Source: a virus. From it: a stretch of DNA of 64,000 bases. Position 1 is the stretch's first letter; every line of letters starts with the position of its first letter. Position numbers and translations under genes: made by a program. The notes beneath the pieces are model-generated. The model did not search any database, was not told where the DNA came from, and saw only the letters and a program-made list of their open reading frames with translations. Of the stretch, positions 1-64,000 are shown piece after piece. The DNA lies in IMG/VR virus record IMGVR_UViG_3300008114_000040, positions 25,568 through 89,567 of that record; one strand, written 5' to 3'.

Positions 1-508
1 ATGTGTTAACTTGATCACTAATTACTGGTTCACAATAAAACGATGATGTTACAATTCTGTAAAAGTTTGTAATTTTTGATCCGTTATCATTTAAATATTC
101 AACTCTAAACCCAACCAAACCTTGGTTAACGAATTTGTTTCTATATTGTGATGGAACTTGATTAATATCAATAATAAGTCCTTTTACGTTTGGTAATGCC
201 GACAAAACACCACAATCAAGTATGGTCGTTCTAATTTCGGCCGGTCTAATCATTAATGTGTAAATTCCAATTTGGTTAAACTCACTAGCCGGAAGTTTTA
301 GGTTGTAAAGTCCACCTAGGATTTCAATATCCGGATTTCCACCTGTGTTATTGTTGTGAAAATAAGGCGTGAGAATATTTGTTGCATTTAATTTTTTTAA
401 TGTAAAATTATCTGTCACATCCCTAGATTGAGTGTAGTGTAAAATGATTTCAACATCCTCTGGTGAAACGTCCGCTGGTCTAACAATACCATATGTACCT
501 AATGCCAT
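1..508 (-). CDS. Putative virion structural protein, N-terminal part (runs off window start)
   Basis: ATG at 508; frame MALGTYGIVRPADVSPEDVEIILHYTQSRD... stays open to the window edge; TATTTAT motif 10 nt upstream; follows the baseplate genes. Confidence 0.75.
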   Translation of the reverse strand, partial: MALGTYGIVRPADVSPEDVEIILHYTQSRDVTDNFTLKKLNATNILTPYFHNNNTGGNPDIEILGGLYNLKLPASEFNQIGIYTLMIRPAEIRTTILDCGVLSALPNVKGLIIDINQVPSQYRNKFVNQGLVGFRVEYLNDNGSKITNFYRIVTSSFYCEPVISDQVNT

Positions 509-539
509 TTTTTATTTTATAAATAGTTTATGCTCCTTT

Positions 540-1628
540 TTATGTTTGATTGATTTTGTAATACTTATAACCGTATCTGACAAGATCCCCGATATTATCA
601 ATTTCACCTAACCTTTGTAACGGTTCAAAGGCACTATATTTACCTCGTTCAATGTAAACGTCACTTTGTACTTCAGGATCAAACACAAAATCAAGTAATC
701 TTTCGTTTTTGGTCAACGCACTTATCACTATATTATCTTGAGTAAACCCAGAACTTTCGGCGATATATATTGTTGAATCGTCATTAAAATCAAAATATTT
801 AATACCGTTGATTGTATATTCGGTATATTCCGTGGTAATATTGTCTACTTGCCCATAAAGTTGGTTGTTTTTGAAAATAGGGTACCCGACCGTATATGGT
901 GTTGGTCCATATCTTTTTAAATTAAACAACTTGGATGTTGTTACTCCAGTAACTGGGATTGGCAGTGACTCATACGAACTTGATATTTGCGAAAGAATAT
1001 TTGTTTGTGAATCACCTGTAAAGATAAAGTTATACGTTGTTGGTATACCAGACCAATTTCCAGATTGGGGTGTCAAGGTAACGGTCCCTTGTAAGTTTGA
1101 AATAGTGGGTGTCACAAATGGTAAAAATATCTCTTTTTGAATAACTGTTGTACCCCACGTATTTTGTCCTGAAAGTGATATTGTGTAACTTTCAGGTGAA
1201 TTAATATAGTTGTGAACTAACGGTTGGTTTGAAATTGTTTCGGTTGGTGACCCGTCACCCCAGTCAACAGTAAACGTACTAAACGACAAAAACGAAACGT
1301 TAATATCACCAGATGTATTATATAGATAGACATCGTATGGGGTTATTGTATTTGCTGAATATAAGAAATTAGTTAATATATCCTTTTGTAAGATATCACC
1401 ATCAAACTCACTATACACCCCCAAATCATTTATTGTTTGAGTAAAAAATATAGGTATGGTTAAACCGGTTAAAATAGATGACCCATTAGTACCTCCACTC
1501 AAAATATAGGTCATTCCGGAATATAATCCAAACGTATTTAACCCACTATCACCACTATAAGTGATTGTTACCAAATCATTTTTTAATGATTCTGGTGATA
1601 TTCTCAAACTATATCTTATTTCATCCAT
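540..1628 (-). CDS. Virion structural protein with PKD-like domain
   Basis: 362 aa, Thr/Ser/Gly rich; FTVDWGDGS...HNY...YTISL is a PKD signature; in baseplate operon. Confidence 0.6.
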   Translation of the reverse strand: MDEIRYSLRISPESLKNDLVTITYSGDSGLNTFGLYSGMTYILSGGTNGSSILTGLTIPIFFTQTINDLGVYSEFDGDILQKDILTNFLYSANTITPYDVYLYNTSGDINVSFLSFSTFTVDWGDGSPTETISNQPLVHNYINSPESYTISLSGQNTWGTTVIQKEIFLPFVTPTISNLQGTVTLTPQSGNWSGIPTTYNFIFTGDSQTNILSQISSSYESLPIPVTGVTTSKLFNLKRYGPTPYTVGYPIFKNNQLYGQVDNITTEYTEYTINGIKYFDFNDDSTIYIAESSGFTQDNIVISALTKNERLLDFVFDPEVQSDVYIERGKYSAFEPLQRLGEIDNIGDLVRYGYKYYKINQT

Positions 1629-2458
1629 TATGGGTTCACATATTCATACCATTTTATTGGGTCAGTACTATCACCCACTCTTAAATAATTAATAGTACCG
1701 TTGTTTTGTGGTTGTTGTTTAAAAATTTCATATTCGTAGTTGTTATAATCCAAAACTACTTTATAATAAAAATACAAACTTTTATCAAAATTAAACTTAT
1801 TTGGGCCACTTAATGTTGATTGTGGTTCATTCATAAACCTTATAAATTGTCCGGTTTTGCCATTGAAAAATTTAGCCGAAACATAAAATTCATTTATATT
1901 AATATAATCCCTTTCTTTTAACCAATAAATAAAAAACCCTTCTTTATCGGCACCAACATAATCTAATATAAAATTCGGTTGTTTAACGTCAACAATAGTT
2001 GGTCCAATCAGTGCAGGAATACGAGTCCCTTGTTGTGTTGGGAGTATGACAGTAAAATAGGGTCTTTGTTTTTCACTTTTATTGGAGTCATAAAAGTCTA
2101 ACTTGAAAAAACTTTTTTTAAAGGAGTTTGCAAAGTAATATAACTCAGACGACGTAAACCCTTGAAAGCCGTAATTAATTTCCCAATCCGTAATCGTGGC
2201 ACTATTAATAGTTCCAAAAGTGTTAAAAAAATTAAATTGATAATTTAGTAATGTTGATGTTTGATTTGTTGGATATGGTGCGTTGGCAAACTTAGTGGTT
2301 TCAAAGTCGTCAATACCATTAATAATGTCTGAGACTACATCAATTTCAAACTCATTAATTCCTTCCTCTCTACCGACATTGTCAAATTTAATATTAACCG
2401 GGATGTTAATATATTTGTCGTTAGCGGACTTCGCATATCTATAATAATTATTATTCAC
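1628..2458 (-). CDS. Hypothetical structural protein (baseplate operon)
   Basis: 276 aa; overlaps both neighbours, suggesting translational coupling. Confidence 0.55.
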   Translation of the reverse strand: MNNNYYRYAKSANDKYINIPVNIKFDNVGREEGINEFEIDVVSDIINGIDDFETTKFANAPYPTNQTSTLLNYQFNFFNTFGTINSATITDWEINYGFQGFTSSELYYFANSFKKSFFKLDFYDSNKSEKQRPYFTVILPTQQGTRIPALIGPTIVDVKQPNFILDYVGADKEGFFIYWLKERDYININEFYVSAKFFNGKTGQFIRFMNEPQSTLSGPNKFNFDKSLYFYYKVVLDYNNYEYEIFKQQPQNNGTINYLRVGDSTDPIKWYEYVNP

Positions 2459-4178
2459 AATTATCTACTGTTGGTTCGTTTATTTCTATTAATTGTTGAT
2501 TTATATCTCTTAAAATAGGATATTGTAAAAATAATATTTCACTAAACGGATAGTGACTTCCATTTATAAAGGGATAGTCAACCCCAATATTATTGTTATC
2601 TATGTAGCCATAAGTATAAAGATCCCTCCAATACCATGTATCGTCATATTGACTGAACCAAGCATAACCTGGAATTTTATCTACATAATCTTTATCACCC
2701 GACTCAACATAATCACTAAAAGCCCTTATTTGTATTGGGTAATGTGGGGTATATAAATAACCGGATGGTAAATTTTGTGGTGAGTTATCATAAAATACAG
2801 TATCATTTAATGAATATTTGTGAAACATATTCGTTAATACGTACTCTTTTTGTTCATAATAATTATATTCACAAAAATCACCTTTTATAATATCACCAAC
2901 ATTTAAAAAATCATTATAATAAAATGTTTGACCATTAATAAGATACGAACCACTTGGTATGTTATCTTTGTTATTCACTGAGTTTTTATCCCACCAGTTA
3001 TCAACACTATTTTTCAAAAAATTGAATCCCCAACCGATATCAATTCCGGTTGGTTGGTTATTTTGATTTGGGTATGGTTTGTTGAACCAACCCATATAAC
3101 CTCTTTGAATTGTGGTTATGAACAGTTCGGTAATTGGTTTGCCGTTGTTATCAATTAAACCCCCAATAGACGTATCTTTATCAAAAGTAAATGAAAATGT
3201 TTGAGTGTTATCTTTAATTGATACTCGTTGGGTTTGGTTTGGGGTTAATACATTATATTCTAACTTCCTTTTTATGGTAAATGGATTATTTTCAAACCCA
3301 GCTTTTGATATGTTACATTCGTTTGATGTTTTTAATACTTTATGTAGTCTAACATAATAAATTGATTTTGTTTCAGCAGAATTCGCTAGATTTGTGATTC
3401 GTTTTAAAGTCCCATAAGTTCCGGTTTGAATATCTGTTGGGCTGTATTTTAAGTCATAAATTGTAAATACATTTTCTTCGGATAAATAGCTACCGTCACC
3501 TAACCCAAAAACCGTAAACACATTTTGACCATCAATTGGTGTTGATAACTCAACATAGTCACCTTCTTTTAAATTGTGTTTTGTCCCACAATAAAAATAA
3601 ATTAAGTTTTTACCATTAAAAACACCCGAATCAATTACATATGGTATACCATTACCACAAACAAAACCATTATTTGTTACGTTATATTTTTCATTTGTAT
3701 ATGACATTGTTTGTGCGGTCGTACTTGAAAAAGCATAAGTTACATAAAAGGACCAATTATAGGATGAGGCACTTTTATTTACAAAAGGAATATGACCAGT
3801 AATACCTTGGTCTCTACTTATTACGAATTCACTAAATTGTGGATAACCTTCCCAAGGTGTGTTTGGGTTTGATAATGTTGATGTTGCGTTTTGTATTGGG
3901 TTTGTGTAATACAAATCATTTTTAAATGGTGTGTATGTTGTTTTACCGGAAACTTGATTATTTACAACATTCACAATTTTTCCAGCCAATCTGAATTTAT
4001 CACTACTCTGTCTTTCATTATCAAAAACTACTTGTTGGTCTACCAAAATTGTTCTATCACCCTCCACATATTCTCTCGTGTCAGAAAATAAAGGTGGTTG
4101 AACCCAAACCGGTTTGTTGTTATTTGAGGCAAACCTTTTATTACCTAAAACAATCCTTATTTCACTTTCATTATTCAT
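2451..4178 (-). CDS. Hypothetical structural protein (baseplate/tail)
   Basis: 575 aa; overlapping start/stop with flanking ORFs; beta-rich composition. Confidence 0.55.
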   Translation of the reverse strand: MNNESEIRIVLGNKRFASNNNKPVWVQPPLFSDTREYVEGDRTILVDQQVVFDNERQSSDKFRLAGKIVNVVNNQVSGKTTYTPFKNDLYYTNPIQNATSTLSNPNTPWEGYPQFSEFVISRDQGITGHIPFVNKSASSYNWSFYVTYAFSSTTAQTMSYTNEKYNVTNNGFVCGNGIPYVIDSGVFNGKNLIYFYCGTKHNLKEGDYVELSTPIDGQNVFTVFGLGDGSYLSEENVFTIYDLKYSPTDIQTGTYGTLKRITNLANSAETKSIYYVRLHKVLKTSNECNISKAGFENNPFTIKRKLEYNVLTPNQTQRVSIKDNTQTFSFTFDKDTSIGGLIDNNGKPITELFITTIQRGYMGWFNKPYPNQNNQPTGIDIGWGFNFLKNSVDNWWDKNSVNNKDNIPSGSYLINGQTFYYNDFLNVGDIIKGDFCEYNYYEQKEYVLTNMFHKYSLNDTVFYDNSPQNLPSGYLYTPHYPIQIRAFSDYVESGDKDYVDKIPGYAWFSQYDDTWYWRDLYTYGYIDNNNIGVDYPFINGSHYPFSEILFLQYPILRDINQQLIEINEPTVDNCE

Positions 4179-7100
4179 CTTGATTCAATATGTATTTTGT
4201 AATGTATCTATTGATTGTACTTTTCCCTTTGTTCAATCCAAAATAAAAATGATACGGTGCACCAACAATGAAACTATTCTGTGTTCCACTTGGGAATTGT
4301 GGGTTATTTATACCATTAGATGAGTTAAATATATACCCTCTTCTACCACCATTAGTATCATTGAAATAAGGGGATATTGGTGAATTATCAAAACTTAAAT
4401 CTTGGTATTTTTGACTATAAAACCCTCCGTTTGAAATATTTGTTGCCCAATCATTAGTATCCAGTCCAAATATGGTATTACCACCAGCTAAATTCCATTT
4501 GTAGAATGGGACCTCTTGTGTTTTAGGATAACCAAAAGTATAACTCAACGATGAATTAAATGTTAATACCCCCGGTGAAACTACTTTCCTATCTATTGTA
4601 TTTGATGTAAAAAATACACCCATAACAATATCTGAGTTGTTTGAGATATAGAGATCGTTATCATCGTAAGTATCGTCATCAAACCCCTCAACACCATATT
4701 CAGAGTTAATACTAAAAAGTTGTGCCAAATCACCATCAATTCTTTGTTCACTTCTTGAGAACATTTTATTAATTGAAGCATCCCCTAACCCCAAGGCTTG
4801 TCCCCAAAAGTTTGAATTAATCATTCTGGAAATAAAGAATAAAGAAAGTAAGTCTGACGTATCTTTAAATGAGGTACTAAGAAGGGTATCTACATAATAA
4901 CCTTCAAAATTTGGGTTTGTACAGATTTCTTTTGTAAATTCATCTTTCGGTCCCAAATCCATTACCGTTGTTGGAAAAAATATATTTCTTTCGTTCATAC
5001 CTCCATAACCCGCCGGTTGTAGTGTTGGGTCTCCGAATGTGGCTCTTTTAGGTATTTGACCAATAAAATTTGTTCCGTCATAAGGTGTTGCTCTATAAAA
5101 AAAAGAATTTGTTGTTCCCTCAGTATAATAAATCGGTCCTTGTCCTGGTCTGTATGTACTATCATATGAACCACAAAATAAATACTTTTTTGGTTGTCCA
5201 ACAATATCAAAAATGGTTTGTTTTTTGAACGCAAACATATACAGTGTACCATTTACCCAATTGTTTTGAAATACGTGAGAAAAAATACCCCTACAAGCAC
5301 CAAAAACCAATCTAAATCTTGATTTCCACTCGGTAAGTAATTTAATATCTTTGATGATTGAAACAATGAGTGGGTCATCCACCAAATAATAACACCCACC
5401 TTTCATTCTCTTACCATCGGGGTTGGCGTCACACGGACTTAAAACTGTAAAATTAGTACCAGAACCATCATAACAATCAAGAAGTGTCATGTTTTCACAG
5501 GTTAATGTAGCAAGAACAACATCACTAGTTTGACTTGGTGTGTCTCCCTGTGAATCTTGACTGTTACCATTACTATCAGTTGAGTTTGATATATTATTTG
5601 GGATGTTTAAATCATTAACACCTTGTATTGTGTAGTATGTAAAGTTGGAATTTAAATGTAACGAGAATGAGTTATTACCATCAATTTCAGTACTATCTGA
5701 TGTCGGTAACCTATCGGATCTAAACACTAGTAACTGACTATTGTTAATTTGTATATTAGATGGTGATTGATTATGGTAGGCCGGTGAAAAAGTTCTAACA
5801 AAGTCTGAATTATTTAGTATTGATCCTTGTTGGGTGTTTGAAGCCATTAAAGAACCACCTTCAATATTACCTTGGGTTAGAATATTATTAGTTTGATCAA
5901 ATGTAATTGTATTTGGTCCCGTATTTAATGTACCAACAAACGTTGTGTCGGACAAAACACCATCTGGTGAAGTAAACACACCTAAAGTAAAAGTATCCGT
6001 ATTATATGCTTTAAAGGTGGATTGTGTTTTATCTGTTGAATTATAATAATGTGGACTATTATTTGTAAACGCACTAAACATTGTTTGGTTTACATTAAAA
6101 CCGAATGGTTCATTATATAAATTACTTTGTAAGTTATTTGTTGTAATGTTATGTGTTTGTGGGGTTTTTTGGTCATTAAACCAGACACCCGAACCAGAGT
6201 TTGACCTTATCGGAATGTTTAAATAATACTCACCTTCAACAATCAACCCATTACCAAATGTCTTACCAAATAAAGGTGATAAGTCGTATTTTATTGTTTG
6301 TTTTTCAGTGTACGGATCAACACCTCTAGTTAGAAATATAATTTCATACGTTTGGTAGTTTATGATTTGTTGGAGTGGGTATACGTCATAGGTACTAGTT
6401 GTAGGTAGACCAAAATCAAACTTTTGTTTTTTCTTAAACAAATACTTGTTAAGTAAACCACCAGATGGGGCTAAAAGTGTTTGATATTCTGAAACAGTAC
6501 CACCAGTAATAACTTGAAAATACTCAATACCCGCGGTGTACTTATATGTTGAGGTATCACCAGTTACCCTAATATATATATTTGATGTTTGAGGTAATCC
6601 ATTAACATCTATCCATGTTACTTGTTTTGGTACTAGGTTCGTACTAGTTTGTGTTGTACCTGTCAATACATTTAAATTAGGATCTGTAATTGATGCTGGG
6701 TTTGTAAATGAAATTAAATCACCACTAGTGAACGCATTTAAAGTTCCGGGATCGGCAAATATTACTAATACACTATCCTCAAACGGTTGGGATGGTGTTG
6801 AATTATTTATAGTGGTCCTAATCCGATTTTCACCATCAAAATATCTTTGTCTTAAATTAGCTAAATTCATAGATTGTGTCAAAGTCACATCATAACCTAA
6901 ACGTTTTTGTCCACCCACGGATGGAAACTCAGTGATTGGTGTTTTAATGAATTGACCAGACGGATATCCGGCGAGTACTTGTCTTATACCCTCATATGTT
7001 GCTTGTGGGTCACTTGAATTCACAGGTGGTGAGTAGTTATATGAATCAATAGTATTAATGTCACCCAACAAAATATTATTTTCAGATTCTATAGTTGTAC

Positions 7101-8940
7101 TTAACGATTCACTTGTTTGATTTGTGCTAGGTGGTATGGTTGTTTCTTCACAAGGACAGGCCTCACAATCAGGAAAGGACATCATAGGTAGTGCAATTCT
7201 TTTGAATGGATTTTCGTCGGGTAGTGGTTTAATTGTTTTTTTATTACAACCACCTTTAGGTTTATTACCACCACTAAGTGCTGATATCGCTTTACATATA
7301 CCATAAATTACAACATTTATTAACCAAATCAAAAGATCAATTATTAATTTCAATAATGGCCATATAAAAGCCAATACGTGTGCAATGATTATAAGTTGAT
7401 ATAAAATTGGTGTCAAAAGAGTAATCAACATATTAAATAAGAAGAATAAGAAATCAAAGTTTCTTACACCGTCATTAACCGGAAACCTATTGTTTGTTGT
7501 TGTACATCTTCTATCGGTAATTTCTTTAATACCCAAGTGTCTACTTCTATTTGATCCCCATTTCCATCTATCAATAAAACTGGTGATGGTATAAACTTTA
7601 TTAAAATTAAATTCATAAAACTTATCTTCACAATTAATCGCTTCTTGAATCATTTGTGAACCTAATGTTGTTGTTAAGTCACCATAATCCACCCAGTCCA
7701 AACTAAACGCATATGAATATTTTTGAGCATTTAGATCAGTTGGTGAGTTTTGATTTGATAGGCTCCATCCCCATTCTTTTATGTTTGGGATTAAATAATC
7801 CGCTCTAAGTATTTGATTATTAATTCCATTCTCATTTTGATATTGAATTCTAAACCTATATTTTCCTTTTGTTGGTATGCCAACACTTGGGTCATTTGAG
7901 AGTACTTGTTCACCGAATTCATTTGTAATGACATAATCTAAATTCATCGGTACTTCTGTCAACCACGTTCCGTTTTCGTCAATAACTTTACCATTATCTG
8001 GTAAAGAAAATTGTTCAAGTACTGGTCTACCGTCCGAATCGTAAGCTATCGTTTGTCTTATTGCTAATATTCTACCTTCAGACGACACTAAGTCACATAA
8101 GTTACCAGTGTCTTTTTTTGGTTTACAATTTGTTTTTAAAAAGTCCTCATCGGCATTTGAAAAAATGGAGCCCATAAATATGGCGTGAGGTTTTATCTCA
8201 ATACCTAAATCTCTTAAATCAAAATCCACTCGTGTAATACCAACTTCACAAAGTTCTGTTTCACCCCAAAATGAAGTGACGCTAACTTCTTTTTTTTGAT
8301 TCACAATTTGTGGTAGTGAATCCAAATCGGTTGACGATTTAAACCTATTTCCGTTGAACTGGCCGGACCCACCTCTACCTAAACTTATCAAATCTGAAGG
8401 TGAAAGTGAAAAACATCCGATGTTAGACAAATCAAGATCTAACATAACGACTTGTTGACCCAGAGGGACTCCTATAATCATAAAGTCACCACTCTCATTT
8501 GTTTTAACCGTGTATTTGTAGTATTTTTCATACACCTCTAAAACTTCCCTTCTGGTTAAAACATCTTCTCTATCGGGGAAGGTTCCGGTTGGTGTGTGAC
8601 CTTGATAATCCTGTCTATAAGGTAATAAATTGTATCTATAACCGTCTTCATTTTTTTGATCAACTGTTTTATATGGATATAATGTTGATATTACTGGGTC
8701 GTTCTCGTCTTCAGTTGTTAATGGAACAAAAACAGACACATTTGCATTTGGTATACCATAACCCCCATTTGTTATAACCCTTCCGGCGATAACACCATAG
8801 TCGGCACAAAATCTAGTATATACGTCATCTTGTCTTAACTTTAAGGAAAGAATTTCCAAAAAATCAAAGTCTTGATTAACATTAATTCGTATGTTTTTAT
8901 CCTCACCGGGTGTTGTTCTTATTCTATAGGTTTTGGTCAT
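4171..8940 (-). CDS. Large baseplate/tail-associated protein with N-terminal carboxypeptidase-regulatory-like domain and an internal hydrophobic hairpin
   Basis: 1589 aa; GRVITNGGYGIPNANVSV...TNESGDFMIIGVPLG beta-sandwich motif; ~60 aa hydrophobic stretch followed by CEACPC; directly after the baseplate wedge gene. Confidence 0.55.
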   Translation of the reverse strand: MTKTYRIRTTPGEDKNIRINVNQDFDFLEILSLKLRQDDVYTRFCADYGVIAGRVITNGGYGIPNANVSVFVPLTTEDENDPVISTLYPYKTVDQKNEDGYRYNLLPYRQDYQGHTPTGTFPDREDVLTRREVLEVYEKYYKYTVKTNESGDFMIIGVPLGQQVVMLDLDLSNIGCFSLSPSDLISLGRGGSGQFNGNRFKSSTDLDSLPQIVNQKKEVSVTSFWGETELCEVGITRVDFDLRDLGIEIKPHAIFMGSIFSNADEDFLKTNCKPKKDTGNLCDLVSSEGRILAIRQTIAYDSDGRPVLEQFSLPDNGKVIDENGTWLTEVPMNLDYVITNEFGEQVLSNDPSVGIPTKGKYRFRIQYQNENGINNQILRADYLIPNIKEWGWSLSNQNSPTDLNAQKYSYAFSLDWVDYGDLTTTLGSQMIQEAINCEDKFYEFNFNKVYTITSFIDRWKWGSNRSRHLGIKEITDRRCTTTNNRFPVNDGVRNFDFLFFLFNMLITLLTPILYQLIIIAHVLAFIWPLLKLIIDLLIWLINVVIYGICKAISALSGGNKPKGGCNKKTIKPLPDENPFKRIALPMMSFPDCEACPCEETTIPPSTNQTSESLSTTIESENNILLGDINTIDSYNYSPPVNSSDPQATYEGIRQVLAGYPSGQFIKTPITEFPSVGGQKRLGYDVTLTQSMNLANLRQRYFDGENRIRTTINNSTPSQPFEDSVLVIFADPGTLNAFTSGDLISFTNPASITDPNLNVLTGTTQTSTNLVPKQVTWIDVNGLPQTSNIYIRVTGDTSTYKYTAGIEYFQVITGGTVSEYQTLLAPSGGLLNKYLFKKKQKFDFGLPTTSTYDVYPLQQIINYQTYEIIFLTRGVDPYTEKQTIKYDLSPLFGKTFGNGLIVEGEYYLNIPIRSNSGSGVWFNDQKTPQTHNITTNNLQSNLYNEPFGFNVNQTMFSAFTNNSPHYYNSTDKTQSTFKAYNTDTFTLGVFTSPDGVLSDTTFVGTLNTGPNTITFDQTNNILTQGNIEGGSLMASNTQQGSILNNSDFVRTFSPAYHNQSPSNIQINNSQLLVFRSDRLPTSDSTEIDGNNSFSLHLNSNFTYYTIQGVNDLNIPNNISNSTDSNGNSQDSQGDTPSQTSDVVLATLTCENMTLLDCYDGSGTNFTVLSPCDANPDGKRMKGGCYYLVDDPLIVSIIKDIKLLTEWKSRFRLVFGACRGIFSHVFQNNWVNGTLYMFAFKKQTIFDIVGQPKKYLFCGSYDSTYRPGQGPIYYTEGTTNSFFYRATPYDGTNFIGQIPKRATFGDPTLQPAGYGGMNERNIFFPTTVMDLGPKDEFTKEICTNPNFEGYYVDTLLSTSFKDTSDLLSLFFISRMINSNFWGQALGLGDASINKMFSRSEQRIDGDLAQLFSINSEYGVEGFDDDTYDDNDLYISNNSDIVMGVFFTSNTIDRKVVSPGVLTFNSSLSYTFGYPKTQEVPFYKWNLAGGNTIFGLDTNDWATNISNGGFYSQKYQDLSFDNSPISPYFNDTNGGRRGYIFNSSNGINNPQFPSGTQNSFIVGAPYHFYFGLNKGKSTINRYITKYILNQDE

Positions 8941-9016
8941 TTGCCTTTTAAAAATAAATAGTTATTTTAGTCTTTTATTAAAAAAACTAAGTCACATAAC
9001 CAGAAAATAAAGGATA

Positions 9017-10855
9017 TTAAGAGAAGTCTACCGTTCTTAATTGTTTTACTCTGACATTGATGTCCCTACTATCAAATCTAACTTGGTATATTTGGTCTGG
9101 TTCGGCAAAAATAGTATCATCAATTAATTCAATTTCTCTTGTTTCTTTATCAATGTATCTTTGGGATGTTTGAGACGATGAATATTGACCGCCAACCCTA
9201 TTATACACTTTAAGATCAGACAATGTAATTACACCTGCCGTGTTTTGAATTAATCTACGAACATCTGAAACATTTAAGTTTTGACCCAAATCCCGATTGG
9301 TTGGTCTCATATAGTTTGATATTTGGTCAATCACTTCGGTTATAATTTGACTTTGTGAGGTATTGTTCTCAATCACAATTGAAATTTCAAATTCCAAATC
9401 AATAACTTTTGCAACATCAATTGATATATAATCATTTACCATTCTATACTTTGATAGGTAGGTTGCCAGATTTTGTTTTAAGGTATTGGCCACATTTTGA
9501 GTTAAGTTACCATCAGAATCATATGATAGGATTTGGACGACAACTTTATTATTATTTTCAGTAATCGCAACTTTAGCTGGTGCTCCAAATTTTCCGGGCA
9601 TTGTATCAATTAAAGATTTGTAATCATTAACAGTTACTGCTCGTTTTTGTGCAGCAAAGTTGAAAGCCACCATATTTCTAACTTCTTCAGTTGTTGGTGG
9701 ATTAGCACCACCTACCGCTGAGGTCACGTTATTAACCTTTAATGATCTTATAACATTTGAATTAATGGTATCCGATGGTCCATTAACAACCATATCAATA
9801 GTACCAATTTGATTGATGGCACCAACACCAACATTTGATGAAATACCACCACCAATCCTATATTGAATAAACAATGTTGTATTTGGTGTCACTGTCAATC
9901 CTAAACCAATATTATTTTGATAGTTTTGTATATTTAAAGGTACACCTAATTGAGCGAAATTCTGAAGTTGTTGATTTGGTGTTGTCGTACCACCACCAAA
10001 TTGTATTTTCATATACCCTTCCGGAGTATATTCAGTTATAAATCTATTGTCGGTTTTTAAATACCTACCAACTTTAAGTCCCGCCAAATCAATTGGTTTT
10101 GTTGGGTCCTCAATAAAAACGGTATCTTCGGCCAACGCATCAACTTCATACCATTTGTTTTGTGATGTAACAAATTCTGAACTAGGAGGTGTTGATTGGT
10201 ATTGGGTACCATCTTTTTGAATGATAGCCGTAACACCCAAAACATTTTTTTCTGGTAAAAAGAAATTGAAAAATGGTACAACATCATTTGGGTATACCAC
10301 TCTTTTAAATACCTTTGTTACACCATTAACCACCACTTCTCTTTTTGTTATTGTATAACCAACAATTTTATTTGTATTGTCAAAAATTGGGATTTTAGTT
10401 CTATTTACAAATCCTTCGTTGTTATATTGTGTTGAAAAATCAACATCGTATACGGTTTCAAACGTTTGACCCCCGCCATTAAATTGTGCTCCAGATCTTA
10501 AAATTCCCAAATATCTTGTATCTTCACTGTCACCAAAAGCAGGAACCTGAATGGATATATCAGCTAGAGCAACTGAAGGTCTAAATCCGGGTATTTTCAG
10601 ACCATAAGTTCTCGCAATATTATAAATTGATGACCTTTGTTGTGCATATTGAAGAACGGTCTCCTGTATACTTCTATCAATGTGGAAATGTAAGTTATCA
10701 CCAATGGCCGCGTTTAAGTCCATTAAAACTGAAAAAATGGACGCGTCGTTGAAATTTTGAACGACTTCTGGGTAGTATTGTTGAGCATAATTTATTAAAT
10801 CTTGTCTCAGACTTTCAAAATCCCTACTCGTATAATTAATTTTGTTCGTTGCCAT
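9017..10855 (-). CDS. Baseplate wedge subunit (T4 gp6 / P2 gpJ-like)
   Basis: N-terminal YTSRDFESLRQDL, ETVLQYAQQRSSIYNIARTYG, and GGANP..EEVR..AQKRAVTVNDY, typical of gp6/J. Confidence 0.88.
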   Translation of the reverse strand: MATNKINYTSRDFESLRQDLINYAQQYYPEVVQNFNDASIFSVLMDLNAAIGDNLHFHIDRSIQETVLQYAQQRSSIYNIARTYGLKIPGFRPSVALADISIQVPAFGDSEDTRYLGILRSGAQFNGGGQTFETVYDVDFSTQYNNEGFVNRTKIPIFDNTNKIVGYTITKREVVVNGVTKVFKRVVYPNDVVPFFNFFLPEKNVLGVTAIIQKDGTQYQSTPPSSEFVTSQNKWYEVDALAEDTVFIEDPTKPIDLAGLKVGRYLKTDNRFITEYTPEGYMKIQFGGGTTTPNQQLQNFAQLGVPLNIQNYQNNIGLGLTVTPNTTLFIQYRIGGGISSNVGVGAINQIGTIDMVVNGPSDTINSNVIRSLKVNNVTSAVGGANPPTTEEVRNMVAFNFAAQKRAVTVNDYKSLIDTMPGKFGAPAKVAITENNNKVVVQILSYDSDGNLTQNVANTLKQNLATYLSKYRMVNDYISIDVAKVIDLEFEISIVIENNTSQSQIITEVIDQISNYMRPTNRDLGQNLNVSDVRRLIQNTAGVITLSDLKVYNRVGGQYSSSQTSQRYIDKETREIELIDDTIFAEPDQIYQVRFDSRDINVRVKQLRTVDFS

Positions 10856-10856
10856 A

Positions 10857-11321
10857 TTATATATTAATTATTATAAATTCTCTTGACCCAAAAGCATTAT
10901 TATTGTTTGTATAGTCAATTCTTAATTTTGCGGTGTACTCTTCCGTACTAGCACCAGGTACTCTATATATATCACTTGTCCCCAATAAGTCAGTATTTAA
11001 TTCGTCCGGGGCTTCATCTGATTGTAAATATGGTGTAACTGATATGTTGTTAATTATTAAATTTGGTATATATTTATCTACTTGTTCTTGAATTTCAGCT
11101 TTGATTCCTTCAAAGGTCTCACCATCAAAAGGGTCAAAAATAAATTCATAAATTCTGGTCCCGAAATCCGGTAAATAATACCTACTACCTTTTCTTGTTA
11201 AAATCAAGTGTAGTAAGTTTGATCTTATTTCTTCATCTGTTGTTTCCGACAATGAAAAATAATAACCAAGCGGATTGTTCCTAAAAGGAAAATTAACACC
11301 ATATGTTGTTCCATTTGCCAT
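10857..11321 (-). CDS. Baseplate wedge / sheath initiator (gp25 / gpW family)
   Basis: IRSNLLHLILTRKGSRYYLPDFGTRIYEFIFDP is the gp25 family motif; adjacent to gp6-like gene. Confidence 0.9.
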   Translation of the reverse strand: MANGTTYGVNFPFRNNPLGYYFSLSETTDEEIRSNLLHLILTRKGSRYYLPDFGTRIYEFIFDPFDGETFEGIKAEIQEQVDKYIPNLIINNISVTPYLQSDEAPDELNTDLLGTSDIYRVPGASTEEYTAKLRIDYTNNNNAFGSREFIIINI

Positions 11322-11360
11322 ATTATAATAAATATAATGTGGTACACTTTTCTTTTAAAT

Positions 11361-11383
11361 AAAAAATCCCAACTAGATTGGGA
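11361..11383 (-). terminator. Rho-independent terminator after nrdA
   Basis: Stem TCCCAA/TTGGGA, 5 nt loop, followed by a T6 tract on the minus strand. Confidence 0.7.
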
Positions 11384-11392
11384 CTTAATTTT

Positions 11393-13822
11393 TTATGATG
11401 AACAACCAAAACAATCAAAATCAGAATCATTTGGTTTTGGTGGTAAGTTCATATATGAGTAATCCACTTTAACAGGTTCTGGTGTTGTTTTTGGTTTTTC
11501 CTTTTTACTGATGTCAACTGCCAAGTGTTTTGCACCAGTTGATATCGCTCTTGTTCTCACATAATAACATAAAGTTTTTAAACCTTTTTCCCAAGCATGG
11601 AAATGTGATGATGTTATTTTTGATAAAGTCGGATTGGCCATATAGATATTCATTGATTGTGATTGATCAATAAATGGTGCCCTATCAGTTGCCATATCAA
11701 TAAGTTGTTTTTGTGAAATCTCCCAAATTGTTTTATATTTAGGAATTAAATGTTCAATTCGTTTCACTTTTTTAAGATAGTTTTTATCTTCCGGATCCAA
11801 ATAGTTATTGAAATTAATATTCTGAATTGACCCTTCATTAATAATAATTTCATTTTTTAAGTCCTCACACCAGATTCCAATTTTTTCAAAATCATTAATA
11901 AGATACTTATTTACAATTAAAATCTCACCCCCAACTACTCGTCTATTAAATAGAGCAGAATGTGCTGGTTCCGTCATCTCAAATGAACCGGTTACCTTAG
12001 CGGAACTTGCTACGGGCATTTGTGCCGTAAATAGGGAATTACAAATCCCATATTCTTTTACACTATCTTTTAGATTATTCCAATCCCACATACCAGATAA
12101 ATTAGACTCATTTAACCCCCACATATCATATTGGAATATACCTTGTGACATTGGTGAATTATTAAAGTAAGTGTACGGTTCGTATTTTCCTTCTCTACAC
12201 AATTGATTACTTTCATATATTGCAGCATAATAAATTGTTTCAAAAATATCTTTATTCAATTTTTTTGCTTCATCAGATGTAAAAATATAATCCATTAAAT
12301 AAAATACGTCCGCCAAACCTTGCGTCCCAATAGCGATAGCTCTTTGTTCTAAACCACCTTTTCTCCCTTTTTCAGTTGAGTAATTATTAATGTTAATAAC
12401 CTTATTTAAGGCTCTTACCACTTTTCTAACTTCAGTAAATAATGATTCAAAATTGAATTTTCCATTTTCAACAAAGTTTTTCAGTACCATAGATGAAAGA
12501 GTACAGATGGCTGTAGTTGTCTCATCCGTAAATTGATAAATTTCGTTACAAAGATTACTTTGTTTTATTACCCCAATATTTTGGTGATTAGTTTTTTTGT
12601 TAGCATTATCTTTTGAACATAAATAAGGTACCCCCGTCTCCACTTGTGATTCAATGATTTTAGTCCATATGGTTTGAGCTGAAACCTTTTTACCGATACT
12701 TAACCTTACCGCTTCATTATAAACTTCTTCATATTCATCACCATAACAATTTTGTAGTGGTTTTAAACCGGCTTTAATTATATCATTTGGACAAAACAAA
12801 TACCAGTCACTATTATTTTTTACGGCTCTCATAAAATTATCTGGAATCCAAATTGCGGTAAATAAGTCACGAGCTCTTAACTCTTCTGCGCCTGTATTTT
12901 TTTTGATATCTAAAAGATCAATAATATCTCTATGCCAAGGTTCAATATAGATCGCAGCACTTCCAGGTCTCCTCCCTTGTTGGTTGAAGTATCTTAGTGA
13001 TTCATTTACAATTTTTAAATACTTCAACAACCCACCGGCATAACCACCAGATGATGATATTCTACTTTCTTTACTTCTAATGTTTGACATTGAAAGCCCG
13101 ATCCCAGCAGCATCAGATGAAAATGTTGAAATATCATTTAATGTGCCTAGTAAACCGTCTCTTGAATCTGAATTATTATAGTGTAACACACACGAAGCTA
13201 ATTGAGGTACTTTCGTACCAGCATTAATCATAATAGGTGTTGCTTTTGAGATAAGTTGTGTGGATAGTGATTTATAATACTCAGCAGCTTCACTAAATGA
13301 ATCAGTAACCCATAGTGCGACCCGCATATACATATGTTGTGGACGCTCAATTACCTGACCATTAGGTCTTTTTAATAGATACATTTCTTGAAGTGACCTC
13401 CAAGCAAAATAATCAAAATTATAATCATTATCATGGTTGATTACCATATCAATTGTATCATCACCATACTCATCAATAATTTGAATTAATTTTTCATTAA
13501 CCACACCATCTTGGTGTAATAACCTCATTGTTTTAGAAAAACTATCATCCGTTTCTTTATGGTAAGATGAAATTGCGACTGATGACGCTAATCTGGAATA
13601 ATCATAATGACTACCAGTATAAGCTGCGGCAATTTCATAAATGAGTTTATCTAACTCCTTTGTTGTTATTTCACCTTCTGTTGGTACAGATGTGATAACC
13701 TTAATAAAAATCTCATCGGAGTTAACATTCAACCCTTTTGCTGCTCTTTTAACTCTGTTATAAATTTTTTGTGGATTAAATGATGCACTTTCCCCACCTC
13801 TTTTAATTATTTTTAATGGCAT
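11393..13822 (-). CDS. nrdA: Ribonucleoside-diphosphate reductase class Ia, large subunit with ATP cone
   Basis: N-terminal ATP cone (IIKRGG...FNPQKI), ATPIMINAG, QLASC, QSNLCNEI catalytic loop, MPVASSA, GLKTLCYY, C-terminal CFGC. Confidence 0.96.
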   Translation of the reverse strand: MPLKIIKRGGESASFNPQKIYNRVKRAAKGLNVNSDEIFIKVITSVPTEGEITTKELDKLIYEIAAAYTGSHYDYSRLASSVAISSYHKETDDSFSKTMRLLHQDGVVNEKLIQIIDEYGDDTIDMVINHDNDYNFDYFAWRSLQEMYLLKRPNGQVIERPQHMYMRVALWVTDSFSEAAEYYKSLSTQLISKATPIMINAGTKVPQLASCVLHYNNSDSRDGLLGTLNDISTFSSDAAGIGLSMSNIRSKESRISSSGGYAGGLLKYLKIVNESLRYFNQQGRRPGSAAIYIEPWHRDIIDLLDIKKNTGAEELRARDLFTAIWIPDNFMRAVKNNSDWYLFCPNDIIKAGLKPLQNCYGDEYEEVYNEAVRLSIGKKVSAQTIWTKIIESQVETGVPYLCSKDNANKKTNHQNIGVIKQSNLCNEIYQFTDETTTAICTLSSMVLKNFVENGKFNFESLFTEVRKVVRALNKVININNYSTEKGRKGGLEQRAIAIGTQGLADVFYLMDYIFTSDEAKKLNKDIFETIYYAAIYESNQLCREGKYEPYTYFNNSPMSQGIFQYDMWGLNESNLSGMWDWNNLKDSVKEYGICNSLFTAQMPVASSAKVTGSFEMTEPAHSALFNRRVVGGEILIVNKYLINDFEKIGIWCEDLKNEIIINEGSIQNINFNNYLDPEDKNYLKKVKRIEHLIPKYKTIWEISQKQLIDMATDRAPFIDQSQSMNIYMANPTLSKITSSHFHAWEKGLKTLCYYVRTRAISTGAKHLAVDISKKEKPKTTPEPVKVDYSYMNLPPKPNDSDFDCFGCSS

Positions 13823-13832
13823 ATCTATTATT

Positions 13833-14780
13833 TTAAAAATCGTCAGTAAACGTTATTGTTTCATTTAACTTGGCTTTTTGGTACTCAACCGTTCTTGATT
13901 CAAAAAAGTTACCTTTTGTTTCAACGGCAATTTGTTCCATAAATTTAAATGGTTGTTCAACATTGAACTCTTTACTACAACCCATTTTCATAAGTAACCC
14001 ATCAACAACAAATTCCAAATATTGTTTCATTAAGTTTGAATTCATACCAATTAACGATACCGGTAATGATTCGGTGATAAATTCCTTTTCTATTTCAAGT
14101 GCGGAAAGTAAAATCTCTCTAATCTTCTTTTCGGATGGTTTGTTTTCCAAATGATTATTTAACAAATGAATTGCAAAATCACAATGAAGATTTTCATCTT
14201 TAAAAATTAAAGAGTTTGCATTACACAAACCTTGCATAATACCACGAGACTTTAACCAGAAGATTGAACAAAAGGAACCGGAGAAAAATATACCTTCAAC
14301 GGCAGCAAAAGCAACTAATCTTTCAGCAAAAGATGCGTTCTCAATCCAATCAAGAGCCCACTTCGCTTTCTTTTGTACAGCAGGCAGTCTGTCAATAGCA
14401 TTAAAACATTCGTCCTTTTCTTTTGGGTCATTAATGTATGTATCAATTAATAATGAATACATTAAAGAGTGAATATTTTCCATAGCCAACTGAAATCCAT
14501 AAAAGAACTTAGCTTCTGGGTATTGTACTTCCCTATAAAAATTTTCCGCTAGGTTCTCATTTACAATACCATCTGATGCGGCAAAAAATGATAGAACATT
14601 TTTAATGAAATATTGTTCATTTTCAGTCAAAGATTCCCAATCTCTGATATCGTTTGTCAAGTCTATCTCCTCTGCAGTCCAAAACGCCGCTTGATGTTGT
14701 TTGTAGTATTCCCAAATATCGTTGTATTGGATTGGGAAAATTACAAATCGTCCAGGATTTTCTGTTAATATTTTTTCCAT
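13833..14780 (-). CDS. nrdB: Ribonucleoside-diphosphate reductase class Ia, small subunit
   Basis: [49 protein letters not shown] diiron/tyrosyl-radical motifs. Confidence 0.96.
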
Positions 14781-14793
14781 AATAAATTTTAAT

Positions 14794-17244
14794 TTAATTG
14801 TTTTCTGATTGTTGTTCTTTTAACTTCTTTTTTTCCAACAGTTCTTTAATTCTGTTCCTATTCTTTTCTTCTTTTTGTTCTTCGTGACCTAGAAACGTCA
14901 CACTTTGTTCTGTATCAATTTCCAACATTCCGTTGTCAAACTTACAATTTTCAAACACAATACCATCTTTACCAATTCTGGATTTTGTGATTGCAATTGT
15001 CGCCAAATTCATTTCTTTTTGTTGTAATGATTTTGCAACCGTAATAATGACGTGGGCAACTTGTGCTTTCTTAATAGATCCACCCATTTGATCAGTTGTT
15101 ACAACATCAGATGAGATTGAACTTCTTGAACCTTGGGTGGCCGTCCATCCCGCAATATCAAGTTCATGACACATTGATTCAAAACCTCTCATTACTGAAC
15201 CCTCACTTTTCCATTCGTCGCCCAAGTTTTTATCCGGAACAACACAATCAATATAATCCAAAATAAGCAAATCAATCTTTGTTCCTTCGGCCATCATTTT
15301 TCTTATCTGAGTTTTAATCTGATTCATTGTTACCGTATCTGATGGTAATTTTTTCATAATCAACTTATTCTTTCTTGTTGATTGGATGTGTTTAACTTTT
15401 GCCATAACTTCCTCTCTATTTTCAGAAAGTTCGTCCGGATGAATTCCAGTCCAAAGTGTCATATGTTTTCTTTGAATAATTTTTGCATTGTCCTCAAAGA
15501 AAATCTGAAGTACATTATACCCCAAATTAAAGGCGTGATTGGCAATTTTTGTGGTGAAGGTCGTGTTATGTGTTAAAACATAATCTCTGGTTACATACAA
15601 GCAATCTGGGTTTGATACTTTAATACAAACCGCTTCTTCATCGTGTGTGTGACTTATTGACTTAACATACTTTTGTTCAACATATTTTGTTCTTTTATAA
15701 TACCTACTAACTTTTCTCATTAGTTTAAATGGTACAACATCATTAGCAAAGGAAATTGTAACATTATAAGTTAGTTGACCTTGTTTTTTCTCACCATTGA
15801 TTCTATAAGTTGGTATTTTTGTTTTAACTCTAACAGTACCACCTAAAGATAATACAAGTTCTCTAACATCCTCACTAAGTTGTTTTGATATGGTTGTAAA
15901 TTGAACCAATCCTTTTTTAGCTACGTACCCATCAGTGTCCATCAAACCGCGAAGTATTTCAATTCTGTTGTCCAATGAATTATACAAATAATCTTTTGGT
16001 ATGAATTTGTTGTTTGATTTCATTCCCTTCAAACCATATGTTTCCAATTTTTTGGCAACATCACTTTTCAATCTAATTACCTTGATTGTTTTTTCATTGG
16101 TTTTGGTATATTCTGTAAAGGCGGTATGTTCTGACAAATGTGAAATATTTTCAAACAACTCATCATCTTTTGTTGAAATAATGGGGTTACTTTGATTTAA
16201 ATAACCATCACCCAACAATAACCCCATAAGGTATGGATCAATAGTTACTTCTTTTTGTTCAAACTCAATTGGGGCAACCACTGGAAGTCTATAATTGTAT
16301 CTACCTCTTTTTTTGATGTCATTTACCATATCCAAGGTTTTAACAACTTTGTATCCAAAATTAGGTGAATAAGTGTTTTTTCCTTTAACTCTTACCTTTC
16401 TGGTTCTCATATTAAGTGTGTTTACACTCCACAAATGTTCAGCGTCACAATTGGAAAATGTCCCATCACTAAACTCAACTTTATAGATCGGTCTGATACC
16501 TTGGGGGTACACCCCCAATACATATTGTTCTTTACCATCGGAACCAATAACTTTATCACCCACTTTTAGATCGCCCATTTTGGTCCAACCTTTTGGTGTT
16601 AAAACCGGTTCAGAAATTGGATTAGCTTTTCCCGTTCCGGTAGGGGCCAAAAATACCCCAATTTCACCCTTAGCCAAACCACCCTTTAAAAGGTTATCAA
16701 TACCTGGAATTCCAAGTGGAATTGGGTGTCTAAAATCATCATCCAAAACCTCATCCAAGTTAAAAAATACATCCATTGTACCTTTGTCAACTTCACCAAC
16801 TTGAAGGGCCCCTCTGACCATTTCTTCCAGTTTATCATAACTTTCAAAATCTCCCTTATCAATTATTGATTGGGCTTTGGTCATAACTTTTTGAAGTTCT
16901 TGTTGTTTACAGAATTTAAGTGATTTTTCTTGAACAAAAATGGATCCTTCATCTGATACATTCTTTACTTGGTCCAAGGTGTCCAAAACACTTTTTTGGG
17001 CCATCGGTGAACTAATTTCAGATTTGGTTAATTGTTCCAGAGTGTCAAACGTTGGTGTATGTTCATACTTTGAATAATATTCCTTAATCATCTGACAAAT
17101 GATTTTGAAATATTGGTTATCAAAATAATTTGGTTCAATAACTTCAATGATGGAATTGGAAAAATCCTTATAAATTATAATGTTATTTAATAGTTGAATC
17201 TGAAAGGTGTTTCCTAAGTATCCGAAGTTTTTTTTGTCTGACAT
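14794..17244 (-). CDS. dnaB: Replicative DNA helicase (DnaB / T4 gp41-like) interrupted by an intein
   Basis: Walker A APTGTGK|TT split by the intein; ILDYID; WTATQ; KSRIG; 462 aa extein after splicing. Confidence 0.9.
15565..16626 (-). mobile_element. Class 3 intein (354 aa) with LAGLIDADG homing endonuclease, in the helicase P-loop
   Basis: Starts [11 protein letters not shown] (Ala1); block B DAEHLW; LMGLLLGDG and LRGLMDTDG; block F VCIKV; block G VLTHN followed by Thr+1. Confidence 0.92.
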
Positions 17245-17280
17245 ATTGATTAATTTCTAGGTTTGTAAAAATAAATATAG

Positions 17281-17733
17281 TTAAGCAAACGAATAATTTA
17301 GATATTCATAAGATAAATTTTTACCTGAAAAAATGTCAGTTAGGTCTTTTAGAATGTTTTTTATGTCTGGTCGTACATCTAGGGTATATCTGACCTTCGG
17401 AGGGTATACTTTTGCATCAATGGTTCTATGACAAATTGTCTGATTTCCCACCTTTAAAATAACGTTAAATACTTCCGGTCCGTCCGTATTTGATGTGTTT
17501 AATACACTTGGATCTTCTTCAATTTGGTATTTGTTATCCAACATATAAACCAAACACTTTTTTCTCAATTTTGTTTTAAGTTGTTCTGACAAATCTTTAA
17601 TGTATTCATAAAGTTCAACGGAGTTTTGTGCGTTCTCGTTGAAGTTTTTAACATTAAAGAAACGTTGTACAACAAAATTGTTGTTTAGTGTAATTAGAAA
17701 TTCAACCTTCGTGAAATCATACTGCTCTTTCAT
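17281..17733 (-). CDS. Hypothetical protein in the replication operon
   Basis: 150 aa between exonuclease and helicase; no recognisable motif. Confidence 0.6.
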   Translation of the reverse strand: MKEQYDFTKVEFLITLNNNFVVQRFFNVKNFNENAQNSVELYEYIKDLSEQLKTKLRKKCLVYMLDNKYQIEEDPSVLNTSNTDGPEVFNVILKVGNQTICHRTIDAKVYPPKVRYTLDVRPDIKNILKDLTDIFSGKNLSYEYLNYSFA

Positions 17734-17737
17734 AATC

Positions 17738-18745
17738 TTACTTTTTTGTTTTAAATTTTGTTTTTTCTTTTCTTGTTAGTTTTAAAAATGGTTTTAAAAA
17801 ATAAACCCACTGATCATCTCCCTTGGGTAGATATTTAAATAATCCGTCCTCCATCATCATCCGAATTAAGTTTTTATACCCTCTTCCGTCAGGATCCAAT
17901 GACTCAGAATAATATAATTTAACCAATTCCTTTCCTTCTTCACTTATTAGTGGTTCGGACAAATCCACTATCTTTTTGTTTACTTCAAAAAACTCATCAC
18001 CAAATATCCCCTCCTTTGTTCGCCCAGTTAAAAGGTTCTTTAATGTGGTGTTGTCCTTTTGTTCTTTCAGTAAATCCTCACCTCTTTTTAAAATATCGGA
18101 AAAACTTATTTCTTTTTCAAGTATCTCAGGAAATAACTTTACAAAAGTTTTTTCTCCAAGATAATAAATCCCATTAATATTGTCGGATTTGTCACCAGAA
18201 ATAATTTTAAAAGTTTTTACATTGTAGTGTGGAATCTCAATGGAGTTCATTTTGATTGTATCCCCCTTTTTATAATACTTCTTGGTGTTTGGTGAGTAAA
18301 TGGTCACATCTTCCGAAATAAGTTGTGTAAGGTCTCTATCCGCACTGAAAATCGTTTTTGATTCATCCTTTGCAATTTTACAATAATAGGCAATTAAATC
18401 ATCGGCTTCCGAATTTTCAAACTCAACTTGTCTAACGAACATTTCTTCCAAATATTGTTTAACTCGTTGTTTTTGTTTGTTATAAGATAACTCCAGATTT
18501 TCATCCTCAGATCTTTTTCTATTTAACTTATAGTTTGGATATACCATTCGTCTTTGTGATGAACTTGTTTCACCATCCCAAAACACAACGGTTTTGTTGA
18601 AGTTATCTTCATCAATGAACCTACGTAAGGTATTTAAAAAGTGCCAAATACCACCAACGTGTTCAACACCATTGAAATATCCTTTAACACCATAAAAACC
18701 AATCGTTAAAAGGTTGTCACCGTCAACCAATAAGGTTTTAGTCAT
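17738..18745 (-). CDS. 5'-3' exonuclease / flap endonuclease (T4 RNase H, PolA N-terminal-like)
   Basis: LLVDGDNL, VFWDG, YPNYKLNR, EADDLIA, SADRDLTQL, GDKSDNINGI..LGEKT. Confidence 0.92.
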   Translation of the reverse strand: MTKTLLVDGDNLLTIGFYGVKGYFNGVEHVGGIWHFLNTLRRFIDEDNFNKTVVFWDGETSSSQRRMVYPNYKLNRKRSEDENLELSYNKQKQRVKQYLEEMFVRQVEFENSEADDLIAYYCKIAKDESKTIFSADRDLTQLISEDVTIYSPNTKKYYKKGDTIKMNSIEIPHYNVKTFKIISGDKSDNINGIYYLGEKTFVKLFPEILEKEISFSDILKRGEDLLKEQKDNTTLKNLLTGRTKEGIFGDEFFEVNKKIVDLSEPLISEEGKELVKLYYSESLDPDGRGYKNLIRMMMEDGLFKYLPKGDDQWVYFLKPFLKLTRKEKTKFKTKK

Positions 18746-20819
18746 TGATTATTTCATTAAGGGGGTTTGACAATACTGGTTTGTTTTTTGAAATATAATC
18801 TGAGAAGAACTCAGAAAAAATAGCTTCCATTACCGGGACACAAATTGAGTTTCCGGCCAAAGATACGTGGGCGGTGTTTGATAACGATGTTGATAGTAAC
18901 AAATCAATGTCTTCTTCTTTAACACCCATAAACCGATAACCTTCCCTTGCGGTGATTGTTCTTACACGACCGTCTTCTGTCATAATTTGGGGTGAACCAC
19001 TTGTCGTTAAAGTTGGGGAACATCCGTCAACCGAATAAATCCTTCTGGCTTGATCATAACTTATGTCATCCCTTCTTGCGATTAATCTACAAATGGTATC
19101 TTTTTTTGGTTGATGAGGTGTGTAATTACAATCAACAATTAAGTCGGGATTAAAATTTTCATCAATAAATGAACGCATCGGAACTCTCGGTTTTTTGTGA
19201 TTGTTTACATTTTCCATTTTTTGTTTGACCTCGTCTGAGTCTCCGTGTAATACTGAAATCATAAAAACACGTTCTCTATTTTGGGGACAACCAAAATCAG
19301 CTCCGTTTAAAAGTTTCCAATAAGATGTGTAACCTAGACCTCGTAAGTAATAGATGTGTTTTTGAAAGTTATCAATGTGATTTTTGGAAACAAGGTTTTT
19401 GACATTTTCCATAAGTAGATACTTCGGTCTGTTAGTTGAAAGGATTCTCTCAACATCAAACAATAATCCACTTCTTGTCCCTTCTTTTATCCCTTGTTGA
19501 TTTCCAGAAATTGAAATATCTTGACAATTATGGGCAATACAACCATTAGCGGTAAAAGAGTGATCCTCTTCAACTTCAATATCATAAACAAAATCACTAG
19601 TCAATGTATTTTCAACATCTATCACTTTAGACCAAACATATCCGTTATCATAAAATATTTTATTTCTTTTTATTTCCCCTATTTTGAATCTTATTTCGTA
19701 TGATGGTCTTTGATTAACGACTCTATTTTCAATGATACAAGTTGGGGGTCTTTCTGATCTATAAATGGAATATGGTACCCGATACACTTTACTAACGCAT
19801 TGTGCAATACCATAAATTAACTCCCTACTAGTACTTGAAATACTATTAGTATTGTCTTTTTTAACGTTCCCATCAGCAGAAAAATATCCCTCAATAAAAG
19901 ACTCCAATAAATTCGTAGGTAAATCTAAAACAGTATTATTTAGATGTTTACCGTGTGCGTATTTTCCAAACTGAGACACAAATAAACCTATTTCTTTTTT
20001 TGGTAAATGTATCTTATATGTTGACCCATCTCTAACAACTGTTGCGTTAAATTGTAATTTTTCTAATCTTTCACTAATTTCTTTAAGTTCTTTGTCATTT
20101 CTGTTTGTACAACAAATTATTATACCTCCTTGGTGTCTTAACCAACCATCACCAATGTATCTTCCAATTACCCACCAAAAATCTTTATTATCCATATAAC
20201 TAGATAATTCATTTTTGTGTCTTGTTTTTCTACCATCTTTCCACTTAAAACTAATACCATCCCATTTAGGAATAATACTATTTTGATTAATAGCAACCCC
20301 AAGATAGTCATTACTTGTTAAATCTTTACACTCTTTCCAGTGTGGTTCTGTTATATTATTTTTATCACCGTCTATCTTAGTTCTAACATAAAATCTATGA
20401 TTTTCAGTTGTTTTTAACTCATTAAATATAGGTGATTTTATTTTCCATATTTCTTTTTTTCCTTGTTCAAATTTATTTGTAACTTTTTTGTATGTGTTAG
20501 TATGTGTTAAAACTAAATCATTAATTTCAACATCTATAATATTTTTGTGTCCAGTACTAGTTAAAACAAGTGTATCCTTAGTAAAACATGGGAAGGAGTA
20601 TGTTAATAAATCACATTCTGGGAATTTTGTTTCATCAATTTTTTTAATATCACCCAAATTACCATTTGTCGTTTTATGTAAAACGTCATAACATTCATTG
20701 GCTGGTCTGAAATTATCACAATTAGAAACAACTTCATAATTAACACCTAAATATTTAAGTGCTAGCTCCTGTGTTCCGTAACCGGAAAATAATGATATTA
20801 CTTTTAACTTTTTGTCCAT
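18738..20819 (-). CDS. Orphan DNA (cytosine-5)-methyltransferase interrupted by an intein
   Basis: Motif I LFSGYG; motif IV SFP|CQDIS split by the intein; VI MENV; VIII QNRERVF; X AGNS; no cognate restriction enzyme adjacent. Confidence 0.93.
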   Translation of the reverse strand: MDKKLKVISLFSGYGTQELALKYLGVNYEVVSNCDNFRPANECYDVLHKTTNGNLGDIKKIDETKFPECDLLTYSFPCFTKDTLVLTSTGHKNIIDVEINDLVLTHTNTYKKVTNKFEQGKKEIWKIKSPIFNELKTTENHRFYVRTKIDGDKNNITEPHWKECKDLTSNDYLGVAINQNSIIPKWDGISFKWKDGRKTRHKNELSSYMDNKDFWWVIGRYIGDGWLRHQGGIIICCTNRNDKELKEISERLEKLQFNATVVRDGSTYKIHLPKKEIGLFVSQFGKYAHGKHLNNTVLDLPTNLLESFIEGYFSADGNVKKDNTNSISSTSRELIYGIAQCVSKVYRVPYSIYRSERPPTCIIENRVVNQRPSYEIRFKIGEIKRNKIFYDNGYVWSKVIDVENTLTSDFVYDIEVEEDHSFTANGCIAHNCQDISISGNQQGIKEGTRSGLLFDVERILSTNRPKYLLMENVKNLVSKNHIDNFQKHIYYLRGLGYTSYWKLLNGADFGCPQNRERVFMISVLHGDSDEVKQKMENVNNHKKPRVPMRSFIDENFNPDLIVDCNYTPHQPKKDTICRLIARRDDISYDQARRIYSVDGCSPTLTTSGSPQIMTEDGRVRTITAREGYRFMGVKEEDIDLLLSTSLSNTAHVSLAGNSICVPVMEAIFSEFFSDYISKNKPVLSNPLNEIIND
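19527..20588 (-). mobile_element. Class 1 intein (354 aa) with LAGLIDADG endonuclease, in the MTase PC motif
   Basis: Starts CFTKDTLVLT; TTENHRF block B; IGRYIGDG and IEGYFSADG; VYDIEV..DHSF...IAHN followed by Cys+1. Confidence 0.92.
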
Positions 20820-20862
20820 TTGTTTTTTTTTATAATAAAAATATAGTATTTTTTTGTATCAA

Positions 20863-21021
20863 TCAATTTTCGTTTCCATTTTTAATATATTCCTTCAATA
20901 GTTTATTAACTAGGGAAGAAAGATTAATGGATTTGTCTTTAAAATGTTGTGGAATATACGGTTCAACCGTGACACCAATTTTAACTTTTTTTTCCTCGTC
21001 TTTAATTTTTTTTCTTCCCAT
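20863..21021 (-). CDS. Small ribbon-helix-helix-like DNA-binding protein (52 aa, not in the ORF track)
   Basis: MGRKKIKDEEKKVKIGVTVEPYIPQHFKDKSINLSSLVNKLLKEYIKNGNEN; strand-helix-helix pattern; TATTTAT motif just upstream. Confidence 0.6.
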   Translation of the reverse strand: MGRKKIKDEEKKVKIGVTVEPYIPQHFKDKSINLSSLVNKLLKEYIKNGNEN

Positions 21022-21073
21022 ATATTAATAAATATCAGTAAAATAATAAAAATATAGAATTTATAGAATTTTT

Positions 21074-22057
21074 TTATTCAAAATCATCATTTTTTGACTC
21101 TTCTAAAGTGAATTCATTTCCACCCATTTTATTTGCCCAATAATCTGAATAGTCTTTTTTATACTTATCAAGAGCTTCTTTTGTATCACCAATAAACCCA
21201 TTATGAACAGCAATTATTTTAGAATCCTTAAAACCTAAACCATTAACGTGGTTTTTCAATATAGATATTTTAGTTCGTATTGCAAATGAAATTTTTCTAC
21301 CATTTTTTGTTGCGTCAATATGTGAAACCCCTGCTTTTTTTTGATTACCAAATAAAAACACCAAGGAACTTGCTAACCAAACGGCAGTACCTCCTTTTGC
21401 TTGGATTTCAGGCTGACCAAAAGGATTATCAGGGAGTAATACCCATGGTTGGTTCAAAATAACTAAAGTATTATAATAAGGGTAATCCTCTTTTTTAGAT
21501 TTTGTAATTCTAGAATGTATACCCATTCCGATCTTATCAGCTAATACCTTCGCATTAAACATTCCACCACCCTTACCATCGTATGTCATCTGACATGGGA
21601 TACTACCAATGCTATCCCATAAAAATAACAAATTATACGGTATATCACCTTTCTCCTGTGCATCTAAAACATCATTTATAAAATCCGTAGCTTGTTCAAT
21701 AACATCAAAAGAATCGTTAAAAATAAACATACCTTCCCATTCCCCATCTTCGTTTTTTTTAGCGTCTAATCCTAACTCAACGGCATGATCCCAAGACCAT
21801 TTTTTTTCGGTGATTATAAACACCGGTAAATGTCCCTTACGTTGGGCATCGGTTGCTGCCAAAATCATTGCAGTGGTCTTTCCAGCATTACTGTGCCCTA
21901 AAAACATTGAAATTCCCCCCATTACAGGTCCAGGTAATCCACACGCATCCATAAAGGCTTCTCCACAATTATAAAACTGGGTTTCCTTGTATTTTGTTTT
22001 TGTGGAAAATTTATTTTTTATATCATTAAAATTGATTTCCTTCTTCTTGATTGCCAT
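21074..22057 (-). CDS. RecA/UvsX-like recombinase
   Basis: GHSNAGKTT Walker A, FLWDSIGS Walker B, ILNQ, KGG, KNH; next to SSB. Confidence 0.85.
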   Translation of the reverse strand: MAIKKKEINFNDIKNKFSTKTKYKETQFYNCGEAFMDACGLPGPVMGGISMFLGHSNAGKTTAMILAATDAQRKGHLPVFIITEKKWSWDHAVELGLDAKKNEDGEWEGMFIFNDSFDVIEQATDFINDVLDAQEKGDIPYNLLFLWDSIGSIPCQMTYDGKGGGMFNAKVLADKIGMGIHSRITKSKKEDYPYYNTLVILNQPWVLLPDNPFGQPEIQAKGGTAVWLASSLVFLFGNQKKAGVSHIDATKNGRKISFAIRTKISILKNHVNGLGFKDSKIIAVHNGFIGDTKEALDKYKKDYSDYWANKMGGNEFTLEESKNDDFE

Positions 22058-22340
22058 CTTGTTTTGTTTGTTCGTTTAATATTTTTAACATATCTTCGGT
22101 GATTTCAAATTTCTCGTCCTTTTTGATGTTATACCTATAGACCGTTTCCAACATTTCAAGTTTGTCCTTTGCGTTTGTCATCTTCTCAACAAACCTATCC
22201 ATTTCCTCCAAATGTTGTGGGTGTTCACCAATCCCAACTGAGTTATTGAAGTAAACCAATAATGTGGCTTCAGCTTCAGCCATTTCTGACCTATATTTCA
22301 AGGTCAGAGCTTCGTACATCTTTTGTGCTATCTTATTCAT
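22026..22340 (-). CDS. Hypothetical helical protein
   Basis: 104 aa; contains VGIGEHP; in the SSB-recA operon. Confidence 0.6.
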   Translation of the reverse strand: MNKIAQKMYEALTLKYRSEMAEAEATLLVYFNNSVGIGEHPQHLEEMDRFVEKMTNAKDKLEMLETVYRYNIKKDEKFEITEDMLKILNEQTKQDGNQEEGNQF

Positions 22341-22352
22341 GGCTAACTATTT

Positions 22353-23204
22353 TTAGAAAGGTAAGTCCTCAGAGGGTTCATCATTTGCTTGTGGGTCAAC
22401 AACCACCACTTCTTCTTCTTTTTGTGCACCACCCAATGAGATTTCGGCTTCTTCACCATAAACATATTTTTTAAGTTCAGAGTTCCAAATTGGCGTTTCA
22501 CCAACCGCTACCGCTTCCAAATATTCAACTGGTTTTTTGGAGTATACATCATTCCAAGTTAACTCATCTTGTAACCAACCTTCTTTGATTTCTTTATCTT
22601 CGTGAAGTGGTGATGGGTCATCGTACATAATTGTTTGAATAACCGTGTACTCTTTTCCTTGTGGTGTTTTTGCTTTGATTAATTCAATGATGAGGTCTCT
22701 ACCTTTTTCTGAATCGGTTACGTCACCTTTGGCTTTCCAAATTGGAAGGATTTTGTCAAGTACACCTTCTTGTTTGTAATTGTGTTTGAATCTCCAAAAT
22801 TTAACGCCATCTTGTTCATTGTCTCTGTCAATAACTTTAACAATGTAAAATAAACGTGCTCTGTATTGTGATGCCAAATCTTTATCCTCTTTTTTTCCGG
22901 TTTGAATAAGTTCATTGTAAACTTCCGTTAAAGGCGATCTTTCGTTGTCATTTTTGTCTGGGTCATACAACTTAACCCATTGCCCATTAACTTGAATCTC
23001 GTGATACCAAACCTCAACGAATGGCGATGAACCATCTTTTGTTGGTAAAATTCTAATTCTTTTTTGGGCTGATTTTTCATTCTTCTGAAGGATTGCTGAA
23101 AAATACTTTTTCATTCTGTCCTCTTGTGAAATGTTTTGTCTTTGTGAACTCGGTTGTGAGTTCTTTTCGTACTGTGCCAGTACCGCATCAATTGAGTTTG
23201 CCAT
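22353..23204 (-). CDS. Single-stranded DNA-binding protein (T4 gp32-like)
   Basis: IRILP...PFVEVWYH, YIVKVIDRD, GRDL, acidic tail ending EDLPF. Confidence 0.82.
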   Translation of the reverse strand: MANSIDAVLAQYEKNSQPSSQRQNISQEDRMKKYFSAILQKNEKSAQKRIRILPTKDGSSPFVEVWYHEIQVNGQWVKLYDPDKNDNERSPLTEVYNELIQTGKKEDKDLASQYRARLFYIVKVIDRDNEQDGVKFWRFKHNYKQEGVLDKILPIWKAKGDVTDSEKGRDLIIELIKAKTPQGKEYTVIQTIMYDDPSPLHEDKEIKEGWLQDELTWNDVYSKKPVEYLEAVAVGETPIWNSELKKYVYGEEAEISLGGAQKEEEVVVVDPQANDEPSEDLPF

Positions 23205-23244
23205 AGATTTTTGTTTTAAATTTTTATCTCTTTTATCTATAACA

Positions 23245-23272
23245 AGTATAAGTGATTTTTTGGTATTGTCAA
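23245..23272 (-). promoter_or_regulatory. Sigma70-like early promoter upstream of SSB
   Basis: TTGACA-N16-TATACT on the minus strand, 40 nt before the ATG. Confidence 0.65.
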
Positions 23273-23275
23273 ATG

Positions 23276-23302
23276 AAAAAGGGAACCTTGTGAGTTCCCT
23301 TT
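23276..23302 (-). terminator. Rho-independent terminator
   Basis: GGGAAC/GTTCCC stem flanked by A/T tracts, just past the stop of 23320..23967. Confidence 0.7.
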
Positions 23303-23319
23303 CTTTAATTATTCTTTAA

Positions 23320-23967
23320 TTATTCTTCTTCAGTCTCGTCGTAAATATTAAAGGTTTTTTTAACTTCATTTGGTGAAAAATTCTCAACCTCATCAGATGT
23401 TAAAACATATTCATTCTTTCCTGACTTTTCCATTTCAACTTGTTTGTCGTCAAAAAAATCTGTTAATTTTTGATTGTATGGATACGAATCAAGAGATCTC
23501 AACATTAATTTTTCTTCTGGCGTTTTGTCTCTGTATTTATCAAACTTTGACTCAAGGTTTTGAATTCTGTTTAATATTTCATCCATTCCTTCCAGTTTTG
23601 ATTGTAAATCGTCTAACCTTCTGAACATACTATCCATAAACGCCTCTTGTTTATCTTTAATATCCATTTGGGTTGTAACCAAATCTGTAATATCAATTTC
23701 TTCTTCACCGCCTTCTGGTGTTGTTTCCTCGGCTCCGATTTCTTCAACATCCGGATCTGTTGCCACATCAACTGGCTCTGGAACTTCAGTTCCCGTTGGT
23801 GGTGTTTCTCCTGGTGTTGGTGGTGGTGTGTCGGTTGCTGGTGGTGTATCCGCTAAACCAGGTTCTGGTACTGGTGGTAAAGCCGGTGGTTCTTGTTCAT
23901 TTAATACATATGTATTAATCTGATTGAACCTTTTTAATTCCTCCAATATTTTTCTATCTAAACTCAT
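23320..23967 (-). CDS. Acidic, Pro-rich coiled-coil protein; possible head/scaffold-related protein
   Basis: Leader ILEELKRF...VLNEQ, Pro/Thr low-complexity segment, then coiled coil. Confidence 0.5.
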   Translation of the reverse strand: MSLDRKILEELKRFNQINTYVLNEQEPPALPPVPEPGLADTPPATDTPPPTPGETPPTGTEVPEPVDVATDPDVEEIGAEETTPEGGEEEIDITDLVTTQMDIKDKQEAFMDSMFRRLDDLQSKLEGMDEILNRIQNLESKFDKYRDKTPEEKLMLRSLDSYPYNQKLTDFFDDKQVEMEKSGKNEYVLTSDEVENFSPNEVKKTFNIYDETEEE

Positions 23968-23979
23968 TTTTAATTTTTA

Positions 23980-24207
23980 TTAACCGTTTAATAGTGTTTT
24001 AACACCAGCTGGAGTCTCAACTCTTAATGTTCTGTTTGTTTGCATTGTGTTGTCCACTCTTTCAATCAAACCATCTTTCATTCTAATTACATAACAATCA
24101 CCGGTATCCAAGTCACATACTTGTTTGTGATTGTCGTCTATTTGTTTTTCAGATACTCTTGTATCCTTTCTCAAATAATTATCCAATAACATTTTAATAT
24201 TACTCAT
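23980..24207 (-). CDS. Small hypothetical protein
   Basis: 75 aa with CDLDTGDC; preceded by TATTTAT. Confidence 0.55.
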   Translation of the reverse strand: MSNIKMLLDNYLRKDTRVSEKQIDDNHKQVCDLDTGDCYVIRMKDGLIERVDNTMQTNRTLRVETPAGVKTLLNG

Positions 24208-24233
24208 AACGTTTTTTCTATATAAATATATCG

Positions 24234-27200
24234 TTAATTGAAAAACTTCTTAAACGCGGTCTCGTATTTTTTCATATATGATAAATAAGCGTCATAAATG
24301 TTTTTATTTTGTGGTTTTATTTTTTCATCGTACCTTTGTTTGAACTCAATATACTGTTTAGGTAATGTTGTGTAAAAACCGGTACCTCCACCATCTTTTA
24401 TATACCACGTCTGATCCCAGAACAACGTAAATACTGTATATGCTTGAGCATATTTTTTGGCTTGTGTTAACTCAGTACTATTATTCACCCATGTATTAAT
24501 ATAATCAACGTATTGTTGTGTAACGCCAGCGTAGAAGTCTAAGGAATCTTGATAACTATTAAAATTAAAATACGGGTACGGTGTTGTAATAATAGTTGTA
24601 GTCGCACAAACCTTTCCAGTCACTAGTTGTAATATAGAGTCTGTATAATCATTAAATGCTCCACTACCATATAAATTGTAATTAAATGATGTTATGACAT
24701 TCTTATCAATTGAATTAAGTGGTTGTGTTTTAACAATACCATAGTATAACGGTTTTAAAACAGCATCTATTGATGAATTTGAAACTAATTCAAATAATTC
24801 ATTTTCAGTTATTTGTGTGGTTTTTAGGTCAACATATGGTAACGTATTGTATTTTTCAAGTTCAAATTTTTGACACTCTGGTTCACTACCTTTAATGGCT
24901 CCAGGAGTTTTTGGTGAAATAGTTTCAGATAAATTTGTTACTACTGGTGTTTCCGATGTTTTAAGGGTTTGTATTATCAAATCTTTATAATACTTAACAT
25001 AATTTTTTTCTACAGCTTCAAGTAAACTATTAGGTTTAGGTAAAGTATATAGTGGCATCCTAACCCCTTTAAATTGTGTATCAAATTTACCAGGACTAAT
25101 ACTATGATTGACTTCCATAATCCAATACGGACCATAAAATAATGGGACGTGTCTTAAATTAAAATACATCGTAGGTTGGATCATAGCATCACCCATACAA
25201 TCAATTGTACAGGTATATGATCTAGTTTTATAAATACTATATAATGATACCGTTTGTTGAGCCACTTTGTTACCAGAAGCAGATTCACCAAGTTGTGTTA
25301 TTAATTTGTTAGACTCTGCCGTATTTTTTTTCTCTGACATATCAAGTTGGACACTTTTGAATATACTTTGGTTTTGGGTTCCGTAATCAACTGAAAAACC
25401 AACAACTCTATTGACTTTGGAAAAATCGGTCTCAGGCCCATACGATGTACTTATAGGGTTGTCATATTTTCTCAAGTCAAACGCATCATCCCTAAATTTA
25501 ACGAACTTCGCTTCACTTGCGACATGTTCCGATGGTTTACCAACATATACACATAAAAACTTAGGTCGTGAGTCCATATAATCCACATCTAAATAGGTTC
25601 CGAACATTGAATTTGGTATTTCAACAGGTATCGGAGTATTTTGTCTCACCGCTTCTTGAATCCCATAAAAATTAACGTATGCTGGCATAGCAAAAAATAT
25701 GAAATTATTTTTTTCTAGTATTTTACTAACAAGGTCTAAGTAATTTTTATTTGGGTCTGTTAAAAAACTTTCTAAATCACTTACTGATATTGTAAACTGA
25801 TCACCAATATCCCTATTTGCTCTATCAAAAAATAAGAAATCTTCAAAAATCGTTTTGTTTTTAAAATCACTTCCGGCAATCCACTTATCGTTCATTGTCT
25901 TTAATGTCGTATAATATTCCAACTTAACAACGTTCCCAGATGTGGTACTATTAACCACATTTGTTTTAACCTTAACTTCTTCTAAATTTTTATTTAAAAA
26001 AGATATTATTTCATTTAACACATAACTATTAAAAGTATTTTGTTCAACAACAAAACTATTAATTAATTGAATAAATTTAATTTTGTTAAAGGTACTATCT
26101 TTTAATTTTTCTTTTGCATATAATCTTATAAGTGGGTATAATGTTTCAATACTTGAAACACTAAACTCTATGTCGTTGTCAATAAAAAATGAAGTTATTG
26201 CCGAACCATTATTTGTGTATTTTATCCCTGTTTGATCAAAATCACCTATGTATTTTTTAAGTGTTTTCCATTCTAAACCATTTGCAGCTTGACTCAATAA
26301 TAAAGCATTAGGACCTGTCAAAACACCGTCACCTGGTAAGGTTCCACTAATATATTTTGGTAATGGAGAAAAACTAATAGGTTTAAAATTTGGATTACTA
26401 CTAAAATAGTTAAAGGTTTTTCTATTGAAGTTTCCTGGATTTCCCATTTTCAAAACACAATCAAAATTTAAAAGTTCAACAACTTTAGCCATAAAATTTT
26501 TGGTTTGTGCTTCGGCTAATAATTTTCCATCCAAAATTTCTTGGTTTGTTAATGTGACTGAATTTTTTGGTAATAAATAAAGAGATTCTATTTGGTACAA
26601 TAATTTTTTCTGCCCAACATTTTTTACTTTACCCGGTGTATCTGTTGTTGCTTGTGTTTGTTCCCCAAACAAAACCATATCAGATATCACATCTTTTGGG
26701 TTACAAAAATTTAAAAACAACTTTTCAAACTCATCCAATATTTTTGGTTCAAACACCGCAAAAATTTCATCAATTTTTGAATAAGTGGATTGACTATCTT
26801 TAAGTTCAAACGGTGTTTGTGGTGTATTATCGGTATAAATAGTTTTTAAATATTCATTATAATTCGGTTTTTTTATCAAACTATTATCAAAATAACCAAA
26901 GTTTGAAACACCCCACAATGACCTTACCGACCCATTATACAGTGCATTATTATTAAATACTTCTTTTGTGATTTTATCCAAATCATTAAAACACTCGTAT
27001 TCCGCTTGGTTAATATTTAAACCACCCATACTAGGTACCAAAAGATAATTGTCAGTATCGCCATTTGGTGTTTTAAAAAATTGATAATAATTTTTAATTG
27101 TAAGTTGTCTTATTGGATCTGTTAAATCAAACCCAGGTAAAAAAGTTCTTGTGTAACTGTTTGAGACAACTAAACCATTTTCTACACTTTCATTCTGAAA

Positions 27201-30200
27201 ATTCGTTACGGATGGGTTTTGTAATATGTCAAGGTCTGTTTTGTAAAAACACCTAAAAACATCATTAATCACTTTTGGATAAAACCCCATTGTAATAATA
27301 TCATTTGTATTTGTCGTGTTTGGTACTAAAGTTGATGATTGTAATACGATGTTACCCACCCAATTTCCTGAATAACTGGTAGTTATGTTATTTGTAATTG
27401 GATCGTAGTTTGTTGTATAGTCAAAGTCTTTCCAGATATCATCTAAAATGTCAATCCCTTCATCAATATATTTTTTATATCTGTGCCAAATTGAACCATA
27501 TTTTAAAACCCAAACATATGGTAATTGATGGATAGATGAGAATTTATTGAAGGTTGCTGCTAAATAATCCAAATCGGTGGGTTCCAAACCATTTTCGGTT
27601 TTTTTAATCTTTTCTTTTGTTGTGATAAGTGGTAATGAATTAAGATATAAATAACCTAAACTAACGTAAGGGTTTTGATTATTTGTTTTTTCTAGTTCAA
27701 CACCTTTTTGTAGTGCATTAATAAAATATGGTGTATTTAATAACGACGTTGTTTGAATACTTGTTACATTCCCAGAATAAGAAGGACCATAATTTACAAA
27801 TGATTCTGTAAAATACTGATCTTTTTGTGTTCTCGTTGTAAAAAAACTTTTTAATGAAAAACGAGAAGTAACAGGTAAATTAGTTGTTTGATCCGCAATA
27901 TATGATTGATTGTAATTTGTGAAACCAAATTTATTCACAAATAAATTAATATTATTTAATGTTTCAGTTTGATTAAGTCTAGCGATTGTTTTTTTATCAT
28001 TTAAATATGAAAATGTTTGTGTTTTGTAAAAATCTTGTGTACTTAAAAAACTATCACCCTTTTCTAAATTATTTTTTAACCAGTTAAGATTATTAAATGG
28101 GTAAGGATCTAGAACATATTGTTGTTCTGTACTAGTACTATTTAAATAAGTTTTAAATTTATCAATCAATTGGATGTTACCACCAACTGAGAGTGACACA
28201 CCATTTAGGGTATCAATACTATAAATTTTATTGTACTCGTTAAAATAATTTTTAATATAACCCGTATTATATTCTGAGTTAGTATAATTTGTCCAGAATT
28301 CACCTGTACCTTCTGTTGATATTTTTTTCAAGTATTCCAAATACTGATTGTATGTTGGTTTGAAATTTTTTAATATATTTGTCAAAGTATAACTTGGTGA
28401 ATTAGTTAAACTATTTTTAATGTTTTCAGCATCAATATCCGCTAAGATTTTATCAATTTGACTTTCTTTATATTTTCCTCTTTCAATGTTTGAGTAGTGT
28501 GTAGCCAAATATGTTCTTTCAAAAATTTCATACAAAAAGTTCACTTCAGTTTTATTCAAAAATGGTGTGTCGTTGAATGGAAATTCAATTGGGTTTACTG
28601 ACATCAACTCAGTATTACTTTGCGGGTTGTTTGTACTTTGTGGTACAGTAGGTGGGCTTTTTTGAAGTGAAGCGTTAATGAATTCCTCAGTAAAGGCTAT
28701 TTCTGGCCATATTGTATTATTGTAACCTTGTGTTACACTTAATGAATTGGCATCACCCGGATATTTAATTGTGTATAATTCAGTACCATCTTGTTGTCTT
28801 TCTTTCTCAAAATATTGTGGCCATGGATAAACCGTATTTTCGTTGTTTAACTGGAAACTCCCGTTAACCACACCCAATGAGTCAACACCTACGTTTTGTT
28901 TTTGTGGCGGTAATATTGAATTTAATCTTGTTGGGTTTTTTCTTTGGTTCCAAGCATTTGTATGTACATCTTCCATCATCCTATAAAAACCATCAAGTCC
29001 GGCAAATAAAACGGCAAATACATTTCTAATTGTTGGTTGAAACCCTAAACCACCGTCACTGTCAACTATCATTTCGGACAACGCGGTAGTTAGTGCTTGT
29101 TCTATACTGTTTCTTTTTGTAGTTAAGTCTGAGTTCATTTTTTGAACTAAGTCTAAAAACGAATCGGTTTTAAAACTGTTAACAACATTTGGTATTTCAC
29201 CAAAAGTGTAATATATAGGTAGTGTTTGTTCTATTTCTTTTTTTGAATTAATGATTGTTTGTGTCGTAACATTAAAACTCTTAAATTCCAAAATAAATTT
29301 TTGAAGTTCCTCATCACTTGGGGTTCTACCAAAATTTATTTCGTATGTTGTTTTAAAATCATCATTTGAAATTACGTTATAGTCAATTTCTTTTAACAAA
29401 TCATCAAATTTAACTTTTACGTCAATTTTACCAGACTGTGTGTTTTGTTTGTTTTTAGAATTTTCATTTTTTGTGGAACTTGGTAATATGTACGTACCAC
29501 TTTCACCAAAACTTGGGTTTTGTTTTAATTTTTGTACTAATTCATCAAATTTACTTTTAGTCCTATTTCTAGCTTCTTCTTTTTTTGTATCTTCCAAATC
29601 ATTTGAATATGGGTAATAAATTACACCGTCATACACTAACCTTCTTCCCGTGTCCAAAAAATCATTTATTGAATTTACATAAATTGATTGTCTCAAGTCA
29701 TTCAAAGTTGTTTGATACGTATTAATATCATTTATTACGTTAAAATCACCCTGTTTGATTTTATCTTGAATGGATTGTTCGTACTTATTTACCCTATAAA
29801 TAAACTCCTCCATTGTAATTTCAGGAAAGGTTTTATCTATTAATTTTTTTTCTTTATATACCGAATAAACTTCTCTTAATTTTTGAAGTCCAACAGTATC
29901 ATTTTCAATTGATAGTTGTGTTTTATTATTACCAGTCTGTGTTGAAGATGATGTATTACCTTGTTTTTGGACTTGAGTTGTAAACATTTTTGGGGAATGT
30001 TTAGCGAATGATAAAATACTATCGGCAAGTATCGCACTATTTCTACCCATTAATTTTAATGTAATATCAAAATTACCGGTTCCTGGGTCAAACTTAGCAT
30101 TAAATGAAAGAAGTGTTAATTGATATCTTATAGCTTTACCGTAATAACCTTTTAGTGTTAAATAAAACGTTGGGTATGGTAAGTTAAAAAAAACTGAATA

Positions 30201-30776
30201 AATTGAGTTGTCACCTTGTTCAAACAAAGCACGACCTCTAACGTCAGTCAATAACATATCAACTGTTGGTACACCAATTGATGAAATTTTTACTGTAATA
30301 TTTTTAATCCCTAGGTTTTGGGTATCTTCATAATTTAAAACTTTAGTTTTCGTTTTACTAATACCATTTTCAACTACTGAATATTGTTGATTTTGATTGG
30401 TTCCTTGTCCTTGTCTTGAACCTCTCCCTGTAAAATCATCGGACCAACTGGTATCAAAATAATTTTTTCCTTTTGGTTTTAAAAAATTAATATTCAAATC
30501 CTCATCGTTTGATGATAGAGAGGCGATTGAAGTATTATTAACCGGTGTATCAAAACTATCACCTACTGCTAATTTAGTTCTTGGGATTATTTTGGTTTCA
30601 AGGTTTGCATACATAACAAGATTTTCTTGCTGGACAAACCTATCTTCAATAGTACCACCACCATTTACTACTTTATTTGGGTCAATTAGTATAATATTTT
30701 CATAGTCCGCTTCAACATACAAACGGTTCTCTAAATTATATATCTGTCTAAATTTTGTTGGATCATTAACGGCCAT
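24234..30776 (-). CDS. Very large baseplate hub / tail-tip protein (gp27/gpD-like ends around a large insertion)
   Basis: 2180 aa; N-terminal GIKNITVK...PTVDMLLTDVRG; near C-terminus CTIDCMGDAMIQPTMYF...GPYWIMEVNHSISPGKFDTQFKGVR, typical of hub proteins; follows the LysM/gpX gene. Confidence 0.65.
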   Translation of the reverse strand: MAVNDPTKFRQIYNLENRLYVEADYENIILIDPNKVVNGGGTIEDRFVQQENLVMYANLETKIIPRTKLAVGDSFDTPVNNTSIASLSSNDEDLNINFLKPKGKNYFDTSWSDDFTGRGSRQGQGTNQNQQYSVVENGISKTKTKVLNYEDTQNLGIKNITVKISSIGVPTVDMLLTDVRGRALFEQGDNSIYSVFFNLPYPTFYLTLKGYYGKAIRYQLTLLSFNAKFDPGTGNFDITLKLMGRNSAILADSILSFAKHSPKMFTTQVQKQGNTSSSTQTGNNKTQLSIENDTVGLQKLREVYSVYKEKKLIDKTFPEITMEEFIYRVNKYEQSIQDKIKQGDFNVINDINTYQTTLNDLRQSIYVNSINDFLDTGRRLVYDGVIYYPYSNDLEDTKKEEARNRTKSKFDELVQKLKQNPSFGESGTYILPSSTKNENSKNKQNTQSGKIDVKVKFDDLLKEIDYNVISNDDFKTTYEINFGRTPSDEELQKFILEFKSFNVTTQTIINSKKEIEQTLPIYYTFGEIPNVVNSFKTDSFLDLVQKMNSDLTTKRNSIEQALTTALSEMIVDSDGGLGFQPTIRNVFAVLFAGLDGFYRMMEDVHTNAWNQRKNPTRLNSILPPQKQNVGVDSLGVVNGSFQLNNENTVYPWPQYFEKERQQDGTELYTIKYPGDANSLSVTQGYNNTIWPEIAFTEEFINASLQKSPPTVPQSTNNPQSNTELMSVNPIEFPFNDTPFLNKTEVNFLYEIFERTYLATHYSNIERGKYKESQIDKILADIDAENIKNSLTNSPSYTLTNILKNFKPTYNQYLEYLKKISTEGTGEFWTNYTNSEYNTGYIKNYFNEYNKIYSIDTLNGVSLSVGGNIQLIDKFKTYLNSTSTEQQYVLDPYPFNNLNWLKNNLEKGDSFLSTQDFYKTQTFSYLNDKKTIARLNQTETLNNINLFVNKFGFTNYNQSYIADQTTNLPVTSRFSLKSFFTTRTQKDQYFTESFVNYGPSYSGNVTSIQTTSLLNTPYFINALQKGVELEKTNNQNPYVSLGYLYLNSLPLITTKEKIKKTENGLEPTDLDYLAATFNKFSSIHQLPYVWVLKYGSIWHRYKKYIDEGIDILDDIWKDFDYTTNYDPITNNITTSYSGNWVGNIVLQSSTLVPNTTNTNDIITMGFYPKVINDVFRCFYKTDLDILQNPSVTNFQNESVENGLVVSNSYTRTFLPGFDLTDPIRQLTIKNYYQFFKTPNGDTDNYLLVPSMGGLNINQAEYECFNDLDKITKEVFNNNALYNGSVRSLWGVSNFGYFDNSLIKKPNYNEYLKTIYTDNTPQTPFELKDSQSTYSKIDEIFAVFEPKILDEFEKLFLNFCNPKDVISDMVLFGEQTQATTDTPGKVKNVGQKKLLYQIESLYLLPKNSVTLTNQEILDGKLLAEAQTKNFMAKVVELLNFDCVLKMGNPGNFNRKTFNYFSSNPNFKPISFSPLPKYISGTLPGDGVLTGPNALLLSQAANGLEWKTLKKYIGDFDQTGIKYTNNGSAITSFFIDNDIEFSVSSIETLYPLIRLYAKEKLKDSTFNKIKFIQLINSFVVEQNTFNSYVLNEIISFLNKNLEEVKVKTNVVNSTTSGNVVKLEYYTTLKTMNDKWIAGSDFKNKTIFEDFLFFDRANRDIGDQFTISVSDLESFLTDPNKNYLDLVSKILEKNNFIFFAMPAYVNFYGIQEAVRQNTPIPVEIPNSMFGTYLDVDYMDSRPKFLCVYVGKPSEHVASEAKFVKFRDDAFDLRKYDNPISTSYGPETDFSKVNRVVGFSVDYGTQNQSIFKSVQLDMSEKKNTAESNKLITQLGESASGNKVAQQTVSLYSIYKTRSYTCTIDCMGDAMIQPTMYFNLRHVPLFYGPYWIMEVNHSISPGKFDTQFKGVRMPLYTLPKPNSLLEAVEKNYVKYYKDLIIQTLKTSETPVVTNLSETISPKTPGAIKGSEPECQKFELEKYNTLPYVDLKTTQITENELFELVSNSSIDAVLKPLYYGIVKTQPLNSIDKNVITSFNYNLYGSGAFNDYTDSILQLVTGKVCATTTIITTPYPYFNFNSYQDSLDFYAGVTQQYVDYINTWVNNSTELTQAKKYAQAYTVFTLFWDQTWYIKDGGGTGFYTTLPKQYIEFKQRYDEKIKPQNKNIYDAYLSYMKKYETAFKKFFN

Positions 30777-31083
30777 AATAAAAAATATGATTATCTAGTG
30801 CACTTTTGTAGTCTTTCAATGCCGTTATTAAAGGGAATGGTATAATTAAAATGGATCCATCAGGTATTTCAGATTCCAATCCACCATAAATCGGGTTAGC
30901 GATTTGTATTAACCAACCGAAATAAGGTGTGTTATATTTCTCAAAACTTATTTTATCCAATCGTGATTTGTTTTTAATGTATACATATCTCTGATCTGTA
31001 GTCCTACTACCAATACTTACGTATGGAACGACCGTTTGTTGACCATTTATTAAAAAGTTTTGATATCTATCGTAGTATTGCAT
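30766..31083 (-). CDS. Baseplate LysM / tail protein X (gp53/gpX-like)
   Basis: RLDKISFEKYNTPYFGWLIQIANP...IPDGSILIIP. Confidence 0.75.
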   Translation of the reverse strand: MQYYDRYQNFLINGQQTVVPYVSIGSRTTDQRYVYIKNKSRLDKISFEKYNTPYFGWLIQIANPIYGGLESEIPDGSILIIPFPLITALKDYKSALDNHIFYYGR

Positions 31084-34000
31084 TACTTAAATGTTTTTTT
31101 AAGATTAAATTTATCGTCGGTACTATTTACGGATGAGTTTAAATTTTTAAGATTTTGTTCACTTGTAGGGGTAATTGGTACTTGTGTTGCAAAATCTAAA
31201 ATTCTTTTTTTATCTTTGTTATAAGGGTTGTAGTTTGTAAATTTATTATTATAATATTCATCAAAAAACTTTTTGAATCTTTTATCAACTTCATCTTTTT
31301 GTTTTTTAAATTGTGAGTATATTTGTTGGTCTGACGTTTGTGTGTTTGTATTTAAATCGTATCCCAAGTTTGACGCTATAAAACTTTTCCATGGTTGTTT
31401 ATCTTCCGTATTAAGTGTTGACACTATTGTATCAATAAATTTACCGATATCTGTAATAACGTCAATACCAAAAACCATATTAAATCTTTTTTCGTAAACG
31501 CTATCACCAATCAACAAGTCAAAAGAAAAATTATTTTTCCATGTAGTAGATTCAGAAGTTGTAATAATCTGGTACTCTTCAAGTTTTGTTATAAATTGAT
31601 TCATATCATCGGCGATTTTTAAATAATCACCTTGAAGTTCTATTAGTGTATTTGGGTATGATGTGTCGGATACGTCAACCTGCGTCGTTCCGGATGTGTT
31701 ATATATAATTGGATTACCTTTTTTATTTATAAAACCATCGGTTGCATTTGTTACAAAATTTAGTTTGTCGGTTATACTAACTAAATTTAGTTCTTCTTGG
31801 GTTATTGAATTATTGTTGTTATCAATATCTGAAAGGTATAATGTCTTTTTTTCATCAACCATTTTTTTAAGTTGTTTTTTAACTTTTGTTTTTTGTTGAT
31901 TTGTAAAATTTTGTGAGTTTAACCCACCCAATACTGGTATTTGACCTGAGTCAATATCGTCTTTAATTTTAGAAAATAACAAATCTATTTTATCTTGATA
32001 ATTGTTACTTTTACCATAAATTTTAACATCGTTAGTATAATATTTACCATTTTGGTACTTTCTATCCGTATTAATTACATACAACCCACCAAGTAAGTGT
32101 TTTTCATTCGTTTGTTTTAGAGTGTCATACACTTTTGAAGTGTATGTTTTTGTTAATTGAATAAAATCTTTCATTTTGGATTCATAAGAAATAGTACCTG
32201 TTTGAGTACCGTCTGATAATTCTTGTGATGTTTTTATATCCCCAATCGTATTACCAATTTCATTTGTTGGTTTTATTTGTGGGTTTGTTGGTGTATTTAA
32301 TTTTGCCGCCTCAAAAAACTCACTATCATATTTTTCATTTAATGGTTCAGTAACATCTGCTCGTTCGTCATACATTTCAGTGTTTGCGTAATAATTAAAT
32401 GATAAAGCGTTTTGTAGTTTTGAGATAGGTCCGGCTAAACCACTACCACCTATAAATTTAAATGAAAGTGTAATACTGGCAATCATTGGTTGGACACCAA
32501 TACCTTCTGGATTTAAGTCATAAAGTCCGTCTTTATCAAATTTAATTGACAAGCTATCTGGAACAATTTTAGTATGGTAAAAATCACCAATCCTTAACAC
32601 TAATACTGGTGGGGACCCAAACACACTGTTGAAAGCATCTTGATAATCTAAAGTCAAGCTACCTGATCCGGTTTGTTTTACAGTAGGTATGGTGTCACCC
32701 GGTCTAACGCATTGTTGTAAGAATGTAAGTCTAGCGTTTAAACCTTCTGGGGTTATTGAGTGGAATGCAGGTTGAAAATGTTTGAATCTTTTTTTAATTC
32801 CGTCATATATTACCGGACTATTTTCTTGTAACATTTGGAAATAGTTACATTCACTTAAAAGATTTCTTATTAATTTTTTGGTCATTCCAGCATAAAGTGG
32901 TGTGTCCTTAATTGTTGTTTCACTAAAATTGTTTGATTGTGGTGTGTTAGTTTCTGTGTTATCCACATCCGCAGCCAATATGTTTGGTATTTCACCTTCA
33001 GGTTTTTCTGGTTGTTCTTCTTTAGGTTTTTCCACTTGACTGACTTGTACGTCCGAAATTTTTACCCTTCTACAAGCCATCGCCTGAATTGAATAAGTAC
33101 CTTCTTCGTCTGGTCTTTCAAATTTTAAAGAACAATCAATTTCTTTTAATTTTTCGTCTTTTAGGTTTGTTGACGTGTCACCTTTTGGTTCTTCTTTAAT
33201 TGTTAAGGTTTTTTTATAATAATCTTCTAGTTTTTTACCATTAAATGTTTTGGCTAAAATGTATTTTTTAACCGACTCAATTCTTCTTTTAGAAAGTGAC
33301 GAATTTGATGCGGGATTGTTAGTTGAGCTTGCGGAACCTAGTAAACTAAATGTTACCTTTCCGCCGGAATCTAATACTTTTCCAATTTTACTTATAAAAT
33401 CATCAAGTACTGTTAGTGATTTTTCAACACTATTTTCAAAAAAATCAGTCAATGAACCATCTCTTGTGTCTATATATTCCTTTAAAGAAAAATCAGGTTC
33501 AGTGTTTGGTAAGGTTTGTGGGGTTATAGGTTTTAATCCAGGGTTTAAATTAGTTTTTGTATAAGCAAAAATTTTATCTTTACCATTTGACTGGTAATTT
33601 GTTTTGTTGTTTTTATATTCATTAAACCAATAAGCAAAATCATTGTCCGTATCTTTTTTAGGTAAGTCGTTTTCAAAGAACATAAAATATTCTTTATTTT
33701 TATCATTTAACTCATCTATTGTACTTTGTGTAGTATCCTCACTTGTTGTTTGACTCGGCGGTGTTTGTTTTAAAACTTTTTGTACGTCCTCTTTTGTTTT
33801 AACAAAATTAATAGCATCTTGAATGTCATTAGGTGAAAATTGAACAAACTTTTTGGACAAGTCATATAAATCATATTTTAAACAACCGGCAAAAAATGAA
33901 TCCATAATTTTGGTAACTTCGGATTCTGGTGTTACACTTTTTAACTCTTGATCAATTAATAAATTTGATATGGATGGATGATCCACCAATATTGTCCAAC

Positions 34001-35159
34001 TTATACTACCAGAACGTGATGTATTTTTATAAGTGTAAATTGGTTCTGGTCTACCGATAAAATTTACAGTTTCAAAATCCGGTTTGGACTCATCGGAGAA
34101 CGTTAAGTCATAAGGTGGAAACCACATTATCCTTCCCCCATTTGGTCCCTTCTCACATGCCGGTAAATCATCAACAGTAAAACCAGGTTTGTTTGATGTT
34201 CTCCATGCCAAATTCTCAAGTGAGAACATATATTTTTTAACACGACCATCAACAATATTTGTTGATTGACCGTTTTTATCATTCATCGGTGCAATGTTCA
34301 AATTGTAAGTGTTATCCAAAACAGAATAACCAAACTTCCTAATGTTGCCATCGGTTTTTTGTAACTGACCATACGTGTAGAATGGTGTGTCCTTTGTGAA
34401 TAATCTACAGTATTCAAGTCCTTCAAATTCTTTACCGCTAGTATCAATTGAATTTTTTGTTACATATTTAATAACTCGTGAACCTTTTGTGATTTCCATA
34501 TAACCATCATTAAACACTTTTGCAACTTGATTAATTGCGTTTCCAACATGTTCCAATTTTCTAACACCGTCTCTTGATCCGGCATCAACAATTTTTTGGG
34601 TTATATCAAGTAAAGAACCTTCTTTAAAATCATAATTTGTTGATTCGGAATCCGTAAATTGTTTTTTAATTTCAGATGAAAAAACAGATGAAGAATCAAA
34701 TTCTTGCCTACCTTGTCTTCCAGCTTTTCTTCCTGGAATAAAGAAACTTTTTTGTGTTGACCAACTAAAATTACTTGTAATTGCAACGTTGCCATCGTAA
34801 AAGTTTCTCGTATTTAATCCGAAAAATATTTTAGATATTGTGTCACCTTCATATTCTTTTGCAACATCAGAATACCCATAAACGGCCGAATCTAATGTTT
34901 TACCATTTTTATATTCCGGTAAATCTGTTACTGGTGAGATTATATCGGTAATTGAATTTTTTCTGGTACCGACATAAAAATTAGGTTTAGGTGAAAATAA
35001 ATTTGGGTTTGTTAATGAATTTAATCTATAATCTGGTCTAAACTCATTATAAAATAACTGACCCCACAATAAGTCTCTTGTTGCTGGTGAAGTAAAAGCT
35101 AAAAACAAATCAGAACCGCGTCTGATATTTTTTGATGTTATACTTCTAATCGCACCCAT
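31083..35159 (-). CDS. Tail tube initiator-like protein with inserted OmpA-like peptidoglycan-binding domain; probably the C-terminal part of a split gene
   Basis: FIGRPEPIYTYKNTSRSGSISW and PPVLVLRIGDFY tube-initiator motifs flank GSASS...NSSLSKRRIESVKKYI...RRV. Confidence 0.62.
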   Translation of the reverse strand: MGAIRSITSKNIRRGSDLFLAFTSPATRDLLWGQLFYNEFRPDYRLNSLTNPNLFSPKPNFYVGTRKNSITDIISPVTDLPEYKNGKTLDSAVYGYSDVAKEYEGDTISKIFFGLNTRNFYDGNVAITSNFSWSTQKSFFIPGRKAGRQGRQEFDSSSVFSSEIKKQFTDSESTNYDFKEGSLLDITQKIVDAGSRDGVRKLEHVGNAINQVAKVFNDGYMEITKGSRVIKYVTKNSIDTSGKEFEGLEYCRLFTKDTPFYTYGQLQKTDGNIRKFGYSVLDNTYNLNIAPMNDKNGQSTNIVDGRVKKYMFSLENLAWRTSNKPGFTVDDLPACEKGPNGGRIMWFPPYDLTFSDESKPDFETVNFIGRPEPIYTYKNTSRSGSISWTILVDHPSISNLLIDQELKSVTPESEVTKIMDSFFAGCLKYDLYDLSKKFVQFSPNDIQDAINFVKTKEDVQKVLKQTPPSQTTSEDTTQSTIDELNDKNKEYFMFFENDLPKKDTDNDFAYWFNEYKNNKTNYQSNGKDKIFAYTKTNLNPGLKPITPQTLPNTEPDFSLKEYIDTRDGSLTDFFENSVEKSLTVLDDFISKIGKVLDSGGKVTFSLLGSASSTNNPASNSSLSKRRIESVKKYILAKTFNGKKLEDYYKKTLTIKEEPKGDTSTNLKDEKLKEIDCSLKFERPDEEGTYSIQAMACRRVKISDVQVSQVEKPKEEQPEKPEGEIPNILAADVDNTETNTPQSNNFSETTIKDTPLYAGMTKKLIRNLLSECNYFQMLQENSPVIYDGIKKRFKHFQPAFHSITPEGLNARLTFLQQCVRPGDTIPTVKQTGSGSLTLDYQDAFNSVFGSPPVLVLRIGDFYHTKIVPDSLSIKFDKDGLYDLNPEGIGVQPMIASITLSFKFIGGSGLAGPISKLQNALSFNYYANTEMYDERADVTEPLNEKYDSEFFEAAKLNTPTNPQIKPTNEIGNTIGDIKTSQELSDGTQTGTISYESKMKDFIQLTKTYTSKVYDTLKQTNEKHLLGGLYVINTDRKYQNGKYYTNDVKIYGKSNNYQDKIDLLFSKIKDDIDSGQIPVLGGLNSQNFTNQQKTKVKKQLKKMVDEKKTLYLSDIDNNNNSITQEELNLVSITDKLNFVTNATDGFINKKGNPIIYNTSGTTQVDVSDTSYPNTLIELQGDYLKIADDMNQFITKLEEYQIITTSESTTWKNNFSFDLLIGDSVYEKRFNMVFGIDVITDIGKFIDTIVSTLNTEDKQPWKSFIASNLGYDLNTNTQTSDQQIYSQFKKQKDEVDKRFKKFFDEYYNNKFTNYNPYNKDKKRILDFATQVPITPTSEQNLKNLNSSVNSTDDKFNLKKTFK

Positions 35160-35170
35160 AACCGTATTTG

Positions 35171-36673
35171 TTACGAATAAAGTCCGGCAAGTTTACCGGC
35201 AAACCCTATTGCTTTACCAATAGCGGTATCTGGTGATGTTACTTTATAGTTTCTAATTAAAAGTGGAACATTACCACTAATAATACCCGCAGCATTAAAT
35301 GGGTCTGATTTTGGTTTAACTGATATTTCACCACTATCCGGATCTATACTTGATTCAAGGTTATTTACTCTACCTATTGTTTCGGATAGTAACTCAGAGG
35401 CAACCCTAAATTTAAATTCTTTTTGTAATTGTTTTGCACCGATATTCGCTAATGCCGAATCCTGTGATAAGGAACCGTTTGAACCAGACGGGTCGCTACT
35501 TGTTAATATACTTAATGGACTATACTCTGATGGTACAAAAACAAAAGATTGTGCTGAATTATAATACCTTTGACTAGTTGTTTGTATTTGTACATCGTCA
35601 ATGGTTAATACTTTATATGAACCATCACCTGGTACATATCTATTCACCACATATGCGTCGTGTTGTTCAATTAATCCATCTTTTTCTAATTGACTTCCAA
35701 TTGTGTCACTAAAATTGTACTCACCTTCGTTTGAACCCATAACCCTGTCGTTATTAATATTCCATCTTGTTGGACCATAATCATTGTTGTTGTCTGGTGT
35801 ATATTTGTTTTTAATCCTTAAATTGATTTCTTGTTGGGTTCCGAATTGTTCCAATAAATTGTTTTGTGTATCCGTAATTGAATAAAGTCCCTCACCTATC
35901 GTATTAATAACTAAATCATTATTAATCCAATAAACGGTTGAACCGAAATCATCACCGGGATTTTTATAAACATTTTTAATTTTGTTTAATATTTCATACT
36001 GATTTCCAAGTAGTTCCAATCTAGAACCAATAGTGTCAGTAATTGTATATTCGCCATTACCATTTGTAACAATATTAAGGTCATCATTAATTGACCACTT
36101 GGTTGACCCAAAATCATTAGTTTGTGGTTTGTATACATTTTTAACAATTAAATCAATTTCTTTTTGGTTTCCTATTTGTTCTAATTTTGAATTGATAGAA
36201 TTTGGATAACCGTAAAGTCCAAGGTTAGTATTAACTTGATATAATTTATTTATATTTACAGTATCACCATAAGATGTTCCAAACTGGGTAGGTCCATACA
36301 AATTTTTGATGTATAATAAACTTTCTTGTATGTTTCCATTTAGTTCAAGTTTGGATCCAAATGAATCAGAATAATCGTATTCACCAAAGTTTGTTTGAGT
36401 GTTTAAATTTAAATTTATGTTTACGGTATTACCATATGATGTTTTATCTTGTGGTCCGTATTTGTTAAGTGGATATAGTGAACTCTCTTGAATTTCTCCG
36501 ATTACTTCAACACTAGGACTATCAATAACTGAATAATCAACAATTTGATATTGATTTGGCGCAACAATATCATTTGATGTGAAACCATTTTCAACCTTGT
36601 AAGGTTTTAAATTTCTAACAAGTAGTTTCTTTCTAAAATTTTCTGTTGAGTCAAATGATAAAGGACTTTCCAT
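35171..36673 (-). CDS. Repeat-containing tail protein; probably the N-terminal part of a split gene
   Basis: 500 aa with ~55 aa repeats; follows tape measure gene; ends 11 nt before the next ORF in a shifted frame. Confidence 0.55.
   Translation of the reverse strand: MESPLSFDSTENFRKKLLVRNLKPYKVENGFTSNDIVAPNQYQIVDYSVIDSPSVEVIGEIQESSLYPLNKYGPQDKTSYGNTVNINLNLNTQTNFGEYDYSDSFGSKLELNGNIQESLLYIKNLYGPTQFGTSYGDTVNINKLYQVNTNLGLYGYPNSINSKLEQIGNQKEIDLIVKNVYKPQTNDFGSTKWSINDDLNIVTNGNGEYTITDTIGSRLELLGNQYEILNKIKNVYKNPGDDFGSTVYWINNDLVINTIGEGLYSITDTQNNLLEQFGTQQEINLRIKNKYTPDNNNDYGPTRWNINNDRVMGSNEGEYNFSDTIGSQLEKDGLIEQHDAYVVNRYVPGDGSYKVLTIDDVQIQTTSQRYYNSAQSFVFVPSEYSPLSILTSSDPSGSNGSLSQDSALANIGAKQLQKEFKFRVASELLSETIGRVNNLESSIDPDSGEISVKPKSDPFNAAGIISGNVPLLIRNYKVTSPDTAIGKAIGFAGKLAGLYS
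35620..36510 (-). repeat. About 5-6 degenerate ~55 aa tandem protein repeats
   Basis: Recurring G.Y...D..GS.LE..GN..E......N.Y.P....YG.T...IN pattern; boundaries approximate. Confidence 0.75.
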
Positions 36674-36711
36674 TTATTTCTTTTATTAATAAATAGACAA
36701 TTTCGTATTTT

Positions 36712-38655
36712 TTAACCGGTAGTTATTGCGTTGATTAATTTTTCGGAGTAACCTTTACTTAATCTTTCATTAACTGTCGCCATAATCGTGTTTTTAAGTT
36801 CTGGTGTGTCAATTATTTTGGTTAATAAGTCATTTGGTATGTTTGATTCTATTTTAAGGTTCACATCAGTTGAACCTTCTATTTTAAGAGTATTAATTTT
36901 TTCTTCTTTTTTTGTTTCAATTTTAGATATTTCATTTATATCTTTTTGTATTGTTTCGTTTAAAATTGGAGTTATCTCTTGTATTTTTTTTGTGTCTATT
37001 TCCACACCCAGATTATCTACTTTTTCTTTAATTTTTTCTGGTTCCATACCAGTATTTTCTAATAATTTTTTACTATCTTCTTTAATTTTTGAAACTGTTT
37101 TTTCTAAATCTTCTAACGCAACATCTGGTTTCCCTTTTAGTACATCAGCTAACACTATAACCGCACCTTCAATGGTTTTAAAACCAATTTTAGCTGTTTC
37201 TACAAATATATTTAAACCCTTATTAAGTTCTTCGCTTTTTAAAGCACCAACCAATGTATTATTTACTGTTTGAATTGTAGTAACGTATGCCTCCATTTCG
37301 GCACCAACAACTTTACCAATACCTTCTTTTAGTTTATCATAACCGAATTTTTCTTCTTCAGCTCGTATTTTATTCGCTTCAATAATTTGGTCTTTTAAAG
37401 AAAGTTCACCCCCTTTACTAACTAAAGCAGATCTAACACCTTGCAAAGAAATATCTCTTAATGAATTGTTTATATTATTTAATACACTTAGTTGGTCTAA
37501 AGCCACTTGTTTTGCATCTTTACCAGCATCTTCTTGAGCTTTTTCTAAAGCTTTCATTGCCTTTGAGTTATCTTTTAATTCGTTAACATCCAGTAATTGG
37601 TCAGTACCCGGAATTCTAACTTTAACCTCACCACCTTTACCAATTTCAGCAAAAGCACCAATTAAATTTTTTTGTTCTTCTGTAAAACCTTCAGTATTTA
37701 TTCTTGAAAATATTTCTTGTTCTTTTTTGAATTTTATGGCTGATTTCATATAGTCGTCAGCTGATATACCCATAGCAGTTGCAGTTTCTTTCATATTTCT
37801 TCTCATTTCTGGAGAAATACTAAACTCACCTGTTGTTTTGTTAAAATCAACCATAGACGCTGACGCTTTACCTATTTGATTTTGTAATTCTCCAACATCA
37901 CTTTGCGCCAAATTAATTAATTGAAATGGATCACCTAATGCTCCGATATTACCACCTAACATTTGAATTGAAGATGCCATCTCAATCGCACCTTCCGGAT
38001 CAAAAGCTTTTTCTGCGGCGTTTTGAGCCATTTCCATACTAATACCAAGTCTTTGGGCTTGTGCTGCCATTTTTGTTAAACCATCAATACCATCTTTAAA
38101 ACCATACGCTTGAGCTTTAAATATGTTTTCAGAAACCGTTTTGGTTAGTTTACCAGCATCAATACCATACTTTCTAGCGGTATCAAAAGTTTTTGTAAGT
38201 TTTTCGGTTGCTACATCTTGAGATAATCCCATACTGGCAAAACTACCATACATCTTACCCATTTCAGCAGCGGATACACCCATCGCTTTACCCAAAATGA
38301 TGGCTTGTTCTGTATTTTTTTCACTTAGTGGTACAACACGACCTAGTTCTCCGGCCATTGAAGATAGAAAGTCGGCAGTATCTTTATATTGAAATCCAAG
38401 TTCAATATTTTTTTCATACAATCCAACAATTAAATTTTCAAGTACTTTTACGTTTCCGGTAAATTGATTAGATATTGATGCGTTAGCTTTTTTAGCATCT
38501 TCTTCTAATTTCAAAAAAAACTTCTCAGTGATTCTAGGGTCTAAAGCTGATTTAATAGCTTCCCCCATTTTGGTAATAAATTCAGTACTCCCAATAACAT
38601 TTGAAAAATTCAATGGATCTGATTCGGGGGTTTCATTCACTGTCTGCCAAAACAT
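36712..38655 (-). CDS. Tape measure protein
   Basis: 647 aa, helical, Ala/Gly/Met rich (GIDGLTKMAAQAQRLG); downstream of tube and chaperone genes. Confidence 0.78.
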   Translation of the reverse strand: MFWQTVNETPESDPLNFSNVIGSTEFITKMGEAIKSALDPRITEKFFLKLEEDAKKANASISNQFTGNVKVLENLIVGLYEKNIELGFQYKDTADFLSSMAGELGRVVPLSEKNTEQAIILGKAMGVSAAEMGKMYGSFASMGLSQDVATEKLTKTFDTARKYGIDAGKLTKTVSENIFKAQAYGFKDGIDGLTKMAAQAQRLGISMEMAQNAAEKAFDPEGAIEMASSIQMLGGNIGALGDPFQLINLAQSDVGELQNQIGKASASMVDFNKTTGEFSISPEMRRNMKETATAMGISADDYMKSAIKFKKEQEIFSRINTEGFTEEQKNLIGAFAEIGKGGEVKVRIPGTDQLLDVNELKDNSKAMKALEKAQEDAGKDAKQVALDQLSVLNNINNSLRDISLQGVRSALVSKGGELSLKDQIIEANKIRAEEEKFGYDKLKEGIGKVVGAEMEAYVTTIQTVNNTLVGALKSEELNKGLNIFVETAKIGFKTIEGAVIVLADVLKGKPDVALEDLEKTVSKIKEDSKKLLENTGMEPEKIKEKVDNLGVEIDTKKIQEITPILNETIQKDINEISKIETKKEEKINTLKIEGSTDVNLKIESNIPNDLLTKIIDTPELKNTIMATVNERLSKGYSEKLINAITTG

Positions 38656-38681
38656 AAGTTTTTTTTAAATAAATATGATAT

Positions 38682-38837
38682 TTATTGTTTTTCCAAATCT
38701 TTGATTAATTTTTCAACAAAATACTTTCTCTCATATACTGGCATATTGAGTAAATCTGAATAGGTAAAGTTGGCTATTTTAACCAAATAATAAATTTCGT
38801 CTAATTGACTTGTCTTATAGTTAGAAGAAAGGCCGAA
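38682..38837 (-). CDS. gp51/gpT-like chaperone extension in the +1 frame (not in the ORF track)
   Basis: FGLSSNYKTSQLDEIYYLVKIANFTYSDLLNMPVYERKYFVEKLIKDLEKQ*; frame open from the slippery T-run; first ATG only 20 codons before the stop. Confidence 0.7.
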   Translation of the reverse strand, partial: FGLSSNYKTSQLDEIYYLVKIANFTYSDLLNMPVYERKYFVEKLIKDLEKQ

Positions 38838-39573
38838 AAAATTCTACCCCAAAAGTGATGTTAACAATCACTTCTTCTCCAGACGGGGTCATAATTTTTC
38901 TTTCAAGATCTAGTTTAGGTTCGCATTCGTTCATAAAACTACGAATAAGTTTGGAGTCAGATATCGGTAATTGATTAACAAATTGTGCAATTTTTAATCT
39001 ATCGTTGGTTCCGTTTAATTCTACAATTTGTTTTTCCAAACGTTTAGTAATTACCGGAGCCACCATGCCTTGTGGGTATTGGTCAGTTAATTTATCTATT
39101 TCCCTTTGTTCACCAATATTTAATAGTTTTAATTTTACATCCGTATTACTTTTAGGTAGTTTCAAACTAAAATAACCATTTTCATCTGGTGTATGTTTTG
39201 GTTGAAGGTAGTTAATTTCATCTAATAATAATGTCGCATCAAACTTTTTACCGGTTGCCGGATCTGTGATTGTAAAATTATATTCAGGTCCAAACGCGGT
39301 GTTTCTTAAAAAAATCAAAACGGCTTGTACGTCCGTATCAATCATTTCATCAATTAAAAATCCAGGTTCATATATTTTTTGTCTCAATAATGAAAAAATT
39401 ATTCCATCTCTACTAACGTTTGGTGCCATTAATATGTTTTCATCATTGGCGGTTAAATACCCAACCTTAACGGCTTCTTTTTTTGTTTTATAAAAAATAC
39501 CCTTTGAAGGTAAACTTATAACGTCGTGAGGTAGCGAAAAATTATCTTGTCCATATTTTACTTCATCTTCCAT
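38821..39573 (-). CDS. Baseplate hub / tail assembly chaperone (T4 gp26-like)
   Basis: LPSKGIFY...YLTANDENIL...LIFLRNTAFG..Y; internal duplication (LPKSN..VKLKLL); ends GVEFFRPFF; between tube and tape measure genes. Confidence 0.75.
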   Translation of the reverse strand: MEDEVKYGQDNFSLPHDVISLPSKGIFYKTKKEAVKVGYLTANDENILMAPNVSRDGIIFSLLRQKIYEPGFLIDEMIDTDVQAVLIFLRNTAFGPEYNFTITDPATGKKFDATLLLDEINYLQPKHTPDENGYFSLKLPKSNTDVKLKLLNIGEQREIDKLTDQYPQGMVAPVITKRLEKQIVELNGTNDRLKIAQFVNQLPISDSKLIRSFMNECEPKLDLERKIMTPSGEEVIVNITFGVEFFRPFF

Positions 39574-39618
39574 AATACTTTTTGTTTAAAACATAATACC
39601 AACATATTCAATGTAAAC

Positions 39619-39643
39619 AAAAAACCCACCAATGAGGTGGGTT
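39619..39643 (-). terminator. Rho-independent terminator after the tail tube gene
   Basis: AACCCACC/GGTGGGTT stem, 5 nt loop, T tract on the minus strand. Confidence 0.75.
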
Positions 39644-39670
39644 AAATTATAACATATGAAAAAAACTATC

Positions 39671-40159
39671 TTAGTAAACTAAAATACATCTATCTGGTTG
39701 AATTGTCATATCAATATTGGCCAAATCATCACCAGTGTAACCTAAGTCACCAAATCCAGCAGAAGTTATCTGACAACCAACTAAAATCCATTTTTCAACA
39801 GCAACACCTGTTGGGTCCAACATTTCAAGATCAACATTCTTTTTGTAACCCGCAGCATAACCCATACGTCCAGTTACAGATTCGGCGTGTAAACGAACCC
39901 ATTCCATAACAGCTTGTGCCGCTGATGGTCCGATCGGATCTCTTAATTTCACTGTAATTGGGTCCCATTTAAATTGACCAGCAACATAAGTTTCAGTGTT
40001 TAAGAACTTAATCTCTTTTGATCCTATTGTAATTTTTGGTCTACTTGCACTTTCTACGTACCACGAATTGATACCTAAAGAAGAATCAAAACTCAATATA
40101 AACCTATTTTTTCTTTTCGGTTCGTATTGTATGGGCATTTTCATTAATAAATCCGCCAT
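39671..40159 (-). CDS. Tail tube protein (T4 gp19-like)
   Basis: YEPKRKNRF, SASRP, WDPITVKLRD, VMEW, YKK, WILVGC, FGDLGY. Confidence 0.85.
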   Translation of the reverse strand: MADLLMKMPIQYEPKRKNRFILSFDSSLGINSWYVESASRPKITIGSKEIKFLNTETYVAGQFKWDPITVKLRDPIGPSAAQAVMEWVRLHAESVTGRMGYAAGYKKNVDLEMLDPTGVAVEKWILVGCQITSAGFGDLGYTGDDLANIDMTIQPDRCILVY

Positions 40160-40244
40160 TTTCTTGTTTTTTTAAATATTTATGTTTATATTTGTAAATT
40201 ATACAATTCACATTACTCATAAATATATTGTAAAGTAAAAAAAA

Positions 40245-41753
40245 ATGGATTTAATTAATTTTTTTATAGAAAATAATAAAAACGGTATCAAAACTAAAGA
40301 GTCCTTTTTAAAAAAAAATTATCCAGATATATATTTTGAAATTATTGATTACAGCAACGACGAATTAAACGACTTACCTTTCATACAAAAAATCTGGCAT
40401 TTTATTAATGAAGAACCAAACAAACCAGTATGTCCGACCTGTAATATTCAACTAAAATTTAAAAGATCTTTAAAAGAAGGTTATGGGGTATATTGTTCAA
40501 AAGTATGTTCCAACAAAAATGAAATTCAAAAAACAAAAATTAAAAACACCAATAATGAAAAATATGGAGGTAACGCTCCAATTTGTTCTGATGAGATTAA
40601 AAATAAAATAAAAAAAACTCATTTAGAAAAATACGGTGTAGACAATCTTTTTAAAGATAAAGATTATATTAAAACAAAAACAATAGAAAAACATAATGTA
40701 AATCATATCGCAAAACTTGATTCAACAAAAGAAAAAATAAAAAATACAAATCTTATAAAATATGGTGTGTCGTCCCCTCTGAAATTACCAAACGTTAGAC
40801 GTAAAAGAGTTAGAAAAAATACCAGTTTAAGTACTGTTGATTTTATAAAAAGAAAAATTGTTTTAATGGATAACCCGTTAAACGAATTAAAATCATTAAA
40901 AGAAAAACAAATTTGTGAATTCTTAGGTGAATTAAATATTAAATACATTAAGGGTGACAGAACCTTACTTAAAGGTCAAGAGTTAGATATTTTTATTCCA
41001 GATTATAGTTTGGCCATTGAATTTAATGGATTATTTTGGCATTCCGATAAATTTATAGAAAATAATTACCATTATAATAAAACTAAGGATTGTAATAAAT
41101 TAAATATAAGGTTGGTACATATCTTTGAAGATGAGTGGACATATAACTCGTCTATCGTAAAAAGTAGACTTAAAACATTGTTGGGATTAACTCAAACACG
41201 TATTTTTGCAAGAAAATGTGAAATAAAATACGTTGACACAAAAACAAAAACTCAATTTTTAATTGAAAATCACATACAAGGCCCCGTTGGTAGTAAGTTT
41301 AACTTGGGTCTTTATTATAATTCAGAATTGGTATCCATTATGACTTTTGGTAAAAAACGGCTAAACCTTGGATTCAAACAAAGTAAAAACGATGAATATG
41401 AGTTACTCCGGTTCTGTAATAAATTAAACCATATTGTTGTTGGTGGAGCTTCTAAACTACTCAAGAAATTTATTTCGGATCAATCACCAAAAGAAATAAT
41501 AAGCTACGCAGATAAAAGATGGAGTGATGGTAACCTATATAAAAAATTGGGGTTCTCCTTCGTTAAGGAAACCGTTCCTAATTATTATTATATTGTTAGT
41601 AAGAAAAGGGAATCCAGATTTAAATATAGGAAAGATGTGTTGGTGAGTTTGGGTTTTGATAAAAATAAAAGTGAATCCGAAATTATGGAAGAAAGGGGAA
41701 TTAGAAAAATTTATGATTGTGGAAATTTATTATTTAAAATGAGTTTTATTTAA
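40245..41753 (+). CDS. Free-standing homing endonuclease (Hef-like): Zn motif, KxTxxxKYG repeats, PD-(D/E)xK/Vsr-like nuclease, GNAT-like C-terminus
   Basis: CPTC..YCSKVC; repeated KIKxTxxxKYG; ELDIFIPDYSLAIEFNGLFWHS; HIFEDEW; ELLRFC...GGASKLL...SYAD.RWS.GNLYKKLGF; inverted inside the tail operon. Confidence 0.72.
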   Translation: MDLINFFIENNKNGIKTKESFLKKNYPDIYFEIIDYSNDELNDLPFIQKIWHFINEEPNKPVCPTCNIQLKFKRSLKEGYGVYCSKVCSNKNEIQKTKIKNTNNEKYGGNAPICSDEIKNKIKKTHLEKYGVDNLFKDKDYIKTKTIEKHNVNHIAKLDSTKEKIKNTNLIKYGVSSPLKLPNVRRKRVRKNTSLSTVDFIKRKIVLMDNPLNELKSLKEKQICEFLGELNIKYIKGDRTLLKGQELDIFIPDYSLAIEFNGLFWHSDKFIENNYHYNKTKDCNKLNIRLVHIFEDEWTYNSSIVKSRLKTLLGLTQTRIFARKCEIKYVDTKTKTQFLIENHIQGPVGSKFNLGLYYNSELVSIMTFGKKRLNLGFKQSKNDEYELLRFCNKLNHIVVGGASKLLKKFISDQSPKEIISYADKRWSDGNLYKKLGFSFVKETVPNYYYIVSKKRESRFKYRKDVLVSLGFDKNKSESEIMEERGIRKIYDCGNLLFKMSFI

Positions 41754-41828
41754 TCTTAAAACTTTTTTCTATTTACTTTCAATTATTTTAAAATTATCCT
41801 TTATATATAAATTAACTAATAAATAATA

Positions 41829-42710
41829 TTAAACTTCTTTTTTCTCTCCTCCTTTAGTTAAATAAGTTCTTACAGGACTTTTTTCATATTCACTTGATAA
41901 AAATTCTTTCATTTTTTCAATATTTCTTGGGTCGTCGTCTGAAAAACCAATAAAAGGGATTATTTCGTGATTCTCAACATCATTCTTAAACATTGCTTTT
42001 TTTCCAATTTCTTGAGCCAAATCTTTACAATAATTAATAAATGATCTAAGTGCTTTTATTTTTCCTTCTTCTGGATTTGCAGCACTACCTTCACCAAAAG
42101 TTACCGGATGGAATCTACACATATCTAAATATTCATCAATCAACTCCTTATCAGATACTTTTAAATTAATATTTTCCTTTACGGTATCATCAGCGAAGTG
42201 TCTATATTTTTTTAGATTTTCCACTAATGTGTTTTTATTAATTCCGTTGTGATTTGAAATAATAAAGTTGTATGTCGCTTCTTTTAATGTTTCTGGATTA
42301 TGTCCTCTAGCGGTTATAATCGCAAAGATGGAACCACCATTAATACACTCCACAAAATCATTCCAGGATGGTCCAGGGCTTGCAATCATTGAGTCAATGA
42401 TGAATCTCTTATTACCTTCCTCTTTGAAGTTTCTAAAAGGGCTTGGCGCATAATCCACAACTGTCGTCCCTTTAAATGAAAAAGGTTCAACGCCAATCTG
42501 ATGTCTATGTTCAGCAAACTCCTCAGTTGACATACCTACTTCTTCTTCATTTTCAGTCAAAACCATTATTTTGGTTGGCATATAACAAATGTTATCGTCC
42601 CAATCAAAAGCATAATATTTTGAGTCCGGAGTACCTTCCTCAGTCATACCTTCTTTAATGGTTTGGTTTCTTTTTTTAATTTCGTTAAGAACGTGTTTTT
42701 TTATGTTCAT
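41829..42710 (-). CDS. HAD-superfamily phosphatase-like protein with N-terminal leader
   Basis: AFDWDDNI (motif I), IITARG (II), K (III), GFSDDD (IV). Confidence 0.65.
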   Translation of the reverse strand: MNIKKHVLNEIKKRNQTIKEGMTEEGTPDSKYYAFDWDDNICYMPTKIMVLTENEEEVGMSTEEFAEHRHQIGVEPFSFKGTTVVDYAPSPFRNFKEEGNKRFIIDSMIASPGPSWNDFVECINGGSIFAIITARGHNPETLKEATYNFIISNHNGINKNTLVENLKKYRHFADDTVKENINLKVSDKELIDEYLDMCRFHPVTFGEGSAANPEEGKIKALRSFINYCKDLAQEIGKKAMFKNDVENHEIIPFIGFSDDDPRNIEKMKEFLSSEYEKSPVRTYLTKGGEKKEV

Positions 42711-42846
42711 CTTTTTTTAGTTTTTTTAATAAATTTTCCAATTGTGATTCACTCAAAATGACATTTTGTTTTTTAGATGAAAAAGTTTTGTTATTTTTAT
42801 CATCTAAGTTAAGTGACTCAACAATAATTTTTTTTGAGATTTCCAT
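42685..42846 (-). CDS. Small basic protein (53 aa, not in the ORF track)
   Basis: MEISKKIIVESLNLDD...NVILSESQLENLLKKLKK...; preceded by TATTTAT; ILSESQL resembles the IRLTESDL leader of 48053..48511. Confidence 0.5.
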   Translation of the reverse strand: MEISKKIIVESLNLDDKNNKTFSSKKQNVILSESQLENLLKKLKKDEHKKTRS

Positions 42847-42868
42847 ACTTTTTTATTTATAAATATAC

Positions 42869-42893
42869 AAAAGGGGAGTAAATTACTCCCCTT
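42869..42893 (-). terminator. Rho-independent terminator after the sheath gene
   Basis: AAGGGGAGTAA/TTACTCCCCTT inverted repeat with T tract on the minus strand. Confidence 0.75.
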
Positions 42894-42920
42894 CCATTTA
42901 TTTTTTTTCTTTTTTTTGAA

Positions 42921-45900
42921 TTAAATGTTCTCAAAAGAAGCACCAGTTGGTGTAATTACGAACTCAATATCTATCATCTCGAGTGCTTTTGTCGGTTTTA
43001 GGTACACCTTCCCCGTCAATGTGTTTGAGTCTAAATCCTCTGGAGTGTTAGATACTGTAACTCTAAAGTCAATCAAACCTCTATCTCTTCTGATTGAATC
43101 CAAAATTGGGTTCACTGAGTCTAGGAAGTCTTGTCTAACCTTATCATCATTTTGTTCAAACAACAATCTAACAGCAACAGCAGATATCAATTTACGAGCC
43201 TGTAACAACAATCTTCTAACATTAATTCTGTCAAGAGCAGATTCTCTAATTTGTAGAGTTTTGTTACCCCAAATTACAGTACCCACATCTGAGAACGTTG
43301 CAATTGGATTAATTCTACCCTTATAAAGTGTATCTCTATCGTCTTGAGTTAACTTTCTACGTGCTTTAATTGCGTTAACAATACCACGAGTATAACCAGC
43401 AGATGCAAACCAAGGGAACGCGATGTTATCAGTCAATGCCAAGTTTTTAGTTACCTCAGCAGTTGGTGGTAAATAAATTTGAGTATTATTTACACTATCT
43501 CTTGTTAGTACCCACGGATAGTAAGTTGCAGTATAGTTTGAATCAATTCCAGTATTATCCAAATTGTCAACCACCTCTTGAGGGTAAATTAAACCTTCAG
43601 TCACATCACTATATGTCGGTAAGAACATATTGAAGTCAGGAGTTGTACAGATGTAAATTGAGTCAGCTCTATCAGTTTCAACCATATCAATTGCAAGTTC
43701 AACAAGGTTTGAGTTATTTACATAATCAATTCCTGGTGTTGTAAACACATTGATGTTTGTTGCTTCTGGGTTAGCAAAAGTTTGTTGCCCCCACAAATAA
43801 GCGTAGTAATCTGTATTTGCCCAATTTTCTTGGTTTGGACCACTAATTTGTTTAAATGAACCCCAACCAGATGCGGTAGGATAAGTGATGGATGCTTCAG
43901 CACCAAATTTATAACCAGATTGACCTAAAGCGAACTGATCACCATTTGTTCTATTTTCTCTATAGATATCCCAACCATCAAAACCACCGTAGGCATATAC
44001 TGTGAATTTTCTTGTGTTTAATCTGTAGTAAGCATTGTCAGAATCTTCTGGTTCTGTATTAAATGATGATACACCTACTTCAAATGCTGGATTTCCAGAA
44101 GTTACATATCTATTTGGAATTGTGACAGCACTTGCGTTTACATCCATGTGGAATCCTTGTGTTAAATAACCCCATTGTGGGCCGGTTGTGTCAGTACCTA
44201 AATTAGGTGGGACTATTTTCCCTTTGTAATCAAAGAAATCATAATCAACTCCACTAATATTTGAAATACCCAAATAAGCCCTTCTTGGATTTTCACCATT
44301 TGAGATAACTGGATTGTCACCACCATTTGTTGAACCAAAAGGAGGGTTGTAAATAACGTCACCTGGTTGTAAGTATTTTGTTTTGTAAATAATGTATGGT
44401 GATTTTGCGTTCGCATATTCTCTCATAACATATCCTTCAAATCCACAAGGTAAAGCATCGGTTGGTGCCTCGTCACTCATCTCCAACATAATGTATTTTG
44501 ACTTAACTTGGTATTCACCATTTGAAGTACCAATTTTGTTTGCCACGTAATTATTTAAGTTTGGATCTAATGAACAATTTGTGAAGCTTTCAATAACTCT
44601 TACATTTTGATCATTGTCATAAAAATCTCTAACAAAAACATCAAACGTACCATTAGCAAATGAAATATTTCCAATAGATAATTTAACAAGTCTATTTGCC
44701 GCATTACCATCAGAAATCAATACAAACTTAAATAATTTGTAAACTTTATTACCTCTTAATTCTGAAACCACAAATGGAGTTTCCGGTGTTTGGTATTGTT
44801 CCAAATAGAATCCGATTGAATCTGTATTTAATGATTCGGCACTATCAAGTTCAATGAAGTCACAATATAAACCTCTAACCTTACCGTCTCTATAACCATT
44901 TAATAATAAACTTGAGTAAGCTTCCTCAACAAATAAAGGAACTTCAGTTCTATCTTTACCAAAATTACTTCTACCAAATACTTTTGATAAATAATTTGTA
45001 CTTGCCGAGTCCATTGATGTTTCAAAACTAAATGTGTCGTTGTCAAATGTTGTCCCACTAATTACAAACGTACCGAATGGATTTTTTGAAATACCGGAAT
45101 AAGAACCAGCACATACCATTGAAGCGTCAGATGTTGCCGATACTTCGTATCTTGGTCCGTGTTGTGTTGATGAATATGTCGTAATACCTCTTGATCTTAA
45201 AGTAGCAACTACCATATCATCGAAATCGCTGTATGGGTCAGATGTGTATTGTGTACCATAAACTGTACAAGTACCAGTAAATTCAGTCACTGTAGTACCA
45301 GTTCCAATATTACTTAAAGCAACACCAAATCCATAACCATAATATGAACCAACACTAGCTACTTTTGTATAATCAAACAAAGCATAATACCAAGCATCGT
45401 TTACTTCACTTGACAATGTTGAATTTTCAAGTATTAAAGAGTCAACACCTAGTACATTTGTTGTTGCAGATACCGCATTTGAAAATACGGTTACACCAGT
45501 AACTGAATTAAATGTTGATGAACTCACAGGGCCCCAGAATAATGCGTTACCACCAGTTGCTCCGGAACCTATCGTTGCAAAATTATTAATTTGTGTTGAA
45601 ACAAAAGATTGTAAATCGGCGTTTAATGATGAAGTACCACCTTCAAAAGTGGTGTAAGTATTATAAAACAAATCATTAAGTAATGCGGGTAAACCAGTAA
45701 ACACAACATTTGAACTCGTACCAGTAGTACCTGTAAAAGTTAAAGTTTGAGAACCAGTAATACCTGTCGCACTTACAGTTGACGGGTCCGGATTTGCAAT
45801 TGTTGTTATTGACCAAGATGGTCCCGCGTCATAACCAGACAATCCTAAGATTCTGGTTACAAATAATTGGTTAGATTGAGTTAAATATGATTTTGCAATA

Positions 45901-46136
45901 TATGCCGCCTCATATTTTGGGATTTGAGTATTAACAAATTTTTCGGGGCTTGTTCCACCGAAATAAACTTGAAACTCATCATAATTTGTGATAAAGATTG
46001 GTTCAAACGCCGGACCTTGTAAAGTTTCACCTACAAGTCCTAGAGTTGTAACACCGACACTTTGAGCCACAAAAGTTAAATCTCTTTCAGATGTATAAAC
46101 ACCTGGAGATACAAATACTTTGTTAGTTGATGCCAT
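42921..46136 (-). CDS. Tail sheath protein (gp18-like)
   Basis: SPGVYTSERD, GPAFEP, ATYYPW, PWFASAGYTRG, LYKGRINPI, IWGNKT, DRINVRRL, KPTKALEMI. Confidence 0.95.
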   Translation of the reverse strand: MASTNKVFVSPGVYTSERDLTFVAQSVGVTTLGLVGETLQGPAFEPIFITNYDEFQVYFGGTSPEKFVNTQIPKYEAAYIAKSYLTQSNQLFVTRILGLSGYDAGPSWSITTIANPDPSTVSATGITGSQTLTFTGTTGTSSNVVFTGLPALLNDLFYNTYTTFEGGTSSLNADLQSFVSTQINNFATIGSGATGGNALFWGPVSSSTFNSVTGVTVFSNAVSATTNVLGVDSLILENSTLSSEVNDAWYYALFDYTKVASVGSYYGYGFGVALSNIGTGTTVTEFTGTCTVYGTQYTSDPYSDFDDMVVATLRSRGITTYSSTQHGPRYEVSATSDASMVCAGSYSGISKNPFGTFVISGTTFDNDTFSFETSMDSASTNYLSKVFGRSNFGKDRTEVPLFVEEAYSSLLLNGYRDGKVRGLYCDFIELDSAESLNTDSIGFYLEQYQTPETPFVVSELRGNKVYKLFKFVLISDGNAANRLVKLSIGNISFANGTFDVFVRDFYDNDQNVRVIESFTNCSLDPNLNNYVANKIGTSNGEYQVKSKYIMLEMSDEAPTDALPCGFEGYVMREYANAKSPYIIYKTKYLQPGDVIYNPPFGSTNGGDNPVISNGENPRRAYLGISNISGVDYDFFDYKGKIVPPNLGTDTTGPQWGYLTQGFHMDVNASAVTIPNRYVTSGNPAFEVGVSSFNTEPEDSDNAYYRLNTRKFTVYAYGGFDGWDIYRENRTNGDQFALGQSGYKFGAEASITYPTASGWGSFKQISGPNQENWANTDYYAYLWGQQTFANPEATNINVFTTPGIDYVNNSNLVELAIDMVETDRADSIYICTTPDFNMFLPTYSDVTEGLIYPQEVVDNLDNTGIDSNYTATYYPWVLTRDSVNNTQIYLPPTAEVTKNLALTDNIAFPWFASAGYTRGIVNAIKARRKLTQDDRDTLYKGRINPIATFSDVGTVIWGNKTLQIRESALDRINVRRLLLQARKLISAVAVRLLFEQNDDKVRQDFLDSVNPILDSIRRDRGLIDFRVTVSNTPEDLDSNTLTGKVYLKPTKALEMIDIEFVITPTGASFENI

Positions 46137-46273
46137 TATTAATTATAATTTAAACATTTATTTTAATATAAATACATTGAAATTTTGCAAAAAACACCGC
46201 TGACTCATAATTATTTAAGATAGGGTAGAAAAAAGGTAGATTTTTTTCTTCCTTTTTAAAAACCATTAAAACA

Positions 46274-46423
46274 ATGAAAAAAATTAAAAATCTTAAAATA
46301 TCAGAAGAAACTCACGAAGTTCTCAAAAAATATTGTGAAGAAAAAGGTTTGAAAATATATAAGTTTTTGGAATCACTTATATTGAAAAATTGTCAAAAAG
46401 AAAAAGATATTTACGGAGAGTAA
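46274..46423 (+). CDS. Small ribbon-helix-helix-like regulator (49 aa, not in the ORF track)
   Basis: MKKIKNLKISEETHEVLKKYCEEKGLKIYKFLESLILKNCQKEKDIYGE; RHH pattern; divergent from the sheath gene. Confidence 0.65.
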   Translation: MKKIKNLKISEETHEVLKKYCEEKGLKIYKFLESLILKNCQKEKDIYGE

Positions 46424-46426
46424 AAA

Positions 46427-47470
46427 TTAGGTCACTAAATGTGCAATTGTATTAATGGTAGATTCTTCTAATGGATTTGTTTTGGTTACCCCAACGACTA
46501 GGGTATCACCATCATTAATCTGAATTATTTCCAAATCCGAACCAACAAAATTTCCATTTATAAAAACAGAATAAGTATCAACATTTGTTGTGTTTTGAAT
46601 TTTAATATCGGCAGTATACCTAAAAACTTCACTAAGTTGTGTATTACCGGACACAAATAATAAATTCAAGTCAAACGTATCTGGTCGTGGTGGTTGAATG
46701 TTTACCTTTCTTGATTTGTTTAATGGATCAACTTCAAACATTGTAACTTGTCTAGTTATACCGGGTGAGACTTGAAACTCGGCTTCATCCAATAAAAAAC
46801 CCATCAGAGTTATTTTATAATTTTGAATATAATATTTTCTTTTTTCAATTTCTTTAACGGATTCATCAGTTGGATCCGCCAATTTCATCGGCATATAGTG
46901 ACCCTTAATCTGAGTGTACGCTTGTTTTGATGTAAACGTTTGCATCATAATTTTATTAAACTCATTAAGTTCACGCATTCTATTACAAAATATTTTAACA
47001 TTGTAAGTGATATCAACCGGTACGGGTTGAGGTATTTTATACACATCAACACCTTTCCTATCACCATCCCAAGTTGGAACTGAATAATAAAAAAACCTTA
47101 AACGTTCCGGAATATTTGCGGCACCTCCTTGAAATTTTCCATATATAACTTCAGGTTGTCTAACGGTAATTATAAAAGGTAATGAAACATTTTTATCCAA
47201 ATCTTGAAATTTCCATGTTTCAGTAAATTGTGACCAACTTTGTGTTGTAATGATTTTATCAACTGTCGGTACTGTTTTTCCGTCCACAACTAGTTTTAAT
47301 CTTTCTTTGACAAAATCCAAAACACCTTTATCCAAATCAGCATGTAAAACACCCTTCGGTAAATACGTGCCATTATCTGTCACATCTTCAATTAATTCCA
47401 TACGCCTCTCCGTACCAAACTTTTTTGGAACCAAAGGTAAATGTTTTTTAATCTTTTTTGGGAAAGCCAT
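46427..47470 (-). CDS. Tail terminator / neck protein (gp15-like) with C-terminal beta domain
   Basis: LPFIITVR, IPQPVPVDITYNVKIF..RMRELN; sits between sheath and head-closure genes. Confidence 0.6.
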   Translation of the reverse strand: MAFPKKIKKHLPLVPKKFGTERRMELIEDVTDNGTYLPKGVLHADLDKGVLDFVKERLKLVVDGKTVPTVDKIITTQSWSQFTETWKFQDLDKNVSLPFIITVRQPEVIYGKFQGGAANIPERLRFFYYSVPTWDGDRKGVDVYKIPQPVPVDITYNVKIFCNRMRELNEFNKIMMQTFTSKQAYTQIKGHYMPMKLADPTDESVKEIEKRKYYIQNYKITLMGFLLDEAEFQVSPGITRQVTMFEVDPLNKSRKVNIQPPRPDTFDLNLLFVSGNTQLSEVFRYTADIKIQNTTNVDTYSVFINGNFVGSDLEIIQINDGDTLVVGVTKTNPLEESTINTIAHLVT

Positions 47471-47985
47471 TATATTCCGTTAAATTCATCATTTGTTACA
47501 GGAGCCGCAATTATTGTCCTATAATATTTTTTATAACCACCATAAGTGTGTTTCATATCGGAGTTAACCCTTCCGTCATTTACTACACTATAATACCTAA
47601 CTCTATCTTCGGTTTCGTAATAGGCCAAATAATCACCTAATGAAATTTCAATAGCCAATTGATCTAAATGTGATTGGTAAACACTAAATGTCATATTACC
47701 CGGTTCTATTTGTGAAACTCTTGAGGAACCGTAATCCGTATTTGTTGGTGTGTCAATCCTAACCAACCCTTTAACCTCAATCGGAGCCATAAATTGAATT
47801 CCGGAAGAAAGGGCCTCACCATAAACATCATCATTATTTGTGCGTTGTCTGTCCACTCTATATAAAACAACGGTAAAGTTCATGTCTCCGTACATCCATT
47901 CGGACCCAAGCGAGATCTCAAGTTCGTAGTCCGCAGCAGAAAAAAACTTATTTAACCTCGTAATAGGTACTCTATTTTGTGTCAT
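47470..47985 (-). CDS. Head closure / neck protein (gp14-like)
   Basis: DDVYGEA...F..PIEVKGLV...GDYL..YY.V pattern. Confidence 0.6.
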   Translation of the reverse strand: MTQNRVPITRLNKFFSAADYELEISLGSEWMYGDMNFTVVLYRVDRQRTNNDDVYGEALSSGIQFMAPIEVKGLVRIDTPTNTDYGSSRVSQIEPGNMTFSVYQSHLDQLAIEISLGDYLAYYETEDRVRYYSVVNDGRVNSDMKHTYGGYKKYYRTIIAAPVTNDEFNGI

Positions 47986-48006
47986 ACTAATAAATATCTA
48001 TAAAAC

Positions 48007-48031
48007 AAAAAACCCCTCTTTTAGGGAGGGG
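48007..48031 (-). terminator. Rho-independent terminator
   Basis: CCCCTC/GAGGGG stem with T tract on the minus strand after 48053..48511. Confidence 0.7.
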
Positions 48032-48052
48032 AATATAACCATTTTATTTTTT

Positions 48053-48511
48053 TTATTTAAACTTACTTCTATCTCTTTTAACCCTTTTATCACTAAGTTC
48101 TTTATTTCTTGGGTTGTTACGCCATTTTGCGAATTCAGGTTCCCATTTTGAAACGTCATTATCAAAATCTTTTAAATATGGACCTTTAGATCTGATATCT
48201 TGATATTCCATTTCTTCTTCATCCGACCAAGAACCAAATTCTGGTGTAGTGTCTAGTGATGAATTTTTATGTTTAGTTCTAGACATTTTATCACCTAATT
48301 CTTTGTATCTTGGATTGTTTTTCCATTTTTCAAATTCTGGTTCCCATTTTGAAATATCATTGTCAAAATCCTTTAAGTATGGCCCTTTTGATCTAATGTC
48401 GTCCCACTCAGATTGATCTTCATCAGTCCAAGATTCCTCCTCAGATTCTCTAATAACTCGTCTTACAATTCTTGTAAGATCTGATTCCGTTAATCTAATT
48501 ATTTTTTTCAT
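48053..48511 (-). CDS. Putative internal head protein with leader and duplicated domain
   Basis: Leader MKKIIRLTESDLTRIVRRVIRE, then two ~49 aa copies of SW.DE...DIRSKGPYLKDFDND.SKWEPEF.KW.NNPR.KEL.DK; own motif upstream and own terminator. Confidence 0.6.
   Translation of the reverse strand: MKKIIRLTESDLTRIVRRVIRESEEESWTDEDQSEWDDIRSKGPYLKDFDNDISKWEPEFEKWKNNPRYKELGDKMSRTKHKNSSLDTTPEFGSWSDEEEMEYQDIRSKGPYLKDFDNDVSKWEPEFAKWRNNPRNKELSDKRVKRDRSKFK
48086..48433 (-). repeat. Intragenic direct duplication (two ~147 nt units, 201 nt period)
   Basis: Near-identical peptide at aa 27-75 and 94-142; DNA copies share GGTTCCCATTTTGAAA. Confidence 0.85.
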
Positions 48512-48567
48512 TTTATAATTTTTTTAAATTTATTTTTTATTATAAATATATCCAAGTTAATTAAAAG

Positions 48568-48595
48568 TTGATTTTAAAACAAAATTGATTATTTT
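48568..48595 (+). promoter_or_regulatory. Putative early promoter upstream of the SNF2 helicase
   Basis: TTGATT-N16-TATTTT; same spacing as the SSB and polymerase promoters. Confidence 0.45.
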
Positions 48596-48607
48596 AATTT
48601 TTAATTA

Positions 48608-50371
48608 ATGGAAGAATTAATTTCAAAAACTCCAGAGACACGAGCCCTCCAATTACTTGATGAATATATTGGGTCAAACAACTATATCCTAGCGTTAAAA
48701 AACAAAAAACAAAATAGTAAGTCATTCACACCAACAAGATCACAAGCTGAGTATATAATTAATTTCCACGGTAGAAATCCCAAGGTTGCCAAAAAATGGG
48801 TTAAATTGGATTCCTATTTTGGAAAAAAAATGATGGAAGATAAAATGTACACAAAAGAACCATCAGAAATATATGTTGAGAAGTTGTTGGTTGAAAAAGA
48901 TAAGTCGTATCATATTTGGGGAAAAATATTCAGTGGTGAAACCTTACATGACTTCTGGATACCAAAATCCGCCATTATAAAGGACAACGAAGTTAAAAAT
49001 GTTGTTGTTGATTATTCCAAATATATTTCTAGACCACCAATGGAACATCAAAAGGTGGCAATTGAAAAACTGGTTGGTAATAAAAAGTATATTCTGGCGG
49101 ACGACATGGGACTAGGTAAGTCAGCGTCAGCCGTGGTTGCGGTGTTAGAATCTGGGGCAAAAAAAATACTTATAATCTGTCCAGCATCATTAAAACTAAA
49201 CTGGGAAAGAGAAATAAGGATATATTCCGACAAATCAATTTTTATTTCGGAAGGTAAGAAATTTTCAACCGAGTACGATATTGTAATCATAAATTATGAT
49301 ATTTTAAAAAACTTCCACGACATAAAAAACAAAGAAAATTCTGAAATATTAAAAGCCAATTTTGATTTGGTTATTATGGACGAAGCCCATATGATATCCA
49401 ACCCCCAGGCGGCAAGAACCAAAATAGTAAATGATATCGCATCATCAATTGAACGTGTTTGGTTATTAACCGGAACCCCAATGACATCCAGACCAATGAA
49501 CTATTTCAACTTATTAAAACTTGTTGAATGTCCGGTATCGGTCAATTGGATGGCTTACGCAAAAAGATATTGTAATGGATTTCAATTCAATGTTGGAAAG
49601 AAAAAAGTCTGGAATGTCACCGGTGCCTCAAACTTGGATGAACTAAGAGAAAGAACCCAATCACATATTTTAAGAAGGTTAAAAGAAGAAGTACTGGATT
49701 TGCCAGAAAAAATAATAACTCCAGTATATCTTAATTTAAAATCAAAAGAATATGAGGATATGATGGGTGAATATTATGATTGGTTTAATTCAAACAAAGA
49801 GGAATCATCATCACTTACCATTCAGTTTGGTAAATTAATGAAAGTAAGAAAGGTTATTGCGAATGAAAAAGTAAAATCAACAATTGAGTTGGCTGAAAAT
49901 ATAATTGAGCAAGAAAAAAAGGTAATTATATTCACAAACTTTACAGACACATTACAAGAAATTTATAATCATTTTGGAAAAAGTGCCGTATATTTGGATG
50001 GCTCCTGTTCCAAAAATCACCGTCAACAAGCCGTTGACCAATTCCAAACAAATGACAAAATTAAAGTGTTTGTTGGAAATTTAAAAGCCGCTGGGGCTGG
50101 AATCACATTAACGGCGGCCGAAGCTGTTATTATGAACGACCTTTCATTTGTTCCAGCAGAACATGCTCAAGCTGAAGATCGTTCACATAGAATCGGTCAA
50201 AAAAAATCAACATCAGTATATTACCCTTTATTCCAAAACTCAATTGAGGGTATGATTTATGACATCCTTGAAAGAAAGAAAAAAATAATATCAACCGTTA
50301 TGGGTGACAATCTAATGGACGAGGCTTCAGTTATTGAAGAAATGCTCAATCGGATTTCTGCTAGTAGGTGA
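48608..50371 (+). CDS. SNF2/SWI2-family (HARP/SMARCAL1-like) helicase
   Basis: LADDMGLGKS, DEAH, LTGTP, LRRLK, GITLTAA, QAEDRSHRIGQ. Confidence 0.92.
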   Translation: MEELISKTPETRALQLLDEYIGSNNYILALKNKKQNSKSFTPTRSQAEYIINFHGRNPKVAKKWVKLDSYFGKKMMEDKMYTKEPSEIYVEKLLVEKDKSYHIWGKIFSGETLHDFWIPKSAIIKDNEVKNVVVDYSKYISRPPMEHQKVAIEKLVGNKKYILADDMGLGKSASAVVAVLESGAKKILIICPASLKLNWEREIRIYSDKSIFISEGKKFSTEYDIVIINYDILKNFHDIKNKENSEILKANFDLVIMDEAHMISNPQAARTKIVNDIASSIERVWLLTGTPMTSRPMNYFNLLKLVECPVSVNWMAYAKRYCNGFQFNVGKKKVWNVTGASNLDELRERTQSHILRRLKEEVLDLPEKIITPVYLNLKSKEYEDMMGEYYDWFNSNKEESSSLTIQFGKLMKVRKVIANEKVKSTIELAENIIEQEKKVIIFTNFTDTLQEIYNHFGKSAVYLDGSCSKNHRQQAVDQFQTNDKIKVFVGNLKAAGAGITLTAAEAVIMNDLSFVPAEHAQAEDRSHRIGQKKSTSVYYPLFQNSIEGMIYDILERKKKIISTVMGDNLMDEASVIEEMLNRISASR

Positions 50372-50383
50372 TATTTATATTAT

Positions 50384-51475
50384 ATGAATGTCAAAATAAC
50401 TTATCACGACACCGTTTCAAAAGAAGAACAAAAATTAATTGAGGAGTTTATATCTTTTTTAAAAATAAAATATCCATTGGAAAAAGATGTATTTATTGAT
50501 TTTTTGAAAAAGAGAACAAGTGAAATGTCAACTGGTGGTAGAACCTCAACACATCATCTAAAAATTTTGGTTAAAGATAGACTAAACCGAGATGTTCTTA
50601 GATCCTTAGTTCACGAATGGGTGCACGAATATCAAAGGACTGTATTGGGAAGAAAAAAAGGTCCGGAAATTGGTGGAAAAAACGAGGACGAAGCAAATGC
50701 TATTGCTGGACAAATGATGAAAAAGTTTGAAAAAACACATAAAGAAGAACTACCAAAAATTTATAAAAGTTTTTCCGAACAAATAACAAAACTTGAGGAA
50801 TCATTAAATATTGAATCATTTAATAACTCACAAATCATATCTGAAATAAAACAAGTCAGTGTTGAAAAATTACCGTATGAATATGATTCACTTGAAAGTT
50901 TTATTGACCCAGAAACAATGGAAACACATTATACAAAACACTACAAGGGTTATGTTGAAAAACTAAATGTGGAACTTGAAAAAATAAAAGGGAAGGATTT
51001 GGATTTGGAGGAAATTGTAACAAATATATCAAAATTTAATACAACGATTAAAAATAATGGTGGTGGTGCGTTCAATCACGCTCTTTTTTGGAAAATGTTA
51101 TCACCCAAAAAACAAACAATTAAAGATCCAATCAAAACAAAAATTGAAAAAACTTTTGGTTCGTTTGAAAAATTTAAAGATACGTTTGAAGAAGCCGCAA
51201 AGTCCAGATTTGGTTCCGGTTGGGTTTGGTTGATACTAACCGATAAAAATAGATTAAAGATTGTAACGACCGCAAATCAAGATAACCCACTAATGAATTC
51301 AGAAAAAGAAAGGGGTTATCCGTTGTTGGGACTGGATGTTTGGGAACATGCATATTATTTAAAATACAAAAATAAAAGGGACAAATATGTGTCAAACTTT
51401 TGGAAAGTTGTAAATTGGGGTTTTGTAAATGACCAATACACAACCAGACTAGATATTCTAAAATTCAAACAATAA
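50384..51475 (+). CDS. sod: Fe/Mn superoxide dismutase fused to an N-terminal HExxH metallopeptidase-like domain
   Basis: C-terminal ~200 aa: LPYEYDSLE, HYTKHYKGY, FNHALFW, FGSGWVWL, NQD, DVWEHAYY; N-terminal LVHEWVHE...EDEANA. Confidence 0.88.
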   Translation: MNVKITYHDTVSKEEQKLIEEFISFLKIKYPLEKDVFIDFLKKRTSEMSTGGRTSTHHLKILVKDRLNRDVLRSLVHEWVHEYQRTVLGRKKGPEIGGKNEDEANAIAGQMMKKFEKTHKEELPKIYKSFSEQITKLEESLNIESFNNSQIISEIKQVSVEKLPYEYDSLESFIDPETMETHYTKHYKGYVEKLNVELEKIKGKDLDLEEIVTNISKFNTTIKNNGGGAFNHALFWKMLSPKKQTIKDPIKTKIEKTFGSFEKFKDTFEEAAKSRFGSGWVWLILTDKNRLKIVTTANQDNPLMNSEKERGYPLLGLDVWEHAYYLKYKNKRDKYVSNFWKVVNWGFVNDQYTTRLDILKFKQ

Positions 51476-51499
51476 GATATTTATAAAAAAATATATCTT

Positions 51500-52618
51500 A
51501 TGTCAACTTCAATAATTACAGAACCACAAAGATCAAAATTATATAAAAGAATTAGAAATCTTTTGGGTGCACCACTAAGGGGTGTTGAGTTAGAGGATGA
51601 AATGATGGATTCATTGTTGGAACTTTCAATTCAAGATTATTCACAACACGTTAATGATTGGTTAATTGAATCTCAGTGGTCCTCAGTTTATGGTTTAAAC
51701 CTTGATGAACAATCATTGACGAGAGCTTTTACAACCAGAAGTTTGGACTGGGAAACACAATATACGTATGCTTACTCAAAAATTGTTGGTTTACAAGCTG
51801 GTGGTGATTGGGTGTTAGAAAAAGATTATGTTGATTTAATTCCAGGTCAACAAATATATGAAATACCAGCAGGTAGAGAAATAAATGAACTTTTATGGTT
51901 TGCAAGACCAGAATTAGATGCTGCTTATTTTGATCCATTTATGGGTGGATTTGGTGGGTTCGGTGGTATCGGACTTGGTGGTGGTGCCGGATTTTCTCAA
52001 ATGGGAACTACCGGAAATTATTTCATCACGCCAGCTTCCGATATATTACTTAGAATGGCTGACATCCAAATGAAAAGGAGATTAATTACCGGTGACTTAA
52101 CATATAGAGTTACTGCACTTCCGGAAGGTAAAAAAGCCCTACATTTATACAACGTACCTGGTGGTAAGTTTGATTTTGGTAACATACAAAGAAACCAATA
52201 TAGAGTGTGGTATTGGTACTATAACACCTTTGACCGTGACGATTGTTTGGCTAAAAACCCAGATGTTGTTAGATTACCATCAGACGTTCCTATTGACGAA
52301 ACGAGATGGGATGAATTAAATAGTCCAGCACAAACTTGGGTTAGAAGATGGTTTACAGCTTATTGTAAAGAAACCTTAGCCAGAGTTAGAGGTAAGTATA
52401 GTGGTAACTTAAAAACACCAGATTCTGAATTAACACTTGAATATCAAACACTACAATCTGAAGCCAAAGATGAAAAAGCCATGTTGTGGGAGGAATTAAA
52501 AACCAGACTTGAAAGATTGAGACCTGAAAAACAATGGGAAATCAAAGGTACTATGGCTGAAAATATGAATAAAGCTCTTAAATTTAGACCATTTAATAGC
52601 CCATATAATATCATATAA
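51500..52618 (+). CDS. Neck / head-tail adaptor (T4 gp13-like)
   Basis: LLGAPLRGVEL, WVRRWFTAYCKETLARVRGKY, ELTL..LQSEA..EK..L.EEL. Confidence 0.75.
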   Translation: MSTSIITEPQRSKLYKRIRNLLGAPLRGVELEDEMMDSLLELSIQDYSQHVNDWLIESQWSSVYGLNLDEQSLTRAFTTRSLDWETQYTYAYSKIVGLQAGGDWVLEKDYVDLIPGQQIYEIPAGREINELLWFARPELDAAYFDPFMGGFGGFGGIGLGGGAGFSQMGTTGNYFITPASDILLRMADIQMKRRLITGDLTYRVTALPEGKKALHLYNVPGGKFDFGNIQRNQYRVWYWYYNTFDRDDCLAKNPDVVRLPSDVPIDETRWDELNSPAQTWVRRWFTAYCKETLARVRGKYSGNLKTPDSELTLEYQTLQSEAKDEKAMLWEELKTRLERLRPEKQWEIKGTMAENMNKALKFRPFNSPYNII

Positions 52619-52624
52619 TTCATT

Positions 52625-52957
52625 ATGGCAATATATAGAAACACGCCTTCAATTAGAATTATAAATGGTCACGAAATTAAAACTTCGGATTCTGTTGTTG
52701 TAACAAATAAAAGTTATACCACAAACGGAGAATTTATTGTGGTGGTTAGGGATGTTGATTATTGTGAGGTGTTTTTGGATTCAAAAACAACCGACCATAT
52801 AGTCATAAAATCACTTACGTATGTTTTAATAAAAGCAGACAGTAAAATTGACGACGAGTTTGATGAAATTGAAATCGGTGAGGGTGCGTCAGTTGAATTT
52901 AAAAACGTTGGTGGTATATGGTATATAATATCATCTGACGGTTTGAAGGGTTCTTAG
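52625..52957 (+). CDS. Small beta-rich hypothetical protein (virion-type)
   Basis: 110 aa ending ..SVEFKNVGGIWYIISS. Confidence 0.5.
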   Translation: MAIYRNTPSIRIINGHEIKTSDSVVVTNKSYTTNGEFIVVVRDVDYCEVFLDSKTTDHIVIKSLTYVLIKADSKIDDEFDEIEIGEGASVEFKNVGGIWYIISSDGLKGS

Positions 52958-55857
52958 TCAAAAGCCAAACTCATTAAATCACCATCTTCATCAAATTCGT
53001 AAATTTCTTCATCATCAATTTTGTTATCAATCTTGTGTGTTTCCATTAACTTTTTGTTATGTTCAACCCTTTCTGAATCAACCAAATTAATGGTATCATC
53101 AATATACATATAATACGGATCAATACCCACCTTTTTCCAAAACGAAAGTTCCATGTCAGAAAGTGTCAACAATTCATCTAAGGTATCTTGATCTTTTTCT
53201 TTATTTGGATAACCTCTAGTTAATTCTGTTTGAGATTTTGTAAATATCGGTCTATCTTTTGGGTCCTCAATTAAAATATCCTTTCTGATGTCCGTACTAT
53301 ATACAACTAATAACGGTTCAATTCGTTTGTTAAATGCAGCCAAAATACGCGGAACATTGTACTCACCCAACATATCCGGGTTTCTCTCAATTTCCTTCTC
53401 ATCAATTAAATAACAATTCAAAATTAATTCATCTTCATATTCAATTGGGAAAGGTTTACCGTTGTTAGTTTCATACAAAAACACTTCTTCTTTTGTTGCC
53501 TTAATTTTTTTAGTTTTTTTCTGAACATCACCTTGTGATTTTTTAACACCATTGTTTACATAATAAATGGTATCACCAAGTCCTGGATTTTTACCTTCCC
53601 TTATAAGTAACTCCATATGTGCTTGTCTGGACATCAGATTCCCAGCTTTTGTTCTTTTAGTTATATGAACCTTATAGTCCTCAATAGATTGTTTAACTCT
53701 AGCTTTACTGGCGACTTTGGCTAATGGTATTTGTTTGTTGTATATCTTATCCACATATTCATAATAGAAATCCAAAAACTCACCACCCTTACCGTCAAGT
53801 AACATTCTAAGTCCTTTATCCAAAAACTCGGCAACATATGTTTGAAGTTTTTTTGACTTAATGGTATTTCCGGTAAGTTTAACTTTACCCTTATCAGTTA
53901 ATAATGCGTAGTTTTTTCTTGCAACATTAATAGTTGTTGGCCACACACCATCAATATCTAGACCCATCTCATTTCGCATAAATGTGTCGTTATATTCCGC
54001 AACATCCGCTTCAGCACCAGTATACTCCTTTCCTTTTTCAACCAACCCATTAAGTCCCTTTCCGATATAGGTATAAGTGTCCCTACCTTGAGGAGTCTCA
54101 AAGTTTACACCATCCGTATCTAAAACTAGGGGAATGTACCCTCGTTTCATAAAATACATAATCATCTGTCTAAGATATTGCCTACCGGTACACGTAATCT
54201 GTTCTCCCATGTCCATATCACCCCAGGCAAATACGTGTGGGGCCGAGAGTGACCCAAAGAATGCGTTGATGAAGATTTTGATTGGTAATTGTTTCCTGTC
54301 GTATGAAACAGAAAGTTTCGGATCCGTTTTTTTAAATTCACTTGCTAAGTTTTTATATTTTATACGTGTATCACGAAAGTACTTTAACATACTTTTCATG
54401 GCACCCATTACGTCACATTTTGGAAATACGTCGTGAACCAACTGAATGGAAGGATATAGGGATGAGTAGTCAAGTTTCAATACGTTTTTTGAGTAACCCA
54501 CCTGTAGTAACCTTGAAAGTCCTCCGGTGAATTTTCTTTTTGGTAATTTTCTTGGGATTGCCAAATTGTGTTTGTATGACCACGCACACATAATCATTTT
54601 CCATAAAGTGGCGGTACCCATCGTGGATAACCTCTCATATGTTGTTGGTACTAGTTTTGAAAGTAAGAAATTCGCTTGATTGAATTGTTCATCCACAACC
54701 ATCGTTTCATAAAGGTCATCGTCAAGATATTGTTCAATAATTTCAGATCCGGATATCTTTTTGTATACATCATCCCTCCTTGAACAAATTTCATCTATTT
54801 TTAAATCAATGCCGACCCTTTTGTAGTTCCCATTTTCTTTATTCATCCAATAGTTATCATTCTCAAAATAAATTTTTCCGATTTTATCACCCTCAACATA
54901 TACCCGGTTTTCTTTTTCGGCTTCAATAAATTTAGTTATGTATTTCAATGACCAACTTTTAATATCGGAGTTAATTGCTTGTGCTCTCCTTACCGCATGC
55001 GCAATATCAACAATGTTATACCCCCACATTTGGGTTTGCGTGTAGGGTTCCATTTCATTTGCCAACTTTAATAATCCTTCTTTTTGTTTTAAAGAGTAAT
55101 CCGGATTAAGGGTTTTACTAATCTTTTTGATATTTAATTTTAAAATTTCAGCTCGTTTTAAAATAAATGGGAAGTCAAAGAAAGCGGAGTTATACCCACC
55201 AATTAAGGATGGTTTTAATTTATCAATTGTGTCAAAAAATTCCACAATCATCTTTCTTTCTTCTTCTTCGTTTTGGGCCGATAAAAGTTTCAAAAATCCA
55301 CGGTTGTCCTTCATACCAATAAGGAATATCTTACTGGTTTTTGGATCCAAACCCGTGGTCTCAATATCAAATACAAACCGGTGAATTTCATCATATTCAT
55401 CAAAACCCTTAAATAATCTTTTGTTTCTTTGAATCAAGTATTGTTCAACTGGTGAAAGGATTGAAATAAAATCAGAGTTATCCCTACCCCACGGGTCAAG
55501 TCCACCACCCTTAAAAAAGTTTACTAGGTTTGAATATGATTTTGTTGTTTTAACAATATATGTAAGTCCGGTTTTTAATCGTTCATCACCGCGATGTTCC
55601 AATTTTTCAATAATAATTCCGTTCTCGGACATTGCCTTCTTTTGGAAGTCCTTATTACCTTTATAGAAATTTTTGGTACGTAAATCACCAACCCAGGCAA
55701 ATGGAATAAATGTATCCATTCTCAAAAGTTTACCTTTGATTGGATCTTGGATTACCTTAAAAATTTTGTCGGTTTTGTAGTCGTACTCTAGTGCTACTAT
55801 GTATTTTTCGTCGTCCTCGCCGTGTAGGAAACGTTCAATTTCTTCTTGTGGAACCAT
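52954..55857 (-). CDS. Family B DNA polymerase with 3'-5' exonuclease
   Basis: ExoI FDIETTG, ExoII GYNSAFFDFPF, motif A DYSSLYPS, motif B KIFINAFFG, motif C DTDG, KNYA. Confidence 0.95.
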   Translation of the reverse strand: MVPQEEIERFLHGEDDEKYIVALEYDYKTDKIFKVIQDPIKGKLLRMDTFIPFAWVGDLRTKNFYKGNKDFQKKAMSENGIIIEKLEHRGDERLKTGLTYIVKTTKSYSNLVNFFKGGGLDPWGRDNSDFISILSPVEQYLIQRNKRLFKGFDEYDEIHRFVFDIETTGLDPKTSKIFLIGMKDNRGFLKLLSAQNEEEERKMIVEFFDTIDKLKPSLIGGYNSAFFDFPFILKRAEILKLNIKKISKTLNPDYSLKQKEGLLKLANEMEPYTQTQMWGYNIVDIAHAVRRAQAINSDIKSWSLKYITKFIEAEKENRVYVEGDKIGKIYFENDNYWMNKENGNYKRVGIDLKIDEICSRRDDVYKKISGSEIIEQYLDDDLYETMVVDEQFNQANFLLSKLVPTTYERLSTMGTATLWKMIMCAWSYKHNLAIPRKLPKRKFTGGLSRLLQVGYSKNVLKLDYSSLYPSIQLVHDVFPKCDVMGAMKSMLKYFRDTRIKYKNLASEFKKTDPKLSVSYDRKQLPIKIFINAFFGSLSAPHVFAWGDMDMGEQITCTGRQYLRQMIMYFMKRGYIPLVLDTDGVNFETPQGRDTYTYIGKGLNGLVEKGKEYTGAEADVAEYNDTFMRNEMGLDIDGVWPTTINVARKNYALLTDKGKVKLTGNTIKSKKLQTYVAEFLDKGLRMLLDGKGGEFLDFYYEYVDKIYNKQIPLAKVASKARVKQSIEDYKVHITKRTKAGNLMSRQAHMELLIREGKNPGLGDTIYYVNNGVKKSQGDVQKKTKKIKATKEEVFLYETNNGKPFPIEYEDELILNCYLIDEKEIERNPDMLGEYNVPRILAAFNKRIEPLLVVYSTDIRKDILIEDPKDRPIFTKSQTELTRGYPNKEKDQDTLDELLTLSDMELSFWKKVGIDPYYMYIDDTINLVDSERVEHNKKLMETHKIDNKIDDEEIYEFDEDGDLMSLAFD

Positions 55858-55922
55858 ATATAATCTATTTTAAATTTGGGTTATTATGCTCAAAAACTAA
55901 GTTTTGATTTCCCTTTAACTTA

Positions 55923-55950
55923 AAAATAGAATTAATTTTCGGTTTGTCAA
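55923..55950 (-). promoter_or_regulatory. Sigma70-like early promoter upstream of the DNA polymerase
   Basis: TTGACA-N16-TATTTT on the minus strand. Confidence 0.55.
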
Positions 55951-56300
55951 ATGATATTTATGTAAAGATTTTCACCGATTGGTACAATCAAATCACCGGT
56001 TTCAAGTTCGGCAAAAAATTCACCCACAAACCTACCCTTCTTACTTGTGTCCTTTCCGGACCATTTATAAAACACATAATATTCTCTGGGTGAATCAATG
56101 TTGTTTCTTATTTTTTCTGTAACATATGCAGGTTTCATAAATATTTTTTGAATTCCGTCATCTTCACTTCTCATTGAGAATTTAATGTTGGCGTTTACTA
56201 GTTCATCATAAAACAACTTATCTGAGTCAGTTCTACCGTCTCTTACCACATCCATAAGTAATATGGGTAAATTACTATTTTGTTTGATAAAAAAATCCAT
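55947..56300 (-). CDS. Ig-like / BppU-like structural protein
   Basis: FFIKQNSNLP.L...Y.W...DT...G.F.GEF...P....L.I.I pattern; TATTTAT upstream. Confidence 0.5.
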   Translation of the reverse strand: MDFFIKQNSNLPILLMDVVRDGRTDSDKLFYDELVNANIKFSMRSEDDGIQKIFMKPAYVTEKIRNNIDSPREYYVFYKWSGKDTSKKGRFVGEFFAELETGDLIVPIGENLYINII

Positions 56301-56314
56301 TAACTATAAATAGT

Positions 56315-56698
56315 TCAATCCTCAAATAATCTAAAAAATAGAGTAAAAGATAATCCAAAAATAATTCTGGCAATTATTACATATAAAAGACAATTGGTTT
56401 GAGATATACAATGTGTGAACAAAAAATAGATTCCGGAAAAAATAAATAGGGTTCTTAATAGTTTGAACAAATGCCAAGCATCTGTAAAACCAACAAGTAA
56501 TGATTTTGACAAGAAAAATTTCTCACCTTTTAGTGGGTCACTATCTTTATATTTATTTTTCCAGGAAAGTTGTGGATTCCAAAAAAGTTGGTTTTTTAGA
56601 TTTTTGAATATGGATAAGTCATAATGAAATTGTAATTTATCCATCGCCGCTTCACTCACTCCTGCTAAAACAAATAACACAAACCCTAGATATTCCAT
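56315..56698 (-). CDS. Membrane protein
   Basis: About three hydrophobic segments; FWNP..SWKNKY and FTDAWHLFK motifs. Confidence 0.55.
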   Translation of the reverse strand: MEYLGFVLFVLAGVSEAAMDKLQFHYDLSIFKNLKNQLFWNPQLSWKNKYKDSDPLKGEKFFLSKSLLVGFTDAWHLFKLLRTLFIFSGIYFLFTHCISQTNCLLYVIIARIIFGLSFTLFFRLFED

Positions 56699-56889
56699 CA
56701 GTTATTTTTAATGTATTTAAGGTACCAAACAAGTGATCCGACAAAACCACCATAAATAGCGACAAATGAACCGATTAGTGGATATAATTCATCCAAGTAC
56801 CCATCTTTAATCCAAAATGGATAAAGTACGGAACAAACACCCAAAAAAACAACTGGAAGTAAGTGGAATATATGTTTTACTATTTTCAT
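56698..56889 (-). CDS. Small two-TM membrane protein (start likely 56889)
   Basis: MKIVKHIFHLLPVVFLGVCSVLYP...LIGSFVAIYGGFVGSLVW; TATTTAT at 56905-56911 favours this later start. Confidence 0.45.
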   Translation of the reverse strand: MKIVKHIFHLLPVVFLGVCSVLYPFWIKDGYLDELYPLIGSFVAIYGGFVGSLVWYLKYIKNN

Positions 56890-56935
56890 AACTATTATTT
56901 TAATATAAATAGTTTCCAAAAATATTTATCATTAA

Positions 56936-57523
56936 ATGAGCGACAAATTAGAGAAATTAAAACTGAACAAACTTATTCAAGAGTACAATTATTTGATGAT
57001 AGATTTTGAATATAAAATGGAGGTTGTTGAAGAATATCGGCAACCATTTATGAATGATGTTGCCGAAAAAAGAAAAACCGAGGAACCAAAACCACCACCA
57101 CCTCCCCCACCAATTAATGAGAACAAAAACGAAGAACCGAAAAAAAAAGATCCGAAAATAAAAGATGAGGTTTTGGATGATGAAACAAAAGGTAAAATCA
57201 AAAAGATATTTCGTGACATTGTTAAAAAATCACATCCAGATAAAATTGGTTCTGATGAACATTTGGAAATTTATATTTCGGCAAAAGACGCATATGAGGA
57301 TAATGACCTAATGGAACTGTATAGAATTTGTGGAAAATTGGGTATTTCTGTTGATCCGGAAGTTCAAGATATGTTATTGCTTGAGGAATTAATTGAAATG
57401 AAACGACAAGAAATTAAAAATCTTGAATCATCATTTATTTGGTCGTGGATTAAAACCGAAACACAAGAACAAAAAGACGGATTGGTTAATCAGTTTATTA
57501 AAACACATCATCAGAAATTCTAA
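56936..57523 (+). CDS. DnaJ (J-domain) protein with poly-proline linker
   Basis: KIKKIFRDIVKKSHPDK...ISAKDAYE carries the HPD motif; PKPPPPPPP. Confidence 0.7.
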   Translation: MSDKLEKLKLNKLIQEYNYLMIDFEYKMEVVEEYRQPFMNDVAEKRKTEEPKPPPPPPPINENKNEEPKKKDPKIKDEVLDDETKGKIKKIFRDIVKKSHPDKIGSDEHLEIYISAKDAYEDNDLMELYRICGKLGISVDPEVQDMLLLEELIEMKRQEIKNLESSFIWSWIKTETQEQKDGLVNQFIKTHHQKF

Positions 57524-57524
57524 A

Positions 57525-58115
57525 TCATTTAATAAAATACCAGCTTGAGAATAATTCTGGAGTAAAATTAATTTTCACATCATATTTTTTGATTATTTCA
57601 TCAATTGCTGTATTAACTCCGAAATTACCCAAAAAGTTATCACCAGAATAAATTGCCTTATCTTTGTTGTTGTCAAGAAATTTTCCGTCGTACCAATGAA
57701 TCATCATATAATCGTGTCCGGCAATTAATCCACCTTTTTTAACTTTTGGAAACCAGTTATTAAAATCGGTCATAAAACCATCATATGAATGGTTGGCATC
57801 CAAATATACAAAATCCAAACTATCATCTGAAAATAACTTGCAAGCCACTTCTGAAGGCATTCGCATCATATGTGCCCTATCGGCAAATTTTGATATGTTT
57901 TTTATACAGTCAACAATAACACCCGAATCTTCATCGTTGTTATTTGTGTCAATATAATCGTCAATTTTTCTCCACACATCAACCATAAACAACGTACCAT
58001 CCTTCCATCTGGACAAAAGTGCTTTTGAAAATTCACCTCTTAACGTTCCAACCTCAACACCTTTTTTGTAGTTGTTTCTTACCAAAATATCTGAAATTAT
58101 ATCTTCCCTTCTCAT
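57525..58115 (-). CDS. Class I SAM-dependent methyltransferase (Methyltransf_24-like, often glycan-associated)
   Basis: GVEVGTLRGEFS, VDVW, LDFVYLDANHSY, KVKKGGLIAGHDY. Confidence 0.85.
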   Translation of the reverse strand: MRREDIISDILVRNNYKKGVEVGTLRGEFSKALLSRWKDGTLFMVDVWRKIDDYIDTNNNDEDSGVIVDCIKNISKFADRAHMMRMPSEVACKLFSDDSLDFVYLDANHSYDGFMTDFNNWFPKVKKGGLIAGHDYMMIHWYDGKFLDNNKDKAIYSGDNFLGNFGVNTAIDEIIKKYDVKINFTPELFSSWYFIK

Positions 58116-58852
58116 AATTTTAATTTTAAAACTTTAGAATAATATTCAAACCAATAACGTTCTTGCCACAATGTACCTTCTTCCAAATACACTGGTGGTT
58201 TGTTCTGCCAAGGTTTTTTAACAACATAATGTAATATCTTAACATATTTTGGCAAACCCAAATTTTTAAAAATTCCTTTATTGTAAATTTTCAAAAAGTT
58301 ATAGGAAATCGGAATATCGGTTATAACATCCAAAAAATAGTTATTGATTATGTCCTGATCCAAATGTTCGGTAATTCCGTACAATTCGGTTAATTTAATT
58401 AAGTCTGTTGTTATTTTTGTATTTAAATATTTTTTATTTATAACCATAACACCGGTATTGTGTTGATCAATAAATAATTCTCTAACCGCACCAAAATCGT
58501 CCTTGAAATCAATTAAATAATCAATATTACCCAAAATAAGGGTGTCAGAATCTAAAAATATAATTTTATCAAAATCCACCATTGAAAAAAGTTCAAACTT
58601 GGTATAATCACCAAAGGCCATTCGTTCTTTTTTCATCTCATTTATTTTCTCATATTTTGATTCATCATATCTTTTTAATGAGATATTATCATAAATTTTT
58701 CTTGACGTGATTAAATCTTCGTCCGTCAAATCATTTGATATAATAACAAAAGGAAAATTTTCATTCTCAATTCTTGGGTTATTTTCAATAAGTGATTTTA
58801 ACATCACTTCAAACCCAACTAAATAATTTTTATCGCAATTTGTAACAAACAT
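58112..58852 (-). CDS. Glycosyltransferase family 8
   Basis: YL.GF.VML.SL, FLDSDTL (DxD), NTGVMVI, DQDIIN, YN, ILHY...KPW. Confidence 0.88.
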   Translation of the reverse strand: MFVTNCDKNYLVGFEVMLKSLIENNPRIENENFPFVIISNDLTDEDLITSRKIYDNISLKRYDESKYEKINEMKKERMAFGDYTKFELFSMVDFDKIIFLDSDTLILGNIDYLIDFKDDFGAVRELFIDQHNTGVMVINKKYLNTKITTDLIKLTELYGITEHLDQDIINNYFLDVITDIPISYNFLKIYNKGIFKNLGLPKYVKILHYVVKKPWQNKPPVYLEEGTLWQERYWFEYYSKVLKLKL

Positions 58853-58943
58853 ATGATAATTCTAAAATAACAAATTATTTTTTAAATGGTTGAGGGTTTA
58901 AAAAAACAAATTATTTTGTTATCATTCATTTAAAAAACAAGTT

Positions 58944-59765
58944 ATGGTAAAAAAGATATTTTTTCAAAGTTCATTACCCAGGGCCGGGTCAACATTATTT
59001 CAAAATGTTATTTCACAAAATCCAGAATTTTATGCGACTCCAACTTCTGGAGTACTGGAATTAATTTACGCATCAAGAGGAAACTATACCAATTCACCTG
59101 AGTTCAAAGCTCAAGATGGTGAATTAATGAAAAAAGGATTTTTGTCCTTTTGTAAAAACGGTGTTGAAGGGTTTTTTAATGGTATCACTGATAAACCTTA
59201 TGTGGTTGATAAAAGTAGAGGTTGGGGAGTCCATTATAATTGGTTAAATTCATTTTATCCGAACGCAAAAGTCGTATGTATGGTAAGAGACCTAAGAGGC
59301 ATTTTTGCTTCAATGGAGAAGAACTATAGAAAAAATATGCACCTTGATAGTGGCATTGTTAATCATTCACAAATGAAGGGAACCACAACAGAAAAAAGGA
59401 TTGATATTTGGTCAAGTTCCCAACCAGTTGGACTTGCAATTGAAAGGTTGTACCAAATTTTAAAGGAGGGTAACGGAAGAAATATGTTATTTATTCGTTT
59501 TGAGGACTTTTGTTTGGACCCAAAAACACAAATGGAAAGAGTATATAACTATTTTGAATTACCTTATTATGAAGGACATGATTTTGATAACGTAGCTCAA
59601 GTAACAAAAGAAGATGATTCAGTATATGGTATTTATGGTGATCACGTAATAAAACAAAAAATTGAACCACAAAAATTGGATTATAAAGAAGTTTTGGGTA
59701 TCAATGTATGTAGTAATATAAAAAGTAAATATAAGTGGTTCTACGATGAATTCAGATACAACTAA
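58944..59765 (+). CDS. PAPS-dependent sulfotransferase
   Basis: 5'-PSB loop SLPRAGSTL, DKSR.W, 3'-PB motif VRDLRGIFAS, IRFEDF..DP. Confidence 0.88.
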   Translation: MVKKIFFQSSLPRAGSTLFQNVISQNPEFYATPTSGVLELIYASRGNYTNSPEFKAQDGELMKKGFLSFCKNGVEGFFNGITDKPYVVDKSRGWGVHYNWLNSFYPNAKVVCMVRDLRGIFASMEKNYRKNMHLDSGIVNHSQMKGTTTEKRIDIWSSSQPVGLAIERLYQILKEGNGRNMLFIRFEDFCLDPKTQMERVYNYFELPYYEGHDFDNVAQVTKEDDSVYGIYGDHVIKQKIEPQKLDYKEVLGINVCSNIKSKYKWFYDEFRYN

Positions 59766-60795
59766 AAACAATCTAACAAAACACGAACAAGTTGTTACAA
59801 AACTTGAAAGACAAAATCTTTTAAAACAAAAGTCACCAGTGATTTGGTTAACTGGCTTATCGGGGTCAGGAAAATCAACCATCGCAAATGAACTAGCAAG
59901 GCAATTATTTGAAATGGGTAAATTATCGTACATTTTGGATGGTGATAATATTAGACTTGGACTTAATAAAGATTTAGGATTTTCTGATGATGACAGAAAA
60001 GAGAACATTAGAAGGATTGCCGAAACTGCAAAACTTTTTTCAGACGCCGGTGTTATCACAATAACGGCATTTATTTCACCATTTATTAATGATAGGGAGT
60101 TAGCTAAAGAAATAATTGGTGAAAGTGATTTTTTTGAAATATTTGTTGATAGTTCATTGGAATTATGTGAAACAAGGGACCCAAAAGGGTTGTACAAAAA
60201 AGCAAGAACGGGTGAAATTAAAATGTTTACCGGGATTGACTCACCTTATGAAAAACCAATAAATCCTTTTATGGTGTTAAAAACCGAAAATACAACACCG
60301 GAAGACTTGGCGAAAAAAATAATAAAAAAAATAACATTTTATTTTTTGTGGGAAAAAATCAATCACGGGGGTGAACCAACAAATAATAAAGATAAAAAAT
60401 ATGCAATTTTTATAGGCCGTTTTCAACCTCCGCATTTGGGTCATTTTCAGTTAATTGAACAAAAGTTAAACGAAGGGGTCCCCGCACTTATTATGGTAAG
60501 AGACATTGAACCGGACGAAAAAAATCCATTTACAACTGAACAAACAATCAATATGGTTGAAAAATATCACCATTCAAAAGGACACGACGTAAAAGTTATG
60601 TCAATTCCGGATATTGAATCAGTTAACTTTGGTAGGGGTGTAGGTTATGAAATTAATGAGTTTATTCCACCAAAAGATTTGGCATTTATTTCTGCAACAA
60701 AAATTAGAGAATCAATCAAAAATAGTGATGATACCTGGAGAAATATGGTTGATGAGTCAATACAAAATGATGTTATAGAATATTTAAAAGTATGA
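59746..60795 (+). CDS. cysC: Adenylyl-sulfate (APS) kinase fused to a C-terminal HxGH nucleotidyltransferase domain
   Basis: WLTGLSGSGKST, LDGDNIR, RRIAE, FISP, RDPKGLYKKAR.GEI..FTGIDSPYE.P; then IGRFQPPHLGH...NPF...ISATKIR. Confidence 0.9.
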   Translation: MNSDTTKNNLTKHEQVVTKLERQNLLKQKSPVIWLTGLSGSGKSTIANELARQLFEMGKLSYILDGDNIRLGLNKDLGFSDDDRKENIRRIAETAKLFSDAGVITITAFISPFINDRELAKEIIGESDFFEIFVDSSLELCETRDPKGLYKKARTGEIKMFTGIDSPYEKPINPFMVLKTENTTPEDLAKKIIKKITFYFLWEKINHGGEPTNNKDKKYAIFIGRFQPPHLGHFQLIEQKLNEGVPALIMVRDIEPDEKNPFTTEQTINMVEKYHHSKGHDVKVMSIPDIESVNFGRGVGYEINEFIPPKDLAFISATKIRESIKNSDDTWRNMVDESIQNDVIEYLKV

Positions 60796-61223
60796 GTCAA
60801 GAAAAAACATACCAAATAAGATACAACACACATTCAAAAGATGATAATGATAGTTGGAGGTTAATATGTGATGGTGAAGAAACGTTGGTTTCTGACATTA
60901 TTATAACATCAAAAACAAGAACAACAAAAGATTATATTGAAGATTTGGGAAACAAATATCACATTACTTGTGAAGGGGTTTTGGAGGTTAAAGATAATGT
61001 TGCTCACATTAAAACAAAAAGACCGGATAATCCGAATATTCGTCACATCTTAAAAACGATAACCTATAGATTAACAGCAACTTGTGTAACCGTATTAACC
61101 GCATATTTTTTGGGTATGTCCTTGGAAGTGTCATCATTAATCGGAATTGGAGAATTAACAATTAAACCTTTTATTTATTTTTTACACGAAAAATTATGGT
61201 TTAAATTCGGAAATTTTAAATGA
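60792..61223 (+). CDS. DUF2061-like membrane protein with extra N-terminal soluble domain
   Basis: C-terminal RHILKTITYR...T...IG..E...K..IYFLHEKLW matches DUF2061. Confidence 0.7.
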   Translation: MSQEKTYQIRYNTHSKDDNDSWRLICDGEETLVSDIIITSKTRTTKDYIEDLGNKYHITCEGVLEVKDNVAHIKTKRPDNPNIRHILKTITYRLTATCVTVLTAYFLGMSLEVSSLIGIGELTIKPFIYFLHEKLWFKFGNFK

Positions 61224-62241
61224 TTTTCTCCAAAACTTTTATAACTTCCTCAGTTGAGGTGTAATCTTCAATTTCATAATCAACCGATTCCAAATTGTTT
61301 TTTCCGATTCTAATCATATTTGTTTGGAATTCGTGATCAAGTGGTGTACAATCACTTATCATAATGACCGGTTTACCACAACCCCAAGCAACCCAAGATA
61401 GACCAGATGATACACCCATAAAAAACTCAGAATAAAACAAATCAACCATTCGTTCTTTTAATGGATAGTCGCCGGTTAAATTGATTACATTTTCTAATGT
61501 TGTCGATTCTTTTGATATAACAACCACTTTAATACCTTTTGAGTTTAAATAATTAACGACGTTTTGCCATCCGTTCGGTTCCTTCCATTCCTTTTTTGGT
61601 GCACTACCTTTTTCAGAAATACAAACATATCTACCAGATATTCTCCGATGATTATGTTCAATTGATTTCATTAAGTCCGGAACTATTTCCGTATATTCTA
61701 GACCCAATATATCACAAGCGGTTTGTTGAAGTGGTATTTTTTTTGAATCTTTTGGTGAGTAAACACCGTCATTGTCGTGAGCACCAATATAATATTGAGC
61801 GTACACATTATGGGCTTGTGTATTTGGTTCTAAAAATAAAATGTCCGGATATACGTGTTTAAAAATATCATTAAAATACGCCGAACATAAAACATGACAA
61901 TTGTGTTTTTTTCTAAACTCATCAACATATGGAATCCAAGCCAAGTTATCACCCAAGGCCCTACCATCAATTTTTATAAAAACATATTTGTTTGTAAGGT
62001 CAAACTTATCGGTATGGATTAGTTCGTTGTCCTTATAAATTTTAATTAACCAGTCACAATACCATTGTCTATAACCATATACTTTTTCGTTTGAATAAAA
62101 GGTTTGTGAATGAACAATTTCTGAAGTTTGGTTATCAATGAATTCAATAAAATATTCATTTTGCTCATTTTCAATGATTACGCAAGCCGGTGCGTTTCCT
62201 TGAAGTGGTAAAGTTGTTTTATAATTAATCTTGATTTGCAT
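61216..62241 (-). CDS. Aah/TibC-like (autotransporter heptosyltransferase-type) GT-B glycosyltransferase; start likely 62241
   Basis: ALGDNLAWIPYVDEFRKKHNC, PLQQTACDILGL, YVCIS...KEW...GW..VV.YL..G, FFMGVSSGLSWVAW..GKPVIMIS. Confidence 0.75.
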   Translation of the reverse strand: MQIKINYKTTLPLQGNAPACVIIENEQNEYFIEFIDNQTSEIVHSQTFYSNEKVYGYRQWYCDWLIKIYKDNELIHTDKFDLTNKYVFIKIDGRALGDNLAWIPYVDEFRKKHNCHVLCSAYFNDIFKHVYPDILFLEPNTQAHNVYAQYYIGAHDNDGVYSPKDSKKIPLQQTACDILGLEYTEIVPDLMKSIEHNHRRISGRYVCISEKGSAPKKEWKEPNGWQNVVNYLNSKGIKVVVISKESTTLENVINLTGDYPLKERMVDLFYSEFFMGVSSGLSWVAWGCGKPVIMISDCTPLDHEFQTNMIRIGKNNLESVDYEIEDYTSTEEVIKVLEKII

Positions 62242-63433
62242 TACTATTTTTATACAGGTTTGTTTCTGGGTTATATTCCAAATAAGTATTTGGTATGTTA
62301 TTAAATAAGTTTTCAATTAATAGATCATACATACTTATCAGTTCTTCATTTTCGGCAAAGTATCTATTTAATACCTGGTCGTTTCTTTTGTCATATTCCT
62401 CAATATTTTCATCATGATGTTTTAAAATATAATTTAACATCTTTCCACCTTCTTTTGTATTGGAACCTTCGTAATAATAACCCAAATCCTTACAAAGTGG
62501 TGCATTGTGTAATATTGGATAACCCATATAAACTGCGTCCAGATATAAATAATTGAGGGGGTTTAACAATTGGTGTGATACAATTACATCCGCGTGTTGA
62601 GATAAGATATAGGGTGTTTGATATCTACTTTCGGCAGTTATCATTTTGTCCTTACCCAAATCAAGTTTTTTAATAAGTTGAACAAAGTTTTGTTTTTTGT
62701 TTAACTTATCACCTCCAAAAATATATACATTCTCAATATTTTCTTTCCCTTCTGATCTATAACTTTCTTCACAAACAAATATTGGAATCAAACAAAATTT
62801 AACCACATTAATGTTTGGTTCCATTATTGCGATGTTCTTTTTTTCCTTTCCGATTTGGTATCTAAAATCTTTTTTATAATGACCGGATTTGTAACCTTTC
62901 TCAATGTCAAGTATGGAATTTTTTATAAACTTATAGTGCCATATAAATGGAACAGCTAAAGCGTTTGTTCTATGGAGTGTTGAAAAATAACCTTGACAGG
63001 TCTCGTGTTGTTGGGGGACATACCAAACTTCATCGTATAAATCCTCATTTTCATATTCAGTGGTTTTAAAACCTTCGTGGAATAAAAACTTCTCAACACC
63101 TAATATGTAGTTATTTCCACACTTATAAGAAATTACTTTTTTGTTTTTATCCTTTTTAAATTCCTCAACTAAGTCCCATTTCATTTGTGAACCCATCGCA
63201 ACTAACAAATCCATTTCAGAATATGCGTCGTCAAAATACCTTAGTTTAACACCATCAAAATGTTTGGGGAGTGTTTCTGGTACGTCAATTTTATTTACAT
63301 TCAATAAATAAACATCATAATTTTTAGTTGAATGTGTCAACATATGGATAAAATAAAATATGTTGAGTTTTAACCCATTTGTCCAAATGGATTCATTTAC
63401 ATCTTTGAGAGATATGCTTACACCTATTTTCAT
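62225..63433 (-). CDS. DUF2827-like protein (putative glycosyltransferase)
   Basis: SIWTNG..N, CGNNY, VPFIW, IMEPNINVVK..LIP, VSHQ..NPLNYLY.D.VY.GYP.LHN. Confidence 0.7.
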   Translation of the reverse strand: MKIGVSISLKDVNESIWTNGLKLNIFYFIHMLTHSTKNYDVYLLNVNKIDVPETLPKHFDGVKLRYFDDAYSEMDLLVAMGSQMKWDLVEEFKKDKNKKVISYKCGNNYILGVEKFLFHEGFKTTEYENEDLYDEVWYVPQQHETCQGYFSTLHRTNALAVPFIWHYKFIKNSILDIEKGYKSGHYKKDFRYQIGKEKKNIAIMEPNINVVKFCLIPIFVCEESYRSEGKENIENVYIFGGDKLNKKQNFVQLIKKLDLGKDKMITAESRYQTPYILSQHADVIVSHQLLNPLNYLYLDAVYMGYPILHNAPLCKDLGYYYEGSNTKEGGKMLNYILKHHDENIEEYDKRNDQVLNRYFAENEELISMYDLLIENLFNNIPNTYLEYNPETNLYKNSNANQD

Positions 63434-63454
63434 GTTTTAAATATAATTATTTTC

Positions 63455-63487
63455 AAAAAAAAATGGAGTCCATTTCTGAACTCCATC
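63455..63487 (-). terminator. Rho-independent terminator after the fibre gene
   Basis: ATGGAGT/ACTCCAT stem followed by a long T tract on the minus strand. Confidence 0.6.
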
Positions 63488-63507
63488 TTTCTTTTTTTTA
63501 TCTAAGA

Positions 63508-63999
63508 TTAAATATCACCGTAGATAATTAATTTACTAACAGCAGACGGCGCGGTATTAAATGTAATTGTATTACCTACAATTGTATAATCATTACCTCC
63601 ATCTTGTTGAAGTAAACCATTTAAGAACACTTGTTCTCTGTTTGCAACTAATGTTCCAGTTGTAACTTCAAACACATTATTTGTTCCATCAACTGCACCT
63701 GAGTAGGCCAATCTTTGGAATGCACCAGTTGTTACATTTGAAATCGCATCATCAACATAAAGTTTTGTAACCAATGTCAAATCATCAAATTGAGTTAAAC
63801 CAGATGGTTGAGCTGTCAATCTAATGTTATCAGACATTGTTAAACCTGTTGTATAGAACTCAGCAAGGTTTGATCTGTTCTCATTGTCAGCACCATTACC
63901 AATAATTGCAAGTTGAGTGTCACCAGATACGTTAAATGTTCCTTGAACGTGTTGTGCTCTACCTGCTGCAATTGTTCCTTCACCTTCAGCATGCGAATA
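63508..63999 (-). CDS. C-terminal part of a fibre / adhesin-like virion protein (runs off window end)
   Basis: Frame open to the edge: YSHAEGEGTIAAGRAQHVQGTFN...IIGNG...RSN (Hep_Hag/YadA-like repeat), TKLYVD neck-like motif, C-terminal VFLNGLLQ..G.DYT..GNTITF..AP domain. Confidence 0.7.
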   Translation of the reverse strand, partial: YSHAEGEGTIAAGRAQHVQGTFNVSGDTQLAIIGNGADNENRSNLAEFYTTGLTMSDNIRLTAQPSGLTQFDDLTLVTKLYVDDAISNVTTGAFQRLAYSGAVDGTNNVFEVTTGTLVANREQVFLNGLLQQDGGNDYTIVGNTITFNTAPSAVSKLIIYGDI

Positions 64000-64000
64000 A

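What the first reader, a model, noticed from the sequence alone, without database searches (positions are those of the whole stretch)
59746..60795. APS kinase fused to a minimal HxGH nucleotidyltransferase: candidate new type of PAPS synthase
Seen: a complete CysC domain (~aa 1-195) followed in frame by a ~140 aa domain with GRFQPPHLGH and ISATKIR. Known: Sat-type ATP sulfurylases belong to the HxGH nucleotidyltransferase superfamily, with an HxxH motif and an IS(G/A)TxxR motif, but are ~400 aa; eukaryotic PAPS synthases have the order kinase then sulfurylase. No sat or cysDN gene is in the window. Inference: the small NMNAT/cytidylyltransferase-sized domain is a stripped-down ATP sulfurylase, making a single-chain PAPS synthase for the adjacent sulfotransferase.
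Basis: partly seen in the sequence, partly recalled or inferred. Interest (0 to 1): 0.85.

Follow-up and report, generated by a model that had tools for sequence, protein, structure and literature searches.

The report
Phage PAPS synthase with mini sulfurylase
An uncultured marine phage encodes one protein that joins a normal APS kinase to a tiny NMNAT-like enzyme, and comparative genomics marks that enzyme as a probable undescribed third kind of ATP sulfurylase; nobody has assayed it.

Summary
ORF 59746-60795 (+) encodes 349 aa. Residues 1-197 are a canonical APS kinase (CysC). Residues ~215-349 are a small HxGH/ISxTxxR nucleotidyltransferase (NT).

The NT is not a cut-down Sat. Its nearest relatives are archaeal/NadM-type NMN adenylyltransferases with about 25 central residues missing, and profile comparison with Sat finds only the shared tail motif.

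Its function as an ATP sulfurylase is nevertheless well supported by context:
- It is fused to CysC in both domain orders.
- It lies directly after cysC (then cysQ and sulfotransferases) in marine Flavobacteriales.
- It lies directly after sulfite reductase and cysH in Nitrospirota-labelled MAGs.
- In a 107-genome Dadabacteria-phylum sample, 72 genomes carry NT and none of these has Sat or CysD. All 30 Sat or CysD carriers lack NT.
- Closed Dadabacteria chromosomes have cysH, sulfite reductase and cysC (sulfate permease seen in the one examined), and canonical CoaD, NadD and RibF were confirmed in one of them, but no Sat, CysD or CysN.

The phage operon (sulfotransferase, CysC-NT, DUF2061) therefore probably makes and uses its own PAPS. 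No literature on the family was found. The same scan has flagged this family on many other phage contigs. There is no biochemical evidence.

The parts
58944..59765 (+). Sulfotransferase (273 aa), the likely consumer of PAPS. Its end overlaps the start of the fusion gene by 20 nt.
   Evidence: PF13469 Sulfotransfer_3 at E 1.2e-17 and PF00685 at E 1e-9. A sulfotransferase is detectable next to the CysC/NT pair in 25 of the 80 best viral loci.
59746..60795 (+). CysC-NT fusion gene (349 aa), the candidate single-chain PAPS synthase.
   Evidence: The same architecture is seen in many independent metagenome proteins. Among the 150 best 50%-identity cluster representatives, 29 are CysC-NT and 10 are NT-CysC.
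59746..60336 (+). APS kinase (CysC) domain, aa 1-197, with P-loop GLSGSGKST, LDGDNIR and DRKENIRR.
   Evidence: TIGR00455 255.9 bits (cut-off 138.7) and NF003013 258.6 bits (cut-off 163). Best solved relative is Arabidopsis APS kinase 3uie, E 5e-64.
60337..60387 (+). Linker, aa 198-214.
   Evidence: Low pLDDT at the N-terminal 20 residues of the modelled piece. This region is not conserved in alignment A1.
60388..60792 (+). Small HIGH-type nucleotidyltransferase (NT) domain, aa 215-349, the candidate ATP sulfurylase. Shared superfamily motifs: GRFQPPHLGH (aa 224-233) and ISATKIR (aa 315-321). Family-specific near-invariant residues: R252 in 'VRD' and R297 in 'GRGVGY'.
   Evidence: PF01467 36.6 bits. 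Conservation from 41 sequences. AF2 model pLDDT 91. Closest solved relatives are NMNAT and PPAT.
60792..61223 (+). DUF2061 protein (143 aa): a conserved N-terminal beta-rich domain of about 80 aa plus a C-terminal two-helix hairpin, predicted by Pfam to be membrane-embedded. Its start overlaps the fusion's stop (ATGA).
   Evidence: PF09834 at E 2.8e-13. A DUF2061 gene is adjacent to NT in 46 of 80 viral loci. NT-DUF2061 fusions exist (P0004, P0097, P0161). The AF2 model is poor (pLDDT 63) but shows helices at 81-106 and 111-139.
57525..58852 (-). Methyltransf_24 methyltransferase (57525-58115) and GT8 glycosyltransferase (58112-58852), the divergently oriented part of the same glycan-modification block.
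   Evidence: PF13578 at E 7e-16 and PF01501 at E 8.7e-21. Methyltransf_24-NT fusions exist elsewhere (P0249).
61216..63433 (-). GT9-like glycosyltransferase (61216-62316) and DUF2827 protein (62225-63433), the likely makers of the glycan that is sulfated.
   Evidence: PF01075 at E 8.9e-5 and PF10933 at E 4e-102. A GT9-like gene recurs next to the module in 13 of 80 viral loci.

Best explanation
The gene encodes a bifunctional PAPS synthase of a new build.

- Step 1 (inferred from context and motifs): the C-terminal 135-aa NT domain, derived from archaeal/NadM-type NMN adenylyltransferases, acts as an ATP sulfurylase. It binds MgATP through the superfamily HxGH (H230, H233) and ISxTxxR (S316, T318, R321) motifs. 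It holds sulfate in a pocket reshaped by loss of about 25 residues after the 'PDIE' strand, using two family-specific near-invariant arginines (R252, R297). It transfers AMP to sulfate, giving APS and PPi.
- Step 2 (domain identity shown, activity inferred): the fused N-terminal CysC domain immediately phosphorylates APS to PAPS. This pulls the unfavourable first step.
- Step 3 (inferred): the overlapping upstream sulfotransferase uses PAPS to sulfate a glycan built by the neighbouring GT8, GT9-like and DUF2827 enzymes, probably on a phage or host surface structure.
- DUF2061 (inferred): this small protein (predicted membrane hairpin) probably tethers or assists the NT enzyme.

The phage probably acquired the module from marine Bacteroidota.
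For: Domain identities.

Gene fusion evidence:
- Among the 150 best cluster representatives of the NT family, 29 are CysC-NT and 10 are NT-CysC, that is, both orders.

Conserved neighbourhoods in three unrelated settings:
- Marine Flavobacteriales: cysC-NT in 25 loci, often followed by cysQ and 2-4 sulfotransferases.
- Nitrospirota-labelled MAGs: Rrf2 regulator, sulfite reductase, cysH, then NT.
- Phages: CysC adjacent in 67 of 80 loci, DUF2061 in 46 of 80, a sulfotransferase in 25 of 80.

Phyletic complementarity:
- In 107 genomes of the Dadabacteria phylum, 72 have NT.
- 18 have Sat and 12 have CysD, and all 30 of these are NT-negative.
- 70 of the 72 NT-positive genomes have CysC.
- In 151 Flavobacteriales genomes, 6 have NT and none of them has CysD, against 104 of the 145 NT-negative genomes.

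A real pathway gap:
- Closed Dadabacteria chromosomes have CysH, CysC and sulfite reductase, and in the one examined (G001) CysH sits next to a sulfate permease. They have no Sat, CysD or CysN.
- In G001, CoaD, NadD and RibF are all present above their cut-offs, and four further genomes show a similar set of other PF01467 hits. NT is therefore a spare adenylyltransferase.

Structure and motifs:
- The AF2 model is confident (pLDDT 91) and has the nucleotidyltransferase fold.
- The catalytic motifs are near-invariant, and two arginines absent from NMNAT are gained.
Against: - No biochemical data exist.
- The nearest homologues are NMN adenylyltransferases. Similarity to Sat is limited to superfamily motifs.
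- Two genomes carry both NT and a Sat-CysC fusion, so complementarity is not absolute.
- The complementarity is partly clade-structured. The number of independent evolutionary events is small, roughly three bacterial lineages plus phages.
- A few NT fusions are to other partners: cupin/mannose-6-P isomerase-like, HAD and methyltransferases.
- Cultured Xylella/Xanthomonas/Stenotrophomonas phages carry a distant kinase-NT fusion in a DNA-metabolism region with no sulfotransferase nearby.
- The sulfate-binding role of R252 and R297 is inference only. No coordinates were available to inspect.
Confidence: 0.72

Rival explanations
1. The NT domain is an ordinary nucleotidyltransferase for another substrate: NMN or NaMN (phage NAD synthesis), glycerol-3-phosphate, or a sugar phosphate for the neighbouring glycosyltransferases. 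On this reading it is fused to CysC only because both serve the same glycan-decoration block. APS would come from the host's Sat or CysDN.
For: - The best family matches are NMNAT models (NF002243 44.6 bits, TIGR01527 36.6 bits) and NMNAT/PPAT structures.
- Its size is similar to TagD-type cytidylyltransferases (2b7l appears at E 0.011).
- One relative is fused to a cupin/mannose-6-P isomerase-like domain, and others to methyltransferases.
- Glycosyltransferases flank the module.
Against: - The NMNAT model scores are far below their cut-offs (127 and 181.2).
- The segment that separates the two NMNAT-matching blocks (1f9a residues 77-108) is reduced to about 7 residues.
- NT-positive genomes examined already have NadD, CoaD and RibF (confirmed above cut-off in G001).
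- This reading does not explain the sulfite reductase-cysH-NT operon.
- It does not explain why NT-positive genomes with cysH and cysC uniformly lack Sat and CysDN.
Confidence: 0.1
2. The NT domain does work in adenylyl-sulfate chemistry but is not a classical forward ATP sulfurylase. It might activate another oxyanion (selenate, molybdate, thiosulfate). It might run mainly in reverse (APS + PPi to ATP + sulfate). It might use another nucleotide. Or it might be an APS/PAPS-binding accessory that regulates or channels for CysC.
For: - The tight association with CysC, CysH and DUF2061 shows a link to APS/PAPS but does not fix the reaction.
- Two genomes have both NT and Sat-CysC, which hints at non-redundant roles.
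- Salvo-like phages keep the fusion without any sulfotransferase nearby.
Against: - The catalytic HxGH and ISxTxxR motifs are near-invariant, which argues against a purely regulatory domain.
- Genomes with a sulfate permease, cysH, sulfite reductase and cysC but no Sat or CysDN need a forward sulfurylase.
Confidence: 0.14
3. The fusion is an assembly or frameshift artefact that joins two separate genes.
For: In the two closest viral loci with flanking sequence (L085, L086), and in 79 of the 80 viral loci overall, CysC and NT are separate, overlapping ORFs.
Against: - A 99%-identical 349-aa protein was seen on other contigs.
- More than 100 proteins of 300-367 aa with both domains come from JGI, ENA, NCBI and Logan assemblies.
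- The reverse-order fusion also exists.
- The frame is uninterrupted across the junction.
Confidence: 0.02

Closest known systems
Bifunctional PAPS synthases (animal PAPSS1/2, e.g. PDB 1x6v) and bacterial Sat-CysC fusions (Aquifex 2gks)
   Same: One chain combines an APS kinase with an adenylyl-transferring domain of the HIGH superfamily. The domain order here, kinase then transferase, matches PAPSS. The CysC domain is homologous to the PAPSS1 kinase domain (E 1e-54).
   Different: The second domain is about 135 aa instead of about 400. It has no PUA-like domain and does not match PF01747 (no hit at E<=1). It descends from NMNAT-like enzymes, not from Sat.
Sat-type homo-oligomeric ATP sulfurylase (PF01747; EC 2.7.7.4)
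   Same: Same proposed reaction and same superfamily chemistry: an HxxH motif and an ISxTxxR motif that bind ATP phosphates. hhalign aligns the ISxTxxR tail. Two distant NT relatives brush the PF01747 threshold (26.0 and 23.8 bits).
   Different: There is no family-level homology. Sat's QxRNPxHxxH and VGRDHAG sulfate loops are not reproduced. Instead the motifs are GRxQPxHxGH, VRD and GRGVGY. The domain is about a third of Sat's size.
CysDN heterodimeric, GTP-coupled ATP sulfurylase
   Same: It fills the same pathway slot, and its distribution is complementary.
   Different: Unrelated fold (CysD is a PAPS-reductase-like ATP pyrophosphatase) and no GTPase partner. NT appears to rely on coupling to CysC instead: 70 of 72 NT-positive genomes have CysC, whereas the CysD-positive Dadabacteria-phylum genomes lack it.
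Archaeal/NadM-type NMN adenylyltransferase (TIGR01527, NF002243; PDB 1f9a, 1ej2, 2qjo)
   Same: Closest relatives by sequence and fold. They share GRxQPxHxGH, NPFT, a DIE strand, SxTxxR and the C-terminal W-containing helix.
   Different: About 25 residues between the DIE strand and the 'GYE' strand are missing. From memory of the NMNAT-NAD structures, this segment carries the nicotinamide-binding residues; this was not checked here. Scores are far below the family cut-offs. Two arginines are gained. The genomic context is sulfur metabolism, not NAD metabolism.
CoA synthase (PPAT-DPCK fusion, COASY)
   Same: Analogous logic: a small HIGH-type adenylyltransferase is fused to a P-loop kinase that phosphorylates the 3'-OH of the adenylylated product. 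PPAT is among the top structural matches.
   Different: The kinase here is a bona fide CysC above equivalog cut-offs, not a dephospho-CoA kinase. CoaD is separately present in the NT-positive genome checked (G001).

Membership tests
APS kinase CysC (PF01583 / TIGR00455) | Profile score above the curated cut-off across the whole domain | tested here: met
   PF01583 223.8 bits (cut-off 21.1). TIGR00455 255.9 bits (cut-off 138.7), covering profile positions 2-183 of 184.
APS kinase CysC (PF01583 / TIGR00455) | P-loop and APS-binding motifs (GxxGxGKS/T, LDGDNxR, DRxENIRR, ISP) | tested here: met
   GLSGSGKST at 37-45, LDGDNIR at 64-70, DRKENIRR at 83-90 and FISPF at 109-113 in the translation. The motif definitions are from general knowledge.
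Sat-type ATP sulfurylase (PF01747) | Match to the ATP-sulfurylase profile | tested here: not met
   No PF01747 hit for P0001 at E<=1. hhalign of the NT family against Sat gives 52% probability over 38 columns, the tail only. No Sat appears among the PDB profile hits or the listed Foldseek hits.
Sat-type ATP sulfurylase (PF01747) | QxRNPxHxxH and (V)GRDHAG sulfate/phosphate loops, and an N-terminal PUA-like domain | tested here: not met
   The Sat alignment A4 consensus has FQTRNPIHRAH and VGRDHAG. NT has GRFQPPHLGH, VRD and GRGVGY in non-equivalent spacing. There is no room for a PUA-like domain in 135 aa.
Sat-type ATP sulfurylase (PF01747) | Catalyses ATP + sulfate to APS + PPi | not testable with these tools
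   Supported only by genomic context.
Archaeal/NadM NMN adenylyltransferase (TIGR01527, NF002243) | Score above the equivalog/subfamily cut-off | tested here: not met
   TIGR01527 36.6 bits against 181.2. NF002243 44.6 bits against 127.
Archaeal/NadM NMN adenylyltransferase (TIGR01527, NF002243) | Complete core including the segment between the DIE strand and the following strand (1f9a residues ~77-108) | tested here: not met
   The profile alignment splits into two blocks. 1f9a residues 77-108 correspond to only about 7 profile positions.
HIGH-signature nucleotidyltransferase superfamily (PF01467 CTP_transf_like) | HxGH and ISxTxxR motifs, Rossmann-like fold, and profile score above cut-off | tested here: met
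   PF01467 36.6 bits (cut-off 21). The motifs are near-invariant. Foldseek TM is about 0.68 to PPAT and NMNAT.
Bifunctional PAPS synthase (PAPSS-type) | APS kinase domain fused to a Sat-family sulfurylase domain | tested here: not met
   The kinase domain is present. The second domain is not Sat-family. It works like a PAPS synthase only by inference.

The most novel reading that the evidence does not exclude
The NT family is a third, evolutionarily independent class of ATP sulfurylase: a roughly 130-aa NMNAT-derived enzyme that depends on coupling to APS kinase. It would be the sole sulfate-activating enzyme of Dadabacteria and of a group of marine Flavobacteriales, and it is spread by hundreds of phages as part of a portable PAPS-and-sulfation cassette. 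The fused form in this window would then be a new type of single-chain PAPS synthase.
Probability: 0.7. Interest if true: 0.9.

Novelty: new variant of a known kind. Interest (0 to 1): 0.8.

Why it matters
Sulfate activation is a textbook step thought to be carried out by only two enzyme types, Sat and CysDN.

- A third type of about 130 residues would close an apparent pathway hole in whole lineages. As things stand, their genomes would be misread as unable to activate sulfate.
- It would change how sulfur-cycle genes are counted in metagenomes.
- It would show that phages carry complete sulfation toolkits rather than depending on host APS.
- It would provide a very small enzyme for PAPS regeneration in biocatalysis, or for ATP detection from APS and PPi as in pyrosequencing chemistry.
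- It is also a clean example of a new substrate specificity evolving by deletion of a substrate-binding segment.

Tried and rejected
I used genome contigs and viral-contig scans instead.
- The search for related loci with the 41-sequence alignment failed for lack of a conserved stretch. A 9-sequence alignment worked.
- The AF2 model of the DUF2061 protein was too poor (pLDDT 63) for a fold search, so its N-terminal domain stays unassigned.
- Literature searches found no description of the family. Terms tried: DUF2061; APS kinase + cytidylyltransferase-like; Dadabacteria + sulfate assimilation; ATP sulfurylase + NMN adenylyltransferase; adenylylsulfate kinase + fusion + phage; NMNAT Trp87. The fusion survey PMC4921024 lists only CysN-CysC.
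- Rejected: 'cut-down Sat' ancestry.
- Rejected: NT as the organism's NadD, CoaD or RibF.
- Rejected: the antisense ORF 59619-60197 (-) as a gene. It lies wholly inside the CysC coding region and nothing supports it.
- The SAR11 link mentioned in earlier scan notes was not tested here.
- No model coordinates were available, so the proposed sulfate pocket could not be inspected.
Full report
**What is there**

The window is part of an 89.6-kb IMG/VR viral contig, CheckV about 28% complete. It belongs to a large tailed phage. A B-family DNA polymerase, a roughly 1070-aa sheath-like protein, an SNF2 helicase and fibre genes are visible in the ORF list.

ORF 59746-60795 (+) is open for 349 codons.
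- Residues 1-197 are a canonical adenylyl-sulfate kinase. PF01583 matches at E 1.3e-66. TIGR00455 scores 255.9 bits against a cut-off of 138.7. The best solved relative is plant APS kinase 3uie at E 5e-64. The P-loop, LDGDNIR and DRKENIRR motifs are intact.
- After a linker of about 17 residues comes a domain of about 135 residues that matches PF01467 (36.6 bits, cut-off 21). It carries GRFQPPHLGH (aa 224-233) and ISATKIR (aa 315-321).

The gene is translationally coupled on both sides. A sulfotransferase (PF13469, E 1.2e-17) overlaps its start by 20 nt, and a DUF2061 protein (predicted by Pfam to be membrane-embedded) overlaps its stop by 4 nt. A methyltransferase, a GT8, a GT9-like glycosyltransferase and a DUF2827 protein flank this trio.

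The fusion is not an assembly artefact. A 99%-identical 349-aa protein and more than 100 proteins of 300-367 aa with both domains exist in independent assemblies.

**What the small domain is related to**

A 41-sequence family alignment (A1) shows these near-invariant residues, in the numbering of the 349-aa protein:
- G224, R225, P228, H230, H233
- R252, P261
- P288, D289
- G296, R297, G300
- S316, T318, I320, R321

Searches with this family gave the following:
- A profile search of all PDB sequences puts archaeal NMN adenylyltransferases first (1f9a at E 3e-16, 1ej2 and mutants at about 1e-13). NadM and PPAT follow. No ATP sulfurylase is among the 76 matches.
- The alignment to 1f9a falls into two blocks. 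NMNAT residues 77-108 correspond to only about 7 family positions, a net deletion of about 25 residues just after the conserved 'DIE' strand.
- The AlphaFold model is confident (pLDDT 91, pTM 0.82). Foldseek returns PPAT and archaeal NMNAT (TM about 0.68) and no Sat among the listed hits.
- I built a Sat catalytic-domain alignment from genomes found here (A4). Profile-profile comparison with A1 gives only 52% probability over 38 columns around ISxTxxR.
- The NMNAT models themselves are far below cut-off: TIGR01527 scores 36.6 against 181.2, and NF002243 scores 44.6 against 127.

The domain is therefore a member of the HIGH nucleotidyltransferase superfamily. It is derived from the NMNAT branch. 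It belongs to neither the NMNAT family nor the Sat family.

Relative to NMNAT it has lost a central segment. As far as I recall from the NMNAT-NAD structures, that segment holds the nicotinamide-binding residues. This is from memory and was not verified here. The domain has also gained two invariant arginines, in 'VRD' and 'GRGVGY'.

**Why it is probably an ATP sulfurylase**

*1. Fusions.* Among the 150 best 50%-identity cluster representatives found with the domain alone (1133 hits at E<=1e-3), the architectures are:
- 86 short stand-alone proteins
- 29 CysC-NT fusions
- 10 NT-CysC fusions
- 2 NT-DUF2061 fusions
- 23 with other extensions

Fusion to the same partner in both orders is a strong sign of consecutive steps.

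*2. Operons in three unrelated cellular settings.* A scan of GTDB species genomes gave 209 loci.
- In marine Flavobacteriales SAGs and MAGs, NT lies directly behind cysC in 25 loci. In many of these it is followed by cysQ (PAP phosphatase), a flippase and 2-4 sulfotransferases. This is the slot where cysDN or sat normally sits.
- In four Nitrospirota-labelled MAGs the order is Rrf2 regulator, sulfite reductase, cysH, NT. This is an assimilatory sulfate-reduction operon.
- In Dadabacteria the gene stands alone.

*3. Phages.* More than 413 viral contigs encode a relative. In the best 80, CysC is adjacent in 67, DUF2061 in 46 and a sulfotransferase in 25.

*4. Complementarity.* Two genome samples were searched.

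| Sample | NT-positive | Sat or CysD among NT-positive | Sat or CysD among NT-negative |
|---|---|---|---|
| Dadabacteria phylum, 107 genomes (>=85% complete) | 72 | 0 Sat, 0 CysD | 18 Sat, 12 CysD (of 35) |
| Flavobacteriales order, 151 genomes | 6 | 0 CysD | 104 CysD (of 145) |

- In the Dadabacteria-phylum sample, 70 of the 72 NT-positive genomes have CysC, whereas the CysD group has none.
- For the Flavobacteriales sample, a hypergeometric calculation of my own gives p of about 7e-4, ignoring phylogeny.

*5. A real gap.*
- Sixteen chromosome-level Dadabacteria assemblies all lack Sat, and all carry CysC and a CysH-type reductase.
- The G001 reductase scores 274 bits on NF002537 and sits next to a sulfate permease.
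- Five of these genomes were checked further. All have sulfite reductase, and none has CysN above cut-off; the only hits are EF-Tu-like.
- In G001, CoaD (170 bits), NadD (130.7 bits) and RibF (205.7 bits) are all above their cut-offs; four further genomes show a similar set of other PF01467 hits that I did not identify individually.

NT is thus a fourth adenylyltransferase with no assigned job, in genomes that need APS and have no known way of making it.

**Mechanism proposed**

The domain identities and the genomic pattern are shown. The chemistry is inferred.
- NT binds MgATP with HxGH and ISxTxxR, as its relatives do.
- It holds sulfate with R252 and R297 in the space left by the deletion.
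- It forms APS and PPi.

Because this reaction is strongly unfavourable (established biochemistry of ATP sulfurylase), the enzyme appears to depend on immediate removal of APS by CysC. This fits the fusion, the overlapping genes and the near-obligate co-occurrence with CysC. The CysDN-bearing genomes of the same phylum do without CysC.

In this phage the PAPS would feed the overlapping sulfotransferase. The acceptor is most likely a glycan made by the flanking GT8, GT9-like and DUF2827 genes, beside fibre genes.

DUF2061 ends in a two-helix hairpin and occurs fused to NT. I infer a tethering or assisting role. The binding test could not be run.

**Origin**

In a quick maximum-likelihood tree of 161 NT domains, the window groups with two viral contigs (L085, L086) and a clade of marine Bacteroidota. 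Support is SH-aLRT 91, which is not decisive. Most phage NTs form a separate, purely viral clade. The best cellular identity is 72-74%. A marine Flavobacteriales host or donor is plausible but not shown.

In L085 and L086, CysC and NT are separate overlapping ORFs. The fusion seen here is therefore a derived state within this phage group, although it is common in metagenomes overall.

**Caveats**

- Nothing has been assayed.
- The complementarity is partly clade-structured, so the number of independent events is small.
- Two genomes have both NT and a Sat-CysC fusion.
- Rare fusions to cupin, HAD or methyltransferase domains exist.
- Cultured Xylella, Xanthomonas and Stenotrophomonas phages carry a 25%-identical kinase-NT fusion that keeps the NT motifs. 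One example is Salvo gp32, annotated 'kinase'. It lies among DNA-metabolism genes with no sulfotransferase nearby. That branch may do something else.

**Prior knowledge**

Six full-text searches found no paper describing this family or a CysC-NMNAT-like fusion. Earlier notes of this same scan reached the same reading on many other phage contigs; 218 notes hold the search words. I treated them as leads only. The adjacency, the fusions and the absence of Sat and CysDN were all re-derived here on independent data. Their SAR11 claim was not tested.

**Verdict**

- The most likely reading (about 0.7) is a new kind of single-chain PAPS synthase, whose sulfurylase half belongs to an undescribed third class of ATP sulfurylase.

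Noticed in passing
window 60792-61223 (+); L085:7384-7821, L086:6443-6880, L109:6387-6827 and others: Phage DUF2061 proteins share a well-conserved N-terminal domain of about 80 aa (invariant W22, R23, H57, C60 and others in alignment A3), in front of the predicted membrane hairpin. No Pfam family matches it, and the AF2 model is poor (pLDDT 63).
   Followed up: partly
L176:2522-3265 (Xylella phage Salvo gp32, annotated 'kinase'); also hits H6-H16: Cultured Xylella, Xanthomonas and Stenotrophomonas phages (Salvo, Sano, Bacata, DLP_6 and others) encode a 248-aa fusion of a truncated CysC-like kinase and an NT-family domain. It is 25% identical to the window protein and keeps the IGRYQPWHAGH, YGRDVGY and IRATDIR motifs. 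It lies among MazG and topoisomerase genes with no sulfotransferase nearby. This is a possible cultured test system, or a branch with a different function.
   Followed up: partly
L011, L014, L016, L017 (Nitrospirota-labelled MAGs): Their NT genes nest inside the Flavobacteriales clade of the tree (SH-aLRT 98), although they sit in a sulfite reductase-cysH operon. These genomes also keep a Sat-CysC fusion of about 585 aa. This points to horizontal transfer (or mis-binning) and possibly to two sulfurylases in one cell.
   Followed up: partly
P0124, P0154, P0178 (374-378 aa): A group of NT-family proteins has an N-terminal extension of about 240 aa with no Pfam match and no detectable CysC similarity.
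   Followed up: no
P0205 (316 aa), P0168 (242 aa): Two distant NT relatives touch the Pfam ATP-sulfurylase model (26.0 and 23.8 bits; cut-off 24.3) over the HxxH or tail region. This is a weak sequence bridge between the NT family and Sat.
   Followed up: no
window 50384-51475 (+): An ORF joins an HExxH-containing N-terminal part to a Fe/Mn superoxide dismutase-like C-terminal part.
   Followed up: no
window 59619-60197 (-): A 192-codon antisense ORF (TTG start) lies entirely inside the CysC coding region. Nothing supports it as a gene.
   Followed up: no
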